Assembly: GCA_004431415.1 (NCBI GenBank)
Contig: QPMI01000411.1
Span: 292,772 to 356,771 of the forward strand
Direction of reading: 5' to 3'
Length of the DNA: 64,000 bases
Source: Cyanophora paradoxa CCMP329
Lineage: Eukaryota > Plantae > Glaucophyta
Program-made: the position numbers and the translations under genes
Notes under the pieces: generated by a model
The model's input: only the letters and a program-made list of their open reading frames with translations
What the model was told of the DNA's origin: nothing
Databases searched by the model: none
In this document: piece by piece, positions 1-64,000 of the stretch
Layout: each line of letters opens with the position of its first letter
How positions within the stretch are numbered: position 1 is the stretch's first letter

Positions 1-1100
1 GGTCACGTACACCCGCTGCGCGAAGGCGTCGGTGGCGGGCGACGCTGGTGCAGGCGGGCGGGCGGGCGCACGCAGGTGTACTGGGTCGTGGGGGCCATAT
101 TGGGAACCGTGACGGTGGCGGGGGTGGCGGCCCCGGTGGCGCCGGCGATGGTGGAGACGGAGCTCTTCGTGCCGCAGATGGCGATGCACTGGCCGCCCGC
201 GCCGATGCCCGAGTACGAGATGTCGATCTTGATCGTCGTCGTCGGGAGCCGCGGGTCCGCCGACGCCGAGACGATGCGGACGCTGGTCGTCACGGGCGCG
301 CCGGTGTCGTCCAGGGTCGTCGCGGAGATCGCCTCGCTGTCCGCGAACTTGTACTCCGCGTTCCTCAGCGCCGCCACGCACGAGTACTGGGTGCCCGCCG
401 TCAGTTCCGGCACGTCGATCTGTCAGGGGGCGGTCAGGGGCGAGGCAGGGCGAGCAAGGAGCGACAGCGCGAGGCAAAGCACACCAGAGCCGAGGTGTCG
501 CCCGAGGTCACGGAGAGAGTCACGGTCTTCGTCTGCTGGGTTGCCGCCGACGTGCACTTTGCCTGGACATCCATGTACCGAACAAAGCCCGCGATGCTCG
601 TGTCCTGGGCCGGGAAGGTCGCCTCGACCTTGAGTTGCGTGGCGCTGACCACGGTGACTTTGGCGGTGGGCTGGGGCGGCAGGACGTTCGCGACGAAGCC
701 GATGGAGCCCGCGCTGTCAGTGAGCGTGCAGTAGACGTTGCGCGAGGGCACGAAGCCAGTGCCGAGGACAGTGGTGCCGATGACGGTGATGGTGCCCTGG
801 GCGGCGACGCAGTTCGAGGTGCAGGCGACCTTGCCGGCAACGCAGGTGCCGGTGACGGTCCCGGAGGCGCCGCTCACAGTTGTCATGAACCCATCCGACA
901 ACTGCGCCACCGCGTGAGCAAAGCAAGAGAAGGGGAGGCGGGGGCCGGAGTGGCGGACCGGCGTGATGGTGCCCCTACTAATGGCGGACACGGTGCCTGG
1001 ACAAGAGGGATCAGCTGTGCAAACCGAGGACGGGGCAGCTTTGCATACCGATAAAAACGGCCAAGAGAAGAAAGGCACGAAGGGGTGACATCCTATTCAT
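1..1100 (-). CDS. Secreted Thr/Val/Cys-rich beta-sandwich (FN3/Ig-like) repeat protein, multi-exon, runs off left edge
   Basis: ATG at 1100 gives signal-peptide-like MNRMSPLRAFLLLAVFI followed by a GT donor. Exons ~494-890 and 3-421 contain repeated 'QYSCVA/QYTCV' and 'VYCTLTD' segments. The fold assignment is inference. Confidence 0.5.
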
Positions 1101-2903
1101 GTTCCTAGCAATCTTTACACCCGATATCCCTGCGGGGTCGGTCAGCGCGCCCGCTCGAAATTATCGCGTGGGAACGGGGCGCCCGCTCACCCTACTGTCA
1201 CGGCACACCCTTTAAAGAAAGAAAAGAAGTCGAAAAGAGAGACTTCCGCCGATCTGCGGGCCGGAGGTCAGTCGGGAGGGCGGCGGGCTCGAGGGGACCG
1301 TACGCGTACGCGATACGCACCAACTACTTAGCATCCAGGGAACTCGAATCGCGATCCTCCTGCCGAAAACACGCTCCTGCCTGAAGGGGAACTTAGCTTG
1401 CGAACTTTCCCGCGAGCCCCGAAAACCGCGCAGACCTCTTCCTCCGCAAAGGAGACTTGCTCAAAGACACGGGAGAAGTTGCGTGGTGGGTCGGATCAGG
1501 CTCAGTAGGGCGTTTGCTGACGGTCGCGCGCTTTTAAATCTGAATTGGGGAACTGCGCAGCGGAAGTGGTCAGGGCGAGCTGGGGACGGTAGGATCGCGT
1601 GCGTTTTATCGATCCCCGCTGTTAAAAGGCCACGATCGCCCCGACCGAGCCAAGGGGAACTAGCGCAAAAATGCGAGCCGCGCGATCTTTCACTTCTCGG
1701 TGCCCACCCACGCCTTCCGATGCAGAGGGATCGCTTAAACGCATAAGCGAACCTTTTGAGGCGGATGCCTGCTTCCCCAGAAGTTCCAAACTCCGCCGGG
1801 TGCGTATGTGGCTGCGCGTCCGCGTCAGCGTCCCGTCAGCGCGATCCCAAGGCGTACGATCCCACCTGTGCTCAGTTCAGGGCTGCTGGACGCTAACTCC
1901 TGAAGGGACTCTGGTCGCTGGTGATAAACTGCTCGATTTCTGCCGGGCGAAACGCGGTGAGCTCAACGCCGATCGAACGGCAATGCTCTAGGGCCGTGCT
2001 GGGCTAAGGTGCTGCTCGCCGAAGGCCTTCGACGCACCTTGGGAGCGCGGTTGCGCTGCTGTGGAATGAAGGGGCTTGCGCTGCGGCGCGAGGGTCTTCC
2101 TGCGCAGTTGCTTGACACCTGGCAAACGCGTTGCAACTGGCCGGCTTGCCCGGGTAATTTCTCGAAGCTTGCCCGCCACAATTGTTTTAACAAAACATTA
2201 ATTGTACATGTATATATATATACTTTATTGTATATTTATATGTAAGATCGAATTAACGTGCATGAAATGAAATTAATTATCTCCACTTAATTAATTACAA
2301 TTTATTAAATTGACCGCATATACGTATACATTATAATATTCAAGATTGTGCCGCATATGCGCATGAGCATGCATGCCACGGCTGCGGTTCCTCGCTCGGT
2401 TCCTCACTCGAACCGTCGCGATCGCGATCCGATGATGATGATCGCCACCTCAAACTGCAAGCTGTTAGCTGTTTGCCAAGTCACACGTGCACTGTCTCAG
2501 AGTCTCACACATCATATATGCGAGGCGCCAGCTGCAGGCTGCCAGCAGCCTGCATCATGGCATGTGCGCGCAGCCGCTGAGCTGGCATGCGCAGCTGCAG
2601 GCTGCAGCTGCGCATGCCAGCTCAGCCTGCAGGCCCCGGGCCCGCGCGCACAGCGCCAGCGCTAGCGCCGCAGCTGGCAGCTGCGCGAATATGATCATGA
2701 TACATGCACAGGCCCTGTCACAGGGTGGGCTGAACTTCGAAGAGCCTGACGCTAGCGCTTAAGCTGCAGCTGAAGAGGCCCGGCGGGCGCGGGCGCCATG
2801 GCCAGGCTGCTGCCAGCGGCCTGGCAGGCCCGCACGGCGCCGGCACCGCGGTCCCAGGCCTAGAGCCTATCTAAACGGTCTATACCGCAGTATTCCCGCA
2901 GGG

Positions 2904-4616
2904 CTACCGGAACATGCGCTTGTACCAGGGGGATCGCTTTGTGTCATAGTAGCTCATTACGGCCGCGCTGTGCACGTCCGGTCGGCCGCAGGCGTTGGCA
3001 CCGGCGGTCAGAGCTCGAGGCGGAAGAGGGTCAGAGCAGGGGAGGGCAGGGCGCACGCGTCGACGTTGTTGTGGCCTGCGCCACCGCCGTACCCCCAGTT
3101 GAAGCCGCCGGGGTCGACCGGGACGCCGTAGTAGGGCCCCCCTGCGGCGATGTACCCTTGGCAGCACCAGTGAGGGGGCGGCGGCGGGGGCGAAGCAAAG
3201 CAAAGCGCTGGCGCACCGGGGCTGACGTTCTGGTAGCGGGGGGAGAGGAGCGCGTTCGCGTACCCCGCGTCCGGGGCGGGGTAGCCCGGGGGCGGGGGCG
3301 GCAGCGGCGGCTCCGGCGCGGCGGCGACCGCCGCGCCGGGGCGGATCGCCTGGTCGGGGGGGAGGATCTTGAGGGGCTCTCCCGAACCCCCCGCCAGGGG
3401 CGCGGGGGGCGGCCGCGGCCGCGGGCCTGTGGCTTGTGGGCCCGGTGTCGTCGGCTGCGGGGCGGCGGGTGAGCGCTGGGGCCCACAGGGGCGGCGCGGG
3501 TTCCTACGCACTCGGGCATTGGACGGCCCCGGTGAGGGCGGGGGGGGCTTGGGCCCCGCGAGCTGCATCTGCTGCGTCTGGCTGGGCTTGAGCAGCTGCT
3601 CTGCGGGGGCGTCGGGCGCAGCCTCGGCTGGGCTGGGCTCAGGGGAGCGGCGGGGGGCGGACCGACTGTGGAGTAGGCGGTGGCGGCGAGCTCCTGGAGG
3701 GTGCTGAAGAGGCCCGTGCTGTCCGCCGTGCTCTCCCATGTCGGCGGCGGCGCCGGCGACTCCGTCCCCGGCCGGTGCGCCGCCAGGCACTTCTCTATGT
3801 ACGTCACCAGCCGGCTGAACGTCGGGCGCTCCGAGGGGCGGCCCCAGCAGCGCTCAATCTGCCAGCGCTCGAAACCGAGGCGGGCGGAAGGGCGGGCGAG
3901 GGCGGCGGGGCGGGGCGCACGAGCTCGCGGATCTGCGGGGGCGTCCCCTCCGGGATGGGTAGGCGCCTGTCCTGGAGCCCCGCGACGCCCACCACCGCGC
4001 TCGGCTGCATGCCCTCCCACCTGCGCCCCGCCCCGCCCGCCGGCGCTCGGAGACGGCCCCGGCCGCCCCTCCCGTGCACAGAGGAGGAGCGCACGGGAAC
4101 TTCTGCGTGCTGATCTCCCACGCGATGACGCCGCTGCCGCAACGTAAGGAGAGGGGGGCCGGGGAGAGGCGGGGCGGCGGGGGCGGCGCGCACAAGCTGA
4201 AGACGTCGGTGCGCTCGGAGTGCTGGGCCTCGCCGCGGAGGACCTCGGGGGCGCACCACTGCGGCGTCCCGATCGTGCTCGTCGCGTTCTTCGTGCTCTC
4301 GTGCTTGATCTTCGCCAGCCCTGCCCGCCCCCGTCCCTCCGGTCAGCGCGGCGGCGCGGCGGCGCGGCGCCCCGGCGCGAGGGGCCGGGCGGGGGGAGGA
4401 GGGAAGGGCCCGGGGCCTGTGGTCGTGCGGAGAAGCCGCGCGCTGCCCCGCCCCGCCCCCGCCCGGCGCCCGCGCGGCTTCACGACGGCGGCGAGCGGGG
4501 CGGACCGAAGTCGCAGAGCTTGGCGGTGCCGTCCCGGAACATGAGCACGTTGAGGCTCTTGAGGTCGCGGTGCACCAGCTGCGCGGGCAGCTCGCGCGGG
4601 GCAGGGGGAGCTGGTG

Positions 4617-4648
<32 letters not shown>

Positions 4649-5642
4649 CGGGGGGCGGGCCTTGGCCTTGGTGGCGAGGTACATCATGCCGCAGGCGATG
4701 TCGCGGAGGACCTCGAGCTGGCGCGGCGGCTCCAGGCGCGTCTTGCGGCAGTACTCGAAGAGCGAGCCCGAGGGCGCCAGCTCCGTCACGATGAACGGCA
4801 CGTCCGACGCCCCGTGCCGCCCGTCCGGCAGGTGCGCCCCGAACGTCTGCACGATGTTCGGGTCTGCCGCCGCCGCGCCCGTCGTCTCAGCGGCGCCTCG
4901 GCGGCGGGGCGGGGCGCTGGTAGCGCACGGTGCAGGCGCAGCATGACGGCGGCCTCGTGCTGGAACTCGGTCCGCAGCGCCCCGTTCATGGCGTGCAGGT
5001 GCACCAGCCGCTTGCTGCGGCGCCGCCAGTACTCAGGCGTGCCGCAGGGACGGGCCTCCAGCAAGCTCCGACGCACCACGCGACCTCCCTCCCCTGCCAG
5101 CGCGCCCGCAGCACCTCTCCGTAGCCGCCTGGGGCATGGCGGTCACGCACGCCCTGAGGGCTCCGGACCCGTGCGGGCCGGAGGATGAAGTGAGGCGCAC
5201 CTTTTCCAAGTATACCGAGGATCTTGAGCTCTTCAGGCGCGATCTCTACATACTCTGTTGCGGCCGCGGTGAGTGCAGCTGACGGCAGAAAGCCCTTTCT
5301 AGTTCGCAGCGGGAGGGGGGCTTCGTGCCGTCGAGCAGAGCGGACGGATATACACTGTACAGCCTCCCGGCAGAGCTGGATGCAGCTCGCGTGCCCAGGC
5401 GGTTCGGAGCCTCTAACAGAGGAGGCGAGACGCACCCGACCCGAACTGGAACAAGCTGCTTGAACTGGACGTCATCTCGACGCCTGTGCCGCGCTGGCCA
5501 GCTGCGGCAGAACCGCTCCAATTAGGGGTAGTCAATACTAGTCGCGCTTGACCGTGTACCCTTGACCTGACCTGCGCCGTGGACTGGCGGACTTCCGTCA
5601 CCTAGCCGTGGAGGAGGACGCGCGTTGCCGCACGGTCGGCAT
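2904..5642 (-). CDS. Tyrosine-kinase-like (TKL/MAP3K Raf-type) Ser/Thr protein kinase, multi-exon
   Basis: Spliced motifs: ELKILGILGKG-GYGEVLRARWQGREVA, EFQHEAAVM, FIVTELAPSGSL, VHRDLKSLNVL, AKLCDFG, GTPQWCAPE, TDVFS, RCW...RPTF, then a Pro-rich tail. Stop at 2904; start uncertain. Confidence 0.9.
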
Positions 5643-6182
5643 GGCGAGCTTGAGGCCGGGCGACCCGTACCCCCCCTTATGGCGAACGCAGGCTTCTGAA
5701 AAACTCGTGCGCAGGCTTCTGTCACGTCTGAAAAATGCAAACTGACTAATGTGCTTGCAATTCTCGACGTGAAAGACGCGCTCCAGCGACTGTTTTACGT
5801 GGTTTGGGGGGTTTTGTATGGCGAGAGACAGTACCCCCCTCTACCCTGCAGGGTTGCACCCTGCAGGGTGGCAGGTCGCGGGGCCACGATCACTAACCTG
5901 CGGCGGTCCTGCGCCGTCCTGCGGCGCCTGCGCTGGTCCTGCAGCGTCCTGCGCCTTGTCCTACGGCGTTCCAGCGCAGCCGGCTGCGCTATTGCCGGCC
6001 GCGTATACGTGCCAGCGTCTAATCCGGAGCCCCACAGCGTCAGCGATCTACTTGCTCGGCCGCGTGTAGCCAGCTGGGCGGGCTCCGATCAAGCGGTCAA
6101 GCGGTCATTCTTGCATTTGGCAGTCATTCTAGCGTGCTCGGCGCTTTGCGAGCGCGCAGACAAGCCATTAGCTTGCTGCGGG

Positions 6183-7819
6183 ATGAAGAAGTACATTGAC
6201 AATTCGGTCGTCTGGCCGCCGCTTCCAGGTACGGTTTGATCACTGATGAACTTTGGCAATTGGTTGGCTGAAGGAGAATCGCCAGAGTGGTATACGTATG
6301 CCAAGGATCCCGGCTATGTTATGTGCGAAGACGGCGACGAGTCTGCCGGCGGCGAATTCCTCATTCGAGAGGTGCGACACTTTAGCGCGACGTCGGCGCT
6401 CCAGTGCGACGTGGGCGCGCGACGGCCGCGGCGAGCCTCCGACGCGCTCGCGCAGAGCGCGAGCGGGAAGTGCCTCTTCTTTGACGAGGAGTACGAGGAC
6501 GCCGAGGGCTACTGGCCCCTCCGCGCCGTCGACTGCGACCCTGCGAGCCGTGCGCATGCATATGCGCACGCAAGCGCGCGGCGCTGGCTGGAGCTGGGGC
6601 CTCCTTGAGCGGCCCCGCAGCCGAGGCGCGCTTCCTGTGGTCGTTCAGCTAGCTGCCGCCCGAGCTCCAGGGCCAAGGCCTCGCCAGCCTCGAGAACAAC
6701 GCGCGCCGCTCCCTGTCCCCGGCCCTGGCCCAGCCGCGATCGCCGCCCCGCGCCCCGCTCACGCCTCGCGCGCGCGCAGGGGCGGCACCCCGACATGCCG
6801 GGCGCCTGGAACGGCTACTACGACGGGGTGCGCCGGCTCTCCAGGGGCTCGAGCCCTGCGGGCTCCGGGGCCTGGGCGAGCCTTGACGTGGCCCGCCGCC
6901 GCGTGCAGGAAGGGGGCCTGGCGCAGTGGACCCCGATCCGCGGCAGCCCGGAGCAGACCGCCGAGCTCGACCAGCACTTCATGCGCGCCCCGCGCCCCGC
7001 CCCGCGCCCCGCCCCGCGCCCCGCGCCAGCCGCCTGCTCACATGAGCCCGGCCCGCGCCCCGCGCGCGCAGCTTCGAGAAGGTGGGCGAGCAGGAAGGCT
7101 CGGTGCGCCCCGTGCAGCCAGCCCCCCGCCCTGGCCCAGCCGCCGCATCCGAGCCGTGGGCCGGGCGGGGACACTGGGACAGGACATGGTACTACCACGC
7201 CGAGGGGCGCAGCGGCGTCCCCGACGCTGTCGTCATGGACACCGAGTGCGCTCGCGCGCCCGCCCGGGGCCCCGGCGCCCCAGGCCCTAGGCCCTAGGCC
7301 TTAGGCTTTCCACCGCGCCCGCGCCCGGCCCGCCCATCCCCGCCTCGCCCCGCCCCGCCCCGCCCCGCCCCGCCCCGGCGGCTCACCGTGTCCTCGGGTG
7401 GCAGCAACAACATCGAGGAGCAGCGGTTCCTGGTGGGGCCGGCGGGGACGCTGGCGGCGCACGGGCTCGCGCGCCTGGACGCGACCCAGCAGGAGCTCGC
7501 CGAGCCCGAACTGGACGCCGACGCCGACGCTGAGGTCGAGCTGGAGCTGGAGCTTGAGCTGGGCGGCGAGGCGAGTGGGGTCCCGCGGCGCGCCTACCGC
7601 GCCCACCGACGTCGCGCGCGCGCAGGCATGGGATCCGGAGGCGGCCGCGGCGCCGGTCCTCGGCCTGCAGGCGGAGGAGGGGACCGCGGCCGAGTGCGCT
7701 CTCGCGTAGCGGTAGCATTGGCCGTGCGCAATTGCAAGCCGCGAGGGCCGCGAGCGACGTACGACGGCCCCCCAATCCGGGACCTCGGAGGCTATAACTA
7801 TAGGCTCGGAGGCTCTTAG
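6183..7819 (+). CDS. Hypothetical multi-exon protein
   Basis: Coding-like exons (NFGNWLAEGESPEWYTYAKDPGY, LFFDEEYEDAEGYWPLRAVDC, GAWNGYYDG, HWDRTWYYHAEG) are separated by typical CCCCG introns. No family recognised; boundaries approximate. Confidence 0.4.
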
Positions 7820-8252
7820 CGGTCCGCGCGACTGGCGTGGTTGGATTCGCTCTGAACGACTCTGAAGGCAATCGCACGTGCACCCACGCTTGATATCGAA
7901 CTGCATGCAGCGGCTCGGGCTTGGGCGTGCGCGCGCGCCGAATTCGAAGTTTTCGAACCCGAGATCGACATTCAACCTCCGAGGTCTCGCCGAGCCTTGC
8001 TAGAGTGCCAGGTTTCGTGTATCCCCCCTTGGCATACAGCTAGCTGCTGCTGCGTGTCCGCGTGGCCGGCTACCACCGGTACCAGCTCCGGGGATCCGGC
8101 CGGCTGAGTCGTGCCTGTGCGCCATCCTAGTTCAGAACCGGATGCCTCTCGACTCGGCCGTCTCCTAAACAATGGCGCCGAGTAGGGGGCCACGAGCGGG
8201 GCCTGGAGGCTCGGGGTGTCTTTGCAGCAGCATTTCCAGAAGCAGTCGAGCG

Positions 8253-11200
8253 ATGGCAAAGACGCACCGCTCTCGAAGAAGACCCGCGCCCCGCAGGCCC
8301 GACGTTCGAACAGAAGAAGTCGCGGGGCGAGGACGGTGCGCGGCTGCGCTTTGCAGATCGAAAGCTAGCTGTACAGATACCGTTTGCAGGTCATGGACGC
8401 TGGCTGTCGTGTTGGCCGTCATCGCGCTCTTGCCAGCAGCACAGGCGGTGCTGGGTGTAACCGGCGACTTCGCGACTCCGCGACCGGCGGATGCCTGGTG
8501 CGGTGGCGGCTCAAGCGGCTGCCCCGCTGTGGCGTCGATCTGGCCTGCGGAGGGCCCTGTGGAGGGCGGCACGCAGGTCACCGGTGCGGGGCCCTCCGCA
8601 CAACCGGGGTCGCGTGCGCCGCTGACGCCCGCGCCTGCGCGAGCAGTGTCGGGAATGCACTTCGTCTCCGGAGCGAGCGTGCAGTGCCACTTCGGCGGGG
8701 TGGCCGTGGCCGCCTACGTGAACTCGTCGAAAACGCTCCTCTGCACGGCGCCGCAGCTGCCGGAGGGCTACAGCGAGTTCCGCGTGACGCAGGACGGCGC
8801 GGCGGTGGGCAAGCCGTCGGAGAGCGAGCTGGTCCTCTACAACGTGACGCGCTTCGTGCTGGACTGGGTGAACGAGACCTTCATCGCGCCCGACTACACC
8901 GAGCTGCTCCCCTACCGCTCCGTCGTGCCCCTCGCCTTCAACGCCTATGTCTCCGCGTCGGCCCTCTCCGCCTGGCCCGCTGCCGCCCCGCCCGGCGGCC
9001 TCCTCTCCGTCGCCGGAGCCAACCTCTACGGCGAGACGGGCGCCGGCGGGCCCGCCGCCTGGTGCGTCTTCGGCGGCGCCGGCACCGGCGGCGACGGCCG
9101 TGCGGTCTCGCGGGGGCGGGTCATCTCCACGGGGCTGGCCCTGTGCGAGCTGCACGTCCCGGGGGCGTCGGACGGGGCGCCGGCGGACTACGGGGCGGCG
9201 CCCCCGCTGCGGCAGGCGGCCTCGGTCGCGCTGCTCGGGGCGGCGGGGACGCGGGCCTGGCGGCGACGTCGGGCTGCAACGGCGGCGGCTGCAACGCGTC
9301 CGTCGCCCTCGCGAACGGCACGGCGTGCGATTGCACCGGCTGCGCCCGCTCGACGCCGAGCCTCCCCACCGCCCCCTTCGCCATCGCCGCGCGCCCTTCT
9401 TCCTCTACGGTGCGCACCCCGCGCCCGCCCGCCCCGCCCCGCCCCGCCGGGCGCCGACGCCGCGCCGCAGCGTTCGGGCTGCTGGGCCCGCGCTCGGCCC
9501 GGGGACGGGAGCGACGGCGGCCGCCTACAGCGGGCCGGAGGGCGGGGCGCGCCTGGCGCTGGCGCTGGGCGGCCCGAAGGCCCTCGGGAGGCCGAGCGGG
9601 GGAGCGGGGCCCTCGCCCTCGGGTGGTGCCGCCTCGCCGGCCGCACCCTTGTGAAGGCGGAGGCGGAGGGGCCGGGCGGGCCTCGTGCCTGCTGCCGGCG
9701 CGCCCCGCGGGGGCGCCGCCGTGCCCGTCGAGGCCTCCGTGGACGGCGCGACCTTCGACTCCCTCCCCTACTCCGTCTCCTACCTCGGCGCGCCCCGCCC
9801 CGCCCCGCCCCCGCCCTCGCCCCGCCTGACGCGCCCCCGCAGAGGGGGCGCGCGTGGCGGCGTGGGAGGCGGGCCGCGGACGGCGGCGGGGAGACGCCGC
9901 TGCGGCTGGCGGTGCGGCGGGAGCAGCGGTACGCGGGGAGGCGCCGGCGTGCGCGGCGCTGGCGGGCGGCCAGACGGCGGCGACCATCGCGAGCGGGATC
10001 GGCGAGGTCGCCCCGCGGCGTGGCTCGGGGGGCGGGGTGCCTCCTGCGGGGCAGCGTGGCGCGGGCCGCCCCCGCCGGCTTCGCGGGGCTCCTGGTCCGG
10101 GACCCCTTCACGCCCTTCTCGCGCTTCGCCGCCCTTCCCGTCGTCCTCGTCGCCGGTGCGGCCCCCGCCCCGCCCCCGCCGCCTCGCCCCGGCAGAGCTC
10201 GCCGACGTTGACGCGGCGCCCGCAGAGCGCGGGAGGTCTCGGCGGTGCTCCCGGCGGCCCCCGCGGCGGGCCTCCACGGCCTCGTCGCCCTCCGCGGCTC
10301 TTCCATGGCCTCCCGCGGCGAGGAGCTCGCCTGCTGGTTCGGGCCGGCGGGGCCCCCGACGGGCGCCCGCGTGGGCGGCCGCCGCGCGCGCCCTCAGCAC
10401 GGCCGCCGCCGTCTGCGAGCCGGCGGCCGCCTCGGCCGAGGGCGAGGTGATGTACGCCGGCGGCTCCCGCCTCGGCACGGCGCCCGTCGCCCGCGCCTCG
10501 GCCGCCCCCGAGCCGCTCGCGGCGGCGGCGACCCTCGCGCGCGCCCTGGACGCCCTCGCGCTCTCCGTGGGCGTGCGGAGCGAGGGCGGGGTGCTGGCCC
10601 CTCTGCGCGCCCGCCTCGGGGGCCGCCTCGTCGTCGCCCTCTCGCCGGCCCTCGCCGCCGCCCCGAGGGCGCCCTCCTCGCCGCCGCCCTGCCCCTGCCG
10701 CGCCCGGCGAGGCCCTCCCGCCCCTCGCCGAGCTCGCTGCCCCCGGCGCCGACTTCCTGCCCCTGCCCTCCCCCTCTCCGCCCCGCACCCGCCCCGCTGG
10801 GCCCTCCGCGCTCCCCTCCGGCGGCGTCGCCCTGACCGCCGACGGCGCGGCGCCCTCGCTCGTGGCGGTGGCGCCGGCCTCGCGGCCCGCCGCGCGCTGC
10901 TCTGGTGCCAGGCCGGCGCCCAGCGGAGCGCGGCGGCGGCGGCCGGCGAGGCGGCGTCGGCGGTGCGGTGCGCGCTGCCGGCCGGCGTCGCCCCCGCCTC
11001 TCGCTCGTCCGCCTCGTCGACGCCCTCGGGGCCCCCTTGCGGCGCTCGACCTCCGCTCTGGGCCCCCGCCGCCGCCACGGCGGCCGCCCCGCGCACGCTG
11101 CCGCTGGGGCCCTACACGGCGGCCCCGCTGCTGCTCCTCGCCGGCTCGGGGCTCCTCCCCGCCTCCGCCGCCTTCGTCCGGCTCGCCCCGCGCTACGCCC

Positions 11201-14200
11201 CGCCCGGCGCCTCCTCCTCCGAGTCGTCTGCCGCCCCTGCTCGCCTGCTGAGCTCGGCCGCGGCGCTGGTGGAGGCGAGCGGCGAGGCCGGCCCGTACGC
11301 CGTGCAGCTCGCGGGGCGGCGGACGGGCCGCCTTCGCGTGGCAGGAGGCGCAGGTGGATCTCGCGGCCGACGCGGCGCCGGCCGCCGGCCTGCAGTGCGG
11401 CGCCCTCGCGAGCCCCGCCGCGTGCGGCGCGCTGGCGGGCGGCGCCGCGTGCGCGTGGCGCCTGGCGACGCTCTCCGCCTGCGAGCTGGGGCGGGGCGCG
11501 AGCCCGGGCGGCCGGCCCTCGCCGCCCCCGCCGCGACACCTTCTTCGCGGCCGCCTCGGACGTCGTCCTCCTCGCCGCCGCCGGCGGCGGCCCCGCCTTC
11601 CCCTTCTGGCCCAGGCCGGCCTCCACCCGGCCTGCCTCCTCGACGGACGGCCGCGCCGGCGCGGCCGCCGTGCTGCGCTCGCCGGCGCTGGGGCCAACGG
11701 GAGCAGCAACGGGACGGGACGCTGGGGCGGCGCTGCGCTGCGGGGTGCCGGCCTCGGCCGCCGCCGCCTTCGTCTCCCTCTCCGTGCCGGGCTTCCCCGG
11801 AGCCCTCGTCCTCCAGTTCCTCGGTGCCCCTCCCGGCCCGCCCCCGCCCGCCCTCCGCGCCTCACGCGGCGCGCCCGCCCCTCCGCAGCGGCGCCGGCGC
11901 TGGGGTCGGTGACGCCCTCGTTCGCGGCACCGCACGGGCTGGTGGCCGCCGCCGGGCGGGCCTCGCCGGCGAGATCGCCCTCGGCCTCGCGGGGGCGGCG
12001 CGCCCTCCGCGCCCTCTCCACCGCCTTCGCCGTCGCCGAGCTCGCCCCAGCGGCGCCGGCGCCGGCCCCTCGCCGCCCCGGGGGCCTCCTGGACGCCTCG
12101 GGGCTCCTCGCCTCCGCCGCCGACGCCCCCTGGACGGCCGCCTCCGCCTCCGTGTCCGGGGCGGCGCCGCGCTGCTGCCGGCTGGCAACGCGAGCGTCGC
12201 AGCCGCCGGCGCCAACGGCACGCTCGTGCCCGGCGCGGCCGCCCTGGCCCTCGGGACGGAGGGCGGGCGGACCGTGCTGGCGGCGCCCGTCGCCGGCTCG
12301 CTCCTGCCGGCGGCGGCGCGCCTGGAGTGCGCATTCCGCTTCTCCGAGCGCTCGGCGGTCCTCGTTCTGGCGGGGGCGGGGGAGGGCCAGGGCGCCTCGG
12401 CCGCCGCCTGCCCCGCCCCGCGCCTGCGCCCCGGCCTCGGCCTCCTCCTCGTCGGGCCCTCGGGGGGGTACCCCCCGGAGGCCTTCCTCCTCGCCGTCTC
12501 CTCGTCGGCGGCCGCGGCCCGCGGCTACGTGCCGGAGCCGCTCTTCGTCTCCCCCGCCTTCGAGCCCGCCGCCGAGGCCCCGGACGGTCCGCTCCGCTCC
12601 CATCCTTCTCTCTCTTTGTTCTTATCGTAACCCCGCAGAGCCGGCCTTCGCGGACGGCTTCGTGCCGCCCTTCGCGATTGGATCCTCGTGGGCCCTCGTG
12701 CGGGGCCGCGGCATCCTCGCTGCGCTCGACGCGCCGGGGCCCCGCCTCGCGTCTGCGGCCTTCGGCGCCCCGCCGCTGCGGCCGCTCTCCTCCGCCGCCG
12801 CCTTCGTGGAGCTGCACGAGGCCGGGGCGGCCCCCACAGGGGCCCTCGCCCTCCCCGCCGACGGGCTCTTCGAGGCCCCGGGTGCGCCGCCCCGCCCCGC
12901 CCCGCCCCTCCTCGATTTTTAAGCTGGCGCCCCGGTCTAAGGGGGCGGGGGCGCAGGGGCGGCGTGGCGGGCGCTGACCCTGGCGGACCTCGAGGGGAGG
13001 GCGGGGGAGACCCTGGCGCCCCTCGCCGGCCCCGCCTTCCCCTCCGCCCCGAACGCCACCGCCACCGCCGCCAACGAGACCGGAGGCGCTGCGGCGCGCA
13101 TCGCGGCCGCGGCCGGCGGGGGGACGATCCTCCTCGCCTCGTCGGCCTCGGCCGCGCCGCCGCCGGGCCGCCTCTTCTGCTTCTTCGCGGCGGGCCCGGC
13201 TCGGAGCGGGCCGGCGTGGTCGTCGCTGCCGCCTTCGCGGAGTCGGCGGGGCGCGCAGGGGTCGCCTGCGTGAGCCCGCGCTCCCCGCCGGCCCCGCCCG
13301 CGTCGCCCTCCGCGACGAGCTGCTCCATGGGGGCCCCGGCGACCTCTTCCTCCTCCAGGCCGGCCCCTCGGGGCCTCCGCGCCCCGGCCGCGAGCATCCG
13401 CGCCGCCGCCGAGGCGGCCGTCGCCGCGCAGGCGGTGTTCGCGCCGCTCTCGCTGGGGGCGCAGCCGGCGCGGGGCCCGCGCCTGCACGCCTTGCCCCTC
13501 CTCCTCGCCGTCGCCGACTGGACGGCGCCGACGGCGGCGTGCCGGGGCGCGGGCACCTCCCGCCGGGCCCGGGGCGCGTCCTCTCCACCGCCTTTGTCCT
13601 GTGCGAGCTGCCGGCGCTCCCGCCCCGGCCGGCTCGGGCCTGGACGCCGGCCCGCCCCGGCCGAGGCGAGCCTGGCGCTGGCCCCGGAGGGCGGCGAGGC
13701 CGGCCCCGCCCCCGCTTCCTCTTCGCCCCCCCGTCACCTTCGCCGCCGCCGGCGGGCGCGTTGTCTCGTCGGAGGCCGGCGGGGCGGCCGTGGCGGCGCT
13801 CACCGCCTCGGGCCGCCCCGAGCCGCTCGCCGTCTGCGTCGACGTGCGCCGCCGGCTCTACGTCTCCGGCCGCACGGGCGCCTGCCTGCTCCCGGCGGCC
13901 GCCCCGGGCGCCGACTCGCTGCTGCTCCCGACCCTCGCCGGCCTGGCGGACCCCTCCGCCGAGCCCCTCGCCCTCGTCTACCGCCGTGCGCCCTCCCCGC
14001 AGCCCCGCGCCCCGCCCCGTCCCGTCCCCGCAGCCGCTGAAGAGCGGCTCGGGGCAGGGCCGGTGGTTGTGGCGGCGGCGCACGGGCAGCGGGCGGGGCG
14101 GCGGCGGAGGCGGCGCTGGTCGTCGGGGCCTCCCCTCTGCCAACGCGAGCGTCGCGTGCCTCGGGGCGGGGGCGAGCCCCGCGCCGGCGGCGGCGCCGGA

Positions 14201-17200
14201 GCCGGCGGGGCGCTGGCGCGGCTGGTGCGGTGCGCGCTGGCGCCGGGCGCGGCGGGCTTCGTCGCCCTCGGCCTCGCCTCGGACGGCGCCGCCCAGGCCG
14301 CCCTCGCCCAGCTCGAGCTCCTCCGTGCGCCCCGCCCCTCCGCCCCGCTTCGGTTCGCCTCTGACGCGGCGGCAGCGGCGCCGGGGGCGTGGGAGGCGGT
14401 GCCGGCGCGGGTGCCGAGCAACGGCGCCGTGCTGCTGCTGGTGAGGGGCGGCGACGTGCTCCCCGCCGGGGGCGCCCTCGCCTGCACGGTGGACGGCCTC
14501 GCCTCGCCGGCGGCCCGCTGGCTCTCCACGGCGGCCGCCGCCTGCGAGGTCCCCGCTTCGCCGACGAGGCGCTCCTCTCCCCGCACGCCCACGCCGCCGT
14601 CCGCCTCGCCGGCCCCGGCCAGGCCCCCGCCGCCGCCTCGGGCGCCGCCCGCCTCCGCCTCCTCGACCCCGTCAGCGCCTGGTCCCTCGACGTGAGCGCC
14701 GCCGCCGAGACGGGCGGGACGCGGGTGCACGTCGGCGGCGCCGGCTTCGACGGGGGCGACTCGGGCGTCGGCTGTGCCTTCGGGCGCGTCTTCGTGCGCA
14801 TCGCGCTGGTGGACCGGAGCACGGCCGAGTGCCTGAGCCCGGCGCTCCCCGCCCGCGCCAGCATCGTCCGCATGTCCGTCCCCGAGCTGAACCTGGCGGC
14901 CCTCGCGAGCTACGCGTGGGACGGGGCCCGCTGCAACGCCTCGCTGGTGCCCGGGGCGGAGCTGGCGGCGCTGCAGGCCAACGCGACGGCCTGCGGGCCG
15001 CAGTACGCGACGCGCGAGGTGGCGCTGCTGCGGGCGGTGGACCTGGGCGACGGGGTGGGGCCGCGCGTCAAGGCCCGCGCCATCCCCCTCCGCATCGCCC
15101 TCGCCGGCTCCGACCTCACCGCCGCCCTCGACGTCGCCGACATCGCGTGGGCGCGCCTCCTCTCCGCCGCCGCCGCCTTCGCCAACCAGCTCGCCGCCTC
15201 CAACGGCACGGCCCCCGGCGCCCGCCGCCTCTCCTCGCTGGACGGGGCGGCGGCGAACGCGAGCCTCACGCCCGACGACGTGCTGCTCGCCCTGCAGCAG
15301 GCCGCGGCGCTCTCCGGCCCCTCGGTGCACGTGCGCCGCAAGCTGCTCAACAGCACGTGCCCGCCGGAGAACTGCCCGGTGACGGTGCGCTCGCTGCTCA
15401 ACATCGCGGCGGTCGGCTTCAACGCGAGCTACCTCAACTACACCGCCCCGGACCTCCCCGACTCGCCCTACGGCCTCCGCTTCTCCCTCGACATCGACGT
15501 CCAGCGTGCGCGCCCCGCCCCGCCCCCCTCGCTGCCTCTGCGGCGCCCGACCCGCCGCGCAGCGGTCCCGTTCATCGCGGCGCTCTCGCCGAACGCGAGC
15601 TTCGTGAAGGGGTACACGCCCGTGACGGTGCGGGGCGCGAACTTCCTGCCGACCGCGACGCTCGGCTGCCTGTTCGGGACGACCCTCGTGCCGGCCGTCT
15701 ACGTCAACTCGAGCGCCGTCGTCTGCCACGCGCCCCCGCAGGCCTCCTACGGCGTCGTCCCCTCTCCGTCACGTGCGCCGCGCGGCCCGCCCTCGCGCGG
15801 CCCGGCGCGATGCGGGGGCGGGGCGCAGGAACAACGGGCGGGACTTCGAGTCGGGGCTGCAGGGCGCGGCGCTCTTCACGTACCTCGCCTGCCCCGCCGG
15901 CTCCTTCTGCAGGGCCGGCGAGGCCTTCCCGTGCCCCCCCGGCCACTTCTGCCCGATGCGGGTGGACGGGAACCGGACGTGGACGGACGTGCAGGAGGCC
16001 GGGGCGAACCTGGACCCATTCCCCGACGTCGTCTTCACCCTCGTGCAGTGCCCGCCGGGCACCTACCAGGACGAGGCCGGGCAGGCCTTCTGCAAGCCCT
16101 GCGTCCGCGGCGGCGTCTGCCCCCGCCTCGGCATGGCCTACCCCGACATCTGCCCCGCCGGCGACCTCTGCGACGAGGAGTCGCTGGTCGCCGGCAAGGT
16201 CTGCCCCCCCGGCAAGATCTGCCTCGCCGGCACCATGACCGGCTTCGCCTTCAACGCCTCGGCCCCCGCCCTGGGCCCGGTAAACGAGACCTTCCTCCGG
16301 CTGGCCCCCGACGCCTGCCCCGAGGGCGCCGCCCTCCCCTCCAGCGGCGCCCCGCCCTCGGCCTGGGCCTACGCCGGCCCCGCCCCGCTCCCCTGCAACG
16401 GGACGGCCGTCACGGCCGCCTCGCTGGACTACATCCGGCAGGTCCCCTTCGGGTACCCGCGCGTGTGCCCGCCGGGCTTCTTCTGCCAGGCGGGGACGGG
16501 GAGCGCGACGACGGTGCCGTACGACTACTTCACGCCGCAGCCGTGCTTCGGGGGCGCCTCGTGCACGCCCGGGTCGGACAACCCGCTGGGGGCCGGCCTC
16601 TGCCCCGCCGGCTTCTACTGCCGCAGCAAGGCCGACGGCTCCCTCGAGGAGCGCCGCTGCGAGCCCGGCTACTTCTGCCCCTCGCAGGGCCTCACGGAGC
16701 CCACGGCCTGCGGCGAGGGCTCCTACCAGGGTGCCCCCCCCCCTCCCGCGCGCCCCTCCCGCCCCCGCCCCCGCCGAGGCGTCGCCCGCAGACGAGTACG
16801 AGGCGAAGGGCTGCAAGTCGTGCCCCCTGCGCTTCTTCTGCCCGCGCACGGCGATGGCGGAGCCGCTGCTGACGCAGCCCGGGTACTACTCGCCCGGGGT
16901 CGGCACCGTGGACCAGCGCCCCTGCTCCGCCGGCTCGTACTCCGCCACCGACGGCTCCTCCGCCTGCACCTCCTGTCCGCCCCGCGCCCTCCCATCCCCG
17001 CGCCCCCGCCTCACGCCGGCCCCGCCGCCCCGCAGGCCCCCTGGGCACGTACGCGACGGGGTACAACAACACGAACTGCACGGAGGCGCCGCCGGGCACC
17101 TTCGTCTCGTACGAGGGCGCCGCCGAGCCGACCGCCTGCAACCCGGGCACCTACTCCGGTCCGCCCGCCCCCGCTCCGCATGCGCCCCTCCTCACCGCCG

Positions 17201-20200
17201 GCCCCAGACGTGCCCGGCCTCACCGCCTGCAAGCTCTGTGCGCCGCCCCGCCCCGCCCCGCCCCGCCTCGCGCCGCGCGGGGCTGACGGGGCGGGGGGCG
17301 CAGGCGGGCTGGGCTCGTACGCGGAGGGCCTGCGCAACACGGAGTGCAAGCCGGCCCCCGCGGGCGCCTTCATCAACTTCGAGGGGGCCGCCCGCCCCAC
17401 CCTCTGCAACCCCGGCACCTACCAGCGTCCGCCCGCCCTCCCCAGCGCGCCCGCCCCCCCTCCCCGGGGCCTGAGGCGGGGCGGCGGGCGCAGCGGCGAA
17501 CGGGTCGGAGACGTGCGTGCCGTGCAAGCCGGGGTACTACACGCCGGACTTCGGGGAGTTCGCGTGCAAGCCGGCCGACCCGGGGCACGTCGTCCCCGCC
17601 TCGGGCAGCACCGCCCAGCAGCAGTGCCCCGCCGGCTCCTACATGCGTCCGCCCCGCCCCCCGCCCCCGCCCCCGCCGCTGCGTTCCGCGGGGCCTCACG
17701 CGCCGGCGGGCGGCGGCAGCGTACACGAACGCGTCGGCGTGCCTGCAGTGCAAGCCGGGGACGTACTGCCCCAAGGAGGGCCTGACGGCGGTCACGCCGG
17801 CGGACCCGGGCTTCTTCGTCGCCTCCCCTTCCTCCATCGCCCAGCTCCCCTGCCGCAAGGGCTCCTACCAGCCCGACCCCGGCGGCGCCGAGTGCCTCGC
17901 CTGCGCCAACGGCTTCATCTGCCCCTGTGCGCCCCCCCGCCCCCCGCCGCGCCCGCTTCGCGCGCCGGGCGAGCGGCGCGCGCAGTCGACCAGATGACGA
18001 GGCCGCTGGCGGCGCCGGCGGGGGCGTTCAGCACGGGGGAGGGGAACACGTTCGCCTCCAAGTGCGCCCCCGGGAACTACTCGGCGATGCCCGGACAGCC
18101 GTTCTGCCTCCGCTGCCCCGCCGGCTTCCAGTGCCTCGCCGAGGGCACCGTCGAGCCCAAGCCCTGCCAGCCGGGCTTCTTCCGCCCCATGGACGAGGGC
18201 GGGACGACGACGATCTCGTGCATCCCGTGCCCGGAGGGGACCTACTCGGAGGCGGCGGGGGCGACGGACATCTCGGCGTGCACGCCCTGCCCCGCCGGCC
18301 TCGTCTGCGCCATCTCGGGCACCCCCGACGTCTCCCGCGCCTCCAAATGCGCCGACGGTGCCCCGCCCCGCCCGCCCGCCCGCCCGCGCGCTCCTCGGGG
18401 GAGCGGGGCCTGACTGGACGGCAGGGTACGTGTGCGGGACGGGGACGAGCGGGTCGTCGCAGTTCGAGGAGAAGTGCCCGGCCGGCTTCTTCTGCGGGGC
18501 GGGGACCTCCCCGGCCACCAAGTTCCTCAACCCCTGCGAGGCCGGCTACTACTGCTTCGAGCAGTCCACGCCCTCCACCGCCAAGCAGCTCCGCTGCCCC
18601 GAGGACCGCTTCTGCCTGCGGGGCACCGCCGCCGTGAACAACGAGACGACGGGGCGCGTCGACTTCTACTGGGCCCTCGCCAAGGCCCCCTACGAGCTCC
18701 TCTCGGCCGACTCGCAGGCGTACCTCCAGGCGCAGATCGCCGCCAGCCGCGCCCGCTCCGGCAGCGCCGCCGCCGCCGCCGCGGAGACCATCGCGGCGAC
18801 GATCGGGGCGGCGCTGGCCGGCTCGGGCTCGCGCCGGCGCCTCCTCTCCGCCGCCTCCATCTTCGAGGGACCTCCTTCGGCGTCGGCCAACCGTGGGCCC
18901 CGCCCCCGCCCCGCCGCCCCCGGCCCCCGCCCCGACCGGGGCGCCCGGGGCCCCGCCGGCAACGCGACGCTCCCGCGCGTCTGGAGCGAGGGGGCGCCGC
19001 CGCGGCGCGGGCTGCTGCAGAACGGGACGACGCCGGCGGCGTCCAACGGGACGGCCGGCGCGGCCTCGGCCTCCTCCGCGTCCTCCGGGGCGACTCCGCT
19101 CTCTTTCGAGTTCCAGGCGCTGGAGGTGCCCGCCGGCCTCAAGTGCCCGGACGGCTCGGCCTCGATCGACCAGTGCTACTCGACGGGGGACCTGCAGCGC
19201 ACCATCGACCCGTGCCGCGCCGAGCTCCCCGAGGGCGTGCCCGCCCAGTGGCGCCCCTACGCCATCCAGCCCAACGTCAGCGGCCTCTCCCGGCCGTCGG
19301 ACGCGGCGACGGGCGCCGGCGGGCAGGCGCGCAAGGGGAACGCGACCTTCTTCGCGCCGGCCACGGAGGCCGGCTACGGCCTCGTCTCCATCTTCTTCGA
19401 CTTCCCCCGCCTCGCCGCCAACGCGCTGCGGGCCGCCCCGGGCGCCCCGCCCCTCAACTTCACCAAGGGCGACTTCGGCGTCAAGTTCGTCTCCCGCGTC
19501 CCCAGCCCCGAGCCGCCCCCCGCGGACGGCACCCCGCCGGCCTTCAAGCGGGGCGCGGCGGCGGCGGGCAAGAACGGCTCGCTGGGGGAGCCGCTGCCGT
19601 TCATGCTGGCGCGGACGGACGGGAGGGCAGTGGACCCGTTCACGGTGCTACAGGTGAACCTGCTGCCGATGTCGGACGCGACGCCGGCCTTCTTCGTCGA
19701 CCTCGAGCTCTACAACCCCGCCAACCTCGTCGGCTTCGACACCCTCGCCTCCCAGCCCGTCGTCTCCGTCCTCTTCAAGCGCCCCGAGCGGGCCGAGCTG
19801 GGCACCAACAGGGCCTTCGTCGCCGTGCTCAACTCGAAGACGCAGCGCAACGACTTCGTGTCGCCCACGAACCTCCAGTCCCTCGTCTTCCTCCCGAACC
19901 GCAACGAGCCCTCCACCTGGTTCGACCTCGTCAAGTGGAACCAGACGGACGCCCAGCACCCCTTCCTCCTCACGTCCGCCCTCCTCCGCCCCGCCCCCGC
20001 CCCCCCTCCTGAGCGCCCCCGCAGGGTGGCCAGCACGGACTACGGCCCCATCGACTACACCAACGTGGACCCCTCGGGGTGCGCCCCGCCCCGCCCCGCC
20101 CCGCCCGGCGCTCGTGTCCCTGCTGGGCCCGCCGAGGCTGACGCTGCCTTTCCCGCAGGCGAAACGTGCCGGCGCCCACCGACGCGGACGGCAAGCCGGT

Positions 20201-23200
20201 GCGCGGCGGCCCCCCGCGCTCGCCTCGCCTCGCCGCGCCGTGACGCGCCCCGCCCCGCAGCTCACCTTCGTGATGCCGTACTTGCCCTACGTCTCCAACT
20301 GCGCCGGCTTCGGGCGGGTGCACCCCCGCGCCGGCCCCCCGGGCCCCCCCGGCGGCTGACGGGGCGGGGCGCTGGGGCCGCGGGGCAGTTCCTGCCGCTC
20401 TTCGCGATCCTGGAGGACTCCAAGGGCTGCAACCTCACCGCCCGCGAGGAGACCGTCCCCACCCAACAGTACAACCCCTTCGGCCCGTGCGCCGCACCCC
20501 GCGCCCCCCGCCCCGCCCCGCCCCGCGCCTCGCTCCGCTCGCCGACGCCGCGGGCGGGCGGGGCGGGCAGGCCGCCCAAGGGGGACGCGTGCGACTACGA
20601 GCTCAAGTGCGTGTACGAGGAGGAGCTGGCGGCGACGGACGGCCAGTCCGCCGTCTACTGGTTCGAGCCGACGGACGGGAAGAAGCTCTTCCAGATCCCC
20701 TGGACGCCCGTGCTGCCCGCCGACGTCAGCAGCGCCGACAAGTTCTGGAGCGGCCTCCAGAGCAGCGGCCAGTTCGCCGAGGTCGAGACGATGACCGAGG
20801 GCGACGGCACCGCCTCCCTCTGGTCCGGCTCCGGCTCCAAGCTCGCCGCCCGCCGCGTCACCTTCGAGGTGCGCTGCACCCCCAGCCCCCTCCCCCAAAA
20901 GACCTTCCGGGCCCCGACGCCGCGCGCAGCTGCAGTACTTCCAGACGTCGGCGACGAGCAAGCGGGTGGTGCAGGCCTTCGTGACCCTCGGCGACTTCGA
21001 GCCGGTCTCGACGCACGACGGGGAGTACACGCTGACGGTCAAGCTCAAGCCGATGACCTGGTTCGAGCTGCTGAACGCCTTCGCGCTGGGCCTCGAGGTC
21101 TACGCCATCATCGGCGGCATCGTCACCGTCACCTGCCTCGTCATCGTCGTCCGCCCCCGCCCCCGCCCCCGCCCCCGCCCCCGCCCCCGCCCTCTCTGAG
21201 CCCCGCCCCGCCCCGCCCCGCCCCCCCCAGTTCTTCTTCTTCTACTTCCACCGCTGGTACTGGCACAAGTTCGACCGCATGAAGTCCAAGCTCGTGCGCC
21301 GGCTCCCCCCGCCCCCCGCCCCGCCGCGCTCCGCCCCGCTGAGCCCCGCGGGGGGTGCAGCCGCCGTTCCGGGGGTGGTCGTACCTGCGGACGACGCACC
21401 CGGCGGTGCTGATGGGGACGAGCGCGGGGGCCATCCCCATGGGCCTCGTCCTCGTCTTCTGCACCCTCTACATCAAGGCCCGCCCCGCCCCGCCAGACCC
21501 CGCCCCGTCCGAGCTCTCTGACGGCCTCGCTGTGCGGGCGGGGGCGCAGGTGCTCAAGCCGTTCGAGCGGCAGGTGGGCCGCTGGCAGGACTGGGGCTCG
21601 GACACGGCCCTCTCGGAGGAGCAGCGGGAGGTGAACCAGGCGGCGCGCTTCGGCACCGCCCTCTTCGCCTGCTCGTTGTACTTCCTCTGGAGCGCCGTCT
21701 GCGTGCTCCAGCCCGACGCCAACTACCACAACCGCAACGACCCGTACCAGAAGAAGCAGTCGGACCGCCTCGGCTCGCACAACCTCAACCGGGGCCTCTT
21801 CATGGCCGCCTGCTTCTGCCTCGTCGGCCTCATGACCTGCCTCATGGAGTGGTGCGCCCTCCGTTGCAGTCCGTCCGATGGCCGCCGGCCCTGAGCTTCG
21901 CCCCTCGCCCCGGTCGCAGGTCGTACAGCACGTGGTTCTCGCAGAACATCTGGCTCTCCGTCATCCTCCTCCGCATCGGCGCCATCGTCCTCGAGGCCAC
22001 GCTGGAAACCGTCCGCCCCCGGCCCCCCGCGCAGCGAAGCGGCGCAAGGCTGACGCCGCCGGCCGCGCAGTCCCTGCGCCAGTCCCTCCTCGCCTCCCCG
22101 ATGCTCGTCGCCTACGACGTGCGCCCGCCCCCGGCGACGGCCCCCTGCCCCCACTCCCGCGCGCCCCGCTCACCGGCCTTGCAGATGGTGAACTTCATGT
22201 GCACGATCGCGGCGGAGAACTTCGTCGCCTTCCTCGCCTCCTTCTACTTCGACCTCGCCCTCAAGGCCCGCCCCCGCCCCCGCCCGCGCCGGGCCCGCTC
22301 TGCGCCCCCTCACCCCCGCCCGCCCGCCCGCCCCCGCGCAGATCGCGGACATCGTCTACCTCGGCTCCCGCGCCGTCTGGCTGATGAACAACGGGCCCCG
22401 CATCGCCCGGATGAAGACCACGCGCTTCCTGCTGCGGCACACGATCACGAACTCGCCGATGTGGCGCTTCACGGCGTGGCTGCGGCACGTGGCCCTCCCC
22501 AAGGTGGAGAAGGGCGAGGCGGCCAAGGAGGAGGAGGAGGAGAAGGAGCGCGCCGAGGACGAGGAGGACGCCCTCGAGGCCGTGCGCCCCGCCCCCCTAC
22601 CCCCCTCGCTCTTCCCCCCCCCCCCTCCGAGCCGAGCCCGGGGGCGCAGGTGGTGGACACGGCGGGCAACTACTCGGTGGACGCCACCTCCTCCGTCCTC
22701 TCCCCCGTCCTCCTCATCATCTTCTACATCTTCGACAAGTGCCCCCGCCCTTCCCCTCCCCCCCCCCACCCCCCCGGCTCACGCGTACCCCCGCCCCGCC
22801 GGCAGCGAGTTCAAGTTCCAGGACGTGTACAACTTCTCCAAGCGTGCGTCGGCTGGGCAGCCCGCCGCTGCGCCGGCCCCCTGCCGCTGACCCGGCGCCC
22901 TCGCCGCGCGCAGTGGCGCCGCTCTACTACCTGGTCTTCGTGCTGATGGTGATGGGGATGCAGCCCATCGTCGACGTCGTCCTCCTCCAGGTCGTCGAGG
23001 CACGCGCCCGTGCCGCCCGACCCTCCCCCCGCGTCCGCCCGCGCCTCGCCGCCCGCTGAGGGCCCCGGGGCGCGCGCGCGCAGCTGCACCTGAAGGTGAA
23101 GATCTACGAGTACTTCAAGCACCAGGCGCGGGAGTACCGGCGGCGGCGGCACTGGTGGAAGGCGCTGGACAAGGAGCAGGAGGACGAGACGGTGCCGATG

Positions 23201-24739
23201 ACGTACCGCTCCATCCACTCCTGGGCCTTCTCGTCGCAGTACTACGCCGTCGTCGCCCTCGCCGCCTCGGCCCTCATCGGCCTCGTCTTCTCCGTCGAGT
23301 GCTGGCTCCGCCAGTCCTTCGACCCCCTCGAGGACCCCATGCTGGCGCTCATCGTCGGCGGCTCCCTGCTCGGCTGCAAGGTCATCAAGATCGCCTGCGA
23401 GGCCGCCGCCTTCGCCGTCAACTTCTGGAACTGCCGCAAGCGCTTCACCCTCTCGCGCGGGCAGCTCGAGCGCCTGCGGGCGATGGGCAAGCTCGGCAGG
23501 GGCGGCAGCCGCGCCTTCGACCGCTCCGACTCGCGCAGCACGACGACGGGCTTCACGGGCCTCTCCGGCGGCAAGGGCTCCGGCTCGGGCCAGGGCGTCC
23601 GCCGCGAAGGGAGCGTCATCTCGAGCTTCACGGCGCAGCGCAAGGGGGCCCCGGGGCGGCCCCCGCTCGGCTCGGCCTCCGTCATCGGCTCCGGGACGGC
23701 CGTGCACCGCAAGGGCTCGGAGCTCTCGGGCTCGGGCGTGCTCCGCGGCAACGCCCGCTTCGAGCAGGGCCTCAAGGCGGCGAGCGCGCCGGCCCTCGCG
23801 GCGGCCCCCAACGCCCTCCGGGACGCCACCTCGCGGGGCGCCCACTGGGCCGCCCTCCTCCGCAACCGCCTCGTCGAGCCCCCGCCGGCCCCGGCCCGCG
23901 CGGGGGCCGCCCTGCGCCCCAGCGGCAAGCGCGGCGCCGACCCCGAGGGGACGACCTCGAGGCGTTCCGGGCGTGGCGGGAGCGGCGGCACGCGCAGCAG
24001 ATGCGCGAGAGCGCGCGGCAGCGGCTCCAGCGGCACCAGCGCCTCTTCGACTCGCCGCCCGTCCCGGGGCGCCGCGCCCGCTCGGCCCCGCGCGGGCGCG
24101 GGCGGGGGCGGAGCGACGAGGAGGGGTACGAGGAGCGGAGGCGGCGGGAGCGGCGGCGGGGCCGCAGCTACGACGAGGCGGCGAGCCCCTCGGGCTCGGA
24201 GTCGCCCCCGCCCCTCCCCTCCGACTCGGAGAGCGACAGCCTCGCCAGCCGCTCCGGCTCCGAGACCGGCTCCGCCTCGAGCTCCGGCTCGGCCTCGGGC
24301 TCGGGCTCGGGCTCGGGCAGCGGCAGCAGCGGCAGCGGCAGCAGCCGCTCGGGAGCCGCGGGAGCGCCTCCACCGGCTCCTCCCGCACGGGCCGCTCGGG
24401 CGCCGGCGCGAGCGGCAGCGGCAGCCGCGCTCGCACGGGCGGCGGCTCGAGCGACGAAGAGGACGCGACGACGACGCACGGGAGCGCCCCGCCGGCGGCG
24501 CCCGACTGGCGGGCGCCGGTCGCCCCGCGGGGCGCGCCGCGCGCCGGGTCGGCCTCGTCGGAGGGGGCGACGAGCGGCGGCTCGCGCTCCGCCTCGCGCA
24601 CCCGCTCCTCCGCCTCGGCCTCGGCCTCCTCCGACGGGGGCACCCGCTCCCGCTCGGGCTCCTCGGGGTCCGAGGGCGAGCCCGCACCCCGCCCCCGGCC
24701 CCGAGGGGGGCGCCCCGCCCCGGCCCCCTCAACCCCTGA
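8253..24739 (+). CDS. Giant membrane protein: IPT/TIG repeats + GCC2/GCC3 (ephrin-receptor-like) Cys repeats + C-terminal multipass region (CRMP-like)
   Basis: N-terminal hydrophobic segment; IPT/TIG-like units (SIWPAEGPVEGGTQVT...CHFGG...LLCTAP; ALSPNASFVKGYTPVTVRGANF...CLFG); many CPxGxFC/CxPGxY repeats at 15.8-18.6 kb; MPYLPYVSNC and CDYELKCVYEE segments; many TM helices at 21-23.4 kb; Ser/Gly-rich tail. 9.2-14.7 kb is hard to keep in frame. Confidence 0.75.
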
Positions 24740-25700
24740 CCCCTCCCTCTCATATCATATCCCCTCCTTGCCTGTACATCCGACTCCGGTCCTTTTCATG
24801 CCTCCTGCCCTTTCCCGCCCCTCGCGATGCCGGCAGCGCCCGCCCGCGCTTGACTCTGCGCCTCGCGCCGCGCTATGATATAGTATTAGTGTAGAATCGG
24901 TAATTAATATTGCTGTTGTAGTCTGCGCCTAGTATTCATATTCACATGCGCTGTGTACGTTCTTTAATTTGAATTATCCGCCTGCAAGGCCGCGTCCGAG
25001 GACACACCGACGCGCCAGGGGAATTGGGACTCATCGGACCCGTGATATCGATTCTAGAGCAGTCTCGCGAGCTCCGGATCCCGTGTCTCGCTGTACGAGG
25101 TCGAGCCAAAACTGAAGATGCCAAAATTGTATGAGGTACGGTATGAGGTTTAAATTTAGCAAATGCCATAATGCATCATTATTCCCGCACATGTTGGCCC
25201 AATTGCAACTTGGCAGGTTGGCCTCCTGCTTTGAATTTAGTGATCAGCCTCACAGAAAGTCAAGCATCATGATATCGATCAAGATCTAGAGCCTCGGGGT
25301 CCGCTGCCAGGCCGCATAGAACGTGCACAGCCTCAAGAGGCCTGAGACAGCTACGGCATGGTCACCTTGAAACATGATCATGACCCAAAGTGCCACCGCG
25401 GTGGCCGGTCGCCGGTGGAGTGCAGTTCACGTGATTCGAAATCAAGGCACCCGCGATCGCAGCTGCAGTCCACGTAAATTCGAGTTCGGGCCCCGGGCCC
25501 AGCCCGGCCAAAGGAATTCGAACACAAAACGTGGCTGATGACCGCGAATTACCGCTACTGGCTACTGGCTACCACTACTAGACTACTCAAGAAAGGGCCC
25601 CCCGAAGGCCCGCGGGGCCTCGAGCGAGCTCCGAGGCCGGGCTCGGGCCGGGGCCGGGGCCGGGCGGGGCGCGCCGGGCAGGGGCCGGGCAGCGCTGCAG

Positions 25701-28700
25701 CTAGCGGCGCTTGGCGGGGTAGGAGAGGCGGAGGACGAGGAAGGCGAGGAGGCGCGCCGCGAGGCCGAAGCCCAGCAGCACGAGCAGGTCCTGCTCGCGG
25801 GGAGAGGGGGAGGGCGAGGGGGGCGCGTGAGCTCGAGGAGAGGAAAACGAGAGGGGGCGGAAGCGAGAGGCGGGGGCGGGCCTTCTCGAGCTGGTCGAAG
25901 CGGTAGGACTGGCCGCGGTCGCGGTCCGCCGCGCTCGACTCGACGTACGCGACCACCGCCGCCAGCGACTCGGCGTCCATCCGCTCCCGCCGCACCTGCC
26001 CCGCCCCCGAGGCACCGTCAGGCCGGCCCGCCGCCCGAGCGCACGCCGCGCTTCGGCCACGGCTAATCTAGCTTCGAGGAGGCCGCCGGGAAGCGCTATG
26101 AAGTAAGAATCGCGGGGGACGGGGCGGGGGCGGGCCTCGGCGTTGAAGAGGGCCTCGCCGGCCCAGCGGCCCCAGCAGAACTGGCCCGCGAAGTTGGGCT
26201 GCACCCCCAGCCCCGCGATCATGGCCGCCGTCGCCGCGAGCAGCAGCGCCCCCTCCTGGATGACGACGAGGGCCGAGGCGCAGTAGCCCACCCCGAAGGC
26301 CGCGAACTCGAGGAGCAGCACGGCCCCGAGGTAGGGCCCGAAGGGGCCCACCGGGCTCGCCGTCATCACGTACACGCTCGTCAGCGTCAGCGAGCCTGCG
26401 CGCGCCGCCGCCGGCATCGGGGGCGGCCGAGCCTCGTGGCGGGGCGGGGCGGGGCGGGGCGGGGCGGGGCGGGCGCACTGACGGCGATGGTGGGGAGGTC
26501 GGCGAGGCAGCGGGCGAGGAAGTAGGCCCCGGGGCTCAGGCCCGCCCCGCACTCCCGCCAGAACACCCCCCGCTCCCGCCCTGCGCGTGTGCGCGCCGGG
26601 CGGTCAGCTCAGAGGGGCGGCGCGCTGGACGACTCGCGCGCGCGCTCGCTGGCGCGCCGAAGGTGCGGACGCCCATGGTGACGGAGATGAGGCCCACCGC
26701 CATCGTGAAGAAGCGCGCCAGCTGCCGGCCCCCGGGGCTCTCAGCGGGCGGGGGCCGGCGGGGCGGGGGGGGCGGAGCCGGCGCGCCTGGTCCGTCGAGT
26801 CGACTTCGGGGGTCGTGCAGAAGGGCTGCAGAGGGGCGCCCCCGCCTCAGGCGGGCCCGGCGGGGCGGGGCGGGGCGGGGGGCGGGGGGCGGGGCGGGCC
26901 ATGAAGACGTTGAGGCAGAGGGGGCGGTAGCGGAGGGGGATGGGCGGCACGTAGACCGACTGCGGCTCGAACGCGATCCCTGCGAGCGAGGGAGCGTCAG
27001 CGGCGCCTCGCCAGCGGGGCGGGCGGGGCGGGGCGGGGCGGGCCGAGGATGAGGCCGGCGATGGCGGAGGTGAGGACGTCCGTCACCAGCGACCCCGTCG
27101 CGTGCTTCGCCTGCCGCGTCGGCGTCGGCCCCGGCCCCGGCCCCGGCCGGGGCGCGTGGCGGCACCTGGTCGGCGGAGCGGGCGGCGAAGTGGGCGAGCT
27201 GGCGCAGGAAGCCCGGGCCCCGCGCCGGCGCCCCGGCCGCCGACGCCGCCTCCTCCTCCTCCCGGGGCCGGCTTCCGGGGGCCGGGCCGAGGGCAGGCGG
27301 CGGGCCTCCCAGAGGGCGGGCAGATCGGGCTGGGCGGGGCCGAGCACGGGCGGGGCGGCGCCTGCGTGCTCCCCGCCCGGGGCCGCGGGCGAGGGGAGGG
27401 CCCCGACGCCTGCGCCGCCTCGGCCGACCCCGCGGGGTGTCGGCCTCGTCGGAGGGGGGTACGGCCCCCGCGAGGAGGTCCACCATGTGGTCCGCTGCGC
27501 GGCGCGCTCGCTCGGCCGCGCCCCGCGGGCACCCGTACCCCCGGGGCGCCGCCTCGCACCGGGGTTGACGAGCTTGGGGCAAGGGAAACCGAGGGAGGCG
27601 AAGTAGGGCTCGGCGGCCCCGGGGGGGCCCAGGTAGGCGAGGCGCCCGCCTACGCCGCGGCGGTGAGCGGGGCGGAGGGGGCGGGCGGGGGGAGAGGGGG
27701 GGCGGGCGGGCCGGGGATGCCGGGGGAGGGCCCGAGGAGGGCCACCACGTCGAACTCGCGGAAGATCTCGAACCTGCCGCCCCGCCCCGCCCCGCCCCGC
27801 CCGGTCAGCCGCCGGCAGAGCGCGGGCCCGAGGCGGCCGGCGGGGGCGCGCCGCGGCTGGTGGATGACGTTGACGACTGTAACGCCCGAGCCGGCCAGCC
27901 CGCGGAAGAGCGCGAACCTGCCGCCCGCGCTCAGCCGGGGGCGGACGGGCGGCCCGGCCCGGGGCGGGGCGGGGCGGGGCGCTGACACGTCCTGGGCGGT
28001 GGTGGCGTCGAGGCCGCTGGTGCCCTGCGCGCGGGCGCCGGCCCCGCCGCGCCTCAGCGAGGGGAAGGAAGCGGGAAGGCAGAGGGCGGGGCGGGGCGGG
28101 CCTCGTCGACGAGGAGGAGGTCGGGGGCGGCGACGAGCTCCAGGCCGACGCTCACGCGCTTCCGCTGGCCCCCGCTCACCCCGAGGCTCCCCTCCCTGAA
28201 GCAGCCTCAGCAGGCCGCCCCAGACCACCCCGGCGGGGCGGGACGGGGCGGGGGCGGGGCGGGGAGGGGGCACCGCTCGTCGCCGACGATGCGGTGGCGC
28301 TGCTCGGAGAGCCCGAGCCGCTCCACGCACCACTCCACCTGGGCCCCGCCTCAGGGGGGAGGAAGTGGTGGGGGGTAGGGCCTTGCCTGGGCCCGCCGCT
28401 GGTCGTCGGACCACTCCGCCGGCAGCCGCAGCTTCGCGCTGTACATCAGATTCTACGGAGGAAAGGGTCACGGGGGACGAGCAAGGCGGGCGGGGGAGGG
28501 AGCTAGGGGGTACGCGGCCGCGCCTCCATGACGGTGAGGTCCCGGAGCATGACGTCATCCTGGGGGAACGTCGGACGGGGGGTACGAGGGCGGCGAAAAG
28601 TCGGGGACGGACCTGGGGGACGTAGCCGACGCGGGCGGTGCTGCGGGGGGGTACGGGGCGCCCGCCGACGAGGACGCGGCCGGCGGTCGGGGCGAGCTTC

Positions 28701-29716
28701 CCCGCCAGCAGCTGCAGCAGGACCGACTTGCCCGCCCCGGACGGGCCTGTACCCCCGCCCCGCCCCGCTCATGCCAGGCGGCGCGGGGACTGGGGCGGGG
28801 GCGGGGCGGGGCGGGGGCGACGGACCGAGGATGGCGTGGACGCCGGCGGCGGGGAATGCGCCGTTGAGGTTGGAGAGGATGGGCCGGCCCCGCGCCGAGA
28901 AGCCCAGGCCCTCGAAGGAGAGCCCGTACCCCCGCCCGCGCCCCGGGCCGGGCGGGGCGGGGGGCGAGGCGGCGCCGCCGGCGTCCGCGACGCGCCCGAA
29001 GCGCCCCGCGTAACGGAAGCGGCCCTCGTAGAAGCGCACGAAGGCCTGCCGCCGCGCCGGTCACCAGAGGGCGCGCGGGGGGAGGGGCGGGGAGGGGGCG
29101 CGCGTGGAGGCCGAGGAGGGCGAGGGCGCCCAGGACGAGGAGGATGACGCCGCCTGCGGCGAGGCTCGGCGCGGGGCGGCGCGGGGCGGGGCGGGGCGGG
29201 GCGCGTGGGGCGCGCGGACCGAAGAAGAAGCCGCGGCGGCTGCCCTCGGGGCAGATGTACGTCGACTCGCACGGGATGGGCTCAGCGTAGCCCGCCCGGC
29301 AGAAGGCGCCCCGCGGGCACGGCAGCTCCTCGCGGCCCCCCGGCGGGCAGTACATCCCCTCCCTGCGGGCCGCCCGGCCTGCGTGAGCGCGCGCGCGCAT
29401 GTGTGGACGTGCGTACGCACCGGCATCGTCGGGGCGGCGTGTTCTGGAGGCAGAGCCATCCCTGCGGGCAGTCGTACGGCGCGATGCCGCGCGGCCGCCT
29501 GAACGACGTGCAGTCGTATCTGAGAACATCAGGTTAACGTTGGGGTTAGCGGGGAGGAGAGGCTCGCGGTAAGCGTTGAGGTCGGTCACTCGAGCTCACG
29601 CGCGCGCACCCTGGAGGGCAGACGCCAGGAGGCAGCTGAGACTGCTGAGCAGCGGCAAGACTCGACAGGAAAAGGACGACAGCGGCCTGGACGGCGCCGG
29701 CGCCACCGGGCGCCAT
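25701..29716 (-). CDS. ABCG (white-family) half transporter with signal peptide and Cys-rich extracellular N-terminus
   Basis: MAPGGAGAVQAAVVLFLSSLAAAQ signal peptide; YCPPG/CPRGAFC repeats; Walker A GPSGAGKS; Q-loop GYVPQDD; signature VSGGQRKRVSVGLEL; Walker B LLLVDE; TSGLD; H-loop VIHQPR; C-terminal TM helices; stop at 25701. Confidence 0.88.
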
Positions 29717-30233
29717 CCCGGGCGGGTGTGTTCGCTAGTGCTCGCGTATCGCAGATCGGGCGCGCTGCTGATCGGCACTACTAGTCATCCTTAAAGCTTG
29801 CTCACTTTCCGCCGCTGCTCACTTCTGCGTACTTCGCTCAGCGACGCTCAGTGCGCTCACAGCTGGACGGGTACCGCATGCAACCGTACATCGTACTTAG
29901 GGTCCTAGTGCGGGTACTTGGCTCATACCTGGCGTTGCCGACCTCCGGGATCCGTGATGTTGCCAGCTGCAGTACCAAGCAGCACTCCGGCCCAGCTTCT
30001 TGCGCTTCTTGTTACGGTTGTTCGGAGCTAGCTAGGGCGCGCCGGCGCGTGCGCATCGATATCGACATCGCGGGCTGTCGACACGACATGTCGACCACGC
30101 GTGACTCCTCGTGGTTGCGAGCTCCTGTCACTCCGCTTTAGCTTAGGTTACTGTGCGATTTAGCAAGATTGCTGCCGCTTAGCTGAGCCTAGCCCGAGGG
30201 AGGCGGTGCGGCGGCGCGTTCAGCTGCAGCGCG

Positions 30234-33200
30234 ATGGCCGGCGCGTACACGTGCGAGGCGGGGAAGGACTGCGTCGGTGTGCAGGTGCTCTCCGACGCGC
30301 CCCTGCGCTGCAGCAGCGGTTCGTTCTGTTCTTCCGGGCCGGCGCCCCGCGGGCCTGGCGCCTGCAGCTAACGCGCGTCAAGGAATGGCTTGCCCCGGAG
30401 GGAACTTTACGATGTCCTGGTGCCCGGAGGGATCCTACTGCCCTCTGTCGCTCGGCAGGCCGTGCGCACGAGCCGCGCCCCGCCGCGCACGGCCGCCTTC
30501 CTCGAATCCGTGCGTATGCGCGCCGCCTGACCCGACCGCAGGCTGGAATGCACGAAGGGCAGCTTCTGCCCCGACGCGATGGCGGAGCCCATCCCCTGCC
30601 CCGTGGCCTCGCAATGCCCCGCGGGGGCCCGCATCTACTCGCAGTACCTCTACATCCTCATCGCCGCCCCCTTTGTTCTCGCCACGTTTGTTTTGCTCGC
30701 CCGCACCCTCCTCGCCGCCGCCGGGCGCACGCTCTTCTGCCGTCGCGTGCGCCACGACGTGCGGCCGGGCCCCTCGGCGCGCGGGGCGGGGGCGGCGGGC
30801 GGCGGGGCCGGGGAGGTGGCGGTGGCGGTGTCGGACCTGGGGACGGACCTGGCGGCGCTGGCGGAGCCGGCGGCGCCGCGGGCGCTGCACGTGCGCTTCG
30901 AGCGGCTCAGTGTCGCCGTGCGCGGCGAGCGCGGGCGGGAGACCCTCGTCCTCAGGGACGTCTCCGGCGACTTCAAGCCCGGCCAGGCCCGCACCCCTGT
31001 CCCCCCCCCCCCCCCCCCCCCCCTCCTCAGCCGCCACCGGGTGCAGGTGACGGCCGTGATGGGGGCCTCCGGGGCCGGCAAGACCACGTGCGCCGCCCCC
31101 CTCCCCCACTCCTCCGGCGCCCCCCCGCCCTCTGACGCCCGCCCCGCAGCCTCGTCGTGCGCCCTCTACCCCTCCTTCCCCCCTCCCCTCCCCCCCCCGG
31201 CCCTCCCGACGGGCGGCAGAACGTGCTGCTGGGGAAGCTGGCGCACTCGAAGGGGCGGGTGCTGGTGAACGGGGCGGAGGAGCGCATGGCGCGCTTCGCC
31301 CGCCTCGTCGGCTTCGTGCCCCAGGCCCGCAGCGCCCCCCGCGCCGGCCCCGAGGCGCGCCTCGCGCGGCTGACGGGCGCGCCGCAGGACGACGTCCTCC
31401 TAAGGGCCCTCACCGTCCGCGAGGCCCGCCCGCCCCGCCGCCCCTCCCCCTCCACTCCCCCAGCCGACCCCCCACGGGCCCCCCGCAGACTCTGGAGCAC
31501 GCGGCTGCGACGCGGCTGCCGCGTGGCGCCACCCGCGCCCAGCGCGCCGCCGTCGTCGACCGGCGCGCCGCCCTCCTCCCCGCGGGGCCGTGTGCCGGCG
31601 GGGCTGACGAGGGCCGGTCAGGGCGCTGGAGACGCTGCAGCTCGCCTCGCTCGCCTCCCGCCTCGTCGGCGACGAGCTCCGCCGCGGTGCGCCGCACCCG
31701 CCGCTCCCGCCGGCCGCCCCGCCCCGCCCCGCGCCCGCGCGACCGCCCCGCCGCGCCCCGCCCCGGGCGCAGGCCTCTCCCGCTCGGAGCGCAAGCGCCT
31801 CAACATCGGCGTGCGCTCCGCGCCGCCCCCGCGCCGCCCGCGCCGCCTCGCCGGCCCCTGAGCGCGAGGAGGCAGGTGGAGCTCGTGGCCGAGCCGCGCC
31901 TCCTCTTCGTCGACGAGGCCCGCCCACCCGCCCGCCCGCCCGCCCGCCCGCCCCCGCCGCTGAGGCCGAGGCCCTCGCGCAGCCGACCACGGGCCTCGAC
32001 GCGCGCACCTCCCACGTGCGCCCCCCGCCCCCTGTGCTCCTTGGTCCTCCTGGGGCCCGAGCGGGGCGGGGCGGCCGGCAGGAGCTGGTGGAGGCCCTGG
32101 GGCGCATCGCGGGGGCGGGGGTCACGGTCGTCGCCGTGCTGCACCAGCCGCGCTACGAGATCCTCCAGATGTGCTCCGAGGTCCTCCCCCATGCCCCCCC
32201 AATATCAATATCAATATCAATGACTCCGCCCAGGTGCTGCTGCTGGGCAAGGGCGGCTTCGTGGCCTTCCAGGGGCGCCCCGACCGCGCCCTCCACTACT
32301 TCCAGGCCCGCCCCGCCCCGCCCCGCCCCGCCCCGCCCCCCCCGGCCCCGCCCCGCCCTGAGGCTCGCTCTGCTCCCCCCGCAGGAGCTGGGGTACCGCC
32401 TCGAGGAGGGCATGAACCCCGCCGACCTCTTCCTCGACGTCCTCAACTGCCGCGCCGTCCGCCCCTGCCCCCGTACCCCGCTTCCCCAAGCGACCCGTAC
32501 CCCTTCTTTTCCGAGCGCGCGGGCCCGGCAGATGCGGGAGGCGGCGCCGCCGGCCGCGCTGCCGCCGCTCTCGGGGCGGCACCTCCCCATCCCCTCCCCA
32601 TCCTTCCGCTCCTCCCGGGTGCTCCCGCCTCCCCTTTCTTTCCCCTGCGCCCTCTGAAGGCCGGCGCGCCCCCCGCAGCACTCCCTGCGCCTCCCGCCGC
32701 TCGGCTCCTCGCCGGCGCTCGCGGGAGCAGGGGAGGCGGCGGGAGAGGCGGCGGGGGGGGCGGGCGGGGCCGGGGGCGAGCTGCTGCCGACGACGCTCGA
32801 GTTCCTCGAGGCGGCCGCGCGCGCCCACGGGGTACGCCCTCTCGTACCCCCCCCTCACCCGCCCCCTTCCGACCCCCCGCCGCGCGGCAGGTCACGCTCG
32901 ACCCAGGGGACGCGCCGGCCCCGGGCGAGGCGGCGGAGCGGGAGCGCGCGGCGGCGGCGCCCCCGGCGGGGCGCTGCGGATCGGGGGCGAGCGGTGGGGC
33001 CGCCTGGAGGGCGGGGAGGGCCTGCTGGCGTGGGCGGGGCGGGCGCTGCGGGGCGACGGGCGGGCCTCGCTGCGGCGCACCCCGGGCTTCTGGCGGCAGC
33101 TCCCCTCTACTTCGCCCGGTGCCGCCCCCGCTGGCCGCCGCCGCCCGCCGCGCCGGCCGCCGCGGCGCCGGCTCACGCTGGGCCAGGGACGTGCGGAGCA

Positions 33201-34642
33201 CGCTGCACGACCGGTCTACCTCGTCCTCGGCATCGTCTCCATGCTCCTCGCCGGCTCCTCCATGTGCGTCGCGCCCGGCGGCCGCCCTCCCCCGCGCCGC
33301 GCCGCGCCGCGCCCCGCGTCACCGGCGGCGCAACGCAGGGCGGCGGGGTTCAACGGGCGGGTGCGGTACCTGCCGCGGCTGCCGGCGGCGGTCGTCGCGG
33401 TGTGCCCGATGGCCGTGCGCGAGCGCTGCGCCACGGAGGCCGCCCTCGGCATCATCCCTACTACCTCGTCCGTCCCGCCCGCCCCGCCCCTCAGCCTCCG
33501 CCCGCCCGCCCGCCCGCACCGCCCTCACCCGCTCCTCCTCCTCCTCCTTCTTCTCTCCCCGCAGGGCTTCTACCTGACGATGATCCTGGGGGCGATCTGC
33601 GCCGTCGCCGCCGTCCCCTCATTCGCCAACGACCGGCCCCTCTACTACCGCGAGGCCCGCTCCGCCCGCCCCGCCCCGCCCCCGCCCCCTCCCTGCCCGC
33701 CCCCTCTCACCCTCTTGTTCCCCGCAGGTCGCCGCCGGCTGCAGCGCCCCCGCCTTCTTCGTGCGCCCTTCCCCCGCCCCCGCTTCGACGCGTGCACGCC
33801 GCTTTGTCTGAACGCTGCCGCCCTCTCCGCAGGTCGCCAAGTGTGCCTTTGACGTGGTCCGATCTTGCCCCCCGCTTCCTTCCCACCCTCTCCGCCCCCC
33901 CTCAGCGCCGGCAGATCAACGTCTTCGTCCGCGCGTTCGTCTTCTGCGCCTTCTTCGTGCTCATGATCGGGGCCCCGGGCGGCTTCTGGCCCTGGCTCGG
34001 CATCGTCTTCCCCCTCTGCTGGCCCGCCCCCGCCCCCGCTTCTCGCCGGCGCCCCCGGCTGCCCCCGAGTGCCCGCCCCTGAGGCGGGGGCCGGGCTGGG
34101 CAGGTGCGCGTACGGGGTCGGGTACATCGCGGCGTGCGTGCTGCCGAAGGAGCGGGCGTCGATTGTGGCGGCCGTCGCCGGCGTCGCCTCCGTCATCACC
34201 TCCGGCCTCTCCCCGTCCCTCGCCCAGGTCAAGGACCGCTACGGGCCCATGCAGGCCCGCCCCCGCCCCGGCCCCGCCCGCCCCGCCCCGGCGCCGTCGC
34301 CCCCCCGCCGGCCTCGAGCGCCTCCGCGCGGCGGCAGGTGCTCTGGTGGGTCTCCTTCAACCGGTGGTCGGCGGAGGGGATGGTCATCCTCGCCCTCTCC
34401 GAGTACCGCGCCCGCGGCTTCGACGTCGCCGGGCCCCTCGCCACGCAGGGCTACGAGCTCGACAACTACGTGCGCCCGCCCGCCCCCGCCCCTGGCTCCC
34501 CCGCCCGGCTTCGGGGGTGCGGCGGTGACGAACTCGGCGGGGGCAGTGGCTGGACGTGCTGGTGCCGCTGCTGCTCGGCGTCTCCCACCGCCTCGTCGCC
34601 TTCCTCTGCCTCCGCTACCGCCACCGCGAGAAGCAGCGCTAG
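30234..34642 (+). CDS. ABCG half transporter, paralog 2, with degenerate signature motif
   Basis: Cys-rich N-terminus (WCPEGSYC, CTKGSFCP); Walker A GASGAGKTT; GFVPQDDVLL; signature LSRSERKRLNIG; LLFVDEPTTGLD; VLHQPRYEI; NPADLFLD; DRPLYYRE; TM helices; TAG at 34640-34642. Start tentative. Confidence 0.88.
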
Positions 34643-34719
34643 CCGGGCCCGCGCCGCCCCTCCTGCGTGCCCCGCCGGAACTCTCTTTGCCGCAGTGCGT
34701 GTGATTCTGAGCATGAGCA

Positions 34720-34724
34720 TGTAA
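34720..34724 (+). promoter_or_regulatory. Candidate TGTAA polyadenylation signal
   Basis: TGTAA lies ~80 nt after the ABCG stop at the start of an AT-rich tract. The same motif occurs at 41716-41720 after the RWP-RK stop. UGUAA is the known poly(A) signal of chlorophyte algae. Confidence 0.35.
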
Positions 34725-35409
34725 CATTTATATAATGAATTTACATAACATACACTACACATGTGTATTCACTAGTGCAGTTAACTGATCTGATGCATTC
34801 ACTGGTGCCGTTACACATGCCGGCGCCGGCTTCTAAGTCTGTACGTGGCACTTCGGCCCTGGGGAGCCGGCGACCTAAGCTTTCTTTAATTTAAAACCCG
34901 TGTCCAATTGCAACCGAAAATGGAAAAGAGTAAAAAATGCAAGTCTAGATCTAGAGGGATACTAGAAGCCCTCACGTGCAAATCATGGAATGAACAGATC
35001 GAACGGGATCTACAAAAAGCGCTACATGAACGATGAACGGTACACTTATTTGTAATAGACAAGGTCTTGAATCGAAAGTACTAAGGTAACAAACTCAAGT
35101 CTCACGGTTACTGTCAAAGTACAGGGACACTCGCACTCCACACAAAGCGTCCGGAGAAACTCTGTGGCCCAGTAAGCTTAAGACTAGTAACGTTGATCAT
35201 GAAATTGGGAAATTGCGAAATACGTATACAATGGTAGCGCTGACCAGGACACATTACTATAACTAATTAATATAATATCCATGTCGATATCTATGAAATC
35301 CCCGAAGTCCAGTGCACGTGGGCGCGCGAAGCAGCCGCAAAGAAAACCCAAAAATGCGGAGAAACTGTGGGCCGGGTCGATGCTCATGAGTCGCAAGGTG
35401 GTACGGGGC

Positions 35410-36673
35410 TCACTGGGCGGCGAGGGGGGCGAGGCGGCCGGCGAGGTGGGTGGCGCGGGGGTGGCCGGCGGCGGCGGCGCGCATGGCGAGGGCGACGGCA
35501 GCCGGCGCGTCGCGCGGGGCCCCGGCGGCCCCGAGGCCCGTGGCGAGGGCGAGGGCGTAGAGGGCCTCGGGGCAGGCGGCGGCGGCGGCGCGGCGGAGGG
35601 CGCGCAGGAGGAAGGGCGCCGGCGCGTCGGGCACGCGGAGCCCGTCGAAGGCGAGCGCGGCGTAGAGCGCCGGCGGCGCCGCGTCGACGGCGGCGCGCCA
35701 CTCGCGCGCGACGAGGCGCAGCGCAGCGAGGGCCCCGACCCGCTGCCCCGCCGCCGCGTGCCGCACGACCGCCGCGAGGATCCCGCCCCGCAGGAGGCTC
35801 GCCGCCCACGGCGAACCCTTCGCCTCCGCCGCCGGGCGCCGGAGGGTGAGGAGGGCCGGCGACGGGGAGCGGGAGGAGAGGGGGCTCGCGGGGGCGGGGG
35901 CGGCCTCGGGGGCGGCGGGGAGGGAGAGGGGGAGGGCGGGGGCGGCCTCGTCGTCGCTGGGGCAGCCGAAGCCGTCGTCCTCGTCGATGTCCGCCTCCGA
36001 GTCGCTCTCCTCCAGCCGCCGCAGCGCCGCCCCCGCCTCCGCCCGCACCCGCTTCCCCGGCCCCGACGCCAGCACGTAGATCTCGTACAGCTGCCCGCCC
36101 CGCCCCGCCGGGATCAGCCGGCGGGCGGCCGGCGGGGCGCGCGGGGCGGGGGCGGACCATCCTCATCGTGGCGGGGTCGAGCGCCGGCGCCGCCCGCGCC
36201 TGCCCGGCGTGGACCGGGGCGCTGGGCCGGAGGAAGGCCTCCCTCGCGCGCGCCCAGACCTCCTTGCGCCGCCGCGAGGCCACGTAGCCTCCTGCGAGGG
36301 CCCGCCGCCGCATCGGCCGGCGCCGTGCAGCGGGCCGCCGGCGTCCGCGCGTACGCGTCCGCGCACCGCAGCTGTCGACGAAGGAAGCAAAAGCGGCGAG
36401 GTCCAAAACGGCGCCGCCGGGGAGCACTGGTGACGGCAGCTGCAGGTGCAGGAACGGCCTCTTTTTGTCGGCGCGGGCGTCCTGCTGCTCAAGTCACGGG
36501 GCGCCCAAACAACTCGAGCGAAGAATCGGTGGCGCTGCTCCGCTTACCCCGGATGGGACGCTGGCCTTAAGCTTGGCTGCGTCCTCGAGCTCATCGCAGC
36601 GCTCGCGATCGAGCTCCCGGGGAACAGGGGCTTCGCTTCCGCGCGCCGGGCACACTTGCAATTGGGGCGGCAT
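35410..36673 (-). CDS. ARID-like + F-box-like + Sel1-like repeat protein
   Basis: GAVLDLAAFASFVDSC-GGYVASRRRKEVW...LYEIYVL resembles ARID; ALRLVAREWRAAV resembles the F-box end; ALYALALATGLG..PRDAPAAVALAMRAAAAGHPRA resembles Sel1. Start approximate. Confidence 0.55.
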
Positions 36674-37574
36674 CAGAGAAGTAATGGAAGGTGCGACGTC
36701 GACCGATCGCGAGCCGTGTAACGCCCAAGCACGATCGGGCGACGAGCTCAGCCCGCCCGATGGGAGCTCGAGCCGGACGAAGCTTAAGATTGAATACGTG
36801 TGGTGTGGGAGCGGGCCAGGCAGGCGGAACTTCGGAAGCAACTTGGAAAGGAGATGCGCTTCGAGTTCGACCGATCAGCCAGCAGCGGGACCGTCGGACC
36901 TACTAGGCTACTGCTGCATGCAGCGCGCGCTAGCTGGAGCCTGCTGCAGCTGCAGCTGCTAGCGCTGGAGTAATGCCATCGAATGCGGAGTGATACTCCG
37001 CAGATATCGATACTAGTACTGGTTTAGCTATAGATTGCAGACTGCGACAATCGACAATTGCAAGGGCGCGTGCGCGCCTTCCGCAATCCGCGGCGGAGCT
37101 CGCGATCGAGGCCGCGGATCGATATCCCGGAGCAGCCGCGCGGCCCGCGCCTACTGAGCCTACGTACTAAGCTAAATTAAAAGGCTGCGAAGGCGCCGAA
37201 GGCTACAGCTACATATACGTAACTTGTAACGACGCGTCGACGACGCGTCGGCGACTCGGCGGGCGCGGGCCGGGCCACCGGGGCCGGGCCAGTACCGTAG
37301 TAGTACGGTAGTACTATAGCTACGGTACGTAGAACGCCAGTACGCGTACGAGAACGTACGTATAGTCGTCGTATACGCGTCTCGAGAACACGGCATGGGG
37401 CCTCACTGGCAGGCCCTCAGCAGGCAGCGTCTTGGAGCGGATTGGGGTCTTGGATCCGGAGCGCTCCAATCCTCGCGGGGGATCGGCGCACGAAATCCTA
37501 TTCAGGATCTCTCTAAATCTCCCGTCCTATACGAATACGTATACGGTATATATGGCCGACGGGCGGCGCGACGG

Positions 37575-38090
37575 CCGCGGGCCAGAGTTCCAAAATTTTT
37601 TGTGGGCCCAGGAGACCCCCAAAAATTTTTAAAAATTTTTAAAAATTTTTGAAAAATTTCTCAAAAATTTTTGCCATACAAACGAGAAGGCACGTTCCAG
37701 AGGCGCGCAAACGCGCTCTAAACGTGCTCTTAAGGTCCTCTTAACATTCTTGTAGCATGGGAAGTGGTCAGAAGTTTTATTTCGAGCCCATTTGGGCGAA
37801 GACACACTCATGAATTTCCTAGGGCTCGCCAGGGGTACAGTGAGGTCTGACCCTTATCGACGTGCAGAGTGCCCCTATCGCATTGCTTATCGCTTAAACT
37901 TCATTATACATGCAAGAGATACGTAAAGGAAGCTTATTACGACGTGTTCTGCACGAGAAAAGGGCCCCCCGAATATTTTCTCGAGCAAAATTTTTTGAGC
38001 GTCCAGCCGAGACCAAAAAATTTTGCAAAAATTTTACAAAAAATTTTGTTTTATTTTTCGAAAAATTTTTCGGCCGGAACCCTGCCGCGG
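37575..38090. mobile_element. Possible MITE/foldback-like element with A5T5 tract arrays at both ends
   Basis: Imperfect inverted ends: CCGCGGGCCAGAGTTCC (left) and GGAACCCTGCCGCGG (right). Each adjoins tandem AAAAATTTTT tracts (37592-37672, 37987-38070). Non-coding, AT-rich interior. Confidence 0.35.
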
Positions 38091-38172
38091 GCGCGCGCGC
38101 GCGCGCCGGCGCCTGCGCGCGGCCCCGCGCGGGCGCTGAAACTCAACCGTCGCTCTCTCTTCCCCCCCGGCC

Positions 38173-38287
38173 GGGGCGTACGTCGTTCTTTGTGATTCTG
38201 GGTACAGCCAGCGGGCAGCGGCTGCAACAAAAAACGAAGGGGCGTACGTTGTTCTTTGCATCTGGGTACAGCAAACAAAAAACGAAG
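38173..38287. repeat. Imperfect tandem duplication, ~66-bp period
   Basis: GGGGCGTACGTYGTTCTTTG...TCTGGGTACAGC...CAAAAAACGAAG occurs at 38173 and again at 38239. Confidence 0.6.
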
Positions 38288-38900
38288 CGGTGCCCACATG
38301 CATGGCCATGGCCAGCTGGCGCGGTGCCTCGCGCAGAACTGGAGCGCCGCGATGACTCACGCCGTGACACCGCAAAAGCTCAGGGAAGTTGCTCCAAGAT
38401 CGGGAGAGTACATGAACGCAGTCCGCGGAGTTCTCCAAGCTTCATCGGCTGTCCATAGGGAACGGCATAAGGACCATCATACGGTCCTACGTATACGGAT
38501 CACGTTAACATTCGCATGCGCATGCACGCGCTCATTATCGCAGCGAAACTTGAAAGCCTTGGCTTATCCACTCGCGCGCGTGCAGCAGCAGCGGTGCCAG
38601 CGGCCTAGCTAGCTAGGACAGCAGCTTGCCTTCGAGCAAGGTTTCGCACACGAGATTTGGCAGCATAGCAGAAACATTCGCTCAAGCCGCAGACGCGCGA
38701 GCGCGAACGGCAGGAGCAGAAGCCAACAGCCCAGACACTGATCGTCCGCATCGCCGCGGAGAAAAGCTTGATCCATCGTCGAGAAAAGCACGCGCAGCAG
38801 ACAGAGGTCGCCGGCGAATTTCCGTCATCGGAATCCGCGCGCGACCGCGTAGGCGAGAGGGCGTTCGGCGGCGCGGGACTGCGAAGCGCGCGCGGGAGCG

Positions 38901-41552
38901 ATGGAGGCGGCGGTGTGCCACGGCGGCTTCGACCTGGGGCTCGACCTGAGCGACCCGTTCCTCGCCCACTCGCCGGCCCTGCGCCTCGAGCTCGCCGGCG
39001 AGGCGGCCGGGAGCTTCCTCCCCGGCGCGTGCGGCGACGAGGCGGGGGCGGGGCCGGAGGGCGGGGACGGGCACGAGCTCGGGGCGCTGGCCCTGGGCTC
39101 CCCCATGCTCTCCCCCAGCGCCTTCTTCCTCGACGCCGACGAGGAGCCGGCCCATGGCCACCCTCTTCCCAGTCCGGCCGACGAGCCCGCCGGCCCCTTC
39201 CCCTTCGACTTCTCCGCCCACCCGGCCCCCGCGGCCGCTCGGGAGGAGGCGGCGGGCCGTCGGCCCTGCGACATCGAAGTCCCCCTCGGCCTCCCCGCCG
39301 CGCTCTCCGGCCCCTTCTCCCCCGCCTCGGACCCCTCCCCGGTCCCCTCGCCCCTGGTTCGTGCCTTGGGATCCGGATTAGTCCTCTCGTCGCGAAATCT
39401 CATTTCCCGTCCTACCGGCACCGGGGCGCAGGCGTCAGACGCGGCATCCCCCGCCGCCCCGCCGGGGTACGTGTTCGTGCGGGTGCCGATCGCGCAGCTC
39501 CGCGGGCAGCTCGGGGACCTCGATCGCGCCAACAGGTCCGCCCCCGCCCCTGTACCCCCCCTCCCTGCCCCCGCTGATGGTACCGGTGGGGGCAGCTGCG
39601 GGGCGGTGCTGGGCACCCTGGCGGGGCTGCGCATCCCGCGCTCGGAGAGCGTGCACAGCCTGCCGGGGCGGCTCTGCGACGTGGCGGCCTCGCCCCGCGC
39701 CGGCCCCGCCTCGGGCGCCAGCACGCCGGGGCGGCAGGCCTCGACGCCCGTCCCGGGCAAGCGGAGCCTGCCCGACGCCGACCTCGATTTCGAGGCCGCC
39801 GCCTCGCCCGCCAAGCGGCGCGGCTCATCCGTGCGCGCCCCGCGCCCCGCGCCCTCGCCGCCGCCGGCCGACGCCTCGTGTGCAGGACGGGCGGCGGGGA
39901 GGCGGGGCGCTGGCCCTCTCGGGCTCTGTCAACGCCGCCTACCTCGAGCGCCTTCAGCGCGAGGGTCCGCCCCGCCCGCCTCTCGGAGCGCGCCCCGCTG
40001 ACCGCCCCGCCCCGCCCAGGCTGCGACGGCAAGATCCTGCCCCCCTGGCTCTGCAAGCCCCGCGCCGCCTCCGCCCCGCCCCGCCCCGCCCGCCGCCGCC
40101 GACGCCGACGAGGGTGCGCGCGCGCGCGTGCGCCGGGCTCGGGGCGCGGGGCCGACGGGCGGGGCGCAGGGCCGCTCGACGGGCCGCGCGGGCAGGCGCA
40201 GTGCCTCGACGCCGGCGCCGCGTGCAACTTTGTGACGTTCTACGGCGAGGGCGGCGCCCTCCGCACCCTCGCCCTCCCGGACTGCTTCGGGCCCGGCGCC
40301 GCGCCAGCCCAGGCCGTCGGCCTCCAGTCCCCGGACTCAAGTGGCTTCTCTCTTGAGTTGCCGCCGGCCTTCGCCCGCCCAGCGCCCCCCGGGGCCACGG
40401 TGGCGGGGACGGCGGCGGCCTCGCCGCGGGGAGGCCCCGCGCCGCTGCCGTTCGAGTCCGACGAGCCGCTCCTCCGCAAGGTCGCCGCCGAGCAGGTACC
40501 CCCTTCGTTTTCTTCCTTTTTCTTCCTTTCTCTGACGCCGGCGCAGCGGGCCCGCCTGCGGGCGCGCCTCGAGGCGGAGCGGGCGGCCGCCGCGGCCGCC
40601 GCCGCGCGCCTCCAGACCTCGCCTGTCGCCGAGGTGCGCCGCCCGCCGGCGCCCGACGGCGCTCCGTCCCGGGGCCGACGGGGCGCAGGGGGAGGAGGCG
40701 GCGATCGCGCGGCTGGCGGCGGCGCACCCGCGCGACTCTCTCGTCGCCCTCTTCGACCTCCCCATGGCGGCGCGCGCCCGCCCCGCCCGCCCACTTCGCG
40801 CCCGCGGCCTGACGCCGGCGCAGGACGCGGCGAAGCGGCTGGGCATCGCCCCCGCGGTGGTCAAGCAGGTCTGCCGCGCGCACGGCATCACCCGCTGGCC
40901 CCAGCGCAAGCTCCGCTCCCTCGCCCGCTGGGCCGAGCAGGCCGAGGTCCGCCCCCGCCCGGCCCGCCGGCCCCGGGGCGCGCCTGAGGCGGCGCAGATC
41001 GTGCTGGCGAACCGCGTGCCGGGCTTCGACCACGCGGCGATCGCGGCGGCGGCGACGCGGCTGCGCGCCGCGCGCTCGCTCCTCTACCGCGACCCATCCG
41101 CCTCGAGTGCGGCCGGCCCCGCGCCCCCGCGCCGCCCCGCCCCTGACCCCGCCGCAGTCAAGGAGGCGACGGCGGCGATGCGGCGGCTCCTCGTCGGGCC
41201 CATCCAGCAGCGCCTCTCCGCCGCCGCCGCCGCCGGCCCCGCCGCCGCCGCTTCCGGCCCCTTCGCGGCTGCGAAGGGAGTGGGGGGCGGGGAGGAGTCG
41301 GGGGAGGAGGGGTCGGGGGCGGGGCGGGGGGGCGGGGCGGGGGTGCAGGTGGAGGACGTGAACGTCTTCCTCCACTGCTACCTCGCCGCCTCCGCCGAGG
41401 CCCGCCTCCGCGCCAAGGCCGCCCCCGAGCCGGCCCCGGCCCCGGCCCCGCCGGCCCCCCTCGAGCTCCCGACCGTCGACATCTCGCTCCCCGAGGGCGG
41501 GCACTGCCTCAGCCCGCTCCTCGTCGACGGCGCCCTCTTCCCGGGCCTCTAG
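38901..41552 (+). CDS. RWP-RK domain transcription factor (RKD/NIN-like), copy A
   Basis: LFDLPM...AAKRLGIAPAVVKQVCRAHGITRWPQRKLRSL at ~40750-40920; acidic/Pro-rich N-terminus; multi-exon; TAG at 41550-41552. Confidence 0.88.
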
Positions 41553-42962
41553 GCCCCGCCCCGCCTCAGCTGGCGTCCGCTTCCGGCCCCGCCGCTGCCC
41601 TCTCGGCCGGCTCTGTGAGCTCACAACCTGCGCGCGCATCCCAACTTTTCATGCCCCGCTTGATTAGGTTTTAGTCGCTCATACACTTTCAACCTTTCAC
41701 ACTTTCACTTGTACATGTAATTTATAGCAATAGCGAGCACACTCCTTCAGCCATCATTTTAAGAGCTCTATAGCCACGCGACCTCGTGTCATCGGATGCG
41801 TTGTCTCGGCGTACCATAATCTGCTTTAGCGGCAACTAGTACTGCAGCGTCTTCGGTCGTTCCCTGTGAAGTGGTGCAGGTTGCACTTTGCGAGCCTTTT
41901 TGCCCCGTGGCCCCGCCGCGCCAGTTGCAGTTGCAGTGTTGGTAGGCAGGGCCCAGGGCGCACGTTGAGCCTCTGCACTACGAAGATCGTTAACGCAGTA
42001 GTCTCGTTTCCTTAGCCATATATAGTACTTGCAGTGTGCGGTGTTTGAACAGATTAATATTGGAACCGGAGCTCCGGACACCCAGGCTTCATTTTAGTTT
42101 TCTTCAGTTTCAAGTTTCGCGGCGAAGGGTTCTTTGTATGTTCTTCGCGCAAGTGTACCCAGTGGCCGCGCAGCATTTCGGCGATAGAGAATACGGAAGT
42201 CAAGCTTGATATATAGTTGTACCGTAGTGCGCATGTCGGCCCCGGCGGCCTGACAACGCCGCCGGCGTCGACGCGCTTTTTGCGAAGTTCTGACTTCGAA
42301 TTCGTTTATATCCGCTGACTCGGATATCGAGTGCGAAACTATTTATTCTCGCTAACTCGGTAGCATACGTTCCACATACATATTATTAGTACTTGTATAT
42401 ATACGTATACGTAGCTATATAGTTCGCGGCTCTTCCCCGGAGCCCGCCGGGCGCGGCGCCGCGCCGGCCGGCCGCCGCGCGCGCGGGGCTCCTTTGAAGC
42501 ATCATGCATATGGCGTAATGAGTGCATCTTGCTCTAACGAAGACGTTCCTTGCCGACAACTTCCGAAGTTCCTGTACATAATTATAATCATTGAACTTCG
42601 GAATTAACTAGTAATGCAAATTCAATTGCATGCGCAATACGCAAAAGCGAGCCGTGCGGGCGTGGCCCAGCGGGCATACGCAACGTACACGCCGGCGCGC
42701 CTGCGCGTCCCCGGAGGGCCCAGTGGGGGAACGCGGGGGAGGGGGGCCGTGTTCCGAAGTTCGGAGTCTGCCAGGGCTCTGCAGCTGCCCTCGAAGGCGG
42801 CGCGATCGATTCAATTGAATGTCACTGCGTGTACAGAGGGCGCCGGCGGCAGCACTGCGGCAGCAACTGCAGGCGGCCTGGCCCCGACGCAAGCGGTTTG
42901 ACGGGGACCCAAGGGGCGTCCGGTTTGACGCCTAAGGCCTCCTGCGACGACGACGCAAGCGC

Positions 42963-44950
42963 CTAGGGCCTAGGCGTCCGGGGCGGCCTCCCAGGGGGCG
43001 GCGCAGGAGGCCTCCGTCTCGGCCACCGCCTCCTCGAGCTCCTCGTCCCCCGCCTGCCGCCCCGCCCCGCCTCAGACGCCTCCCCGCGCCTCCACCCCCG
43101 GCCCCGGCGCCCCCGGCCTCCCCACCGCAACGGTGAGCCGGGGCCGGCGGGCGGGCGCACCAGGCCGAGCTGCACGACGGCGGCCGCCTCCTCGCACGGC
43201 AGCTCCGCCCCCTCCGCCCCCTCCCCCAGCGCCGCCCCCTCCGCCTCCGCCGCCTCCGCTTCCGCCGCCTCCGCCGTCTCCGCCCCCGCCCCCGCCACGG
43301 CCTCCTCCTCCTCCTCGTACCCCTCCTCGACCGCCACCACGAGCGTCCCGTCGTCCAGCTCTGCCCCGCGTCTCAGGTGAGGGGGGCGGGTGGGGGGGAA
43401 AGGAAAGGGGGTACCCTTGAGGCCCAGGAACTTGAGCATCTTTCCGAAGAAGCCTGCGCCCAAGGCGTCGACGGGGATAGAGGGCAGAGGGGCAAATTAG
43501 CAAACAAGCGCACCGGTCTTCTTGTCCTGCGTGGCCTTCATGCCGGCCTTGGCCTGCGGCGCGTCGTACCCCACCAGGCAGGCGGGTACGGCCTTCTGCG
43601 CGGCGCAGCTGCGGAGCGCGCGCGCGTCGGGCGGCGCGGCACTCGGCCGGCGCGGCGCGGCGGGGCACTGACGCCTTGATGCAGTCCTTCATCGAGAGCT
43701 GCGGCGGGGCGCGGGCGGTCGGGCCAGGGGAAGGGCCGGCTGCTGGGGGGGGGGGGGGGGGCACCTTCGCGTGCTCCGAGACCTCATCGCCCATGCGCAG
43801 AACAGGCTGTGGGGGCGTCAGGGGTCCGCCAGTGGGGCCCGCGGCGCTCGCTCCCCCCGCCGCCGGGGGGTACGCGCCTTCCCCTTCCACTTCTTGCTGT
43901 CGGGCTTGTCGGGGTCTTCGTAGGGCCTGAAACCCGAGCCGCCGGTGAGCCGCCCGAGCCGCAAGCGCGAGGCGGAGCAGCGCGGCTTGGCGCGGCGCAC
44001 CGGTGCCAGAAAGCTGGGCGGGGCGATCGTGGAGCGCCGCAGGGGCGATCAGGGGAGAAGGGGGGAGGGGGGGGGGGGGGAGTGGATAAAGAGGAGAGGA
44101 GCCGGCGGCGCACCGTCCACGAGCTGGTGCTGCGGGCCACACGCCGTGAAGGGGTAAGCGGCAGGGGCGGCGTGGGGCACGGGGCGCCAGGCGATCGCAC
44201 GGGGTTGTAAGTGTAGTGCTTTGTGTAGGGGATGATGCCGCCCCAGTGATCCTGCGCATCGCAGGAGCGCGGGGCGCGTTTGGCGGACGGACGGCCCCAC
44301 GCCGACAGCCGGCCGCCCGGGCCCGGGGACGCTGGGACTCCCGCGGACTCGCACCTTGTGAGTGTAGACCGTAAAGTCATCCTCCGTGAACCAGTTGTCG
44401 TTGAATCTGTTGAAACGGCGCGTGAAGCCGGGGCTGCGGTTAGGGGCGCGAGCGTCCAAGCTGACCGGAAGTCAGAGGCCGGCTGCCAGTGCTTCTTTTC
44501 GATCTGCAGCACCTGCGACCGAAGAAAGTTAGCATTGTGGCTGCCATCCAAGGCCTTAATGCAAATCTATCGAAGCGGCGGAGCCAGCTGCAGCATGGAG
44601 CGCCACGCTGCGGCTGTCGAGGGGCTCGCTGGCTGCTGGGCGCCGTTCGACGCGCGCTGATTACGTCTCGACTCAGCCGGACGGATCACACTCCAGCAAT
44701 CGACGCCGGCTAACACCCGCGGCTCGCTATAACGCGGCCATGCCATTGCACCGCCGGCGCAGGACGGCATTGACTTCAGCGACGGAACAGGCAGGGATCG
44801 ACGCCCCGACGCCGACACTCGGAACGCCGCAGTTTTTGCCGCAAGCTCGCCGTTGAACCAAGGACCCCCCCACGGGTCGCACTGCACGGAACATACCTGA
44901 CGGCACTCGCACGGGCTGCACTCTTTCGCGTGCTTCGCGCCCATCACTGA
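42963..44950 (-). CDS. Hypothetical multi-exon protein with acidic C-terminus
   Basis: Coding-like exons (NRFNDNWFTEDDFTVYTHK|DHWGGIIPYTKHYTYNP, FRPYEDPDKPDSKKWKGK, LSMKDCIKA, GFFGKMLKFLGLK) with canonical introns. No family recognised; both ends uncertain. Confidence 0.45.
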
Positions 44951-45174
44951 CGAACTGCCGGCTAACGCCCGGGACTATAGCCTGTACCCCCCCACCTTCC
45001 GAACTTGTCCGAAGTTCCGGCTGCAGCTCTTGCGTGCACTGCAGATGTGCGCTTCTTCCGCCGATGCCGCTCGGACAATCGCTCACCGCGCGCCGGCGCC
45101 GCGCCGGCGCTCACGCGAGGCCGGGCGGAATGCGCGTACCTCTACACGGAAGCGCTGCTGGGCGAGCTACGAGG

Positions 45175-46564
45175 CTAGGAGAGGACCTGGACGTCGTTCG
45201 AGTCGGCCTCGAAGTCGATGCCGCCGACGACGACCACGCGCCCGTCCGCCAGGCCCGCCCCCCCGTGCGCGAACCGCGCCACGAATTTGCCCTGAGGAGG
45301 CACTGAGGACAAGGCCGGCGGGCGAGGAGGCGAGGGCATGGGCACCTGCTTGCCGGGACCCCTCTTCAGCTCGGTCCACTCCATGCGCGCTGCGGGCCGG
45401 CGGGTCAGGGGGCGGGCCGGCGGGGCGGGGCGGGGCGGGGCGGGGCGAGGCGGGCCGGAGTTAAGGATCCAGGTGTCGCCGAGGACCTGGCGGCAGTCGG
45501 TGCCGCCGCAGGCCACAAGCGTCCCGTCGCCGGCCGGCGCCAGCACGTGCGCGCAGCGCTGGAAGGGGCTCGATCCCAGCGGCACCCACCGCATCGCCTC
45601 TGCCGGCGCGAGCGCAGGTGGCCGGTCCTCAGAAAGAGCGAGAGAGCGCTGTGGCGGGCGGGCGGGCGGGCCGGACCGAGGTCGAGGACGAAGAGGTCGG
45701 CGAGGGGCGCCCCCGACTCGAGGCGCCCGCCGTGCACCAGCAGCCGCGAGGCGCTCAGCGGCGCGCACGCGAACATCTCCCGCGGCGCCGGCCCCTTCCC
45801 CGCCGGCGCGTCCCGCAGCCACGTCGAGGTCGCTGCGCGGCGCCGGCGCGGGCGTCAGCGACCGCGCAGCGCGGGCGGGGGGCGGGGGGCGGCGGGCACC
45901 GATGTCGAAGACGCAGACGTCGTCCAGCGGCCCGTCGTCGTTCGCGCCGCCGAAGACCACCATCTTGCCCCCGAGCACGGCCGCCCCGTGCGAGTTCCGC
46001 GGGTCGGGGATCGCCCCCTGCGCCGAGACGCGCCGCCACGCCAGCTTCTCTGCGAGCGGCCGGCGTGGGCGGGCGCCGGGGAGCGTCGCGCGAAGCTCTC
46101 CGCCGCACCGAGGTCGAAGATGTGCATGTCGTTGTACACCTGCGTCTGCAACGGGTCCTGCCCGCCGAAGAGAAGCAGGGAGGCGCCGTGCGCGACGAGC
46201 GTGTGGCCCGTGCGCGGCGGCGGCCGCGTTCCAACGGCCTTCAGCTCCCGCCAAGTCCAGGAGTCTGCCGGCGGTCCGTCGCTCAGCGTTCGCAGACGCG
46301 GGCTGCAAATGGCGCACCGGTATCGAGTTCGTAGAGGGCATTGAAGGTGCGCCCGTCCCTGTTGGCTCCTCCGAACACATAGAGCTTTGAGCCTACGGCC
46401 GCTACAGCGTGGCCGCCCACGGGAGGAGGCCTCTCGCCGGAAGTCGACTGCAGCGCCCAGCGCCGCTCGGTCGGCGCCCGCACATTGGACACATGATGCT
46501 GCGCAGGTTGAGCCTCGGGATGCGGAGGCGGCTGCTCGGGCTGCTCTTGCTCGCTCGCTGACAT
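45175..46564 (-). CDS. Kelch-repeat beta-propeller protein (RABEPK/KLHDC-like)
   Basis: Repeats of P..R.GH......LYVFGG: GGHAVAAVGSKLYVFGG, RTGHTLVAHGASLLLFGG, RNSHGAAVLGGKMVVFGG, LLVHGG, LVACGG, RVVVVGG. Confidence 0.88.
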
Positions 46565-47027
46565 GCTTCGGTCGCTGGAATCAAACCTCAAGGCCGCGAG
46601 CTCGCGCACTCAGCTTCTTGAGCCAAGGCGTACGGAATAGCACAGCTGCAGACCTCTATTAGCAAGATCTGGGCTAAGCGGCAGCCAGTTGCGAGTCTTC
46701 TATGTCCTGTACCCCGGGCGGATCAAATGACGTCGACAAATGTTGGCGGCCGCAGCGTAAGCTTTATGATCAATTCAGCACTGCGGCAGCTGCAGCTGCA
46801 CCGCGCCAGCTCTAACCGGCCTTCGCCGCGGCGACGCGTACGGGCCCGTCCAGCGTGGCGTTTGTACAAGCGATAAGTTGATAATTCGAATTGTTAGGGT
46901 GTTCAGATAAGAAGACAGCAATAGCAGCAGCTTGCAGCGGCGCGCCCGCCCAGCCACGGCCAGAACAGAAAACGCGAAATGAGAAAAAGCGAAACTAGAG
47001 AAAGCGAGAGTAGGCGGCGGGTCCCGA

Positions 47028-49276
47028 TCAGTCCTCCTTCTTCTTGGAGCGACCGGCGTCGGACTTGGCCGCCTCGAGCTCCTGCTTGAGCTGGTGCGGG
47101 GGCGTCGGGAATGGCTTGCCGTCGATCAATCCCTGTACCTCGGCCTCGAGGTCCTCCAGCGCCCCGTCGTCCACGCGGAAGTCGCCCCACGTCTTGTTCC
47201 ACTGGCCCATGTCCCGGAGGGTGCTGTCGAGGACGACGTACGTGCCCGTGAGGCCAGCGAAGAGCATCCGGTCGAACTTGGGCGAGCCCGACGAGATCAG
47301 CAGGAAGGCCGCCACTGGGGGACGCGGTTCGGTCAGTCGGGGGGCGGCTGCCGGGGGGTACGGGTGCCGGGGGCTCGCCGAGGGCCGTGCCGCCGACGCG
47401 CATGCGGAGGAGGTGGTTCGGCTGCCGGCGGCGCGTTCGGCGGCCGAAGTGCAAGGCGGGCCGCGCAGGGGCGCACGGGGATGTTGAGTGTGAAGCCGGT
47501 GAGGCGGTCGGCGCGGGCGGACTGCGCGTTGCGGAGCGAGGCGAGGACCGCCTGCAGGATCGTCTGGTCCACGTAGTCGTGCTTCCCGTCGCTCGCCAGC
47601 CGCGTCACCGCCCCCGTCATCTGCCCCGCCGTGAGCCTGCTCCTCCTCTGGCACGGGGGCAGGGGCGGGTGCACGGGGGGCGCACGTCGGCGAGCTGGTA
47701 GGCGCACTTCGAGCAGATGTCGGCCTCGGGCGTGAAGTCGTTCTCCCGCGTGCACTGCACGTAGTCCCGCACCTGCACCCGGCAGCCCGGCTCGCTCTGG
47801 GCGGGGGAGCGAGCGGCGGGGGGTGCGGCGCGCCATGCGGTAGATGTTGTTGACCATGTTCTTGTCCCGCCCGCCGTTGAGCTGCTTGCCGAGCATGACG
47901 ACCTGCAGCGGCGGCGGCGCTCGCTCGCTGGGAGAAGGGGGCGGGCGCTGGGCCGGGGCCGGGGCGGGGGCGGGGGACCTGGTGGAGGTTGGAGACCTCG
48001 CGGTAGAGCGAGCCCTGCACGAGGTCCTGCTTGTTGTTCGCGTCGTCGTCTGCCCGCCCGCCGTCAGGGGCCAGCCAGGGCGGCCGAGGGGGCGCGGCGG
48101 GCGGCACGTACAGGTCGAGCCGACCAGGATCGCGTACACCAGGCCCAGCAGCGTCTGCCCCCGCCGGGTTGGACGGCAGGCGGAGGGGGGAGGGGGCTGA
48201 GGGGGCCCACCGCGACGTAGTTGACGGCGTCGCCGCACTCGCCCGTGTCCGTCCCCGCGAACTTGCGCGCGTTGTACCTGCTCCCAGCCGCTCGGCAAGG
48301 GGCGGGGCGGGGCGGGGCAGGGCGACGGGGGCGAGCGCAAGGCCGGGCCGGGGGGCGCACGAGAGGTTGGGCTGCAGCAGATACGCGATCGCCATGATGA
48401 GCGCGATGCGGATGTGACCGCCTGCGCACCGCCCGCGAGGCACGCGTGAGCGGCCGGCGCGGCAAGGCGGTGCAGGGCGCCGACCGATGAGAACGGCGAG
48501 GTTCTCCAGCGGGCTGCCTTCCTCCGGGGCGTTGAGCGGCGAGAAGGGCAGGTCGACCGCGAGCGTCGTCAGAAGCGTCCCGAGCGCGAGGGCCGCCACT
48601 GCGGCCGGCGCTCAGCGGCCAGCGCGGACCGGCAGCGCCCGCAAGTGTGCCGCGACGCCGCACCCTGCTTCCGCGTACGCGCGCTCAAGGCGTACTTCCA
48701 GTTCCTGAAGACGTTTTAGGCCACTATCACAGCTAGAGCTTCTGATCGATCGAACCAGCCGGGCTTATCGTCGTCCCCGTCGCCGCCACCGCCGCCGCCG
48801 CCGCCTCCGCCGCCGTTCTTGTCGTCTCCGCCGCCGCTACGCTCCCTTAGCGTCAGCCATAGCGGACGAGCCTCGGAAGTGGCGGGCAAGCGGAAGGTGG
48901 GCAAAGAAAGAAAGCACCCGCCAATCCGGTCGCCGTGGGCGTCGTCGTCATCGTCCTCCAGCAGCGAAAGGATCGGCTTCATGATCTGACGGGCGACCGA
49001 TTTGAACACCGTCGAAACCGGGCCGGTGCCGTCGGCCGAGGCGGCCGAAGCTGCAATAGCTACGCCGCCGGCTGCTCCGGACACGGAGAACAGCGACGGA
49101 TAAATGAATCTAGCTACAGCATCTGTGCTGCTGGCGCCGCTAGCAACGAAGAAGCTTCGGGCAAGCTGCGTTGAACTCCGACGCGGCTTGTGCGGTACGA
49201 AGGCACCGATCTGCGTCAAAGAGTGCGGTGCTGCTCGGCCGAGGCCGCACGGCACCGGCGGTGCTAGAAACGCCAT
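47028..49276 (-). CDS. Plastid-targeted membrane protein, DUF4239/bestrophin-like
   Basis: MAFLAPP...RRSSTQLARSFFVAS transit-like peptide; Gly/Asp linker; TM segments; TLLGLVYAILVGST...QGSLYREVSNL and LDSTLRDM...GDFRVD resemble DUF4239. Confidence 0.6.
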
Positions 49277-49526
49277 CGTGTTTGACGCCTGGCAATGGGT
49301 ACACTCGCGCACTTCGTTCGCAGCCGTGCAGAAAACGCGGCAGCATGCGCACAAAAAACAATTTGCTCGGATAGGTCCGGCCAGGCAGGGAGGGGGTTGC
49401 CCCCCTCCCCACGCGCCGCTGTTTCCAGCGGCTCGGCCGGACCCTAAAACGCGGCAGCACATGCGCAGCGGCTTCCGACTTAGGCGCATGCGGTTCACAC
49501 AGCAAAGCAGACAACAAGAGGGGCCA

Positions 49527-49846
49527 CTAGAGGTCGAACGGGCTGACGGCGAGGTCGAAATCGCCCTCGAAGGCGTCGGCCCACGCCTCCTCCTCGAGCG
49601 GCGCCGCGCCAGCAGCCTCCGCGCTCCCGGACTCGCACAGCCGCTCCCCGCCCGCCGCCTCCATCAGCTCCAGCAGCTGCCCCTCTGCGGCTCCCCGCGT
49701 CAGATCTTAACCCCCCGCTCGCCTCTGCCGCGATGCCGGGCTGGCGGGCTGGCGGACCCTCGTCGAGCTCGAGGGTGTGGGTCATGTAGCTGGAGCCGGT
49801 GGTGGTGGTGGCGGGGCCGGTCGCCGCCGCCACGGTCGACGACGCG

Positions 49847-49878
<32 letters not shown>

Positions 49879-52357
49879 GGAGGCCGCCTTGGCCGCCTGC
49901 TGCTGCGCCTCCGTCATGATCTGCGCCCCGCTTGAGCGCGAGCGAGCGGCGGGGGCGGGCCGCCCAAGCAAGGGAACGCGGAGCGCGGAGCTCGCCTGCT
50001 GGACGAGGGGGTGGACCTGGATGGGGCACTCCTCCTCCACGGGCGGCGGGGGCGGCGGCGCGACGACGACGGGCGCCTCCCGCACGACCGTCTCCACCGT
50101 CGTCGTCGTCTGGCCCCGCACCAGCGTCTGGCGCCCCGCTTAGCAGGAGCGGCGGCGGCGCGGGGCGGAGAGGGGAGGGGAGGGGGCGGACGCGGAGGTC
50201 GACGAGGAGGGAGGAGAGCTCGGTCATGCGGGCCTCGAGGGCAGCGAGGCGCGACTCGTGCCCCGCGTCGGCGCAGCACGTCGCCTTGACGCCGGCCAGC
50301 GCCGACTCCACGTCCGCCACGTGCCGGTGCACCGACGCCAGCTCCTCCCCCGACGCCGAGACCGTCGCCGTGCTCGTGAACTGCCGCCGCCGCTCTACCC
50401 GCGCGCTCTCGGCCGGGGGAGGGGCGGAGGGCGCGCGGACCTGGCCGCGGAGTGCCGCGATGGACTCGTTCACCTCGGCGAGGCGAGCGTTCACCAGCTC
50501 GGTCACCTGCGCGCTCGCCCGTCACGAGGGCCGCCCGGCGGGCCGAGGGGGCCGCCCTCCCCGGCCGGCGCGCTCGCCTGGTCGGTGGTGAGGCCGCCGG
50601 CGCTGCCTGCCGCCGCCGCCGCCGCCGCCGAGGCCGAGACGGAGGTCAGCTGGTTCTTCACGTCGTTCACGGAGACCTCGAGCTGCGGCGGCGAGGGCGG
50701 CTCGGAGGGCCCCCGGGCTGAGCTCAGAGAGAAGAGAAAGGGCGCACGGAGCGGACGCGGGGGCCAAGGGCGTCGTCGCCCTCGCCGGGGGCGAGGCGGG
50801 CCTCGAGGCGGGCGGCGAGGTCCTCCAGGGCCGCCAGCCGCCCGTCCTGCTCCACGTCCCGCGCCTCCATCTGAGGCCGCTCGCGTCGGCGGGGGCGGCA
50901 GCGCGGGGCGGAGCTGCCTCTGCCTCGTTCGCGGGGCCGACCTGGGAGAAGCGGGGGTCGGTGGGCTTGGACTCGACGGCGCGGACGCGGCCCTCGAGAG
51001 TCGTCAGGTCCGTGCGCGCCGCCGAGAGGTCCGACTCGGCGGTCGCGAGGCGCGCGGCGAGCGCCGGGTCGACGGCCGCCCGCGGCGAGGCGGACTCGAG
51101 GGCGTCGAGGCGGCCCTCGGCGCCCGTGAGGGCCGCCTCGGCGGCGGCGAGGCGGGCGGCGAGCGGGGCGTAGTCGGTGGCGGGGGCGGCGGGGCGGGCC
51201 TCGAGGCTGGCGAGGCGGCCGTCGAGGCCCGAGAGGCGGGACTCGTGGACGCCGGCGAGCGACTCGGCGGCGGAGAGGCGGCCCTCGATGCGCGCGAGCT
51301 CCGCCACGTCCACGCCGCCGTCGGAGGAGGAGGAGAGGCCGGCGACCGAGGCCTCGAGGCCGGCGGCGCGGCCGGAGAGGCCCGAGACGTCGGCCTGGGC
51401 GCGGGCGACGGCGGCCTGGAGCTCGTTGTAGCGCGCGTCGTGCGCCCCGAGCGAGGCGCGCAGGCCGTCCACCGCCGCCCGCAGCGACGGCACCTCCGAG
51501 CTGCAGCAGTCCGGCGCCGAGACGACCACCGGCTGCGGCGGGGCGATCGGGATGTCCGTCGCGATGATGGGGGCGTCCAGCGGGAGCGCCGCCACGACCG
51601 GCTTGTCCAGCAGGATCGTGCCCGGGCTGTACGTCGTGTACGCCGTCGCGCTCCCGCTCCCGCCGAAGCTCTCCGAGCCGCCGCCGCTGCTCGCCGGGCC
51701 CGATGAGGCGCTGTACTCGGAGACGGAGACGCTGCGCGAGCCGCTGTCGCCCGAGGAGGAGGAGGAGGAGAAGGTCGTGGTCACGCTCGAGGCGCCGCCC
51801 CCGCTCGTGTACATCGCCGCGCTCGCGTAGTACTGCGCGCCGCGGGCCCGCACGGTCGGCCGGGCGATAAGGCGAGGGCCCCGCGGAGGAGGGGCGCGCG
51901 CACGGGCAGGCGCAGGTACTCCTCGTAGTCCAGGTCGTTGGAGCGGTTCACGTCGGCTTGTGTGAAGGCAGAATCGCGCTGCTGCACCGGCACCGTCTCG
52001 TTCTGCGCGGTTGGTTGGCCATTAGGTGAAGCTATCAACCGAAGCCCCGGCGCGGCGGCCGGGAGGCCCGACGGCGCTCTCTAACGACGGAACTGGATAA
52101 AGCTCTAGGCCGCGATTCGCGATCCAGACGCCGCCGCGGACCGGCGGTCCGGGTCGCCCTTGATAACGGCCGCGCACGACGGCGAGGGCTGACGAACCGT
52201 GGCGTAGTAGTATTCACCGCGGTCGATAGACTTACTCCGGTTCGTGTCCACCACGCTAAACAATCCAGCCCGCACCTGCCCCGGCCCCGAACCCATACCC
52301 GCTGAACATTGGGCGCGAACATAGGGCTAGGGGGCGGACCTGCTGGGCGGCGTCCAT
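49527..52357 (-). CDS. EF-hand protein with long coiled coil and Thr/Val/Pro-rich tail
   Basis: Two EF-hand loops (DTNRSKSIDRGEY; DVNRSNDLDYEEY); heptad-like LAARLAAAEAALTGAEGRLDALE repeats; stop at 49527. Start tentative. Confidence 0.65.
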
Positions 52358-52746
52358 GGCTGCTTGCGAGGACTTGGAAGCGCCTCGAACCCGTCGCGAA
52401 CGCAGTGAAGACGCGAGCCGCGTCTGGAATCTGTACCCCCTAACCCCGGCCGGGGGGGGGGGGGGTCAAAGATCATCAAACCATTCTTCACTCGAGAGAG
52501 GGTGCGAGTCGATCCGCGTGAAGGTGAGAGGACGCTTCGTCTTGAACCGAAATTGATTCTTGAAGTCGCATAAGGAGCAGATCGATCCGCGCAGGGGCGC
52601 AGCGACGCGGGACTCGCGGCGGGAGCTTTCCCAGCCGTTTCATGATCAGCCGTGGCATCTGAGCCGAAATGCCGTAGCGAGTCGTCGAAGGAGCTCGGCA
52701 GGCAACGGCAGACGACGGGAGCCGATCGGCTGCACTGGAATCTCCC

Positions 52747-55700
52747 ATGCTCAATGCCGAGGGCGCATGCGAGGAGCTCGAGTCAGCTCGCAAGGTCCAG
52801 CAGCAGGCGCATCAGCACGGCGGGTTTGGACCGCGCATAATCCAATTGCTGTGGCTGATGTTCGTTCCTGCTCTCCCGGTGCGCCCGCGGCCGAGTGCTC
52901 ACCGTTGCGATTACGAGGTTGCGATTACGATTGGGGTACCGGTGCTAGCGGTCGATGTTGCGATTACGATGTTTGCGATTACGACCGGTGCTTGCGATTT
53001 CAAGTTTCAGCTACGATGTTTGCGATTACGATTTCAGCTACGATATCGACGTTCGACGGTTGCGATTACGAGGTTGCGATTACGATTGGGGTACCGGTGC
53101 TAGCGGTCGATGTTGCGATTACGATGTTTGCGATTACGACCGGTGCTTGCGATTTCAAGTTTCAGCTACGATGTTTGCGATTACGATTTCAGCTACGATA
53201 TCGACGTTCGACGGTTGCGATTACGAGGTTGCGATTACGATTGGGGTACCGGTGCTTGCGGTGGGGGATACGCTGCATCGCCAGTTTGCTGCTGTGCCGG
53301 CATCGTCCGCCGCATAGCCCGTACGCGTGTGCGCTGTCGTCCATCCCCCCCACACCCCGGGTATGCACGCTGCTGGTTGACGGCACGCGCAGCGCCCGGC
53401 CGGTCTGCCCGGTCTGTGATTCGGCGCGTTTCTGAGTCGACGCACCCAATGTCCCGGAACGACGAATCTCGGCCCGATTCGACGCCGATGTGCGCTTACT
53501 CGCCCCTGGTGGCCTCGTTCGCTGACCGCCGCCCCGCCCGCCCCCGCGTTCGCAGCCGCCCGGACTGCCCAGCGGTCCTAAAGGACGTCCAGATCGTGTG
53601 GCAAGGTTGCGAAACACCGGAGGCCACGTACCCCCTCTCCGACTCCGCGACCCCCTCCTCCCCTCCCCAAAGCCTTACCCTGTACCCCCTCCTTCGCCCA
53701 GTTGAAGAGGAGGCGAGGGCGGAGGCTGCGCGGCGCGCGGAGGAGCGGGAGGAGGAGCGGAGGGCGGCGGAGGCCGCGGGCGTGTCGAAGGCGGAGCTGA
53801 AGAGGCGGGAGGCGGCGAGAGCAAAGGCCGAGGCGGCCGAGGCGGCGAAGCCGCGCCTGGCGACGCTCGTGTACGTCCTCCGGCGCTGCTGCCTCGAGGG
53901 CGAGACGAGGGACCGGGTCTGGCGGGAGATCGTGGCGGCCGCCATCGTCTACAACGCCTGCATCGGCCTCATCAAGCTCCACCGCTGGGTGCGTGCCGGC
54001 CTCTGCCCGCTCAGGCGCGTTGCTGACGCCCGGCGCGCGCGCGCTTCGCCTCCCCTGGCCCCCAGATCGTCGACGACCTGAGCCAGAATGCAGCGCGCAA
54101 CCTGCTGCATCGTGCCTTCGCCAACGTGCACGTCTACACCGGCGACCGCGCGGCTCCTCGGCGCGCTGCCTCGGAGGGGGCGTCCGAGGCGTGGGGGGGG
54201 CTGGCCGAGGAGGTGACGGAGGAGGGCCACTACGACCTCGTCATCGCGGGGCGGGGGGCGATGCTCGCCGAGCTGGGCCCCGAGGAGAGGCGCTGCTTCA
54301 ACGGGGCGCTCGGCCACACGCGGGAGGCGGCGGCGGACGACGCGCTGCGGGCGGCGAGGGACCAGATCGCGCGGGGCAAGCCGCTCAAGAAACTCAAGTG
54401 CGTGTCGTTGGAGGGGTGGGGGTGGGTGGGGGGGGTGGGGGGGGGGGGGGGGGGGGGGGGGCCTCCTCGCTCGCCCCGAAAACCGATCCCGCCTTCCCCC
54501 CTCGTGCAGGGATCGCAGCCTGCGGCGGCGGCAGTGCTCGGCCGTCGTCAAGTCGGGCGACTACAACAAGGGTCTCGGGGCCCACTGGGGCTTCCTCAAG
54601 ATGCTCCCCACGCACGACGGGCCCCTCCCGTCCGCGATCGAGCACGACGCGCGGCTCGTCCTGAAGCCCAGCGGGAGCGTGTGGTGCGTGTCAACTTCCC
54701 TCTCCTTCCCAACCCCTCCTTTCGCTTCGCTCTCGTTGAGCGTGGGGTGCGTCGCAGGTTCTGCATCCCCGTCGAAATGGAGAAGGCGCGCGCGGCCCGC
54801 ACGACGAGGGTCATGGCGCGGACCTTGCCGGCGGAGGGCGACTGCGAGGCGAAGACGACGGAGGCCCGCACCGTGCCGGCGACCTCTCGCCGGCGGAGCC
54901 CCAGGGACCCGGCGGGCGACGGGGGCGACCGCGAGTCCGAGCTGGCCCGCGAGGCCTGGCTGGAGCTCCGCGGCAAGTCCCTCGTCGCCGTCGACCCGGG
55001 CTCCCGCAAGCTCATCTCCTGCTTCTGCCCGGACGGGCGGGCCTTCGAGGTGCGGTGGTCTCGCCTTCTCCCCCTTTGTCGTCCATCCGACGACGCCCCT
55101 CCCCCGCGCAGTTCGGTGCTGGTCTGTCTCACGCACGGGAGCCCGCACTGAGGCGGGCGGCGGCGCTCATGGCCAAGTCGGAGCTGAAGCCGGGCCCCGC
55201 TGCGTGCGCCCCCCCTCCCTCCTTCCTCCCTCCCTCCCTCCCTCCCTCTCTCTCCCTCAGTCGGTTTGCCAGGGGCGGGTCAGCCCCGCTCAGCGCTCGC
55301 ACGCGCCGCCGGCTGCGGAAGAAGGTGCTCCGGATGATCGAGCACGAGCGCAACGTGGGGCTGGACGCCCTGCGCGTCATCGCGCGGTGCGCCCCCCTGA
55401 GTGCTGCAGCCTCTTCGTGGCCTCTGCGGTTGACACCCCCCTCAGGTTCCTCGTGGAGAACTTCGACTACATCATCATCCCGGAGTTCCGCACGAGCGAG
55501 ATGGTGCGCTAGCGTGATTCGACGTCGTCCGCTCTTCCTCTGTACGAACCCCCGGGGGCAGGTCCGGCGCAAGGGGCGGATTCTCGGGCCCGCCGCTGCG
55601 CGCCAGCTGCTCTACTGCCGCCACTATGAGTGAGGGCGGGCTGATTCTGGTTCTGGTTCCGGGGTGGGGCTCACTGCTCGCCCGTCGCCCCTCCCCCCGC

Positions 55701-58700
55701 CCGCAGGTTCCGCTGCATCCTGCAGCAGGCCGCCCTGCACCGCCCGGAGTGCACGGTGCTCCTCGTCTCCGAGCACTACACCTCCAAGACCTGCGGGGCG
55801 TGCGGGTGTCTCCACACGGAGCTCGGCGCGGACGAGACGTTCCGCTGCCCGAGCTGCCCGGCGGAGATGGACCGGGACCTCCAGGCCGCCCGGTGAGTGA
55901 ATTGACTAGTCGTAGTCAATTCACCTCTATATCGTAATCGCAACCTCCGCTATAGCTGAACCAGTAGAATCGTAATCGCAACCTCCGCTCCTTAAATCGT
56001 AATCGCAACCTCCTTAAATCGCGATCGTAATCGCAACCTCCGCTAGAATCGTAATCGCAACCTCCGCTAGAATCGTAATCGCAACCTCCGCTAGAATCGT
56101 AATCGCAGCCTCCGCTATAGCTGAACCAGTAGAATCGTAATCGCTACCTCCGCTCCTTAAATCGTAATCGCAACCTCCTTAAATCGCGATCGTAATCGCA
56201 ACCTCCGCTAGAATCGTAATCGCAACCTCCGCTAGAATCGTAATCGCAGCCTCCGCTAGAATCGTAATCGCAGCCTCCGCTATAGCTGAACCAGTAGAAT
56301 CGTAATCGCAACCTCCGCTCCTTAAATCGTATACGTCATCGCAACCCTCCGCTATAGCTGAACTAGTATATCTAGAATCGTAATCGCAACCCTCCGCTCG
56401 AGGTCACCCCAGTAAACATTAAGTTTATATCCTAATCTTAACCCATTGAAATCTAATCGCGATCGATGTCTCGTAATCGCAACCTGACCTTACAAATGAA
56501 TTCGCACACACCGATCGAGAGACAAATGGCTAGGGATATGACTGCAGTGTCCATCTGTGTCAAGTCGAGAGATGAGCCTACGGGAACAAGTCGCAACCTG
56601 ACCGTCTGTAATCGCAGGAACATCCTCCTGCGGTTCCTCTCGGGCGTGGACGCGGGGCTCCGCCTCAAGCCCCTTCTGCTGGCCGGCTCCGGCCCGCTGC
56701 GGGCCGCCCCCGGGGCGGCCCCGGCCCCCCAAGCTGCGGCGCAGGCCGCGTCGAGCGCTGCTCGTGGGCAGCTCGCTACGCCGGCCTCGTCGTCGTAGTT
56801 TAGGCAGGATAGGGGGACCGCGTACCCCCCTTCAGCGGGCCCTGCCTGCGTTGCCCGCAGGCTTGTCGCCCCCGTAGGTGGCACGGACGCAGCTAAGCTC
56901 CTGCGTAGTCCGCAGCTAGCGTGCCCGTGTTATCAATGCGCTCACCGTTGCCCATCATCTACCCTCAGGCCGTATGGCTGAGCTGTTATCCGGGCGCGCT
57001 GGAAACGCCTCAAGACCGCCGTAACCTTTTCATGTATTCGGGGACTCTTACAGGTTAGCCGGCCAACCGGGCCCCACCGATCCCCGCCCGCCGACCCTCC
57101 CGATCGGCCCCCCCGCAGGCCTACAGGTCTCGTTCTCGCTTGTTTGCTGGGGCAGCCTCGTCTACGGCTGGGACATGTCGTGCAGGTGCTTTGCAGTTCA
57201 TGTTTCTCGCCTCGAGGGCGCATAGATCGGGAGCGCCCGCGGCGCTCACCGGTGCCGGGGGCGCCGCGCAGGCCGCGGAGCGTGGCGGTGACGGTGGGCG
57301 TGCCGCTGCTGGTCTACTGCGGCTGGTACGGGGCCGGCTGCTGCCTCATGGCCTACGCCCTCCCCCTTCGGTTCCTGGAGCTGCCGTTTGTCCTGCCCGC
57401 CATCGGTGAGAGAGCCTCCTCCTGATCTCTAGATCTGGCCCTCCACCGGGTGCGCCCCGGCCCGCTGAGCTCTGGCCCTTGGCGCGTGCGCGCGCGCGCA
57501 GTGGCCGCCCTCTACGTCCCCTCCTGCGCCTCCTCCGTCCTCGTATGGAACCGCCTCCTGCGGCGGCGCCTGCACCCGCGCCCCGCCCTCGACTTCGAGC
57601 CCGTCGAGCTCGAGCTCGAGCCCGCCATGGCCAGCGGCGCCGGCGGCACGCTTGTCTCGGACCTCGACTCGCCCCGCCCCGCCCAGCCCTGCCTCAACGC
57701 CAAGACGGCGGCCCGCGACGCGCCGGCCAACGCCCAGCCCGGCGCCCCGCTGCTGGCCGGCGCCGTCGACTTCTGGCGGGCGCACTACAGCCAGCGCCCG
57801 CCGGCGCGCCCCTCGGCGGAGCTGCTGCTGCTGCGCGACGGCGAGGGGAGCCCGGGGGGCGGGGCGGGCCCGGGCCGCGGCGGGCGAGCGATCTGAGCGT
57901 GGCGGGCAGCGACGAGCGGGAGCGGCCGGCGCCGAGGAGGAAGCACCTGGCGCTGGCGTGGGGCGCGGGGGCGGAGAGGGATGCGCTGGGCCCGGCCTCG
58001 GACGACACTCTGGACGGGAGCCTCGCCCCGCCCCCCTCGGAGGAGGAGGCGGGTCCCGGGAAGGAGGAGGACGGGCCGCGCGCGCAGGCGGCGCAGGCGG
58101 GGGCCGAGGCGGGGCCCCTGACGGCGACCTCGCCCTCCTCGCGCATGGCGATCTCCCTCGCGCTCTCGGCGTCGGAGGCGGGCACGCCCCGGGCGCGCCT
58201 GCTGCGGGGCCAGGCGCTGCGCGCGGGGCGCCGCCGCTTCCTCGACGACGCCCCCGAGATGGCCTGGCGCCTTCTCAAGTTCATGGGCGGCCTCACCGTA
58301 CAGATCTACCCGGTAGCCCCTCCCTGCCCCCCCCACCCCCCAACAGGAGCCTTCTCCTTACGTCTCGCTTCGCAGATGTGGGGCTACGTCTTCCTCTTCT
58401 CGCTCTTCGAGGACAGCGGCTCCGCACAGGTGCCCCGCATTCTTCCGCCTACCCCCCCCTCCTCCCCCCCCCTCCGTGCGCCCCGTGAGACCGCACCTGT
58501 ACCCACCCGTCCGGCAGGTCCTCATCAGCCTCGCCTTCTCCGTCCTCTCATTCGCCACCTGCTTCGCCATCCTCCGCGTGCGCCGTACCCCCCTCCTCTT
58601 TCCTTCCCTGTACTGTGCTCATCTCCCTACCCCCCGCAGGCCTACAGGGGCTTCCTGGGGGACCTCCTCCCGGACTACGGTGGCCCCGTGCGCCCCGCGC

Positions 58701-60037
58701 CGCCCTCGACCCGCGTACCCCCCTGACGCCGCATACCCCCCGCGCGCGCAGGCCATGGCCCTCCTCTGGCTCCTCGTGCGCGTGTACCCCCTCCCCCGCC
58801 GCCGCGCCGCCGCTCACGAGAGGCCCTCTTCCAGCACCTCCTCCGCAGCTTCCGCCTGTGCGCCGGCCGGCCCGCCGTGCCTACAGCGCCAGCGCCGCGC
58901 CTTGATGCGCTGAGGCTGGCTGGGCGCGGGGCAGGCTGGTGAGCTTCCGGGCCTCGTCGGACCTCGTCCTCGCCTTCGGCGTCTTCAGGCCCGCCCCGCG
59001 CCCCCCCCGCGCCCCCGCGCCCCCCTCCGCATCCGCCGCCCCCGCCCTGACGCCCCGTGGCGCAGCGACTGCGTCGTCTGCTTCGCCCCGCTCCTCACGA
59101 CACGCGTCTCCGACGACGTCGGCCGCCGCCTCTACACCGTCGGCCCCCGCACCCCGCCCCGCCCCGCCCGGCCCCGCCCCGCCCCGCCCCGCGCGACGCG
59201 GGGGCAGGTGCCGGCGTCGGTGCTGGTGCTGACGAGGCCGATGAGGCGCCTCTCGAGCGCGCTCGCCTCGACGGCCTCCCTCCTCCGCTGGCGCCGCCGC
59301 CCCCGCTCCGTCGCCGACTCCCACCCGCACCTCCCGTGAGACCCCGCCCCCCCGCGTCTCTCAGGATCGGTCCCCGCGTGCCGCACGGCTCACGTGCACC
59401 GCGCTGGCTCGCAGGGCGCTGGCGGGGCCGCCGCTGGCGGCGATCACTCGGGAGCACGGGGGGGTGGAGCTGGTGCGGGAGTCGGGGCGGGCGCTCTTTT
59501 TCCTCCAGGCCCTCTCCTCCATCAGCGCCTCGGTCCAGTTCGTCGTCATCCTCACCGTCTTCCGCTTCGGGCCCGCCCGCGCCCTCTTCCCCTACCACGA
59601 GGCCGTCCTCCCCGCGCGGGGCTACGCCGCCTGCCTCCTCGCCGCCGCGGCCTCCGTCGCCATCATGGCCGCATGCCTAGGCGCAGTCTGGCTCCTCTCC
59701 GCCCGCGGCCCCGCCGGCCCCGGCCCCGGCGGGGCGGCCGCGGGGCCGGGGGCGGGGGCGGCGAGCGCGCGGCTGTGCTCGGCGGCGGTGCGGGACGGGT
59801 TCGAGATCGGGTGGACGATGGTGGACGTCTTCGGCAAGCGCATCGCTGGCATGTGCGCGAGCGCGCCGACCCCGCCAACTCGCACGGCTCCCTCATTTGA
59901 TCTCCGACGCGGCGCGCCGGGTCGCGCGCGGGCGCAGGTGGATGACGTCGGTGCTGATCACGACGGCGGCCGTCTGCCGCCACTACGGCGTCTTCTCCGT
60001 CGTCTTCCCCGCCGCCTTCGTCCCCTCCGCCCTCTAG
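52747..60037 (+). CDS. Multipass membrane protein (host gene) with the Fanzor element in one intron
   Basis: Exon 52747-52878 (...IIQLLWLMFVPALP) splices in phase 0 (GT 52879, AG 56968) to AVWLSCYPG...LFMYSGTLT|GLQVSFSLVCWGSLV...; many hydrophobic exons follow to TAG at 60035-60037. Further upstream exons are possible. Confidence 0.7.
52904..53258 (+). repeat. Left-end tandem array of TTGCGATTACGA, 155-bp higher-order unit (~2.3 copies)
   Basis: Higher-order units start at 52904, 53059 and 53214, each with several TTGCGATTACGA cores. Confidence 0.92.
53449..56798 (+). CDS. Fanzor (tnpB-like): Fanzor2 / IS607-TnpB-like RNA-guided RuvC endonuclease, ~628 aa, ~12 exons
   Basis: Exons 53449-53489 and 53556-53605 (both tentative), 53702-53988, 54066-54397, 54510-54683, 54758-55049, 55112-55203, 55261-55386, 55446-55503, 55562-55629, 55707-55892, 56618-56798 join in frame (1887 nt). 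Motifs: IVYNACI, EHDARLVL...WFCIP, RuvC-I VAVDPGSRK, DYIIIPEFRTSEM, VSEHYTSKTCGAC...FRCPSC zinc finger, RuvC-III DRDLQAARNILLRF. Confidence 0.9.
55931..56400 (-). repeat. Intronic tandem array of ATCGTAATCGCAACCTCC (reverse complement of left array core), 165-bp higher-order unit
   Basis: About 16 units; higher-order units start at 55931, 56096 and 56261; further partial copies at ~56471 and ~56607. Lies within the 725-nt last Fanzor intron (55893-56617). Confidence 0.92.
56799..56960 (+). ncRNA. Candidate Fanzor omegaRNA (scaffold + flank-derived guide)
   Basis: Lies between the Fanzor stop and the right junction, with dense potential stems: AGGCAGG/CCTGCCT, AGGGGG/CCCCCT, GCCTGCG/CGCAGGC, TGTCGCC/GGTGGCA, GCACGG/CCGTGT, CTGCG/CGCAG. 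Position matches known TnpB/Fanzor omegaRNA loci; the 5' end may overlap the last exon. Confidence 0.55.
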
Positions 60038-60965
60038 CCGCCCACGGCCGCATTCTCAAGTTTCTTGGCAGCGCAACCAACGAATCTTATAGCTTAATAA
60101 CTTAATGAATAAGTGAACGTTGAAGTCTCTAGATCTTTGTTTCTTCAGTCAGTTCAACGGTTTACGGTACTGGTTGCTCCTACGAATTCCTCCTAATTTA
60201 CAAATTCCTCCTGAATATAATTATAAATATAATGCCGTCATCGATGCATATTCATGTTTTGCCTCCGTTCCCTTCAGCAGATCTCTAGACTACGCCGTAA
60301 ACGTACTTCATATCGATTGTTCGAATTCGTGTATCAGTCACTAAGTACTAGTGTAGACATATATATTTGCATGTGTTTACACAATGCGTAATATCGATCA
60401 ATGTTGCATTTGATCGTGAGACGGCATGACCCAGTGACGTGATGTCCGAATCCAATGATTCGCTTGCTGTTAACTAGCAGCACATCTTGTGATCTACATG
60501 TGGTCTACCAGGCTACGCGTATTTATATCCAGGTCGAGGATCCTCTACGTGCCGCAGTGCGATACGACGCGGTTACAACAGCGCGATCTAAACGGCACGA
60601 GGTGAAAAGAAATGCATATATGGACAGAAATTAAGTACATGGAAAGAAAGTATATGGAAAGAAAGTCCCCAGAAGATTAACCCGGAAATCCCCAAGAAAT
60701 GCACAACATAGCTAAAGCTACAGGAATACTATGATACACTACGGATACTGCACATGCGCAGCGCATACATACGAATCTACGGATTCGAAGAGGAGAACGC
60801 AGAGATCACTGACCACCCCGCGGCCGCGGGGAGCCGAAGAGCTCGCCCGATTAGAATCAAGCGGAGCATTGGAATTGACGGACGTCGACCCGCGTCAGAG
60901 CCGGTCGAGAGGCCAGCGGCGGGGCCGGAAGCGGGCCCGGGACGGCAGCTGAGGCGGGGCGGGGC

Positions 60966-63637
60966 CTAGAGGCCCGGGAAGAGGGTGCCGTCGACGAGGA
61001 GCGGGCTGAGGCACTGGCCGCCCTCGGGCAGCGAGATGTCGACGGTCGGGAGCTCGAGGGGGGCCGGCGGGGCCGGGGCCGGGGCCGGCTCGGGGGCGGC
61101 CTTGGCGCGGAGGCGGGCCTCGGCGGAGGCGGCGAGGTAGCAGTGGAGGAAGACGTTCACGTCCTCCACCTGCACCCCCGCCCCGCCCCCCCGCCCCGCC
61201 CCCGACCCCTCCTCCCCCGACTCCTCCCCGCCCCCCACTCCCTTCGCAGCCGCGAAGGGGCCGGAAGCGGCGGCGGCGGGGCCGGCGGCGGCGGCGGCGG
61301 AGAGGCGCTGCTGGATGGGCCCGACGAGGAGCCGCCGCATCGCCGCCGTCGCCTCCTTGACTGCGGCGGGGTCAGCGGCGGGGCGGCGCGGGGGCGCGGG
61401 GCCGGCCGCACTCGAGGCGGATGGGTCGCGGTAGAGGAGCGAGCGCGCGGCGCGCAGCCGCGTCGCCGCCGCCGCGATCGCCGCGTGGTCGAAGCCCGGC
61501 ACGCGGTTCGCCAGCACGATCTGCGCCGCCTCAGGCGCGCCCCGGGGCCGGCGGGCCGGGCGGGGGCGGACCTCGGCCTGCTCGGCCCAGCGGGCGAGGG
61601 AGCGGAGCTTGCGCTGGGGCCAGCGGGTGATGCCGTGCGCGCGGCAGACCTGCTTGACCACCGCGGGGGCGATGCCCAGCCGCTTCGCCGCGTCCTGCGC
61701 CGGCGTCAGGCCGCGGGTGCGGGGGGGGCGGGGCGGGGCGGGGCGCGCGCCGCCATGGGGAGGTCGAAGAGGGCGACGAGAGAGTCGCGCGGGTGCGCCG
61801 CCGCCAGCCGCGCGATCGCCGCCTCCTCCCCTGCGCCCCGTCGGCCCCGGGACGGAGCGCCGTCGGGCGCCGGCGGGCGGCGCACCTCGGCGGCAGGCGG
61901 GGTCTGGAGGCGCGCGGCGGCGGCCGCGGCGGCCGCCCGCTCCGCCTCGAGGCGCGCCCGCAGGCGTGCCCGCTGCGCCGGCGTCAGATAAAGGAAGAAA
62001 AAGGAAGAAGAGGAAGGGGGTACCTGCTCGGCGGCGACCTTGCGGAGGAGCGGCTCGTCGGACTCGAACGGCAGCGGCGCGCGGCCTCCCCGCGGCGAGG
62101 CCGCCGCCGTGCCCGCGACCGCAGCGCGAGGAGTGCGAAGCGGAGGCCGGGCGAGTGTGGGCGGCAGCTCCAGAGAGAGGTTGACGGGAGCAGGGACGTG
62201 ATTATGGTCACGAACACTCAGCTGCGGCTGCGGGGCAGCGACGGGCCCGAAGCAGTCCGGGAGGGCGAGGGTGCGGAGGGCGCCGCCCTCGCCGTAGAAC
62301 GTCACAAAGTTGCACGCGGCGCCGGCGTCGAGGCACTGCGCCTGCCCGCGCGGCCCGTCCAGCGGCCCTGCGCTCCGCCCGTCGGCCCCGCGCCCGAGCC
62401 CGGCGCACGCGCGCGCGCGCACCCTCGTCGGCGTCGGCGGGGCGGGCGGGGCGGGGGCGGGGCGGAGGCGGCGCGGGGCTTGCAGAGCCAGGGGGCAGGA
62501 ACTTGCCGTCGCAGCCTGGGCGGGGCGGGGCGGTCAGCGGGGCGCGCTCCGAGGGGCGGGCGGGGCGGACCCTCGCGCTGGAGGCGCTCGAGGTAGGCGG
62601 CGTTGACAGAGCCCGAGAGGGCGAGCGCCCCGCCGCCCCGCCGCCCGTCCTGCGCACGAGGCGTCGGCCGGCGGCGGCGAGGGCGCGGGGCGCGGGGCGC
62701 GCACGGATGAGCCGCGCCGCTTGGCGGGCGAGGCGGCGGCCTCGAAATCGAGGTCGGCGTCGGGCAGGCTCCGCTTGCCCGGGACGGGCGTCGAGGCCTG
62801 CCGCCTCGGCGTGCTGGCGCCCGAGGCGGGGCCGGCGCGGGGCGAGGCCGCCACGTCACAGGCTGCCACGTCACAGAGCCGCCCCGGCAGGCTGTGCACG
62901 CTCTCCGAGCGCCGGATGCGCAGCCCCGCCAGGGTGCCCAGCACCGCCCCGCAGCTGCCCCCACCGGTACCATCAGCGGGGGCAGGAAGGGGGGTACAGT
63001 GGCGGGGGCGGACCTGTTGGCGCGATCGAGGTCCCCGAGCTGCGCGATCGGCACCCGCACAAACACGTACCCCGGCGGGGCTTTCGGGGATACAGCGCGT
63101 GAAACCTGCGCCCCGGTGCCGGTCGGACGCGGAAATGAGATTTTGCGACGAGAGGACTAATCCGGATCCGAAGGCACGAACCAGGGGCGAGGGGACCGGG
63201 GAGGGGTCCGAGGCGGGGGAGAAGGGGCCGGAGAGCGCGGCGGGGAGGCCGAGGGGGACTTCGATGTCGCAGGGCCGACGGCCCGCCGCCTCCTCCCGAG
63301 CGGCCGCGGGCGCCGGGTGGGCGGAGAAGTCGAAGGGGAAGGGGCCGGCGGGCTCGTCGGCCGGACTCGGAAGAGGGTGGCCATGGGCCGGCTCCTCGTC
63401 GGCGTCGAGGAAGAAGGCGCTGGGGGAGAGCATGGGGGAGCCCAGGGCCAGCGCCCCGAGCTCGCGCCCGTCCCCGCCCTCCGGCCCCGCCCCCGCCTCG
63501 TCGCCGCACGCGCCGGGGAGGAAGCTCCCGGCCGCCTCGCCGGCGAGCTCGAGGCGCAGGGCCGGCGAGTGGGCGAGGAACGGGTCGCTCAGGTCGAGCC
63601 CCAGGTCGAAGCCGCCGTGGCACACCGCCGCCTCCAT
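60966..63637 (-). CDS. RWP-RK transcription factor, copy B (inverted near-identical paralog of 38901-41552)
   Basis: Same N-terminus MEAAVCHGGFDLGLDLSDPF and RWPQRK domain; introns are also conserved; homology extends over ~60896-63733. Confidence 0.88.
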
Positions 63638-64000
63638 CGCTCCCGCGCGCGCTTCGCAGTCCCGCGCCGCCGAACGCCCTCTCGCCTACGCGGTCGCGCG
63701 CGGATTCCGATGACGGAAATTCGCCGGCGACCTTGGCCGGCGCGCCGATTGACAGGGCCTGGCTCCGCGGCGATGGCGTTGTGAGCGTACTCGTACGCGT
63801 TCTGCAGCTGCAGCTGCTGGCCAAGTTTGAAAGCCGAAGGAACCTTGCCTGCGCAGGCCGAAGTCTGAGACCTTGAGAACGAACTAAAGCTTGGAGCTTT
63901 TTCGGAAATGGATCGCCGCAGCTGCAGCTGCGCATGCAGGGGCTCCAATAACCGTTGAACGCGTACCGTAGTACGATGATACTACGGTCATCGGATGTCA

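Follow-up and report, generated by a model that had tools for sequence, protein, structure and literature searches.

A full-length Fanzor element in intron 1 of the Cyanophora paradoxa gene g11065, with signs of a probable right-end-anchored copy-in

The described systems closest to the element reported here are CRe-1/2/3 of Chlamydomonas reinhardtii, which are Fanzor1-carrying non-autonomous Helitron2 elements (Bao & Jurka 2013, PMC3627910) that show variable 7-19-bp duplications, 5'-truncated copies and over-abundance of their 3' ends (PMC3627910). Another is MCi-2 of Mucor circinelloides, which has 11-12-bp duplications, no TIRs and an unclassified mechanism (PMC3627910). Variable duplications and 'fuzzy' right ends are also described for the Replitron-1/N1 insertions of Chlamydomonas by Craig 2023 (PMC10288648), a study that detected no Replitron-type Rep proteins in glaucophytes. 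Finally, the IS607-type Fanzor2 elements of giant viruses and amoebae have a serine recombinase, defined inverted ends and no duplication (PMC3627910, PMC10530073). Our literature search turned up no published account of Fanzor in glaucophytes.

We analyzed a stretch of 64,000 nt of Cyanophora paradoxa CCMP329 DNA (the window), in which a full-length, apparently intact non-autonomous Fanzor element now resides, in sense orientation, in intron 1 of the membrane-protein gene g11065. The host exons, the intron and the limits of the insertion are as follows:

52747..52878, + strand: host coding exon 1 (tig00020556_g11065), matching P0003 residues 5-40 (E 2e-5), with GT at 52879
52879..56968, + strand: host intron 1, today 4,090 nt long and originally 47 nt, with GT..AG borders and an in-frame exon join
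56969..57053, + strand: host coding exon 2, 76% identical to P0003 residues 41-69 (E 5e-13)
52897..52908, + strand: left copy of the 12-bp target duplication, of which the last 5 nt may be element array
52909..56939, + strand: inserted non-autonomous Fanzor element, 4,031 nt, delimited by raised DNA depth and junction-bridging contigs
56940..56951, + strand: right copy of the 12-bp target duplication, whose CTCAC would now serve the 3' splice site

The matches of exon 1 and exon 2 to the Cyanophora paralog P0003, of locus tig00020830_g14443, abut exactly, at a 40|41 junction. Since the P0003 alignment is split at this point, the 52879-56968 segment is intron 1 of g11065 and, as far as sequence comparison goes, the join of the two exons is proven by this paralog. 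This agrees with the first-pass annotation, made from the letters of the DNA, which had placed the element inside a host intron and had claimed that its excision rebuilds an in-frame intron of 47 nt. Specifically, removal of 52909-56951 leaves a GT..AG intron of 30 + 17 nt in which a CTCAC lies 24 nt upstream of the 3' splice site. Other introns mapped in the window are 58-112 nt long, save for the 725-nt last intron of the Fanzor gene itself. The public g11065 model lacks the first coding exon (52747-52878) and begins at an ATG at 57032, inside exon 2, as seen when P0002 is mapped onto the window. No Pfam families were found on the host exons or on P0003.

The insertion has left both splice sites in place, together with one copy of the branch-like CTCAC, and thus removal of the 4-kb insert along with the host intron is possible. 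The earlier claim that the host could still splice the insert out is not supported, as none of the RNA splice joints shown runs from 52878 to 56969. In two contigs of low depth from RNA runs, the sequence continues unspliced across the 5' splice site of intron 1. Neither an empty allele nor an orthologous empty site of the insertion was seen.

An identical 12-mer, GCTCACCGTTGC, is present on the + strand at both edges of the repeated element (52897-52908 and 56940-56951). Two random 12-mers from the window are identical by chance at a rate of about 1.5e-5, and over roughly 400 placements ~0.006 chance matches are expected at the element edges, which indicates that the 12-bp duplication is real, as had been proposed. 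Both junctions are spanned by contigs of independent DNA runs from 2012 and 2024. The right flanks of three other copies differ from this one in that they do not contain the 12-mer, indicating that it is target sequence and not part of the element. As for the left junction, it lies inside the element's own array, where the unit starts ACGGTTGC and the junction reads ACCGTTGC (a 5-nt microhomology and a 7/8 match with ACGGTTGC, chance ~1 in 1,000). The last 5 nt of the left 12-mer, GTTGC, also precede GATTACGA in other 155-nt array units, in line with the earlier suspicion that part of the duplication could be microhomology. Thus, the true duplication is 7-12 bp long. Judged from the microhomology together with the depth profile, the left end appears to be a ragged copy-stop and not a defined terminus, and left ends of other copies were not recovered. 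At the right junction, 2-5 nt (AATGC or GC) are explained by neither the element nor the duplication, and the right end common to the family stops at 56934-56937 in other copies. One RNA contig reads through the right end of another copy.

A third exact copy of the 12-mer is located in another intron (43127-43138, - strand). We considered this copy as a preferred target or introner motif and set the idea aside, as it is largely explained by the motifs GCTCACCG and GTGCGCCCGC, which are common in introns and have 11 and 7 hits in the window, respectively.

Within the element the following features are present:

52904..53262, + strand: left tandem array, 155-nt unit x 2.3, core TTGCGATTACGA
53449..56798, + strand: Fanzor/TnpB gene with 11 coding exons (public protein P0001, PF07282)
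53449-53489, 53556-53988, 54066-54397, 54510-54683, + strand: Fanzor exons 1-4
54758-55049, 55112-55203, 55273-55386, 55446-55503, + strand: Fanzor exons 5-8
55562-55629, 55707-55892, 56618-56798, + strand: Fanzor exons 9-11
55893..56617, + strand: Fanzor last intron, 725 nt, a hairpin followed by an inverted array
55897-55924: hairpin with a 12-bp stem in the last intron
55931-56485: last-intron array, inverted relative to the left array
56490..56590, no strand assigned: nested 101-nt insertion with a 13-bp duplication, TCGCAACCTGACC, at 56477-56489 and 56591-56603
56799..56939, + strand: 3' tail after the stop codon, the high-copy right end by DNA depth and a candidate guide-RNA scaffold

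The identification of the gene as a Fanzor is confirmed by PF07282 (Cas12f1-like/TnpB zinc-ribbon, TNB), which is detected on exon 55707-55892 at 9.9e-14 and on P0001 at 3.5e-13. In these analyses exons were searched one by one, with the last Fanzor exon searched alone, and the sole spliced protein used was the public model P0001. Fanzor exons 1-10 reproduce P0001 exactly, and the public model of the locus, tig00020556_g11064, lacks the last exon (56618-56798), which matches P0005 residues 1799-1814. A sequence-cluster look-up of the P0005 N-terminus returned UCH clusters only, with no Helitron link. Five introns of the Fanzor family are confirmed in spliced RNA contigs of close paralogs. The conserved D, E and RD of the RuvC motif of Bao & Jurka (D...E before [TS][TS]xxC4...RD) are all present in P0001. 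Among the alignment columns, those of the E in SEHYTSKTCG and of the RD in DRD do not vary, and that of the DPG aspartate hardly varies. Judged from its sequence, the gene is apparently intact and the encoded nuclease apparently active. The best solved relative is the mimivirus L79 Fanzor2 (PDB 9b0l, E 2.6e-8).

Additional analysis of the element showed that arrays of a 14-nt motif occupy the left end and recur in inverted orientation in the last intron, and that the left array units are 98-99% identical to each other. DNA depth in the tail is about 24-25 times that of the single-copy flank, as compared to about 2-5 times in the element body, and the rise that delimits the insertion as a whole is 2-7 fold above this flank. 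This over-abundance of tail versus body indicates the existence of many 5'-truncated copies. A comparison of the element's first 150 nt with its last 190 nt gave no inverted match of at least 8 nt, and Pfam searches of both strands found no family beyond the TnpB zinc-ribbon and thus no transposase, recombinase or second gene. These searches uphold the earlier statement that neither TIRs nor a transposase are present. The element ends in ...GTGTTATCAATGC, and neither a poly(A) nor a simple-repeat tail is present at 56939. BLAST of the rest of the window gave low-complexity matches only and no other element copy, and a protein search for other copies using the tail ORF 56466-56795 found nothing. 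Rfam and ARAGORN found no RNA on the element, and for 56780-56960 the predicted fold does not exceed shuffled sequences in stability (z -0.39). The suggestion that the insertion is recent is plausible given the perfect duplication, the intact gene and the 98-99% identical array units, although no empty site was seen.

The nested 101-nt piece in the last intron shares 56497-56588 with a very abundant RNA or DNA, and Rfam assigned it only a non-significant match to the C/D snoRNA Afu_513 (E = 6). The empty form of this nested site is observed in another copy, where 56489 is followed by GTCTGTAATCGCA (DNA contig, run X8).

When this locus is compared with the known systems, the insertion signature matches that already described in 2013 for Fanzor of Chlamydomonas and Mucor. 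As in CRe-1/2/3, an intron-rich Fanzor is the only gene and there is no transposase of its own, the 3' end is intact and over-abundant, the 5' ends are ragged and the duplication is within the 7-19-bp range. However, there are several differences. The Cyanophora element does not have detected Helitron2 hairpin/ATIR ends or a TTTT target, its protein is nearer to Fanzor2/TnpB (best solved match mimivirus L79), its host is a glaucophyte, and it has the two oppositely oriented arrays of the 14-nt motif, one leftmost and one within the last intron. Similar to MCi-2, it lacks TIRs, has a duplication of the 11-12-bp class and combines a fuzzy 5' region with a constant 3' region with Fanzor, but MCi-2 duplications follow ATAATTNNNN(N), unlike the GC-rich Cyanophora duplication that starts with GC, and MCi-2A carries a partial Crypton gene. 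The element shares with Replitron-1/N1 a probable copy-and-paste insertion, a variable-length duplication and a few extra nt past the right end; in contrast, a Replitron encodes its own Rep, inserts at an RG target and is bounded by short direct terminal repeats. Protein kinship is closest to the IS607-type Fanzor2 elements (PDB 9b0l), in which a guide-RNA region is likewise expected at the 3' end, but the 12-bp duplication and the lack of a serine recombinase and of inverted ends set this element apart from them, and the first-pass annotation had already called the long duplication atypical of IS607 integration. That annotation also attributed the insertion to an unidentified mechanism, which overstates the novelty, since variable duplications, 5' truncation and a lack of TIRs were published in 2013 (PMC3627910).

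We infer that the element probably arrived by a right-end-anchored copy-in into the 47-nt intron 1 of g11065. A staggered break would have opened the target, and the fixed right end of the element would have been joined first. Copying would then have run leftwards through the Fanzor gene into the left tandem array, with closure where five array nt (GTTGC) matched the target, and fill-in of the stagger would have left the 7-12-bp duplication. The enzyme would act in trans and, by analogy with the Fanzor-carrying Helitron2 of Chlamydomonas, is most likely a rolling-circle (HUH/RepHel) transposase. The signature of a one-ended event is present in the 12-bp duplication, in the depth contrast between tail and body and in a left junction that lies in the array at a microhomology. 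In regards to Helitron2 hallmarks, no asymmetric terminal inverted repeats of at least 8 nt were detected between 52897-53060 and 56760-56951, where the left end is possibly truncated, and no TTTT or T-rich tetranucleotide precedes the duplication (left flank ...GGCCGAGT).

Retroposition in trans would also account for a duplication of variable length, for truncated 5' ends and for a 5' junction closed at a microhomology. Here a LINE RT would use target-primed reverse transcription to copy an unspliced transcript of the element, starting at the fixed 3' end. The fixed right end, the over-abundant tail, the 12-bp duplication and the 5-nt microhomology are classic signs of such a process, and the 13-bp duplication around the nested 101-nt piece, apparently derived from a very abundant RNA, also fits it. 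However, we consider this route unlikely given that all 10 introns are kept even though RNA contigs show five family introns spliced, that 56939 lacks a poly(A) or simple-repeat tail, and that the copy holds ~540 nt of array and upstream sequence 5' of the annotated start. A self-inflicted break, in which the element's own or a paralog's Fanzor RNP cuts the target with a stagger of ~12-13 nt and fill-in plus end-joining or synthesis-dependent repair captures the element, would make the duplication the footprint of a nuclease overhang. The apparently active nuclease predicted for the element, the near-equal duplications (12 and 13 bp) of two unrelated nested insertions and the filler-like nucleotides at right junctions are all consistent with this scenario, which Craig 2023 (PMC10288648) also raised for Chlamydomonas. 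Any variable stagger would explain these duplication lengths, however, and we regard such a break as distinctly improbable.

It is very improbable that the 12-mer is instead a core common to a circular intermediate and the target, as in site-specific recombination of the Crypton or IS607-like type. Part of the 12-mer does resemble the array unit (7/8) and the third exact copy at 43127-43138 lies in another intron, but the right flanks of three other copies lack the 12-mer, no recombinase is encoded, and the frequency of GCTCACCG in introns makes the third copy only mildly unexpected. We give almost no credence to the idea that there was no insertion and that a coincidental 12-mer pair sits in a long first intron that always held an old resident Fanzor gene. 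This idea fits with the failure to observe an empty site, but the pair is located exactly at the repeat borders, with ~0.006 such matches expected by chance, and all other mapped introns except the Fanzor gene's own 725-nt intron are 58-112 nt. A cut-and-paste DDE transposon was also considered and rejected, as no TIRs were found, and a 12-bp duplication is not known to be typical of any superfamily.

As a single insertion this event is otherwise ordinary, and its description corrects two public models, g11064 which is missing its last exon and g11065 which is missing its first. It does provide a clean, full-length and apparently intact example in which both junctions are verified in independent DNA runs and in which the host context is exactly defined because a paralog fixes the exon join. 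Together with the microhomology of the left junction within the element's own array, this defined context yields concrete predictions that a census of element ends across the genome could check, and the same features lead to predictions that test the tolerance of host genes for an intron-resident, sense-oriented Fanzor element. There is also a slim chance that the 12- and 13-bp duplications are filled-in overhangs of staggered Fanzor RNP cuts at the two nested insertions. If so, transposase-less Fanzor elements would spread by their own RNA-guided nuclease together with host repair, which would also capture other DNA or cDNA, and this would account for the one-ended signature with variable duplications that was first described in 2013. 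The locus bears on the mobility of Fanzor elements without a transposase.

The Fanzor element (52909-56939, + strand) lies in sense orientation within intron 1 (52879-56968) of the host gene g11065, and the 12-mer GCTCACCGTTGC is present on both sides of it on the + strand (52897-52908 and 56940-56951), confirming the duplication reported in the first-pass annotation. DNA contigs of two runs, one made in 2012 and the other in 2024, bridge both junctions without differences and are listed here with other features of the element.

Features of the insertion and read depth of the element
52452/52484-52933: DNA contigs bridging the left junction, 2012 and 2024 runs
56900-58100 and 56855-57682: DNA contigs bridging the right junction, 2012 and 2024 runs
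52904-53262: left tandem array, 155-nt unit x 2.3, core TTGCGATTACGA
55897-55924: perfect hairpin, 12-bp stem GTGAATTGACTA / TAGTCAATTCAC with a 4-nt loop, 4 nt into the last Fanzor intron and directly before the inverted array
Body of the element: depth ~2-5 times the single-copy flank in DNA runs
Arrays of the element: depth ~7-18 times the single-copy flank in DNA runs
Last 200 nt of the element: depth ~24-26 times the single-copy flank in DNA runs

Because both junctions are bridged by independent contigs, the insertion structure is not an assembly artefact; the joints listed from run contigs, all but 17 weaker ones, include no empty-site joint. The left 12-mer ends where the tandem array starts, and the right one begins 2-5 nt past the limit of the match in contigs of other family copies, which have loose ends and joints at 56934, 56935 and 56937. 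Two random 12-mers in this GC-rich window would be identical by chance with a probability of ~1.5e-5, and chance would place ~0.006 such pairs within a few bases of both element borders. In three other copies the right flank bears no relation to the 12-mer, which rules it out as an element repeat or a recombination core; it is thus target sequence. A third exact copy occurs at 43127-43138 (- strand), 25 nt into another apparent intron likewise beginning GTGCGCCCGC. Motifs common in introns account for part of this, with GCTCACCG and GTGCGCCCGC occurring 11 and 7 times in the window, respectively.

The left junction shows no clean terminus. Since other array units read ACGGTTGC before GATTACGA, the final 5 nt of the duplication (7/8, one mismatch), where the junction reads ACCGTTGC, could derive from the element; chance would produce such a 5-nt match roughly once in 1,000. 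In our reading, microhomology mediated a join within the array and the true duplication measures 7-12 bp, in line with the earlier suspicion of microhomology to the array core. The first reading had also seen neither terminal inverted repeats nor a transposase, and indeed no such repeats were found and no second gene exists in the element on either strand. The left-end array recurs inverted within the last Fanzor intron (55931-56485). The depth profile in the DNA runs, in which the tail exceeds the arrays and the arrays exceed the body, points to many 5'-truncated copies in the genome.

With the exons searched singly, the 341-aa ORF at 54126-55148 retrieved one protein, EukProt tig00020556_g11064.t1 (P0001), which was the only spliced protein used. 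Its exact mapping onto ten exons from 53449 to 55892 identifies it, by sequence, as the public model of this locus. The model ends in DRDLQAAR and lacks the last exon; a conserved continuation, NILLR..SGVD, is found beyond a 725-nt intron in an eleventh exon (56618-56798) that matches residues 1799-1814 of the Fanzor paralog P0005. The TnpB zinc-ribbon family PF07282 matches exon 55707-55892 at 9.9e-14, and in an alignment with ten homologues the protein keeps three conserved features: the DPG aspartate, the glutamate immediately ahead of the zinc ribbon, and the RD motif. Searched across the library, HMMER yielded 4,030 relatives. The best solved relative is mimivirus L79, a Fanzor2 (9b0l, E 2.6e-8). 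Contigs from RNA runs confirm five Fanzor introns. Relative to this copy, these contigs have 2-8 substitutions in each exon (53700-55600) and carry a 9-nt insertion, GGCCGAGGC, after 53825, indicating that they come from close paralogs, so that the clearly expressed copy is a paralog and not demonstrably this one. Short-read contigs break at a run of ~49 G (54413-54461) in Fanzor intron 3. In P0005 (tig00021617_g22932.t1, a 1,839-aa public model on another contig), half a UCH deubiquitinase domain and a zf-CW domain are joined to a Fanzor C-terminal lobe that shares 47% identity with this one; either a further Fanzor copy lies in or next to a host gene, in sense orientation, or the copy neighbours a Helitron that has a deubiquitinase domain.

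The host ORF at 57410-58723 retrieved two proteins, P0002 (g11065, 675 aa), the public model of the downstream gene, and P0003 (711 aa), a paralog on another contig that is 53% identical and has an N-terminus longer by ~61 residues. The upstream exon 52747-52878 aligns to P0003 residues 5-40 (E 2e-5) and 56969-57055 to residues 41-69 (76% identity, E 5e-13). Because these alignments abut exactly, exon 1 is assigned to g11065 and 52879-56968, a 4,090-nt stretch with GT..AG borders, must leave the mRNA, which strengthens the placement of the element inside a host intron. The P0002 model starts at the ATG at 57032 and is missing exon 1 as well as the first 21 codons of exon 2, probably because the nested Fanzor gene split the prediction; g11064 and g11065 are thus both incomplete as public models (53449-56798 and 52747-57053). 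As first proposed, the intron without the insertion measures 47 nt, versus 58-112 nt for introns mapped nearby. The motif CTCAC is found 24 nt ahead of the 3' splice site of this short intron, where about half of local introns have a CTSAS motif, and through the duplication it now stands at each end of the insertion; this leaves the 5' splice site and the complete 3' signal undamaged. No 52878-to-56969 RNA joint is among the joints listed from run contigs, and two low-depth RNA-run contigs read through the 5' splice site (52491-52933, depth 3.4; 52607-52885, depth 4.6), which could represent pre-mRNA, intron retention or DNA carry-over. Because the element shares the host gene's orientation, its ten introns and 3' end may disturb host transcripts. 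A divergent minus-strand gene (52273-52338 (-), about 52359), whose 64-nt intron is confirmed by RNA contigs, begins ~390 nt upstream of host exon 1, and a bidirectional promoter region appears to serve both genes.

This insertion signature has precedents in other organisms. In Chlamydomonas, the Helitron2 elements CRe-1/2/3, which carry Fanzor, combine intact 3' ends with 5' truncation and with duplications of variable length (7-19 bp), a pattern termed one-ended transposition, and MCi-2 of Mucor has 11-12-bp duplications without terminal inverted repeats (Bao & Jurka, PMC3627910). The Cyanophora element has exactly the CRe combination, yet it cannot be classified as Helitron2, as both the terminal inverted repeats and the T-rich target were tested and are absent. 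IS607-type elements, in contrast, make no duplication. We infer that the element was mobilised in trans and copied in at a staggered break, one-ended and anchored by its right end, with a rolling-circle enzyme, by analogy with the Chlamydomonas elements, as the leading candidate agent. Retroposition is a rival route; the absence of any poly(A) tail speaks against it, as do, more weakly, the retained introns. Alternatively, the Fanzor nuclease itself may make the breaks; Replitron-1 in Chlamydomonas has duplications of variable length and a few additional nucleotides at the right end, features to which Fanzor cleavage is speculated to contribute (Craig, PMC10288648).

A 101-nt piece (56490-56590) inside the last Fanzor intron lies in turn between the two copies of an exact 13-bp duplication, TCGCAACCTGACC (56477-56603), and the empty form of its site is seen in a DNA contig of another family copy. 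About 90 nt of it (about 56497-56588) are shared with an extremely abundant sequence in the DNA runs (depth ~8,800 versus 115 for single copy) and RNA runs (~5,000), and Rfam and tRNA searches of the piece gave no match. Two independent insertions at one locus, with 12-bp and 13-bp duplications, suggest that a single break-making activity lies behind both.

Follow-up and report, generated by a model that had tools for sequence, protein, structure and literature searches.

Why should most of a nuclease gene lie between two arrays of the same short motif that face each other, with one of them inside an intron of the gene itself? The question is raised by the Cyanophora paradoxa gene tig00020556_g11064 (public model P0001, tig00020556_g11064.t1), which we examined within a 64-kb window, the whole stretch of DNA analysed.

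A putative Fanzor2 gene

The in-frame gene model, 1953 nt with its last exon, runs on the plus strand. Exons 1–10 span 53449–55892 (53449–53605, 53702–53988, 54066–54397, 54510–54683, 54758–55049, 55112–55203, 55261–55386, 55446–55503, 55562–55629 and 55707–55892); the last exon (56618–56798, from NIL to the stop) lies outside the arrays and is joined to exon 10 in RNA. Six small introns are spliced in the RNA contigs. Exon 10 and P0001 both match PF07282 (2.7e-13 and 3.5e-13), and the exon translations show VAVDPG, IIIPEF, CxxC...CxxC and DRD. Judged by its C-terminal RuvC D...E...(zinc ribbon)...RD arrangement and TNB/OrfB zinc ribbon, the product is a TnpB-like RNA-guided nuclease and a putative Fanzor2. 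Copy-specific expression is low.

Two inverted arrays share a 12-nt core

Allowing at most one mismatch, the 12-mer TTGCGATTACGA occurs 28 times in the 64-kb window, against 0.07 expected by chance, and no match was found there outside two blocks. The left array (52904–53262, plus strand; GC 0.50 versus 0.72 for the whole window) holds 12 exact copies (52905–53240) and two variant units, and TRF resolves it into a 155-bp higher-order unit repeated 2.3 times at 99% identity. The right block (55932–56482) contains 16 copies in reverse complement, of which 12 are exact and 4 carry a single mismatch. Its young part (55931–56331, minus strand) is a 165-bp higher-order unit repeated 2.4 times at 98% identity and built on a 24-nt sub-repeat, the core reading TCGTAATCGCAA on the plus strand. 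The two arrays are 2.7 kb apart in opposite orientation, facing inwards around most of the gene. The first-pass annotation had described just such a mutually inverted pair, with these higher-order units, about 16 units on the right and the right array in the last intron, and the description is confirmed.

The core consists of two TTRCGA halves and is exact in 24 units across both arrays. When a left unit was aligned to a reverse-complemented right unit the score was 41, within the range of shuffled-linker controls (23.7 ± 8.4, maximum 54), so that only the 12-mer, with a preceding GG and a following T in many units, is common to the arrays. With that small extension, the earlier statement that the linkers differ and the core alone is shared stands. 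Unit spacings are irregular, without helical phasing, and core spacings are unequal between left and right. Within each young array the rare differences between copies strike the core as often as the rest, and recent constraint is therefore not visible. Array 31-mers occur at about 2–12 times single-copy depth, comparable to the gene (2–4 times), and do not form a dispersed satellite, the alternative that the first-pass annotation had set against its own reading.

Between the left array and the predicted ATG there are 186 nt. They belong to a stretch unique to this copy (53263–53636, plus strand), which includes the predicted first exon (53449–53605). A contig over 53227–53666 has single-copy depth (105); similarity to paralogous copies starts only at 53637, where a paralogue-type contig begins.

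The right array lies in a spliced intron

Intron 10 (55893–56617, plus strand, GT..AG, phase 2) is 725 nt long; the remaining nine introns measure 57–112 nt, and it exceeds their mean length 9.7-fold, close to the tenfold excess first noted. It does split the AAR|NIL motif of RuvC-III, within the Arg codon. RNA contigs of both runs skip the 725 nt and join the flanking exons (depth 35 and 31), whereas the exon 10–exon 11 joint is found 0 times in both DNA runs, showing that the intron is spliced. Retaining it leads to an immediate TGA, which is the end point of P0001.

To the right of the young part, older decayed units (56332–56489, minus strand; GC 0.44) comprise two exact cores (56378 and 56471) and others with 2–3 mismatches, the degenerate units extending to 56482. 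Decayed old units next to a young amplification at 98–99% identity indicate that the array has long resided in intron 10. Its last unit variant (56606–56617, minus strand) supplies the intron acceptor (CAG|G), as had been suggested: CTGTAATCGCAG, situated in array-derived sequence, agrees with the array unit in 9 of its 12 nt. The start of intron 10 is common to about three copies, and for at least one other copy a DNA contig runs from array units to this same acceptor.

Element ends and copy numbers

An exact 12-mer, GCTCACCGTTGC, is repeated directly at 52897–52908 and 56940–56951 and is a candidate target-site duplication; for 2000 shuffled versions the longest word in common was 6.3 nt on average and 13 nt at most. 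The element so delimited measures 4.0 kb, is filled by the 11-exon gene and the arrays, and has the ends GATTACGA... and ...TATCAATGC, between which no terminal inverted repeat scored above shuffles. The last 5 nt of the left GCTCACCGTTGC (GTTGC) are also the start of the first left-array unit, an overlap suggesting that the left array may be at the boundary only through truncation of the copy inside a longer array. The right array lies 322–1008 nt inside the right end, counted to the acceptor variant; its last exact core is 457 nt away. Between 56860 and 56950 no inverted repeat of at least 9 nt within 40 nt spacing, and hence no 3' hairpin, was found.

DNA depth climbs rightwards, from 2–4 times single copy in the gene body to about 10 times in the last exon and about 30 times in the non-coding right tail (56799–56939, plus strand; about 30 genome copies, depth 3462 versus about 105). 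Relative to DNA, RNA depth is not elevated over the tail. The DNA gradient implies that most spread copies carry neither array, so that spread of this kind does not require them. The numerous truncated tails without arrays argue against a classic end-pairing role. In addition, some DNA contigs, at single-copy depth, pass from sequence of the left-array type into the tail, at 56724 and 56849, across 12–15 nt. The first-pass annotation had counted copies lacking the arrays as evidence against its reading. Array units are present in the intron of at least one other copy; truncated tails with neither array are abundant. A transposase or recombinase, for whose co-occurrence with the motif it had proposed a test, did not appear: no transposase fits in the element, and neither a transposase nor a recombinase domain was found among ten long ORFs of the window, a search of low sensitivity.

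Comparison with known elements

The arrays had been likened to those of IS607, CACTA and foldback elements. What stands of this is a pair confined to the element within 64 kb, mutually inverted, sharing a short core and with the intron array present in at least one other copy; the end features of none of these classes were found, given the 12-nt duplication, the lack of terminal inverted repeats and the internal right array.

In hAT (Ac/Ds, Hermes) and CACTA (En/Spm) transposons, the transposase binds many irregularly spaced copies of a 6–12-bp motif, which can be hundreds of bp away from the termini and are oppositely oriented at the two ends (PMC6188088); Fanzors have been reported inside non-autonomous hAT and EnSpm elements (PMC10530073). 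The Cyanophora arrays are likewise many short motifs, irregularly spaced and mutually inverted, but the element lacks terminal inverted repeats, has a 12-nt duplication and carries its right array in an intron of a cargo gene. A CACTA/EnSpm assignment was rejected on the terminal sequences and on a duplication of 12 nt rather than 3 bp, and a hAT assignment on the absence of short terminal inverted repeats and a duplication of 12 nt rather than 8 bp.

The IS607 family is the home of bacterial and viral Fanzor2/TnpB; its elements do not duplicate the target, encode a serine recombinase and have a few direct repeats no more than about 80 bp from the end. Fanzor2 descends from IS607-type TnpB (PMC3627910), and in IS1535 four 9-bp repeats 20–60 bp from the left end nucleate the binding of several TnpA dimers (PMC6188088). 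The Cyanophora element shares short repeated motifs near its ends and differs in its flanking exact 12-nt repeat and in arrays of 360–550 nt; no serine recombinase TnpA was found in it, and an IS607-type assignment was rejected.

Drosophila FB elements have arms of mutually inverted tandem arrays with higher-order periodicity that can bracket coding DNA; these arrays reach both termini and are homologous over their whole length. Here the left array is at the boundary but the right one is intronic and stops 322–457 nt short of the end, and the 12-mer is all that they share, for which reason a foldback element was rejected too.

The Helitron2-type elements CRe-1, 2 and 3 of Chlamydomonas carry an intron-rich Fanzor1 gene and have exact right and truncated left ends, duplications of 7–19 bp and an inverted motif at the extreme 5' end whose single-copy partner lies 20–30 bp from the 3' end, before a hairpin (PMC3627910). 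An intron-rich Fanzor gene, right-anchored ends, variable duplications and perhaps an inverted 5' motif are common to both. On the left, where the Helitron2 motif stands 0–2 bp from the end, a core unit begins 0–5 nt from the boundary depending on the end of the duplication taken, in a copy that may be truncated. On the right the likeness fails, the nearest inverted core being 457 nt from the end, in an array rather than as a single motif, and no 3' hairpin being found.

A possible role for the arrays

In a full-length paralogue that is 96% identical, P0002, a PHD finger is accompanied by two AP2-like domains homologous to each other. They match at 1e-15, and for the second the PDB gave matches to WRI1 (1.4e-4) and ERF096 (6e-4); there is no Pfam call for either, and the single-sequence fold was too poor for use. 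The N-terminal 627 residues of P0002 have no match in the window, so the copy studied here is without the AP2 part. AP2 domains serve as DNA-binding modules of HNH homing endonucleases (PMC10448857, citing Magnani 2004). The parallel is a mobile-element nuclease with AP2, P0002 joining two AP2-like domains to Fanzor2. In the homing endonucleases the domain helps to recognise the cleavage target, whereas the Cyanophora nuclease is guided by RNA and its putative AP2 sites would be part of the element itself.

The reading we favour, tentatively and at less than an even chance, is that the arrays are protein-binding-site clusters of a small Cyanophora Fanzor2 subfamily, the likeliest binder being the family's own AP2-like module. 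They would act in cis as clusters of a putative site, TTGCGATTACGA, whose two TTRCGA half-sites would suit two AP2-like domains. One cluster would stand at or upstream of the left boundary of the gene and the other, in opposite orientation, inside the old RuvC-III intron, where, unlike in most of so compact an element, non-coding DNA would be tolerated; the first-pass annotation's proposal that a right end obliged to encode the omegaRNA may have confined the array to an intron is a reasonable inference. Binding by the tandem AP2-like domains would place P0002 on either side of the nuclease gene, and might control nuclease expression or mark the element as donor DNA. The sharing of only a short inverted core fits such clusters. 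An exact core in 24 units with unrelated linkers, mutual inversion with no occurrence elsewhere in 64 kb, an intron start shared by about three copies, an array-to-acceptor contig of another copy, the gene-like depth of array 31-mers, long residence in the intron, the PHD finger and AP2-like pair of P0002, and the precedent of AP2 in HNH homing endonucleases all count in favour. Irregular spacing, differences within the core, the AP2-less copy and the missing Pfam call count against it, as do the array-less tails, the most numerous copies.

Only a little less likely, the arrays may be functionless minisatellites, a short inverted-repeat seed or old inverted duplication having been amplified independently at two non-coding sites that tolerate it, upstream of the gene and in the intron. 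The near-identity of the higher-order units (98–99%) points to recent amplification, unit differences strike the core freely, the arrays are GC-poor and look slippage-prone, and the core, a hexamer dimer, expands easily: (TTRCGA)n microsatellites with two exact cores occur at 38 unrelated metagenome loci. An exact 12-mer inverted 2.7 kb away, with shuffle-like linkers and no occurrence elsewhere in the 64 kb, would nevertheless need a conserved inverted seed at minimum, and the array has persisted in one intron through decay and re-amplification.

Less likely still, the inverted arrays might pair as nucleic acids, annealing either in a single-stranded DNA intermediate, as amplified forms of the asymmetric Helitron2 terminal inverted repeats, or in a long pre-mRNA, so that the gene body is looped out or the two sides are joined. 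The predicted array–array duplex reaches -322 kcal/mol versus -165 ± 11 for shuffles, and one unit pair gains -79 versus -12 kcal/mol. A variable-length duplication, 12 nt here, and overabundant right ends are a Helitron2-like insertion signature (PMC3627910); a core unit also starts 0–5 nt from the left boundary. Against this, the differing core spacings allow only helices of about 12–18 bp separated by loops, neither a nearby partner nor a hairpin was found at the right end, and 53288–53434 is uncovered by RNA contigs, so that no two-array transcript is seen at the locus, which is weak evidence.

Control of transcription by a host factor is improbable. On this view the repeated units on the left would form a promoter or enhancer comparable to the 5' monomers of mouse L1, and those in the intron would either enhance transcription regardless of orientation or serve as an internal promoter from which the last exon and guide RNA are transcribed. 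The left array does stop 186 nt before the predicted ATG, copy-specific RNA contigs start only downstream of it (contigs cannot show starts), and with a repetitive promoter the family's ragged left ends would do little harm; but the tail shows no raised RNA-to-DNA ratio and copy-specific expression is low.

Equally improbable are subterminal sites of an unlinked transposase that pairs both ends for cut-and-paste or IS607-like movement: the arrays are inverted with the left one at the boundary, the contigs joined at 56724 and 56849 could be internal-deletion derivatives keeping the left array and right end, and non-autonomous elements of the hAT, EnSpm and Helitron kinds are known to contain Fanzors (PMC10530073), yet there is no terminal inverted repeat, the duplication is unlike those of hAT (8), CACTA (3) and IS607 (none), the right array is deep inside and missing from those putative derivatives, the commonest copies are tails with neither array, and the low-sensitivity search gave no transposase.

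There is a slim chance that the arrays dock the family's AP2-bearing Fanzor2 proteins and tether the donor copy to the break. The nuclease would be led to an empty target by its RNA guide as the AP2 pair gripped the arrays on either side of the element's own gene, and the donor, held at the break, would be copied in from the right end. If true, this would be a natural counterpart of engineered nuclease–donor tethering, and might explain right-anchored, left-ragged Fanzor insertions with variable-length duplications. More generally, a conserved mirrored pair with one member in a spliced nuclease intron would offer a concrete cis-element for transposase-less Fanzor2 movement or control, the AP2-type domains fused to the same nuclease in the paralogue being the candidate binder. 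Recurrence with co-varying motifs in the genome's other Fanzor families would make it a new part of Fanzor element anatomy; without it, the arrays are a curious but ordinary minisatellite pair.

Other features of intron 10

A perfect 12-bp palindrome with a 4-nt loop (55897–55924, plus strand; -19.1 kcal/mol, z = -3.9) overlaps donor positions +3 to +6. It occurs once in the window and is common to about three copies (contig 55728–55935, 3x depth). A 10-bp hairpin spans the acceptor, a weak signal (z = -2.05). Finally, the 101 nt at 56490–56590 are a nested insertion and not array, with a 13-nt direct repeat, TCGCAACCTGACC, on each side (56477–56489 and 56591–56603). DNA contigs of an empty site pass from 56489 straight to the sequence after the second TCGCAACCTGACC copy. 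The inserted piece comes from a repeat that the genome contains about 100 times and that is abundant in RNA, and the bin 56522–56668 has a DNA depth of 11587 versus about 105 for single copy, and RNA depths of 6878 and 7752.

Two inverted arrays share only a 12-nt core

When up to one mismatch was allowed, the 12-mer TTGCGATTACGA matched the 64-kb window 28 times (0.07 expected by chance), and all 28 matches were confined to two blocks: a left array on the + strand with 12 exact copies of this core at 52905-53240, and a right array on the - strand with 16 copies, 12 of them exact, at 55932-56482. The two mutually inverted arrays reported by the first-pass annotation are thus real. With Tandem Repeats Finder the left array resolved into a higher-order unit of 155 bp (52904-53262, 2.3 copies, 99%) and the right into one of 165 bp (55931-56331, 2.4 copies, 98%) built on a 24-nt sub-repeat. 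Core spacings were 14/39/15/19/28/40 in the left array and 38/27/28/24/24/24 in the right, and the GC content of both was 0.49-0.50 vs 0.72 for the window. Read in the same sense, the block common to both is the 12-mer, which joins two hexamers (TTGCGA and TTACGA); in many units it is preceded by GG and followed by T or TT. One left unit aligned to the reverse complement of one right unit with a score of 41; as this lies within the range of a shuffled-linker control (23.7 +/- 8.4, maximum 54), homology of the two higher-order units does not extend detectably beyond the core, and the earlier claim that only the core is shared holds. We rejected the idea that the left array came from an inverted partial second copy of the element: the reverse complement of the last exon and tail had no match leftward, and the linkers differ.

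The double-core pattern gave no matches in viral contigs and 38 loci in metagenomes (L001-L038), each with two exact copies of the 12-mer. These were rejected as relatives: they are imperfect (TTRCGA)n hexamer microsatellites with a GC content of 0.36-0.67 and no Fanzor by tblastn. Exact matches to the core outside Cyanophora are therefore no evidence of relatedness.

The right array fills a spliced intron of the Fanzor2 gene

The in-frame gene model has 11 exons and 1953 nt (53449-56798), and exon 10 matches PF07282 (Cas12f1-like TNB zinc-ribbon domain) at 2.7e-13. Domain searches of this model were made exon by exon, and whole-protein steps relied on the public model of the gene, P0001 (Cyanophora paradoxa tig00020556_g11064.t1 in EukProt). 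Word searches for the gene returned its own public model as the sole match, no relatives of P0001 were found in viral contigs, and no further copies of the element were found within the window. Nine introns span 57-112 nt; the tenth, at 55893-56617, spans 725 nt and interrupts in phase 2 the Arg codon of AAR/NIL, directly after the RuvC-III DRD. Array units and sequence derived from them make up nearly the whole intron. It opens with a 38-nt head that contains a perfect 12-bp palindrome; the young array follows, then decayed units as far as 56482, and the acceptor is in turn a variant unit that agrees with the unit at 9 of 12 positions. Both the exceptional length of this intron and its repeat-like acceptor had been noted in the first-pass annotation and are borne out here.

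In two presumed-RNA runs, which come from separate studies, contigs connect 55889 directly with 56615, skipping 725 nt (depth 35 and 31), and six small introns are spliced in contigs of the same runs. That these runs are RNA is a presumption, although they contain many GT..AG joints seen in neither DNA run. As the presumed-RNA contigs carry the 725-nt joint and the contigs of both DNA runs do not, splicing takes out the array-bearing intron in one copy or more. Contigs of the RNA runs show paralogue-type differences and may stem from a locus other than this one; read evidence here consists of assembled contigs, which show presence, not absence, starts or levels. Retention of the intron leads to an immediate TGA, the exact endpoint of P0001. 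The palindrome (55897-55924) overlaps donor positions +3 to +6 and is predicted to form a hairpin (z = -3.9), while a predicted 10-bp stem encloses the acceptor (56610-56635, z = -2.05); such hairpins at both splice sites could affect retention, which would cut the protein short directly behind RuvC-III. Position 55891 is C in the window and A in all contigs of both DNA runs as well as in the RNA contigs (CGG to AGG, Arg either way); either the assembly is wrong at this base, or strains or copies differ. Contigs also break at a 49-nt G run in intron 3 (54413-54461) and at a (CCCT)12 run in intron 6 (55209-55258).

The intron carries, in addition, a 101-nt insertion (56490-56590) between direct copies of TCGCAACCTGACC (56477-56489 and 56591-56603), a 13-nt flanking duplication. 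The empty site was seen in DNA contigs of two runs, which pass from 56489 straight to the sequence beyond the second repeat copy. The inserted piece is part of a repeat at ~100x single-copy genomic depth, related copies of which extend past both its ends, and which is very highly represented in RNA contigs (depth ~7000 vs ~50 for Fanzor exons). Since an Rfam search of 52300-57300 (E <= 1) and a tRNA scan over the repeat gave no match, this high-copy, RNA-abundant piece belongs to no known RNA family.

Other copies of the element

Other copies are known here only from assembled read contigs and protein models. In DNA run X1, where single-copy depth is ~105, depth climbs from 2-4x in the gene body to ~10x in the last exon and ~30x in the tail, the non-coding right part of the element (56799-56939), showing that right ends are overabundant in the genome, as they likewise are in Fanzor elements described in 2013 (PMC3627910). 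Array 31-mers reach only ~2-12x single-copy depth, so that the motif is no dispersed high-copy satellite. Right-array depth, with internal repetition allowed for, is consistent with about three loci. Left-array words occur ~6-11 times vs 2.3 in the window locus, so the left array must be longer in reality or be present elsewhere as well. One contig at 3x depth spans exon 10 as well as the palindrome and the first unit. Another leads from array units across 11 other letters into the last units and on to the same acceptor; an array, arranged differently, therefore occupies this intron in one other copy at least.

Similarity to paralogues begins at 53637, and the 375 nt between there and the left array are single-copy. 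Two contigs of single-copy depth in DNA runs X1 and X8 link left-array-type sequence (53018/53048) with truncated tails of the element (56724/56849), with 12-15 letters intervening. They may stem from internal deletions that spared the left array and the right end, or from insertion of tails alongside arrays.

A paralogous protein with AP2-like domains

The paralogue P0002 (tig00021428_g21170.t1, 1600 aa) shares 96% identity with P0001 across exons 2-10 but diverges at the same array intron. Its N-terminal 627 residues contain a PHD finger (6.4e-6) and two mutually homologous domains (40% identity, 1e-15), the second of which matches AP2 domains in the PDB (WRI1, 1.4e-4; ERF096, 6e-4). Pfam gave no match on the AP2-like stretches even at E <= 10, and a single-sequence AlphaFold model of residues 190-445 was too poor for use (mean pLDDT 44). 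An RNA contig that extends upstream of exon 2 by 325 nt, through sequence not in the window, is consistent with a genuine spliced N-terminal extension. Over residues 1165-1600 the Fanzor part runs, from the same array intron, into a flavin-reductase domain (PF01613, 1e-21), probably an adjacent gene merged by the gene predictor. Neither extension of P0002 has a match in the window.

What the arrays may be for

We tentatively favour clustered binding sites as the best explanation of the arrays, since an exact core, unrelated linkers, mirrored orientation and restriction to the element are the usual signature of such sites. The family's own tandem AP2-like domains would be the putative binder of the 12-mer, as two half-sites would suit two domains. 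Clusters of subterminal repeats are a familiar feature of hAT, CACTA and IS607 elements (PMC6188088), and Fanzors are known within non-autonomous hAT, EnSpm and Helitron elements (PMC10530073). Some Fanzor2 genes reside in transposons that have inverted ends and make duplications. Among titles and abstracts we found no report of mirrored arrays around a Fanzor gene with one of them intronic, nor of a Fanzor joined to AP2 domains; literature on Fanzor with 'subterminal' or AP2 appeared unrelated by title and abstract, and none pairing Fanzor with Cyanophora was found.

A serious rival, only slightly less probable in our judgement, is that the arrays are neutral minisatellites grown from a common inverted seed: the units were amplified recently, the core is not spared by the differences among unit copies within the young arrays, and dimers of a hexamer tend to expand readily, the 38 metagenome loci being unrelated microsatellites of just that kind. 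Annealing of the arrays to each other as single-stranded DNA or RNA appears improbable. The predicted energy (-322 vs -165 +/- 11 kcal/mol) speaks for such pairing, which is reminiscent of the asymmetric inverted repeats of Helitron2 (PMC3627910), but the positions of the arrays do not suit Helitron2. A promoter or enhancer for host factors is very unlikely.

Ends and flanks of the element

We give equally little credence to pairing of the ends, the classic transposon role for such arrays. The element does not show the end features by which IS607, CACTA, hAT and foldback elements are defined, and its commonest copies are tails that carry neither array. It is flanked by an exact 12-nt direct repeat, GCTCACCGTTGC, at 52897 and 56940. 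At these true termini no inverted repeat scored above shuffles, and no hairpin was found near the right end. GTTGC, the final 5 nt of the left repeat copy, also opens an array unit, implying either a 7-nt duplication plus 5 nt of microhomology or a chance match (~1 in 1000). If the former, the left end was set within a longer array, and the terminal position of the left array may be an accident of truncation. Left-adjacent to the element, ORF pieces on the minus strand (51781-52296) contain EF-hand-like loops (DTNRSKSIDRGE and DVNRSNDLDYEE), and right-adjacent to it a pyrimidine-rich stretch followed by CAG resembles a + strand intron acceptor.
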